From Promethearchaeota archaeon (lineage in GTDB: Archaea; Asgardarchaeota; Lokiarchaeia; Sigyniarchaeales; SOKP01), in contig JAHPZE010000046.1 in NCBI GenBank assembly GCA_019058365.1, forward strand, positions 1 through 23,892: a DNA stretch of 23,892 nt, read 5' to 3'. Below are positions 1 through 23,892 of the stretch, piece by piece. Below the pieces are notes generated by a model, which ran no database searches, was not told the DNA's origin, and worked only from the letters and a program-made list of their open reading frames with translations. Numbering within the stretch: position 1 is the first letter of the stretch; every line of letters begins with the position of its first letter. The position numbers and the translations under genes are program-made.

Positions 1-127
1 TGTAAGATTTAATTCAAGTTAAAGGGATTTAGACTTTAAAATCCTTTGGTACTGTTATTATTTTAAAAAGTTAAGTTAGAGAAATTAATCAATTTATTAT
101 TATACTAATCATCTGAACCTAGTAAGT

Positions 128-1414
128 TTATATTTGTTCTAATGCCTGATCTAGATCATCTCTTAAATCGTCCGGATCTTCTAATCCTACCGAAAATCTG
201 AAATGAGTGTTTGAAGTTTTCATGGCTTTACGCTCCCATGGTGCGAGCTCTAATCCTGTCATAATAGATGTATATTCTATAAGAGAAGTTAAATCACCTA
301 AAGAAACTCCAACTTTAATTAATTTTAAAAGTTCTATAAATTTATTGCTTGCTTCCACCGTTTCCAATTCAAATCCAATCATTCCACTAAAATCTTTCAT
401 TTGTTTCTTTGCGATTTCATGACCTGGATGAGATTTTAATCCAGGATATGCAACCTTTACAACTTTAGGATGCTTTTCTAAAAATTGAGCCAATTTCATT
501 GCATTTGATGAATGACGTGCCATACGTAGATTTAGAGTTTTAATTCCTCGTAAAATTAGCCATGCATTAAATGGACTCAGTACAGGACCCTGCATTTCAT
601 GCCAAAATAAACGAATATTTTGAATTTCGTTTTTTGGACCAATTATAGCTCCTCCTAAACAATCTCCATGACCATTAATATATTTTGTAAGACTCTCAAC
701 AACAAGATCAGCACCTAATTCGAGAGGACACTGAAGTGCTGGAGATGCAAATGTATTATCTACGATGCATTTACCATTAACTTCATGAATTATATTTGCA
801 CAAGCTTCAATATCTATTAAATCAATAGAAGGATTTGTGGGTGATTCTAGAAAAATAAACCTGGTGTTTTCATCAACAATTTTCTTTACTTCAGATAAAT
901 CACACATATTAACTATTTTACATTCAAATCCCATTTGAGGATATAATTTTGTGAGAAGACGGTATATATCTACATATTGATTAGTATGAATAATCCCATT
1001 AGGAATTTCTTTGGATTTAGGTTCTAGAAACAATTTTTTAATCTTATTTGGTCGAATACGTTCTACACGTTGTTGTAAAACACTTGAACAAGCGAGATGA
1101 ACAGCAGCCATTCCTGATGCGACAGAGATCGAGCTTTCTCCTTTGTGTAGAGTCGCTAATTTATTATCTAGTGCGTACACTGTAGGATTTTCTGTCCGGG
1201 AATAATGATAATGATTTCTCATTAGTTCACTTAGAGAAGAATAAGTATATGATTTTGAAGCATAAATAGGTGTTCGTATACTATGTGATGTTTCAGGATA
1301 GGGATCTTCACCAGCACGAATCAATTGAGTATCAAATTTTAATTTATCCCATTCAATTCGGTTCTCTTTATTTATCTCTTGGAATGTTTTTTTCTTTTCC
1401 GACATATTTTTCAC
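128..1414 (-). CDS. PLP-dependent Cys/Met metabolism enzyme (methionine gamma-lyase / cystathionine gamma-synthase family)
   Basis: Family motifs YSRTENPT, ASGMAA, FLESPTNP, VDNTF, SLTKYINGHGD (PLP lysine), VSLGD and RFSVGLED. The start may be the ATG at 1405 (MSEKK) rather than the GTG at 1414. Confidence 0.9.
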   Translation of the reverse strand: MKNMSEKKKTFQEINKENRIEWDKLKFDTQLIRAGEDPYPETSHSIRTPIYASKSYTYSSLSELMRNHYHYSRTENPTVYALDNKLATLHKGESSISVASGMAAVHLACSSVLQQRVERIRPNKIKKLFLEPKSKEIPNGIIHTNQYVDIYRLLTKLYPQMGFECKIVNMCDLSEVKKIVDENTRFIFLESPTNPSIDLIDIEACANIIHEVNGKCIVDNTFASPALQCPLELGADLVVESLTKYINGHGDCLGGAIIGPKNEIQNIRLFWHEMQGPVLSPFNAWLILRGIKTLNLRMARHSSNAMKLAQFLEKHPKVVKVAYPGLKSHPGHEIAKKQMKDFSGMIGFELETVEASNKFIELLKLIKVGVSLGDLTSLIEYTSIMTGLELAPWERKAMKTSNTHFRFSVGLEDPDDLRDDLDQALEQI

Positions 1415-1539
1415 ATTATATATTAAAGTTATTATAGTTTATTTGGCATTACATTTCAATATTCAATATTTAGATAAAGTTTTTTACGCATTTTCAATTA
1501 TAGAAAGGAAAGTTATTATGAATAAAAATTGAGTGTAAA

Positions 1540-2190
1540 ATGACAATAGAAGAAAAAATAAAAGAATTAATCATAGAGTGGAATGAAGATGGATTAAAAG
1601 AATTATGTCGTAGCATTCTTGAAAGTAATGAAGCTACACCAGCAGAATTATTGAAAATTATTGGGAAAGTAATGCAGTTTATAGGCAAACAGTTTGAAGA
1701 TGAAGAAATTTTTCTTCCAGAATTAGTTGGTTCAGCAAATGTTGTAAAAAATGTAATTGATGAGATTTTAGACCCCGCGATTAGGCAATCAGGTGGAACT
1801 AAAGAAACCCTAGGAAAGGTAGTAATAGGGACTGTTGAAGGAGATGTTCATAGCATAGGAAAAGATCTTGTTGGAAGCTTTCTTTTTTCTAACGGATTTG
1901 AGGTATTTAATTTGGGAGAGGAAGTTGCAGCCTCCGTATTTGTAGATAAAGCAGAGGAAGTTGGAGCCCAAATTATTGGTCTGTCATCTTTATTAACAAT
2001 GTCGATGGGATTTCAGCGAGAAGTTATAAAAGAGCTTAATAAGAGAAATTTAAGGGAGAAATATAAAGTAATTATTGGAGGGTCTCCGACCTCCATTGAG
2101 TATGCTGATGAAATTGGTGCTGATGGATGGGCTGATGATGCTATTGAATCAGTTAAGCTAGTAAAAAAATTACTTGGAGTTAATAATTAG
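1540..2190 (+). CDS. Corrinoid (B12-binding) methyl-carrier protein, MttC/MtbC-like
   Basis: N-terminal helical cap with FEDEEIFLPEL, DxHxxG motif (GDVHSIGKDLV), GLSSLLT, IIGG and IGADGWA; lies 14 bp upstream of an MttB homolog. Confidence 0.92.
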   Translation: MTIEEKIKELIIEWNEDGLKELCRSILESNEATPAELLKIIGKVMQFIGKQFEDEEIFLPELVGSANVVKNVIDEILDPAIRQSGGTKETLGKVVIGTVEGDVHSIGKDLVGSFLFSNGFEVFNLGEEVAASVFVDKAEEVGAQIIGLSSLLTMSMGFQREVIKELNKRNLREKYKVIIGGSPTSIEYADEIGADGWADDAIESVKLVKKLLGVNN

Positions 2191-2204
2191 GAGATGATTA
2201 TCAA

Positions 2205-3731
2205 ATGAAATTAAAAAGAATTGAAGTTCTCTCAAGTGATGAAATACGAGCTATCAATTCTTCGACTTTAACAATTCTCACAAAAGTGGGAATTAAAATA
2301 GATTCTCCCTCTGCCAGAACTTTATTAAAGAAAAATGGAGCAGAAGTTGATAATAATAGTCTCTATATTAAACTACCAGAGTCTTTAATTAAGGAAAAAC
2401 TAAAAGAAGTTCCAGATTCCTTTAAATTGCATGGACCAGATGGCAAATTTAATTTTGAGGTGAATACCACTTCCACTCAATTTGCTACAATTGGAACACC
2501 AGTAAAAATTTATGACCCAAGTAATAAGAATGGTGTTCGAAAAACTGTTTTAGCAGACACAATCAAGCAGATTAGGATTGTTGATTCTTTAAAAAATATA
2601 AATTGTTCTCATGTGGATGTCTGGCCTAATGATATTAATTATCTCTCCCTTCACGCTCATTGTATTTATCAATGGGTTCATAATACTCGAAAACCCTATG
2701 GACTTGGATGCTTAGGAAGAGTTGCAAGCCAAGATATGATGAATATGGCATCTATCATAGTTGGAAGTGACGAGGAACTCATTAAAAATGCTCGCTTTGT
2801 CGGGTTCATGAACCCTACAAGTCCTTTGCACCTCCCTCAATTAATGACAAATGGTCTTGAAATTTTTGCTAAATATAAGCAACCAACAATAATCGCTCCA
2901 GAAGCATTAGCGGGATCAACAGCACCGGTGACTTTAGCTGGTTTGATAACTCAAATCAATGCAGAAATCATTGGAGGAATAGTATTAGCCCAACTATATA
3001 ATTCTGGAGCTCCTGTATTTTTTGGTACAGTTTCTACCATCACAGATATGAAATCTGGGAATGCCGCATTAGGTTCAATTGAAACAGGACTTATTACTAC
3101 TGCAATTGCTCAAATGGCTCGTTATTATAGCATACCTTCGAGAGGACCTGGTGGTATTACAGATTCCAAAGTACTCGATGTCCAATGTGGGTTTGAAAGA
3201 TTACAAACATTATTAGTTTCTGCACAAGCCGGAATAAATTATATCACTTGTGCTGGAACTTATGAGGAAACATTGATAGAAGCACTAGAACTCCTTGTAA
3301 TTGATGATGAGTTAGCAGATATTATAAAACGTTTACTTAAAGGGGTTAATGTAAACGAAGATACAATTGGGTTAGATGTTATAGAAAAAGTCGCTTTAAG
3401 TCAGAAAAAGGGTGTAAATTACTTAGGTGAGGCTCATACTCGTAAGTTCATGAAAGATGAACTATTTATACCTTCTCTAATTGATAGAAATCGACGTTCT
3501 ACATGGCGTAAAAAAGGATCAAAAGATATAATTGCTAGAGCTGGAGTGCAGGTTGAAAAAATTCTCCAATCATTTAATCCTCCCGAAGTTGAAAATGAAA
3601 TTGAAACCAAACTTTTAAATTATATAAAAGAAGTTGAAAGTAGAACTCTAGAATATTATAAAAAAGTAGAAGGGATATCTGCAGGAACGGTATCTCTCCC
3701 AGGTACAGAAATAAATGTTAAAGATAAATAG
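2205..3731 (+). CDS. Trimethylamine methyltransferase (MttB) superfamily protein, non-pyrrolysine
   Basis: 508 aa with motifs NPTSPL, LAGSTAPVTLAG..Q.NAE, TDMKSG, TDSKVLDVQCGFE, LVIDDE and YLGEAHT. No internal TAG. SD-like GGAGATGA upstream. Confidence 0.9.
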   Translation: MKLKRIEVLSSDEIRAINSSTLTILTKVGIKIDSPSARTLLKKNGAEVDNNSLYIKLPESLIKEKLKEVPDSFKLHGPDGKFNFEVNTTSTQFATIGTPVKIYDPSNKNGVRKTVLADTIKQIRIVDSLKNINCSHVDVWPNDINYLSLHAHCIYQWVHNTRKPYGLGCLGRVASQDMMNMASIIVGSDEELIKNARFVGFMNPTSPLHLPQLMTNGLEIFAKYKQPTIIAPEALAGSTAPVTLAGLITQINAEIIGGIVLAQLYNSGAPVFFGTVSTITDMKSGNAALGSIETGLITTAIAQMARYYSIPSRGPGGITDSKVLDVQCGFERLQTLLVSAQAGINYITCAGTYEETLIEALELLVIDDELADIIKRLLKGVNVNEDTIGLDVIEKVALSQKKGVNYLGEAHTRKFMKDELFIPSLIDRNRRSTWRKKGSKDIIARAGVQVEKILQSFNPPEVENEIETKLLNYIKEVESRTLEYYKKVEGISAGTVSLPGTEINVKDK

Positions 3732-3733
3732 AC

Positions 3734-4441
3734 TTATTTCAACTTTTCTTTAACTTTTTTAAGGATTTCTATTATATTTACCCTTAGCATGAGATATACT
3801 GTAATTACAGTGAAATATAAAGTCACTATACTGAATATCCAATTTTCTCCTCCTAAAAACATACAAATATTGAGTATATTGTAGGCAAAAATAAGCATTA
3901 ATCCAAGCTTTCCAAACCATACCCAAAAAATTGTCTTTTTAACATCGTATTTTATTAATCCTAAAGGTACTGTTATCATATCATCATTTAAGGGGGTAAT
4001 CCCAAAAAGATATATGAGAAATGGAGCAATTTTTGGATGATCAACTAAATATTGCTGATATTTTTTTAGATTTTTAGTTCTATCCGCAGAAATTACTTCT
4101 GAAGCGCCTCTACCTATAAAATATCCCACCATTTCTCCTATGAGACATCCTAAGGAGGCAATAAATCCAACTAAAAGAGGGACAAAAATATTTAACTGTC
4201 GAAAAGGTTCAGAACTAAAACAGACAACAAAAGTATATGGAGTAGGAACAGGAAGTAAGGTTCCAACTATACAGACCCAAAAAGTAATTAGAAGACCAAA
4301 ATTTATATCCTGAAATTGCGGATATCTTGAAATATTTTCTATAGCTTCTCTATGAGAAATATTTACTAAAAGATCTAACGACAGAATTGTTAAAAGTATA
4401 AATATAATAATAAAGACAACGTCAATCTTTTTCAGTTTCAA
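3734..4441 (-). CDS. DedA/VTT (SNARE-associated) family membrane protein
   Basis: Several TM helices; re-entrant-type LLPVPTPY, GCLIGEMVGYFIGRG, FGITPLNDD..VPLG and WFGK; TTG start. Confidence 0.75.
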   Translation of the reverse strand: MKLKKIDVVFIIIFILLTILSLDLLVNISHREAIENISRYPQFQDINFGLLITFWVCIVGTLLPVPTPYTFVVCFSSEPFRQLNIFVPLLVGFIASLGCLIGEMVGYFIGRGASEVISADRTKNLKKYQQYLVDHPKIAPFLIYLFGITPLNDDMITVPLGLIKYDVKKTIFWVWFGKLGLMLIFAYNILNICMFLGGENWIFSIVTLYFTVITVYLMLRVNIIEILKKVKEKLK

Positions 4442-4515
4442 TATAAATTACACAATTTTTTTTAATAATTTAGGTTAAAGGATATAGAATTATATATTTA
4501 ATTATTTAAAATGTA

Positions 4516-4668
4516 TTAAGGCATTGAAAGTGCTATAAAAAGAATTGAGAGTGCAATACTAATAGAAAGCACAATAATAAGTATTAAGCCATAAGTTTTC
4601 CTTTTCTTTTGTCTCCTTGTTATTGTGGTTTTACGCTTTGGAGATGGCCTACGTCTAACATGAGACAT
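4516..4668 (-). CDS. Small (50 aa) basic, C-terminally anchored membrane protein (not in the ORF track)
   Basis: Hand translation from ATG 4668 to TAA 4516: MSHVRRRPSPKRKTTITRRQKKRKTYGLILIIVLSISIALSILFIALSMP. It fills the gap between two same-strand genes and has a positive-inside N-terminus plus one TM helix. Confidence 0.7.
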   Translation of the reverse strand: MSHVRRRPSPKRKTTITRRQKKRKTYGLILIIVLSISIALSILFIALSMP

Positions 4669-4699
4669 TGTATCTAATTTAAAAGGGATGATTTTAGAT

Positions 4700-5383
4700 T
4701 TAATTATCTTTTCTATCAGATTTTTGTAGAAGCTCAGTTAATACTACATTATTATATGAGAAAAGCATCCTAGGGATATAATTTTCAGCTAAATATGGTC
4801 CATCATCAATTTCTTCTTTTAATGGGAAGAGCTTTTTCTCTTTTATAACAGACCCTAAATAATTTCTATCATATTCTTTATAGCCAAATACTTTATTTTT
4901 AACTATGACCATTTTTCTTTCGTATCCTTGGGGTACTCCAGCCTTCTCAAGAAGTAATAGTATCTTTTCTCTAGATAAGGATTTAATTAATTCTAAATCT
5001 TCCTCAGTTTCTTTATATGCAGGTCCAGTCTGTGCTTCTACATAATCGGGTTCTTCTTCTAAACCAGCAGCTACTTTGAAACCTAAAGTCTCATTACCCT
5101 CGTCAACTGCTGAAATCTTAAAACCAATTCCATATCTATCCCTAATACTAGGTGCTAATTTGGCTGCAATGAATTTCATCCTCGTAGTCGAATTACTTCC
5201 ATGCCAAATCCAAACTCTATATCGAGTTGGGTCAACAATTAGGAGTACGAAATCTGAATCTAATAGTTCAGTTAATTTAATGTCGTCTTCTACCTCTAAT
5301 TCTTGAAATTCATTCAATTCATCATTATATTGGAAAACGATTATTTTCTTTTTTTCTACTTCCGGGATCTTTTCATCTAGCAT
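4700..5383 (-). CDS. Gelsolin-like domain protein with an uncharacterised C-terminal domain
   Basis: LDSDFVLLIVD...VWIWHGSNSTTRMKFIAAKLA...VDEGNET matches the gelsolin/villin repeat pattern LxSxDxxxLD..xxxWxG.....E....A.......EGxE. Confidence 0.7.
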   Translation of the reverse strand: MLDEKIPEVEKKKIIVFQYNDELNEFQELEVEDDIKLTELLDSDFVLLIVDPTRYRVWIWHGSNSTTRMKFIAAKLAPSIRDRYGIGFKISAVDEGNETLGFKVAAGLEEEPDYVEAQTGPAYKETEEDLELIKSLSREKILLLLEKAGVPQGYERKMVIVKNKVFGYKEYDRNYLGSVIKEKKLFPLKEEIDDGPYLAENYIPRMLFSYNNVVLTELLQKSDRKDN

Positions 5384-5480
5384 AATACTGGTTTAACAGT
5401 GTTTGTTATATATAACTATATAATTTTACTAATATATTATTATTTTTAATTTAAAAATAGATGGTTCTACATCTAAATAT

Positions 5481-6278
5481 TTATTCAAGAAACTCAAATA
5501 AAGATCTAATAAATAATTCTGGTTCATGTGGATATATAGCATGAGCACTATTTTTAAAAATAATAAGCTTTGCTCCAGATATCAACTCAGCTAATATTTC
5601 ACCATTCTGGGGTGGAACAAGAATATCATATTTACCTTGCATAATTAATGTTGGAGTCTCCATTTTTTTGAGTTTTCTACATGAGTTAAAATTAAACATT
5701 GCTTTAACTTGTCGAACATAACTATTATATGGAATACGGCATTTTAGAATTCTTTGAATTTTATCATCGATATATTCAGGATTATTCTTAATAAAATCTT
5801 TAGTAAATACGAGAGATATAGTGGCTTTAGCCATTCTTTCTGGTGTTAAACCTTCAACTGCCCCTATTATTAATTTATATGCAGCAAGATCTGGAGGGAC
5901 TGTTTTCCTTCCTCCGCAAGCAGCACCCCATAGAATAAGTTTTTCAACTTTTTCGGGATAATTTAAGGCTACTTCCTGTGCTATCATTCCTCCCATCGAA
6001 AAACCAAACATGTGTGAGCGATCAATACTTAAGGCATCCATTAACCCAACAGTGTCATCAGCCATCATTTTTATAGAATATTCCCCCTCTGGTATGTCAG
6101 TTTGACCTGAACCTCTGTTATCAAATATTATTACTTTAAATCTTTTCGAAAGTGCATCGATTAATGGTTTATCCCATACTTTAAGACAAATGGAAACTCC
6201 TGTTATCATTATAAGTGGGTATCCATCTCCATGAATTTCATAATTAATAGATATATCGTTAACTTTAATTTTAGGCAC
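5481..6278 (-). CDS. Alpha/beta hydrolase (Abhydrolase_1 / enol-lactonase-like)
   Basis: FDNRGSG, nucleophile elbow GFSMGG, acid residue in GKYDILVP, His in SAHA; GTG start preceded by SD GGGGAG. Confidence 0.9.
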   Translation of the reverse strand: MPKIKVNDISINYEIHGDGYPLIMITGVSICLKVWDKPLIDALSKRFKVIIFDNRGSGQTDIPEGEYSIKMMADDTVGLMDALSIDRSHMFGFSMGGMIAQEVALNYPEKVEKLILWGAACGGRKTVPPDLAAYKLIIGAVEGLTPERMAKATISLVFTKDFIKNNPEYIDDKIQRILKCRIPYNSYVRQVKAMFNFNSCRKLKKMETPTLIMQGKYDILVPPQNGEILAELISGAKLIIFKNSAHAIYPHEPELFIRSLFEFLE

Positions 6279-6377
6279 AGAAATTACTCCCCTAATATAT
6301 TTACAAATAGATTTCTTTATAGGAATTATTTTTCTTTAAAAAAAAATTATTTAAAAACTTTAAAAAGTTTTATAAAA

Positions 6378-7175
6378 TCATTTTAAAAACTCAACTAAAC
6401 TTTCAATGAATTTATTGCGTTCCTCTACGTAAGGAACATGTGCACTATTTTTAAATAAAATGAGCTTCGCTCCTGGTATTAATTCCATTAAAATCTTACC
6501 ATTCTGGGCGGGAACCAAGATATCTTTTATTCCATGCATAATAAGGGTAGGGACTTTAACATTTTTTAACTTTTCACATACATCAAACGTCTCAATTGCT
6601 TTTATTTGTCTATTATAAATTTTAATTGATGTTTGTATCTTCCTCATATTCTGAATTGCCAGTTCTACAAATTTAGGATTTTTTTTCATGAAGTCTTCAG
6701 TATAAAATATTGATAACATATTTCTTGCTATATCCTCTGGGGATAGTTTTTCTTGCGGTTGATCTAAAATTTGTTTAACTTTAGATGAGCTTGGGATTAA
6801 TTTAGATTGTCCACAATGAGATGAGCATAACACTAATTTGTTAACTCGCTCAGCATAATTTAGAGTTAATTGCTGGGAAATCATACCTCCCATGGAATGT
6901 CCGAATATATTAGCTTTATCTATATTTAGAATATCCATTAAACCGATTGTATCATCCACTAAAGTATTTACTATGTAATCATAATCTGAATTATCTGAAC
7001 GCCCTGTACCTCTATTATCAAAAACAATTACTCTATAGTTATTAGCAATCTTTTTTAATAAAGATTTCCCCCACCAATCGATGTTAGCTTGCAATCCTAA
7101 AATCATCAGTAGAGGAAAGCCTTTACCATATTCCTCATAATATATATAAATATCATTAACTTGGACTTTTGGCAT
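6378..7175 (-). CDS. Alpha/beta hydrolase, tandem paralog of 5481..6278
   Basis: FDNRGTG, GHSMGG, GIKDILVP, SAH. Start moved to ATG 7175 (MPKVQVNDI), which matches the paralog N-terminus MPKIKVNDI and gives the same 265-aa length. Confidence 0.9.
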   Translation of the reverse strand: MPKVQVNDIYIYYEEYGKGFPLLMILGLQANIDWWGKSLLKKIANNYRVIVFDNRGTGRSDNSDYDYIVNTLVDDTIGLMDILNIDKANIFGHSMGGMISQQLTLNYAERVNKLVLCSSHCGQSKLIPSSSKVKQILDQPQEKLSPEDIARNMLSIFYTEDFMKKNPKFVELAIQNMRKIQTSIKIYNRQIKAIETFDVCEKLKNVKVPTLIMHGIKDILVPAQNGKILMELIPGAKLILFKNSAHVPYVEERNKFIESLVEFLK

Positions 7176-7243
7176 AAATAACCTTTTTCTTTTATATAAG
7201 ATAAATATCTCACAATATTTGAAGAAGAACAATTATCAATTAA

Positions 7244-7328
7244 TGCGGGAAGGGAGATTTGAACTCCCGAACTCCTACGAGAATGGGTTCTGAGCCCATC
7301 GCCTTTGACCAAACTTGGCAATTCCCGC
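7244..7328 (-). tRNA. tRNA-Leu(CAG)
   Basis: Minus strand GCGGGAATTGCCAAGTTTGGTCAAAGGCG-ATGGG-CT CAG AA-CCCAT-TCTCGTAGGAGTTC-GGGAG-TTCAAAT-CTCCC-TTCCCGC-A: 7-bp acceptor stem, long variable arm, discriminator A, no intron, CCA not encoded. Confidence 0.96.
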
Positions 7329-7435
7329 AATAATTGTGTATTTTATCCAAATAACTTATTTTTTTAAATAATAATTATTTAAAATTCCTAAAAATTTTAA
7401 TCATTACGTTTACATTTCATTCCCTTCACAGAACC

Positions 7436-8062
7436 ATGCAAGAACTTTTAGATAAAATTCAAACACTTAAAGCTAGTGAAGTTAAAGATCATGTAGATGC
7501 TCGTATAACTGAATTTAGCGAGGTTAAAACTCAACCTATCAATTTAATATTTAAGGAACTGTGCTTTTGCATTACCACTGCAAATTGTAGTGCAGAACGA
7601 TGTATTGAGGTGCAAGAAAAGATGGGTAATGGATTCCTTACTTTATCCGAAATACAGTTAGCGTCTAAGTTAAAGGAATATAAATATAGATTTCCAAATG
7701 TGAGGTCCAAGTATATCTTTGAGGCTAGAAAAAAAATATCTCAGTTAGAAAGCAATATTAAATCTGGTGATAATGGATCAAATTTACGAGAATGGATTGT
7801 GAAGAACGTAAAAGGGATTGGCTATAAAGAAGCCAGTCATTTCTTAAGAAATATTGGGTATAATGATTACGCTATCATTGATTTTCACATTATAGATCTT
7901 TTAGTTAGTTATAATCTAATTCAAAAACCAAAATCATTGACTAAAAAAAAATATCTCGAAATTGAGGAGATATTAAAAAATATAGGACAGAAACTTAATT
8001 TAAATTTAGCTGAACTAGATTTATTCTTATGGTATATAGAAACGGGAAAAATTCTTAAATAG
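7436..8062 (+). CDS. ogg: 8-oxoguanine DNA N-glycosylase/AP lyase (archaeal Ogg2 type)
   Basis: FKELCFCITTAN, YRFPNVR, HhH motif VKGIGYKEASHFLRN with the catalytic Lys, AIIDFH with the catalytic Asp, and C-terminal LDLFLWY..TGKILK. Confidence 0.93.
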   Translation: MQELLDKIQTLKASEVKDHVDARITEFSEVKTQPINLIFKELCFCITTANCSAERCIEVQEKMGNGFLTLSEIQLASKLKEYKYRFPNVRSKYIFEARKKISQLESNIKSGDNGSNLREWIVKNVKGIGYKEASHFLRNIGYNDYAIIDFHIIDLLVSYNLIQKPKSLTKKKYLEIEEILKNIGQKLNLNLAELDLFLWYIETGKILK

Positions 8063-8111
8063 TCAAGATATTTAAAAATCAAATAAAAAATAAAAATGAA
8101 AAGGGAAAGAA

Positions 8112-8783
8112 ATGAATCCTACGTGCCATAACTGTAATAGTTTAAATTTTTGTATCCGTGGAAAACCAAACAAAAACCTGGAAAACTGTCCTATGATTAT
8201 GAGTCCTGAAATTGAAGATGAAGCCTTCAATCGTTATAAAACTAACGAGGTTATTAAAAAAACCACAAAAATGGCATCAATTGTGGAAGCTTCAGGATAC
8301 ATTCATTGGCCTCGTTTAAAAGATACCATAGAATTTGCTACAAGAATGGGTTATAAAAAAATCGGATTAGCTTTTTGCGTTGGTTTAAGAAGAGAAGCAA
8401 AAAGGATTGCAGAAATTTTAGATAATTATGATTTTGAAGTATGTTCGGTTTGTTGTAAAACGGGATCAATTGAAAAAACAGAAGTAGGAGTTCCTAAAGA
8501 GTTTACAATCTTCTCGAAAACGGGATATCCTCTTGGTTTTGTTACATGTAACCCTGTTGCTCAAGCTATGCTATTAAATAAGGCTAAAACAGATTTAAAC
8601 TTGATAGTTGGTTTATGTGTGGGACATGATATTACTTTTACACAGCTCTCAAATGCTCCAGTTAGTACTCTAATTGCAAAAGATAGATCAAATCCACATA
8701 ATCCTGCAGCAGTTTTATATACATCATATGGAGATTCTTATTTTGCGAAAGATGTAAAAATGAGGAGGGAAGAAAAGAAATAA
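8112..8783 (+). CDS. DUF1847 family Cys-rich putative metal-binding protein
   Basis: CHNC..C..C N-terminus, KIGLAFCVGL..EA, SVCCKTG, CNPVAQA, GLCVGHD, LIAKDR..HNP. Confidence 0.85.
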   Translation: MNPTCHNCNSLNFCIRGKPNKNLENCPMIMSPEIEDEAFNRYKTNEVIKKTTKMASIVEASGYIHWPRLKDTIEFATRMGYKKIGLAFCVGLRREAKRIAEILDNYDFEVCSVCCKTGSIEKTEVGVPKEFTIFSKTGYPLGFVTCNPVAQAMLLNKAKTDLNLIVGLCVGHDITFTQLSNAPVSTLIAKDRSNPHNPAAVLYTSYGDSYFAKDVKMRREEKK

Positions 8784-8893
8784 AATTTTAAGTAAACAAA
8801 ATTGCACAGAAAATTCTTTTTAGAATTAGATTCATGAAGGTTTTGAAAGAGAGGATTAAGAAATTTATAATTAAAAAAATAAAAATCAGAATT

Positions 8894-9499
8894 TTAATAA
8901 TCTTTCAATATCACGTTATCTTCTTCTTCGTTTGTTATTTCATAATCAGGATAAAAACTTTGACATTCTCTAAACCCTGCCAATATTATTACCATTGAGA
9001 TAAAAATAATCCCAATATAAACAAACCACTCAAAATTTTTTGAAATAAATCCATGTTCCCAAAGTTCATAATAAGAAAAAGTAAGATCACCGGTCACACT
9101 ATAATGTCCTGGAAGCATAGTGATAGTTGTACTTTTGGTAAACTCTTGAATAGATAAGTAATAATTAAATGTATATATGGTACCTGTTGCAGAATGTGTG
9201 AATGCAATTGACCCAGATCTATATCCCTCTCAAGTATTAAACACTATAACATCATACTTGTTTTGGATAAGATCGTTTTGTGGGAGTGTAAAACTACCTC
9301 TACAGAACCAAGGTTCAATCACACAAAGTTGCGATTTCCAAATTCTTTCTGTATTTAAGAGAGGTACAAATATAAACGGTACTATCGAGAGTCCAACACC
9401 AATAATAATAATTATTAGTCCAATTATATGGTGTTTTTTCAATCTTTTCAACTTTTGAGTCAAGGTTAGTATCTTTTTGTACAAGTCTTTAATAATCAC
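8894..9499 (-). pseudogene. Two-TM membrane protein (about 200 aa) interrupted by a single in-frame TGA at 9230-9232
   Basis: Track ORFs 9230..9499 and 8894..9118 are in the same frame. The intervening 37 codons (EGYRSGSIAFTHSATGTIYTFNYYLSIQEFTKSTTIT) are open. The joined product has an N-terminal TM, a beta-rich middle and a C-terminal TM. Confidence 0.65.
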
Positions 9500-9961
9500 C
9501 TAATATTACTTTAAGCTTTTATTGAATGTTCTACCTAGATTTGTTTGTAATTCAGAATTTTTTTTTAGATTTCTTTAAAGCCTAATTAATAAAAAGTTAA
9601 ATTAGTATAAAATTTTTAGGATCAAACTTTTTTTAAGTCTAATTTTTCTCGAAAAAAGGAAGATTGTAGAGAAATTTCTTTATTAGAAGTAAATTTAAAT
9701 AATTAAGCGAGAAATTAAACATTAATAATTAAGAAGAAAAAGATGTGATTTAAGGTAAGATATCCAAATAAAGTAATCGAGTTAGTTAATAAACTCCCTG
9801 AGAGCCACTCTGGTTTAAAAAAGCTCCTTAAAAAAAATTATAAAAGAATAAATTTTGATAAATTAAAACCTTTTAATCCTAAAAGTGAATTAATAGAAGT
9901 ACAGAATTTTTATAAGCAAGTAATTGAAGAGATTCTTTTATCAAGTCCAGAAGCCTTAGAA

Positions 9962-11644
9962 TTGCTTAAGAATTTGTCAGTTTTAAACACAGAGATAGAC
10001 ACCAATATTGATTTAAAAAGTATTAAAACTTCCTATAAAGTTCCAAATATCGAGAATTCATTCAATCAATTATTGAATATGGGTTTTATAAGAAAAAAAG
10101 AAGGTAAAGAAGAAATATATGAATTTTCCTTTCCAGAAATTAAAGATGTTTTAGAAACCTTAGCTAATGAAAATAATCATGAAAGAGCTATAAAATACTA
10201 CAAGAATAAAAAAAAGAAATGGAAAGTTGACATTTTAGATGATATCGAGGTTCTTTTTCATAAGGCAAAATTAAATCCGACTCATGGATTAGTTGATGAA
10301 TTTTTAACAATTGCCAATAATATAGAACAATTTGATTTTAGACATAAAAGATTGATTGATGTTGCACAAGAATTATTTATACTTGAGGATAAATATAAAG
10401 CTCCAATTCTAATCGTGCTTGGAAATTTATTATCTGTTGTAGGAAATCCTGAAACTGCAGAGAGAATCTTTCTTAATGCTTTAGATATTTACAAAAATTT
10501 GGCGAAAAAATATTATAAAATATATCTACCCTATATTGCAGCAACTCAAAAAAACCTAGGAACACTATATATAGATTTAAAACGGTTTGAAGAGGCAGAA
10601 AAAATATATAGCGATGCTTTAAGTTCATACAAGGAGTTAGAAAGACAGTATTATGATGCACATTCACCGGACTTTCATTCAACGGAGGATAATGGGATAA
10701 AAAAGTCATATATCGATGAATTGAAGTCATATAATGAGTTATTAAAACGATACTATGATATATATCTACCCAACGAACCCCCGATTACAAGTGAAATTGG
10801 CAATATAGGTGTTGATCTCGACTTATTAGAAGATATTCAAGATGGAACCATTGATTCTATAGAAAGTTACAAAACACTAGCTAAAATGTCTTATGATATG
10901 TATTTACTCGATATTGCTAAAACTCAGAGTAGTCTTGGACTCATCTATAGTGAATTAATGAGATTTGAAGAAGCAGAAAAGATGCATCTCGAAGCATTAA
11001 AACTCAAAAGAAAAGTTGCAGAACATTATCCCGATCAAGCTCTACCTGAGTTAGTTCTAACATTAATAGATCTTGGTGATTTATATGCTAGCTTAAATAA
11101 ATTTGATCATGCAGAGCCATTGTTTAAGGAAGCTTTAGAAATTTCTCTACAATTAGCAGAACAAAATCCAGAAGTATATTTATTTAACGTTGCTATTATC
11201 CAGAACTCCCTTGGAACTATATATACCAGATTACAGAAATTTGAAGAGGCTGAAAAAATGTATGTTGATGCCTTAAAAATTTTTAAAAGTTTCGCACAGG
11301 AAGACCCTAAAGCATACAATTTTAACGTTATTGATGTTCAGAACAACCTTGGTTATTTGTTTTTAAATAAAAGAAATTTTAATAAAGCTGAACATTATCT
11401 TAATAAAGCGTTGAAGAAAGATCCTATGAATAGTGAAATTTTGTATAATCTCGCTTCTCTTGAGGCACTCAGAAATAATCAAACCAAAGCTTTAGAGATA
11501 CTAGCAAAAGTAATAGAACTTGATAATAATTATGTTGAAAGAGTACTACACGATGAAAAACTTGATTGTCTTAAAGACTTGAAAGAATTTAAAGAATTAA
11601 CGGGTGAGAAAAGTTCCAACAATTACGCTAAAAAAAATAAATAA
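9962..11644 (+). CDS. Tetratricopeptide-repeat protein with an N-terminal winged-helix-like region (frame open upstream to 9749)
   Basis: Repeated A..QNNLG.LY....RFEEAE..Y..AL.IY..LA units; terminal YNLA...A......AL..L..VI.LD......V..DE.LD.L cap. The same frame has no stop from 9749. Confidence 0.85.
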   Translation: MLKNLSVLNTEIDTNIDLKSIKTSYKVPNIENSFNQLLNMGFIRKKEGKEEIYEFSFPEIKDVLETLANENNHERAIKYYKNKKKKWKVDILDDIEVLFHKAKLNPTHGLVDEFLTIANNIEQFDFRHKRLIDVAQELFILEDKYKAPILIVLGNLLSVVGNPETAERIFLNALDIYKNLAKKYYKIYLPYIAATQKNLGTLYIDLKRFEEAEKIYSDALSSYKELERQYYDAHSPDFHSTEDNGIKKSYIDELKSYNELLKRYYDIYLPNEPPITSEIGNIGVDLDLLEDIQDGTIDSIESYKTLAKMSYDMYLLDIAKTQSSLGLIYSELMRFEEAEKMHLEALKLKRKVAEHYPDQALPELVLTLIDLGDLYASLNKFDHAEPLFKEALEISLQLAEQNPEVYLFNVAIIQNSLGTIYTRLQKFEEAEKMYVDALKIFKSFAQEDPKAYNFNVIDVQNNLGYLFLNKRNFNKAEHYLNKALKKDPMNSEILYNLASLEALRNNQTKALEILAKVIELDNNYVERVLHDEKLDCLKDLKEFKELTGEKSSNNYAKKNK

Positions 11645-12077
11645 AATTACTTTGATGTCAATTTTACAATTAGATGTTAAGCCTGAGCAAAGAAATTTAA
11701 TTGCTTCTAATGCTAAATCAATAGCAGAGGCTTATTTCAATAAGGATGCTTGGTTCAGAGCGATTTATGCAGATAATATACCAGTTGGATTTGTAATGAT
11801 TAGTGATTCCTCATTAAAGTATAAATCCAATCCAAATCATAAGCCCTCCTATTTTCTTTGGAGATTTATGATTGATGCTAAATTTCAAGGAAAAGGATAT
11901 GGTAAAGATGCAATGACCTTAGTAATTAATCATGTTAGAAACAGGCCATACGCAAAAGAACTTCTATTAAGTCACAGCAAATCAGATGGAAATGCGGGAG
12001 AATTTTATAAAAAATGTGGTTTCGAATATACTGGTCGCGAAATAAGTGATGAATTGTTAATGAGTTTAAAATGGTAA
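11604..12077 (+). CDS. GNAT acetyltransferase (spermine/spermidine acetyltransferase BltD-like)
   Basis: LDVKPEQ..IASNAKSIAEAY, RAIY, LWRFMIDAKFQGKGYG (acetyl-CoA motif) and FYKKCGF. Overlaps the end of the TPR gene by about 40 bp. Confidence 0.88.
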   Translation: MRKVPTITLKKINKITLMSILQLDVKPEQRNLIASNAKSIAEAYFNKDAWFRAIYADNIPVGFVMISDSSLKYKSNPNHKPSYFLWRFMIDAKFQGKGYGKDAMTLVINHVRNRPYAKELLLSHSKSDGNAGEFYKKCGFEYTGREISDELLMSLKW

Positions 12078-12160
12078 AATATTTATCAATTACTTTAATT
12101 CTAATTTTTCTTCATAATTAAAGACTTACTTGGTAAATGAAGTTTCTAATTTAGATGATA

Positions 12161-13018
12161 CTAGTTTTCCATATCTGAAATTGGATTTGTTTCATAGAAT
12201 AGATTAATTTCTTCTTTTGATAAACTAATTTCAGCAGCTTTAGCATTTGCTTCTACATGTTCTATTTTAAATGCTTTAGGTATGGTTATTACATTCTCAT
12301 GGTTAATTAACCAAGCAATAGCAATCTGTTGAATAGTTGAGTTATGTGATTTTGCTACTCGTTCTAATTTTTCTCTTAACTCTCCTTTTAAATTATGAAA
12401 ACCACTATGTCCTAAGGGACTATATGCTGTCATAATGATTCCCTCATTTTGATAAAAAGGTAAAGATTGGTTAATATGTTTCTGTCTTGTAATGCTAGCA
12501 TTTAATTGATTGTTAACTAATTCTGTATTTTTTAAGTAAGTCTGAGCTTCTTTAAATTGTTCTACAGAAAAATTACTTACCCCAATATATCTCACTTTTC
12601 CTTCATTGACAAGATCCTCTAAAACTCTCATTTGTTTCTTAATTGATATTAAAGAAGATGGCCAATGTATAAGGTAAAGATCTATTTGTTTAATTCCTAA
12701 TCTTTTAAGACTATTATACGCCGCTTTTTTCATACTATTGTATCTAGTATGCATTGGAAATAATTTACTTGTTATAAATAAATCATCTCTATTATATTCA
12801 GAAATTACCTGTCCCACAACTTTCTCTGATGTCCCTCTACCATACATTTCAGCAGTGTCTATATGAGTAATTCCAAGTTCAATACCTTTCCTTATTGATT
12901 CTTTCCATTTTTCATAATACTCTTTATTTCTATAACTTTTAATACCCCATGTACCTTGACCTAGGATTGGAATATTCTCGTCTGTTTTTCCTAATCTAAT
13001 CTTTTTCAATTCTATCAC
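12161..13018 (-). CDS. Aldo/keto reductase
   Basis: LGQGTW, IDTAEMY (Asp/Tyr), ITSK, DLYLIHWP, IGVSNF, AYSPLG, IPKA. The real start is probably the TTG at 13009. Confidence 0.93.
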   Translation of the reverse strand: MIELKKIRLGKTDENIPILGQGTWGIKSYRNKEYYEKWKESIRKGIELGITHIDTAEMYGRGTSEKVVGQVISEYNRDDLFITSKLFPMHTRYNSMKKAAYNSLKRLGIKQIDLYLIHWPSSLISIKKQMRVLEDLVNEGKVRYIGVSNFSVEQFKEAQTYLKNTELVNNQLNASITRQKHINQSLPFYQNEGIIMTAYSPLGHSGFHNLKGELREKLERVAKSHNSTIQQIAIAWLINHENVITIPKAFKIEHVEANAKAAEISLSKEEINLFYETNPISDMEN

Positions 13019-13297
13019 ACTTTCTTTATTAAAAATAAAAAAATTAAAGAGCTTTAATCTTCTCTTTTAAAAATTATTAAAAGTTTGAAGAAAATAATTA
13101 AAAATTGATTGCTTTTTTGCTAAGATTTATATAAAATATAAAGCAATTTATTTCTGAATACAATTTTAACTTATATCGATTGTTTAATATACTTCAAAAT
13201 TATAAATTTATAATAATAAATCTTTAGAGCATACTCTCTAAGATAAGGTTGAAATAAAAGATTTAAAAAAATTTGTGTGTTTTGATATTTCTCTTTA

Positions 13298-14974
13298 TTA
13301 GTCCTGAATCTGCTTCTTCTTTATATATATAGAAATAACTATGATGACTCCTAAAAAGGTTCCAGTCAATAATATTGTAATTTGAAAGCCAGGAATTTTA
13401 GCTTCCACAATATTAACTAGTATTGAAGTTTGTTGAACATTGTTAGCTTTATCTACCGCAACAGCTGTAATATTATGTGTTCCACTTTTATATATTAATG
13501 TATTTAAGCTAAATACTACCTCGGGATATGGATAATATGGAGGCATTAATTCTTCTTTCAACAATGTTCCGTCAAAATATATTTGAATTTTATCAAGGGC
13601 TTGATCATCGTCTCCTTCTACTATAATATCAACGATACCTTTTAATCCCGCATTCGCATTTGGATTTGTAATTATTACCGTAGGATCAACATTATCTACT
13701 GGAGCAATTCCATCTTCATTAATACCTACTCGAGTGGAAATAATTTGACCACGTCTTCCATCCACATCTTCAACAAAAAAGGTAAGTATATAGTCAGAAT
13801 CAAGTATTGGGGACATGATCTCTACTATTCCAGTAAAATTACCATTCCCATCAGGTGTTAATTCCCATTGATACAAATTTTCATTCACATCCCAAAGTCC
13901 CATTGATTCATTATCTCTCGGTTCTGGGGGTGTCCAATCTTCAGATATTACTCTACAAATCACACTTGCAATGTCTGTTGAATTATCAACTCCTACAGCA
14001 ATTGGAAAAGTTATTAATGCGGGATTATGTGCCACCCAAAATTTTAATGGAACAAACAGGATTTGTGGAGCCTGAATCAAAATAGGAGGACATCCTTGAC
14101 ATAAAAAGGTATTTTTTGCATCATTTCCATCTCCTGTACTCGGAAGTTGTCCCCAAGCATTTACTATATGTCCCATCCCATCATGATTATCATCAATACA
14201 TGGTCTTTGCAATTCTCCGTAACCCAAAGCTTTAATCTCATTATTAGCATCCACGAAAGCATCTCCAATGGAATTTCCTGCAAGAATAGATTTAAAAAGA
14301 CCTTCTCCAAACATCGAAATATGGGGTGGGATTGGACTCCAATATGCGCTATAATAAGGTTCAGTTGAAGTCATAATTATTCTATCCGATTTACTTAAGT
14401 CATCTAAGAAAGTTCCAGAAGAACATGCTTCATAAATAACAATTATCCGATCACATCCAGAAGCAGTTTCAAAACCATCCAAATATTCATCAAGCTCCCA
14501 AGCAGCTAATGAGGAAAAAGGAGCCATTGACATTGCATTGGTTCCTCCATGATCATGTAAATAGACTGCTAAAATTCCATTTGGACCAACCTTACTTGGT
14601 GCCCATGTATTGAATGCATAATCTAAATTTGGGCGATAAGTAGCCCCATATTCCCGGTCAGTGTATGAGACCGAATATAGTGGAACTAGCATTAATATTT
14701 CATCTTCAGTATTGCCACATGCTAATGCTTGATCATAGACCCATTCACAGGTCAATAATACTAAATCCCATGCATCATGATTTGATTTATCTCCCCCGAT
14801 AATGATCCACGCATCTATACACTCGTATTGAGCAGCACTAGCTTTAACTGAAATGTCGGAATTAGTGTCAAATTGGCTATAACTCATATTTCCACCAGAA
14901 TTTACCAACCAATATTGAAAATTAGAGAGAATAATATAAGTAAGTAGAATTAATCCTAACTTTTTTTTATCCAT
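13298..14974 (-). CDS. Secreted C13 family (legumain/GPI8-like, caspase-fold) cysteine peptidase with an Ig-like domain and a C-terminal IPGF-TM-basic sorting signal
   Basis: Signal peptide; His in VYLHDHGG and Cys in VIYEACSSGTF; RIIMTST; QRPCIDDN; Ig-like PTVIITNP..GIVDIIVEGDDD..GTHNITAVAVDKANN; tail KIPGF + TM + KKK. Confidence 0.8.
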   Translation of the reverse strand: MDKKKLGLILLTYIILSNFQYWLVNSGGNMSYSQFDTNSDISVKASAAQYECIDAWIIIGGDKSNHDAWDLVLLTCEWVYDQALACGNTEDEILMLVPLYSVSYTDREYGATYRPNLDYAFNTWAPSKVGPNGILAVYLHDHGGTNAMSMAPFSSLAAWELDEYLDGFETASGCDRIIVIYEACSSGTFLDDLSKSDRIIMTSTEPYYSAYWSPIPPHISMFGEGLFKSILAGNSIGDAFVDANNEIKALGYGELQRPCIDDNHDGMGHIVNAWGQLPSTGDGNDAKNTFLCQGCPPILIQAPQILFVPLKFWVAHNPALITFPIAVGVDNSTDIASVICRVISEDWTPPEPRDNESMGLWDVNENLYQWELTPDGNGNFTGIVEIMSPILDSDYILTFFVEDVDGRRGQIISTRVGINEDGIAPVDNVDPTVIITNPNANAGLKGIVDIIVEGDDDQALDKIQIYFDGTLLKEELMPPYYPYPEVVFSLNTLIYKSGTHNITAVAVDKANNVQQTSILVNIVEAKIPGFQITILLTGTFLGVIIVISIYIKKKQIQD

Positions 14975-15154
14975 TTTTTTTCATTCCTCTATATTTATTT
15001 TTTATTAAATTTTTCAGAATAGTCTTTATCTTGATTAGATTTCTTCATAAATGTAAAATCATTCTTTATAGGATGCATGTCTAAAAATTACATTGAGATA
15101 TATAAACTTATGTTAATTTTTTAATTTTCAAAAAAATAAGAAATTGTGAAAAAC

Positions 15155-17308
15155 TTACTTTAATTCCAATTTATTCTGACAATAAGGACAATGAAGGGGT
15201 AATTCCTCATCACAAGTCTCCAGTCCCTCACTACTCATAATATTTTTCCAACAAATTAATTTATCTCCCTTTTGAACCATATCACGACCATGATGTTGAG
15301 GAATGATATCTTTAGTTTCACAATTCGTACATATTATTACCTTAGCTTCACTTTCTAACTCTTCAGTTGAAATTTCTTTATATAAGAACTTATATCTGAA
15401 AATTGTTAAACTATTGAGTAAAACTAATAAAGAAATACCCATATCTCCAATTCCAACAGCTAACCAAAGAGTCATCAAGCCAATAACTGTTAAAATAGCA
15501 AATGAAACTTTCACAAGAATTGAAGTCCAAATATTTTGTTTTATTTTCTTATTAGTTTTTTTTGCAATATCGATGTAGGTAAGTATTTTTTTCAAATCAT
15601 CGCCTATAACAATGATATCAGCAGTTTCTAATGTAATGTCCGTAGCAGAACCCCCTATTGCGATTCCTAAATCGGATAAAGCTAATGCTGGAGCATCATT
15701 TATGCCATCACCTACCATTGCAACTCCTCTATATTTTTGTTTTAAATTTTGAATTTCTTGTAGTTTTTGGTCTGGTAACTGTTCACCATATGCTTGATCA
15801 ATGTCTAAACAAGCTCCAATTGTATTACATACTCTCTGATTATCACCAGAAATTAAAACCGTCTCATAACCCCTCTTTTTTAAGCCATTAATTAGAATAG
15901 GCGCTGAAACTCTTAAGACATCTCTAATTGTGATAATTCCTAATAAATGCTTTTGATTTCCTAACAGAATTGGTATTGTTCCTGAAATCTCAATATTCTT
16001 AATATCATTAATCGGAAGGTCATAGTTTAAATCTTCAATAAATTTTTGACTCCCTACATAAAACATCTCACCATTGATTATTCCCTTTACCCCTTTTCCT
16101 TTAATTACTTCAAAATTCTCAACAGCTTGAAATGGTATCTCCATATCTTTAGCTTGCTTTACAACGGTTTTTCCAATGGGATGTTCTGAAAGAGCCTCTA
16201 AACTGGCAGCAGCACTAATTATATCCGATTTATTAGCTCCATTGTAAGTATAAATATCAAAAATCTTTAAATTCCCTTCAGTGAGGGTACCAGTTTTATC
16301 AAACGCGAAGACTTCGATATCATGAAGTTTTTCAATAAATTTATTCCCTTTAACTAAAATTCCTTCTCTCGCTTGCTTAGTTAATGATGCTATATTTGCT
16401 AAGGGCGTAGATAGGGTTAAAGCACATGGACATGAAACTACTAATAGGACTAATCCACGATAGAACCAATCATAAAAGTTGAGCCCTAAAAATGATGGAA
16501 TAGTCATTACCAAAATGGATGACAAAAGGACAATGGGAGTATAATATTTCGCAAACTTCTCGATAAATTTTTCATGATGGCTCTTATTTTGCTGAGCAAT
16601 TTTCACACTTTCTGCAATTTGAGCTACAATTGTATTTTTACTTTCTCTCATAACTTCAATATCTATAAAACTTTCAGAATTTAGGCTAGCAGCAAAAACT
16701 TCTTCACCTTCTTCTTTAAAAACTGGAACTGATTCTCCTGTAATTGCACTTTCATCAAGATAGGAACTCCCTTTAATAATAACACCATCTAATGGGACTT
16801 TCATACCGGGTTTTATACCAACAATATCTCCTATTTTTACTTCTTTTGATGGAATATTCGTATATCCGTTTTCAGTTTTCAATAAAGCATCATCAGGAGC
16901 GAGTTCAAGTAGTTCCTTAATAGCGTTCCTTGATCTTTCGGTTGTTATTTCTTCTAACCTTTCTGCTATTGCATATAATAATAGTGCTGTTGCGCCTTCT
17001 TGACCATGTAATATGAAAAATGATGCGATACCCGCTATCAACATTAAAAGGTTTGCCGTTATTTTTTTTTTACTCAAATCTTCTATTGCTTCCTTAACAA
17101 CTCCAGAACTTGAAAGAAGAATTGAGCTAATTGCCAGAATTTGAGATATTAATTTAATTTCAAATACAAATTCTAAAATTATAGAAATCGCAAGCAAAAT
17201 TGCTGCAGGAATAATAAAATACCAGAAATTTTCTTCGAAGAACCATCCCTCTTCTAATTCTTCTTCTTTACAAATTGATGATGAGCAGGTTATTGTGATA
17301 ATTCTCAC
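15155..17308 (-). CDS. Heavy-metal-translocating P1B-type ATPase (Zn/Cd/Pb, ZntA/CadA-like)
   Basis: TGES, SCPCALTLSTP, DKTGTLT, SEHP and GDGINDAP; Lys in the penultimate TM (LVKV) and GDMG in the last TM, as in P1B-2 pumps. Confidence 0.93.
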   Translation of the reverse strand: MRIITITCSSSICKEEELEEGWFFEENFWYFIIPAAILLAISIILEFVFEIKLISQILAISSILLSSSGVVKEAIEDLSKKKITANLLMLIAGIASFFILHGQEGATALLLYAIAERLEEITTERSRNAIKELLELAPDDALLKTENGYTNIPSKEVKIGDIVGIKPGMKVPLDGVIIKGSSYLDESAITGESVPVFKEEGEEVFAASLNSESFIDIEVMRESKNTIVAQIAESVKIAQQNKSHHEKFIEKFAKYYTPIVLLSSILVMTIPSFLGLNFYDWFYRGLVLLVVSCPCALTLSTPLANIASLTKQAREGILVKGNKFIEKLHDIEVFAFDKTGTLTEGNLKIFDIYTYNGANKSDIISAAASLEALSEHPIGKTVVKQAKDMEIPFQAVENFEVIKGKGVKGIINGEMFYVGSQKFIEDLNYDLPINDIKNIEISGTIPILLGNQKHLLGIITIRDVLRVSAPILINGLKKRGYETVLISGDNQRVCNTIGACLDIDQAYGEQLPDQKLQEIQNLKQKYRGVAMVGDGINDAPALALSDLGIAIGGSATDITLETADIIVIGDDLKKILTYIDIAKKTNKKIKQNIWTSILVKVSFAILTVIGLMTLWLAVGIGDMGISLLVLLNSLTIFRYKFLYKEISTEELESEAKVIICTNCETKDIIPQHHGRDMVQKGDKLICWKNIMSSEGLETCDEELPLHCPYCQNKLELK

Positions 17309-17477
17309 CTATTTAATAATTGGATATACTTCAATTAGAACTTACCATTTATAGAGTATAAAAGAATCAATCTATGTATGAACTATATTAATGATTTTTC
17401 TATAATATTTTTATTTTATATAACAAGTGAATAGGATGATATTGACCAAGTAAATTTTCAAAAATTTAATGAATGTA

Positions 17478-18371
17478 TTACTTTATAACATAAACAAGTT
17501 TTTGTCCTTCCTGTTCTTCAAGCTTTAACTCTCTCCTAATAGCATTTCGTATCAAATATCCTCCAACATGCAATATAGAATCTCCGAGCATAAAATCTTG
17601 GTCCATTGAGGCATTACAAGGATAAGCATGATGAGCTTTACTTATTCTTTCGTTCAGAGAAAGATTTTTACTTTTTCCATTTTTGAAGTACTTAGATTTT
17701 AGTTGTTGGCAAACATAATATGTGCTTCCGCATGGAGCACTTTGAATGACACAAGTATCTTCAATTGATTCCCCATCCTTACTTAATAAAAATGAAACAA
17801 TTGGTTGCCCAATTTTAAAATAATCTATAAATTCATCAATAAAATCATGTTTACGTGTTAAATGAAAACCAATTTTATTATAATCATTTAAATCTTTACT
17901 TAAGGAGCAAAAAGGTTTAGGAAAAGCTGCTTGAATACCAAATTTTTCGAATTCTTTTAAGATCATTGATTGCAATCCTGAAGGCACCCATTTTGGATCT
18001 TCAATTGGAACTATAACAGCTTTAATACTTTTATCCATGAGATAATTAGGAAGATCTAAAAGTAAATCTTGATGGATACCTACGACTAATAAAAAATCGA
18101 CGGGTGGCAAAATCTTTGGTAGATATTCCGTTGAATCTTCAACAAATTCAGGAATATTTTCTCCTACTTTTTCAAAAAAATAGATTGAGTTGGCAAAACT
18201 CTTTATATACTCACGACATTTATCGCATTTTACATTTTGTTCTAAATCTTCGCAAGCTTTACAGAATTCCTCATTATTAATGAGATTGCCAACAAACTTT
18301 TGAGTTAGCATCTCAATCTCTGTTCCGATGCCGTAAAGAACTCCTAGTTTATACTTTTTCTCAATCAACAT
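17478..18371 (-). CDS. DUF166 family protein
   Basis: PEFVED...LP, GIHQDL, PKPFCSL, SAPCGSTYYV, HHAYPCNASM..D...LH.GG; extra C..C......C..C segment near the N-terminus. Confidence 0.7.
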   Translation of the reverse strand: MLIEKKYKLGVLYGIGTEIEMLTQKFVGNLINNEEFCKACEDLEQNVKCDKCREYIKSFANSIYFFEKVGENIPEFVEDSTEYLPKILPPVDFLLVVGIHQDLLLDLPNYLMDKSIKAVIVPIEDPKWVPSGLQSMILKEFEKFGIQAAFPKPFCSLSKDLNDYNKIGFHLTRKHDFIDEFIDYFKIGQPIVSFLLSKDGESIEDTCVIQSAPCGSTYYVCQQLKSKYFKNGKSKNLSLNERISKAHHAYPCNASMDQDFMLGDSILHVGGYLIRNAIRRELKLEEQEGQKLVYVIK

Positions 18372-18468
18372 TAAAATGAAATAAATATGTGTTTTATTTG
18401 TATTTTTAATACATTATAAAAAATATATTACTTTAGCTGAACATGTTCTGCATGCATTTGAAGTAAAC

Positions 18469-18924
18469 TTAATCCTCAAACACAGCCATCGTACTTTTAC
18501 TCTCTCCCACTCTGACTAGAATCTTTTTATTATTATATATTTCTTTTAGTTTATCATGAATGTATTTTGCTAAAAGTTCGCTTGTTGTGGCTGGTAATGG
18601 CAAAAAGAAAACATCTTCTCGGGGGAAAACGTACCGTTTCTTAGATGCCACAACTTCCACACAATCTTTCTCTTCTCGTATATCTATGTCGTTTGATTCT
18701 TTTGGTATCAAAACATAATGATCCATAGGCTTAACAATAGAAAGTAATTTACTCTTAAGATCTGTAAAATCTACAACAAAATGATTTTCATCAAGATCAT
18801 CACTTAATTCAACATGAACATAATAGTTGTGACCATGAAGTCTTGTACATTGAAGAGGGTCTTTTAAGAAGTGACTAGCACTAAATTTAATTTCGGTTGA
18901 TTCAACTATGACTTTAAATCCCAT
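18469..18924 (-). CDS. queD: 6-carboxy-5,6,7,8-tetrahydropterin synthase / PTPS family
   Basis: FSASHF, CTRLHGHNY (catalytic Cys and Zn-binding His), VVDF..LK, DH, TTSELLA, VGE; divergent from a queC-domain gene. Confidence 0.88.
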   Translation of the reverse strand: MGFKVIVESTEIKFSASHFLKDPLQCTRLHGHNYYVHVELSDDLDENHFVVDFTDLKSKLLSIVKPMDHYVLIPKESNDIDIREEKDCVEVVASKKRYVFPREDVFFLPLPATTSELLAKYIHDKLKEIYNNKKILVRVGESKSTMAVFED

Positions 18925-19104
18925 AAAAAGAGTTCCCCCATTGTTATTTTATTGGTTTGATTTTTTTGTATTGAAGTAGACCTTTGGTATTTTTATATTT
19001 TATGTTTAAGAACAATAAATATTGCAAGACATTTTCATTAAAGCAAGATATATTAAATTAGTAAGATAACTTCAATAAAAAATAAACCATATTTTAAAAT
19101 AGAT

Positions 19105-20715
19105 ATGAGTTTTACCCTTTATGACAAATTTAAAGATGATCATACAATGGAATACAAAAAATTAGCAATTACGGGAGCAAATGGATATTTAGGGAAGCAT
19201 ACAATAAAGGCAGCGATTCAAAAAGGATGGCAAGTAGTAGGCATTGTACGACGAGATGATGCAGCTAAAGAAGTGGAATCTCTTGGGGCTAAAGTAGAAA
19301 TTATTAAAGATTTCAATCTTGATTCTTTAAAAAGTGCTTTTGCTGGGTGTAAAGCAGTTTTACATTTTAGAGGTGTTGTATGTGGTTCTGAAGAGCTTTT
19401 CGAAAAGGTTAATATTGATGGAATGCGCGTTTTAGTTGAAGCTGCTCTTGAAGCAAAAGTGTCTAGAATAATTTTTCCTTCAGGTTTGGGAGTTAATCGA
19501 TATGGGGAAGAAGAATGGGCCAATGATGCATATTTCTATTCAAAGAATAAAGCTGAACAAATACTTAAAAATGGAAAAGTTCCTTACATAATTTTTAGAC
19601 CTTCTTATATATTAGGCCCTAATGATGAATTAATCCCAGAAATGATAAACCAAATTGGAAATGGGGTTGTCCACGTTGCTGGAAATGGTAAAATTCCAAT
19701 GCAACCTATATACATTAAAGATGCAATAGAAGCATTTCTAAATGCGGCTGATGGTATAGGAGATAACAATCAAACTTTTGATCTCGTCGGTCCAAAAATT
19801 CTAAACATGCTTGAATTAATCGAAATGGTTGTTCAAAATATGATTGATTTAGGATTTAATATCCCTCGTCCTCGAATCAACATAATAAAATTTGAAGATG
19901 CTCCAGAACAATTAGGGATATGCAAAGAAATGGTTGATGTTATGAGATGTGATATTACCTCAAATGGTAATATTGCTGCTAAAGTGTTAGGTTATAATTT
20001 ATCAGATTTGGATGAAGCTATAAAATCAGCAATAATGGTAAAAATGTTTCCTGAAACCAAAGAAAAAGGAGAAAAAGCTATTGTTCTATTATCTGGTGGG
20101 ATTGACTCTGCTGTTGTGCTCTACTGGGCAAATAATAAGGGGTATAATATAATTCCTATTTCATTTAATTATAATTTCCGACCGGAAAATGAAAAAAAAG
20201 CAGCTTTAAAACTAGCAGAAAGTTTAGATCTTAAAGTAATTAAAATTGATATCCCTTTTTTAAAAGAATCAATTGATTTACGCATAGAGGGTCTTCCTAT
20301 CCCGAGCGCATTGTACGCTCCAGAGGGATTTATACCTTCTCGTAACCTCATTTTCTACTCCATTGCAGCGTACTATGCTGAAGCTTATGGTTGTAAAGTA
20401 ATAATCGGTGGACACATATCAGCTGACCCTCAGACTTTTCCTGATACAGCACCAGATTTTTTTGAATCTCTTGAGGGACTGATTAATGAGGGAAAGCACA
20501 TAAAAGATAAGACAAAAATAAAATTATTATTTCCTTTAGCAAAAAAGACTAAAATAGATGTATTAAAATTAACACAAAAATTGAATATTCCTTTGAAATG
20601 GACATGGAGTTGTTATAGTGATGGAGATCAACCTTGTGGAATGTGTACATCTTGTCGTAAGAGAAAGGAAGCTTTCCAAAAACTGAATTTTTCTGATCAA
20701 GAATTTTCTTTATAA
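19105..20715 (+). CDS. queC: Fusion of an NAD(P)-dependent epimerase/dehydratase-type SDR (N-terminal, about 310 aa) and a QueC-like 7-cyano-7-deazaguanine synthase domain (C-terminal, about 215 aa)
   Basis: SDR part: ITGANGYLG, YFYSK, FRPSYILG, MQPIYIKD. QueC part: LLSGGIDS, IPSRNLIF, FPD, TWSCY......CGMCTSC..R. One uninterrupted frame; the likely start is ATG 19147. Confidence 0.85.
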   Translation: MSFTLYDKFKDDHTMEYKKLAITGANGYLGKHTIKAAIQKGWQVVGIVRRDDAAKEVESLGAKVEIIKDFNLDSLKSAFAGCKAVLHFRGVVCGSEELFEKVNIDGMRVLVEAALEAKVSRIIFPSGLGVNRYGEEEWANDAYFYSKNKAEQILKNGKVPYIIFRPSYILGPNDELIPEMINQIGNGVVHVAGNGKIPMQPIYIKDAIEAFLNAADGIGDNNQTFDLVGPKILNMLELIEMVVQNMIDLGFNIPRPRINIIKFEDAPEQLGICKEMVDVMRCDITSNGNIAAKVLGYNLSDLDEAIKSAIMVKMFPETKEKGEKAIVLLSGGIDSAVVLYWANNKGYNIIPISFNYNFRPENEKKAALKLAESLDLKVIKIDIPFLKESIDLRIEGLPIPSALYAPEGFIPSRNLIFYSIAAYYAEAYGCKVIIGGHISADPQTFPDTAPDFFESLEGLINEGKHIKDKTKIKLLFPLAKKTKIDVLKLTQKLNIPLKWTWSCYSDGDQPCGMCTSCRKRKEAFQKLNFSDQEFSL

Positions 20716-20826
20716 AATCTATTTTTGTTTAATGGATTTTTCATAATATTTAAAGGCAAATTTATAAAAAGCCTAAACATTATCATTTATTTGAATGTTT
20801 TCAACAATAAAAGATAATAAAATCAC

Positions 20827-21456
20827 ATGCATGAGATCAATGATTTAAATTCTAAGGAAATTTATCAAAAAATTTTAGTAGAGTGCCCAACCTGTCAAGC
20901 TAAAAAAGTGTTGAAAATACCTCCTAAAATTATTAATCAAGCTAAACAATTAACAACAATTTCTGTTCCTTCTGGAACTGCTTGTGAGCATGGTTTTCAA
21001 GCTTTTTTAGATAAAAATTTTAAAGTCCGTGGATACCAAAAAGTTGATTTTGAATTCTCTCATATGGAATTTTCTGAGTATGATCCAACAGCTATTTATG
21101 ATTCTAGACTATTGCTGCAGGAAATTATCACCATTTTAAGGAGTAATATAGATGATAAAGAAATCTTAGGTAATGGGATCTTTACTATAGACGGAAATAT
21201 TTTATATTCCTCTCTTCCAACTGATAATTTATCTTCTATAATAAGAGAAATTAAAGCTCGAGATGAAATGAAGTTAATTTCTTTTAGAAAATTATATTTA
21301 GAATTACAAGATAATCAAAAAATATGTTTCAGTTATTTAAAAGTTAAAGATGTACTACTTGTTTTAGTATTGTTTTTCTCAGAAATTATCAAATTTGATA
21401 CAGGCAGATCGTATATGGACAACCTGATACAAAAGATAAAAGAATTAGAACTTTAA
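20827..21456 (+). CDS. Hypothetical protein: N-terminal CxxC..CxH zinc-binding module plus a roadblock/longin/profilin-like C-terminal domain
   Basis: VECPTC...TTISVP...CEHGFQAFLDKNFKVRGYQKVDFE; the C-terminal half reads as alpha-beta-beta-alpha-beta-beta-beta-alpha (ILGNGIFTIDGNILYSSLP...VLLVLVLFF). Confidence 0.55.
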   Translation: MHEINDLNSKEIYQKILVECPTCQAKKVLKIPPKIINQAKQLTTISVPSGTACEHGFQAFLDKNFKVRGYQKVDFEFSHMEFSEYDPTAIYDSRLLLQEIITILRSNIDDKEILGNGIFTIDGNILYSSLPTDNLSSIIREIKARDEMKLISFRKLYLELQDNQKICFSYLKVKDVLLVLVLFFSEIIKFDTGRSYMDNLIQKIKELEL

Positions 21457-21602
21457 AGTATTTTCAGATAATTTCAATATTACAATCTCAAACAACTATG
21501 CATAATAATTCTTATTCTTAGATCATCTCAATGAATAGTTATAAATATAGCTATAATTATGTGTTTTATAAGAGTACAAATTTAAACATTTAAAAGTAGA
21601 AA

Positions 21603-22439
21603 ATGGATATCCATAAGATAAAAAATAAAATGCTCCAAGATTTAAAGGAGCAAATTCCAGAACTTACAACGGATCAAATTCAAATTTCAGAATTACCTAG
21701 TAAGAAAAATTCTGTTATTATATTAAAGTTTGATAAAAAGCCCTCTAAATTACCACAAGAAGTTATAGTTAAAATTTTTAGGACTGAAAATATCGCTAAT
21801 GAAATAAATATATTAAACAGATTGCGAAATCAACATTTCCATGTTCCAAGTATTTTATTTTTTCATAATCCTTATTTATTCCTCGAAAAAGTTGAGGGTA
21901 CAAATTTATGCGATTTTATCAATGAAAGATTAAAAGGAACCAAGAAATTAGATGATTTGGATTCTGAAACAAGAAATCAAATTATTAATAGTATAGAAAG
22001 ACTGGCAGAATTTATTGCTCAATTTCATGAAAAAAATTTTGTTAGAAAAATGCATGAAGAAAAAAGGAAATATGTTCTTTGCAAAGGAGACACAAGGCTA
22101 AGGGATTTCATTTATGATTCTAAGCATGATGATCTGTATGCCGTTGATTTTGAGGATGCATACGAAGGTAATCATATGGACGATTTGGCTTGGATATGTA
22201 CTTCCCTTCTTGATACAGATCCAGGGATCTTTGAAATGGAGGAACCAAAACATAAGGTTGACCTGATAAATATCTTCCTAAGAAAATATTACCGAACTAA
22301 TCCAAAATTTCCTTTTGACTTTAATTATTTAGCAGAAAAGATAATAGATAATTTAAATATAGTTATAGAGAGGAGAAATCTTCCCTATGGTACTATCAGC
22401 AGAACTCTTTTTCTAGATGATATTTCTAAAGAAATATAG
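21603..22439 (+). CDS. Protein-kinase-like phosphotransferase (APH/RIO/Bud32-like fold)
   Basis: VIVKIF (beta3 Lys), NEINIL (alphaC Glu), FLEKVEG hinge, KGDTRLRD catalytic loop, AVDFED (DFG-like), DDLAW. Confidence 0.72.
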   Translation: MDIHKIKNKMLQDLKEQIPELTTDQIQISELPSKKNSVIILKFDKKPSKLPQEVIVKIFRTENIANEINILNRLRNQHFHVPSILFFHNPYLFLEKVEGTNLCDFINERLKGTKKLDDLDSETRNQIINSIERLAEFIAQFHEKNFVRKMHEEKRKYVLCKGDTRLRDFIYDSKHDDLYAVDFEDAYEGNHMDDLAWICTSLLDTDPGIFEMEEPKHKVDLINIFLRKYYRTNPKFPFDFNYLAEKIIDNLNIVIERRNLPYGTISRTLFLDDISKEI

Positions 22440-22583
22440 TCATCTATTCTTCTCTTAAAGAATAAGTTGAAATATTTTATTTTTGCAGAATTGCATTTTA
22501 TTATTGATACACCTAATTTAAAAGTTCAATCAGTAAGAAGAAATTTTTAATAAATCAAATGGTTGGAGATATGGGGTGAATAA

Positions 22584-22679
22584 GAGAAAAGAAGATATCA
22601 ATGCCCAAAATGTGGAATCCAGTTATTCCATGGGGTAAAAAAATGTATCAATTGTGGATTTACTGTTAATATAGATTGA
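22584..22679 (+). pseudogene. Zinc-ribbon micro-ORF remnant (EKRRYQCPKCGIQLFHGVKKCINCGFTVNID*) lacking a start codon
   Basis: CPKCG-x9-CINCG spacing; an in-frame TAA at 22581-22583 separates it from an upstream TTG at 22563. Confidence 0.4.
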
Positions 22680-22766
22680 AATATATAAGATTTAAGCAAG
22701 GAAATATTAAAATAACCAATTAATAAAAAAAGGATTTATTTTATTTTTTACATCTCTAGGATAATT

Positions 22767-23270
22767 TTAGGGGATATAAGTTTGAACCATTAATGTACTG
22801 GAAAAAATATTGTTATCAATATCACTACCGAATATACTGATAGTAACATTATGAGCTCCAGCTGTAACTGCATCTAGTGAAAGTTGACATGAAATAGGTG
22901 CTTCAATACTAGCAGCAGTAGTTCGAATTACCCACCAAGGATAGGTAGGACCAGATAACATAACACCATCTAATACAAAATTGAATTGTATATAGGAATT
23001 TACTCCAGCATCTACATCAGCCCAAGTGTTAAAGTGAAAATATACCGATTCTCCAGAGCCTACAGTAAAATCTATTGTTAATGGATCGACTGTTATAATT
23101 GTAGAAATAGGATTAGTGTGTGTTGCGCTATAATGAAAGTCATACCATGTATTCTTAATACCAGATCCCCCAGCTGCAGATGCTGGAAAAATCATTTGAT
23201 ATATTCCAAGTCCTAATGCACCTAATGCGATAATAAGAGCTAAAATAGCTAAACCTGAAGATTTTGCCAT
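22767..23270 (-). CDS. N-terminally anchored or secreted hypothetical protein with a beta-sandwich-like domain
   Basis: Hydrophobic LAILALIIALGALGLGIY, Ala/Gly/Ser linker, beta-rich body ending GAHNVTISIFG...STLMVQT; SD GAGGT upstream. Confidence 0.7.
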   Translation of the reverse strand: MAKSSGLAILALIIALGALGLGIYQMIFPASAAGGSGIKNTWYDFHYSATHTNPISTIITVDPLTIDFTVGSGESVYFHFNTWADVDAGVNSYIQFNFVLDGVMLSGPTYPWWVIRTTAASIEAPISCQLSLDAVTAGAHNVTISIFGSDIDNNIFSSTLMVQTYIP

Positions 23271-23892
23271 AATTTCATACCTCTATTTTTATTTAATTTT
23301 AGAATAGATTTCTTTTTTGTAAAGTTATTAATTAAGTATATAGAAATAATTCAATAAAAAAATATTATAAAATCTTTTAAAAAAAGATTAAATTATTCTC
23401 ATTAGATTATCAAAACCCCAAGTGAGATTTTTTACCACTATATTATCCACCAATGTTGAGGTTATGATTATCATAACAAGATTATTTATTGTACCAGTAT
23501 CTTGAGATTATCTTATTATAGGAATAGTGAATATCTCGGGTTTTGAAGATATAAATAAATTATTAATCCAACTTTTATTAATAATGTTAAAAAGAGTCAA
23601 AATATTTCACATGCTTCAACGATTGGTGTTTTTTCTACTACTGTAAAAAATATTCTAAGTTTAACTGCGTGTGATGAACTAACTCTTAGAGGGTTTTTTT
23701 TGCAATATCGGTCAGATAAATTCAAGGTGGTCAAGAATCATCCTATCTTACAATATACATATTAGATTAGGCAAATTAAATAACTGAATATCCAATTTAA
23801 GTTCTAATAATATTTATTTTTTTTATCTTTCTAAAAATGATAATTTTTAATTTCCCTTCATACACTAAATCTTTATTCACCTTTAATTTTTA

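Follow-up and report, generated by a model that had tools for sequence, protein, structure and literature searches.

A fusion of a short-chain dehydrogenase/reductase with QueC, encoded head-to-head with queD, that may take the place of QueE in a Promethearchaeota archaeon

To our knowledge, every known route to 7-deazaguanines, whether it leads to queuosine, archaeosine, toyocamycin-type antibiotics or modified phage DNA bases, uses the radical-SAM enzyme QueE. This 7-carboxy-7-deazaguanine synthase is the only enzyme known to us for the pterin-to-7-deazapurine step, and we know of no biochemical precedent for a ring contraction that is independent of it. In the bacterial pathway QueF, an NADPH-dependent nitrile reductase of the T-fold, acts next to QueC. 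Canonical QueC (B. subtilis, PDB 3BL5; E. coli) belongs to cluster 1 of PF06508, whose signature comprises a C(x)8CxxCxxC zinc motif with an essential Tyr after its first Cys, a substrate-side YxQxHxxE motif whose Tyr is essential in E. coli, a VPxRN motif with an essential Arg, and a YPDC motif in which an aromatic residue is required, E. coli Y131F being partly active (PMC13329287). In some Crenarchaeota a QueC homologue is fused to a class II glutamine amidotransferase, and this GAT-QueC has been proposed for the last step, from preQ0 to G+ (PMC5699537). Here we analyse another archaeal QueC-family fusion with a second catalytic domain; its partner is a short-chain dehydrogenase/reductase (SDR), there is no GATase domain, ArcS covers the last step, and the gap in the pathway falls at QueE.

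The window, by which we mean the whole stretch of 23,892 nucleotides of contig JAHPZE010000046.1 that was analysed, encodes an uninterrupted ORF of 536 aa when counted from its first ATG (Table 1). Since most homologues are 522 aa long and begin at the second Met, the true start is probably the ATG at nt 19147, which would give 522 aa; residue numbers of motifs nevertheless follow the 536-aa protein throughout. On this protein Pfam places Epimerase/NAD_binding_10/NmrA at residues 18-240 and QueC at residues 324-527. The junction between the domains, read directly in the sequence, keeps the frame and has no stop codon. ORF, Pfam domains, motifs and junction together confirm what the sequence-only reading had claimed, namely a complete SDR joined by a short linker to a complete QueC domain. 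The same reading had placed queD head-to-head with the fusion at 180 bp, and this distance holds when measured from the first ATG. The region between the two genes is presumed to be a shared promoter region.

Table 1. Positions of the fusion, its domains and motifs, and its divergent partner within the window
Feature	Position (nt; residues)	Strand	Basis
queD (6-carboxytetrahydropterin synthase family, CxxxHGH)	18469..18924	-	PTPS PF01242 3.7e-22; TIGR03367 3.6e-20
Divergent intergenic region, AT-rich, TATA-like runs	18925..19146	.	read directly
SDR-QueC fusion ORF	19105..20715	+	ORF list; Pfam domains; homologue lengths; start-site sequence
Extended SDR domain, NADP(H)-type (predicted)	19147..20040	+	Pfam PF01370/PF13460/PF05368; motif conservation; Foldseek; PDB matches
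TGANGYLG (Gly motif)	19171-19194; residues 23-30	+	coordinates computed
VRR	19246-19254; residues 48-50	+	SDR domain motif
PSGLG with catalytic Ser	19477-19491; residues 125-129	+	SDR domain motif
YFYSK (Tyr143/Lys147)	19531-19545; residues 143-147	+	SDR domain motif
FRPSY	19594-19608	+	SDR domain motif
Inter-domain linker KMFPETKEKGEK	20041..20076; residues 313-324	+	in frame, stop-free
QueC domain, variant type	20077..20712	+	PF06508 1.5e-51; TIGR00364; PDB 3BL5 9.8e-18; motif table
PP-loop SGGIDS	20092-20109; residues 330-335	+	QueC motif
YNFRPENE replacing YxQxHxxE	20170-20193	+	QueC motif
IPSRN	20332-20346; residues 410-414	+	QueC motif
FPDT replacing YPDC	20437-20448	+	QueC motif
Four Zn cysteines	20611-20655; residues 503/511/514/517	+	QueC motif

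Chance stop loss or misassembly as the origin of the fusion was ruled out, since at least 120 homologues from independent assemblies carry both domains. Among the matches listed, both were present in all 120 full-length homologues (52-89% identity); the same two-domain architecture recurs in more than 100 protein clusters over this range of identity, and more distant SDR-QueC fusions occur at 35-47%. An AlphaFold2 model of the fusion reached a pLDDT of 95.3 and a pTM of 0.87, with a dip to a pLDDT of about 82 at the linker, and in this model the two domains are confidently predicted to pack together. The literature searched held no description of an SDR-QueC fusion, in agreement with the sequence-only reading, and homologues carry the plain name 'QueC' in public records. 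Under such names, archaeosine synthesis would be misjudged in reconstructions of the pathway, as either incomplete or complete.

Residue conservation in the SDR domain was followed over 33 fused and split sequences and over 76 fused sequences. Its glycine motif fits TGxxGxxG, with G24, N26, G27 and G30 invariant in fused and split sequences; across 35-89% identity GxNGxxG, Arg49, Ser126 and Lys147 never vary and Tyr143 hardly does. After beta-2, Arg49 is followed by a nearly invariant Arg50, a pattern typical of NADP binders. The conserved Arg residues agree with the earlier suggestion of an NADP(H)-type enzyme: the domain looks NADP-type and, judged by its catalytic residues, is probably catalytic. 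The two-domain SDR fold (Rossmann plus C-terminal substrate domain, about 300 aa) is seen in the AlphaFold2 model. In Foldseek, UDP-sugar epimerases and NDUFA9 matched with TM-scores of 0.70-0.75 after normalisation to the length of the target, and matches in a protein atlas were to generic 'epimerase/dehydratase' clusters only. The best sequence and fold matches, over residues 15-313, are the NDUFA9-like and other extended SDRs (complex I 39-kDa subunit, PDB 9g83_P; UDP-sugar 4-epimerases, e.g. 6zlk), which share the GxxGxxG, YxxxK and RPS motifs with the fusion. Identity to them is only 17-22%, however, and the SDR here is fused to or encoded beside QueC, outside complex I. NDUFA9 itself binds NADPH and has no known catalysis. 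There is also a weak likeness to reductase domains (PF07993, 9.5e-08; thioester-reductase domain TIGR01746, 1.5e-4). Carboxylic acid reductase-type enzymes consist of adenylating and carrier domains with a terminal SDR-type thioester reductase, whereas the fusion has no carrier domain and an N-terminal SDR, and does not belong among them.

The QueC domain was read against the PF06508 cluster 1 signature (PMC13329287), and shares fold, family and queD linkage with canonical QueC. The PP-loop fits SGGxDS, its S, G, G, D and S being invariant in 76 fusions. In the zinc site, CYSDGDQPCGMCTSC, all four Cys are invariant, the first spacing is x7 and not x8, and this protein has the Tyr that follows the first Cys, a nearly invariant residue. 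The VPxRN motif is found as IPSRN, with Pro and Asn invariant and Arg nearly so. Two motifs differ from the canonical ones: at the YxQxHxxE site Tyr and Glu are kept while Gln is replaced by Phe and His by Pro (family consensus YxxRPxxE), and the FPDT at the YPDC site, FPDA in the majority of relatives, retains the aromatic residue but has lost Cys. The TIGR00364 score is 149.6 bits against a cut-off of 150.3, and the Pfam score lies far over its own cut-off. Beside the altered motifs, the fusion differs from canonical QueC in its N-terminal SDR of 300 aa and in residing in a genome without a detected queE.

As for the rest of the pathway, this QueC domain is the only strong PF06508 match in a genome estimated to be 100% complete; weak matches are GMP synthase, LarE and NcsA. 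MptA/FolE2 (200 bits), TgtA (447 bits, over its cut-off) and ArcS-alpha (296 bits) are present. YhhQ, FolE and a second QueC were not found in the genome, nor was any PF14489 match to QueF, whose fold is unrelated to that of the SDR. With the QueE profiles TIGR03365, TIGR04322 and an Asgard QueE, the best match in the genome was NrdG2, and the QGEG...CxxxCxxC signature of QueE occurs in none of its ORFs; queE is thus neither adjacent to the fusion nor found elsewhere in the genome. It was likewise not found in the closed chromosome CP070831.1, which bears a fusion, nor in two further fusion genomes. By gene content the preQ0-archaeosine pathway appears to be complete apart from QueE. Since TgtA is of the preQ0 type (archaeal, guanine-15) and ArcS-alpha is present, ordinary archaeosine is the expected end product, and its preQ0 precursor is probably made in this genome by an undescribed route.

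We then compared the 135 genomes of the GTDB family and, for some features, a sample of 41 family genomes. The SDR occurs in 64 of the 135 and the family's QueE in 17, and both occur together in a single poor MAG (G156); the exclusion gives a Fisher p of 1.6e-4, which is overstated, the relatives being non-independent. The cassettes of relatives take one of two forms, either queC divergent from queD-queE (type A) or SDR-queC divergent from queD (type B), so that the SDR fills the phyletic place of QueE, genomes having either one. The two share no homology, the SDR being a predicted NADP-type Rossmann protein and not an Fe-S/SAM enzyme, and their equivalence is a putative one. One genome with both a fusion and a QueE (G104) was considered as a counter-example but dismissed, since a virus-like block at a contig end carries this QueE along with RecA, DNA ligase, ParB, queD, folE and queC.

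The search for the same architecture and queD synteny in other genomes, which the sequence-only reading had called for, found queD divergent in most type-B loci, being adjacent and divergent in 10 of 11 such loci in genomes and in 6 of 8 fused loci in metagenomes. In trees, a single clade (96/86) within the family's type-A QueDs holds the type-B QueDs, while fused and split QueCs group within a variant QueC type that is distant from the canonical QueCs of the family. By these trees QueD descends vertically, and SDR-QueC was imported as a module, either fused or as adjacent genes. The type-B state arose only once, so few independent events stand behind the exclusion. Split forms are consistent with such a module: each of the three standalone SDR homologues examined sits 0-30 bp upstream of a standalone QueC, and with two further cases from metagenomes this makes five loci in which SDR and QueC genes are split, adjacent and co-oriented. 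None was found in the 301 Thermoproteota genomes searched. Had the domains been separate, unlinked genes in relatives, chance joining by stop loss or misassembly would have come into question. The outcome is mixed: the genes are linked in the five split loci and unlinked in one genus (g61), where the SDR lies among glycosidase genes and QueD and QueE were not found.

As imported SDR-QueC displaced canonical QueC and QueE while the ancestral QueD stayed, the QueE step is the most likely role for the SDR. Our main reading, to which we give a probability of roughly 0.4, is that SDR-QueC and QueD replace QueE and QueC in making preQ0; both the product and the substitution are what we infer from the comparison. 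A hidden QueE analogue elsewhere, for example an unassigned radical-SAM protein, could instead make CDG, leaving the QueC domain its ordinary conversion of CDG to preQ0 and the SDR an accessory part, be it an NDUFA9/NmrA-like NADPH-binding structural or redox-sensing domain or one with an unrelated side reaction. Ten other radical-SAM ORFs of the genome fit other families better than QueE, and several radical-SAM proteins are uncharacterised, without a firm assignment. In one Nitrososphaerota genome (G174) the genes for QueD and a variant QueC lie side by side, with no detectable QueE and no SDR of the fusion's subfamily; therefore absence of QueE does not require the SDR. The presence of NDUFA9 among the top PDB relatives points the same way. 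The variant motifs are also seen in Thermoplasmata and Nitrososphaerota, in QueCs that stand alone, and two genomes from these groups (G175, 138 bits; G176, 80 bits) have a normal QueE beside such a QueC, so altered pocket motifs do not imply a new substrate; with QueE in two of the three variant-QueC genomes tested, we rejected the idea that these motifs generally signal QueE loss or a new substrate. Against a hidden analogue, deep divergence has left the SDR triad and NADP Arg invariant or nearly invariant, SDR and QueC are inherited together, SDR gain coincides with QueE loss, and type-B loci have no conserved third gene. We regard this explanation as unlikely.

Substitution for QueE also has to be weighed against salvage or recycling, in which a 7-deazaguanine produced by neighbours and imported, or freed by tRNA turnover (CDG, preQ1, 7-formyl or 7-hydroxymethyl), would be oxidised or reduced by the SDR so that QueC could form preQ0, QueD having another role. 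SDRs do not typically oxidise aldehydes to acids, which counts against this scheme. TgtA is present in 36 of the 41 genomes, including all five of a genus without QueC, QueD and QueE, and salvage is evidently common in the family, judging by such gene sets; one genome (G544) has a variant QueC, with QueD and QueE not found. Salvage of preQ0 by archaea is stated in a review (PMC5699537). However, each of the 12 fusion genomes in the 41-genome sample has a QueD, and none was found in the sampled genomes lacking QueC as well as the QueE cassette; in most type-B loci read, queD and the fusion stand head-to-head, the type-B QueDs are a conserved clade, and a YhhQ-type transporter was not found in the genome. 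Such salvage is distinctly improbable as the role of the fusion.

If SDR-QueC and QueD do replace QueE and QueC, one bifunctional protein would combine an extended SDR that uses NADP(H) with an ATP-dependent, Zn-binding QueC, the only one in the genome. With the divergently transcribed QueD it would form a two-gene unit supplying preQ0 for archaeosine; TgtA would insert this preQ0 into tRNA and ArcS would finish the base. The SDR together with the QueC domain would convert the QueD product, 6-carboxy-tetrahydropterin (CPH4), to a 7-deazaguanine. Pterin redox is classical SDR chemistry, as in dihydropteridine reductase, sepiapterin reductase and PTR1. Transient NADP+-dependent oxidation of CPH4 could create an electrophilic C4a, and adenylation of the 6-carboxylate by the QueC domain could make C6-H more acidic; the two would permit the 1,2-shift of QueE and its ring contraction to run by a polar mechanism, to be followed by re-reduction and loss of ammonia and, last, by the usual QueC amidation and dehydration to the nitrile. 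That QueD and SDR-QueC thus suffice to make preQ0 from dihydroneopterin triphosphate without a radical-SAM enzyme, the ring contraction proceeding by two-electron chemistry, we hold to be rather doubtful. Were QueE indeed swapped for a reductase, this would be a second, oxygen-tolerant and Fe-S-free synthesis of the 7-deazapurine ring, of interest to enzymology and biocatalysis; alternatively, the locus would point to a salvage or analogue system of Asgard archaea that has so far gone unrecognised.

The sequence-only reading had instead proposed that the SDR may act on what QueC makes, for example by reducing the nitrile, with preQ1 or a new base as the outcome. More broadly, the SDR could (a) reduce the deazaguanine nitrile or acyl-adenylate to preQ1, a 7-formyl or another base, or (b) QueC could adenylate CPH4 for the SDR to reduce to 6-formyl-tetrahydropterin, a tautomer of 6-hydroxymethyl-dihydropterin, feeding pterin cofactors. 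The apparent NADP type of the SDR and its weak likeness to reductase domains would suit either option, as would the altered substrate-side motifs of QueC; furthermore, a distant fused group, possibly bacterial, lies next to DUF6807 with no queD nearby, suggesting other uses of the architecture. Yet option (a) still needs CDG and hence QueE, and tailoring found no support in a genome that has an archaeal TgtA and ArcS-alpha, SDR-QueC occurring where QueE is missing. The exclusion with the queC-queD-queE cassette suggests functional equivalence and not an independent pathway, and many relatives do without the SDR-QueC/QueD unit, which would not be expected of an essential cofactor route. A different product is thus very unlikely; the comparative signal appears to lie upstream of QueC, with no sign of downstream tailoring such as preQ1.

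The gene downstream of queD, DUF166 (17478-18371), was also considered as a QueE substitute and rejected: it sits in the slot held by queE in type-A cassettes, yet 39 of 41 family genomes have it irrespective of QueC type, genomes without any QueC among them. It adjoins queD only in two genera (g1 and g55). Neighbours of type-B loci vary between genera, the flanks holding DHQS-II, MoaA, GH57, DUF166 or a flavodoxin-like Fe-S protein.

The sequence-only reading had described one continuous ORF joining an SDR to QueC, with queD head-to-head to it. We found the junction of the two domains to be in frame and queD to lie as described, and every motif named in the fusion was recovered at the position assigned to it. 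Since most homologues are 522 aa long and start at the second Met, the true start of the protein is probably nt 19147; residues are numbered here on the 536-aa form from the first ATG. The G+C content of the window is 30%.

Features of the window around the SDR-QueC fusion
Feature	Position	Strand	Matches and remarks
Corrinoid-binding protein, then MttB-family methyltransferase	1540-3731	+	B12-binding, PF02310/PF02607; PF06253, 8.7e-101
Legumain-like C13 peptidase	13298-14974	-	with bacterial Ig domain
DUF166 protein, Cys-rich	17478-18371	-	PF02593 1.8e-47; directly downstream of queD
queD	18469..18924		PF01242; CxxxHGH; head-to-head with fusion
SDR-QueC fusion ORF	19105..20715	+	single uninterrupted frame
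Extended SDR, NAD(P)-binding	residues 18-240 of fusion		PF01370 2.9e-21, PF13460 3.6e-19, PF05368 2.5e-14
QueC domain	residues 324-527 of fusion		PF06508 1.5e-51
Small Bud32/Kdo-like kinase-fold protein	21603-22439	+

Conservation across relatives shows that the fusion is real. Among 5.8 billion proteins searched, the 120 homologues listed are 52-89% identical, and nearly all of them are 515-570 aa long with both domain sets. Their source assemblies are numerous and independent, and bear the names Promethearchaeota, Loki-, Thor-, Hod-, Hermod- or Odinarchaeota; their public annotation is plain 'QueC'. An exhaustive profile-free search added further fusions (35-47% identity), standalone SDRs of ~300 aa (38-47%) and standalone QueCs (40-47%). 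In 3/3 contigs read, the standalone SDR lay 0-30 bp upstream of the standalone QueC on the same strand. A metagenome scan gave 2 more split pairs and 11 more fusions, and SDR relatives below ~40% identity had no QueC in their vicinity. Fused, split and distant-fused QueCs formed one group on the QueC tree (SH-aLRT 81), nested in a 'variant' QueC type and well separated from the canonical QueCs that other members of this Asgard family carry. Taken together, SDR and QueC thus make up a co-inherited module, encoded as fused or adjacent genes. In one split locus (L007), a kinase-like gene resembling the Bud32/Kdo-like gene of the window comes after QueC.

We searched the host genome (estimated completeness 100%, contamination 6.6%) for the rest of the archaeosine pathway. 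A GTP cyclohydrolase of the MptA/FolE2 type (200 bits), QueD, TgtA (447 bits, above cut-off) and ArcS-alpha (296 bits) are present, and the fusion is the only real QueC, the remaining PF06508 matches being GMP synthase, LarE and NcsA. QueF, YhhQ and FolE were not found in these searches. Neither was QueE: the best match of two QueE models and an Asgard QueE profile was NrdG2, an ORF above NrdG2's own cut-off, the QGEG...CxxxCxxC signature occurs in no six-frame ORF, and ten other radical-SAM ORFs match other families better. The simplest reading is functional displacement, in which QueD and SDR-QueC would do the job of QueD, QueE and QueC and supply preQ0 for archaeosine; we put its probability at roughly 0.4. 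That a QueE analogue is hidden elsewhere, with the SDR as an accessory, seems rather unlikely to us. Several radical-SAM proteins of the genome are without assignment, a weak point of displacement.

The loci read among relatives fall into two types, type A (queC<->queD-queE) and type B (SDR-queC<->queD). In a sample of 41 genomes of the host's family, 12 carried the fusion, 15 a canonical standalone QueC and 14 no QueC. QueD was present in 12/12 and 13/15 of the first two groups and in only one QueC-less genome, which also carries queE. Many relatives without any preQ0 genes keep TgtA, and salvage is therefore common in the family, which also weakens the case for displacement; a salvage or recycling role for SDR-QueC itself we regard as improbable.

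The SDR subfamily was found in 66/400 Asgard genomes, 64 in the host's family (genera g1, g4, g55, g56, g58 and g6) and 2 in a sister family. The family's QueE occurred in 17/135 family genomes, together with the SDR in only one, G156 (Fisher p = 1.6e-4, which is overstated because related genomes are not independent). QueE was also absent from a closed chromosome carrying the fusion and from two more fusion genomes. On the QueD tree, all type-B QueDs fall into a single clade (96/86) that lies within the type-A QueDs of the family. It follows that QueD was retained, and that an imported SDR-QueC took over from canonical QueC and QueE. As this replacement was a single event, independent observations of the exclusion are few.

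G156 is an 86% complete MAG in which SDR-QueC is frameshifted (L218, G156:C229:5710-7244) and a queC-queD-queE cassette (L219, G156:C242) has its canonical queC split into two fragments; a snapshot of replacement under way, a mixed bin or an assembly error could each explain this. A second fusion-bearing MAG, G104, was rejected as an exception, its QueE being encoded in a virus-like block that carries folE, queD and queC genes as well. This co-oriented block (L224, G104:C7:54000-66316, especially 9001-12134), at a contig end, encodes a bacterial-type RecA, an ATP-dependent DNA ligase, ParB and unknowns, then queD, queE, folE (PF01227) and a short gene resembling QueC. It has the look of a gene cluster for 7-deazaguanine modification of DNA, belonging to a virus, provirus or contaminating phage.

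In the QueC domain of the fusion, the PP-loop, IPSRN and the Cys4 site are retained. YNFRPENE and FPDT stand in place of YxQxHxxE and YPDC, two canonical motifs whose importance in E. coli was demonstrated recently (PMC13329287). Standalone QueCs from Thermoplasmata, Nitrososphaerota and some bacteria share the variant pattern, and 2/3 tested genomes with such a QueC have a normal QueE elsewhere. Since the pattern is not limited to the fusion and coexists with QueE, we rejected the altered pocket alone as proof of a new substrate; a different product, either a reduced deazaguanine or a pterin, is the least probable alternative.

Over 33 fused and split sequences, and over 76 fusions, the Gly motif of the SDR (G24, N26, G27, G30), Arg49/Arg50 after beta-2, Ser126-Gly-Leu-Gly, Tyr143/Lys147, Glu151 and FRPS are invariant or nearly so. 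Pterins are classical SDR substrates. The SDR domain might carry out pterin redox on CPH4, the QueC domain might adenylate the carboxylate, and together these steps would enable a polar ring contraction, a chemistry in which we place less confidence than in displacement. Confidence in the AlphaFold2 model is high (pLDDT 95.3, pTM 0.87); the Foldseek matches of its N-terminal 300 residues are UDP-sugar 4-epimerases and NDUFA9, and the best PDB sequence matches were 9g83_P and NDUFA9. We know of no catalysis by NDUFA9, a close structural relative of the SDR domain, and this likeness is another weak point of displacement.

Two further findings count against displacement. In G174, a Nitrososphaerota genome, QueD adjoins a variant QueC, and neither QueE nor this SDR subfamily was found there, which makes it a second type of QueD-QueC pair lacking QueE. 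Its PTPS/QueD domain (L050, 7169-8669) lies directly upstream of the variant QueC (FPDV), in a stop-to-stop frame reaching ~130 aa upstream of the domain. In genus g61 of the sister family, the SDR is unlinked to a variant QueC, and QueD and QueE were not found. The standalone SDR of these genomes (L220 and L221 in G543 and G544), 39-41% identical to the SDR domain of the window, is flanked by glycosidase genes of the GH16 and trehalase-like kinds.

Full-text literature searches turned up neither a described SDR-QueC fusion nor an archaeosine pathway without QueE, and a 2026 survey of the PF06508 family mentions no epimerase, dehydrogenase or NAD partner. Distant fusions (metagenome contigs L155, L159 and L160; proteins P0123 and P0124) share ~35% identity, have LPDA for YPDC, and always adjoin a DUF6807 (PF14100) gene with no queD nearby. 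This group is possibly bacterial, and the architecture may serve another purpose in it.

The DUF166 protein of the window weakly matches a DfsP (seleno)protein model. Its family occurs in 39/41 relatives, often in 2-3 copies, one of which, in the genome G159, has an in-frame TGA. We rejected DUF166 as a QueE substitute in the queE slot, since it is nearly universal in the family, adjacent only sometimes and not tied to QueC type; the loci read revealed no other conserved neighbour of type-B loci. The MttB-family gene has an uninterrupted frame and probably encodes a non-pyrrolysine homologue for a quaternary amine.
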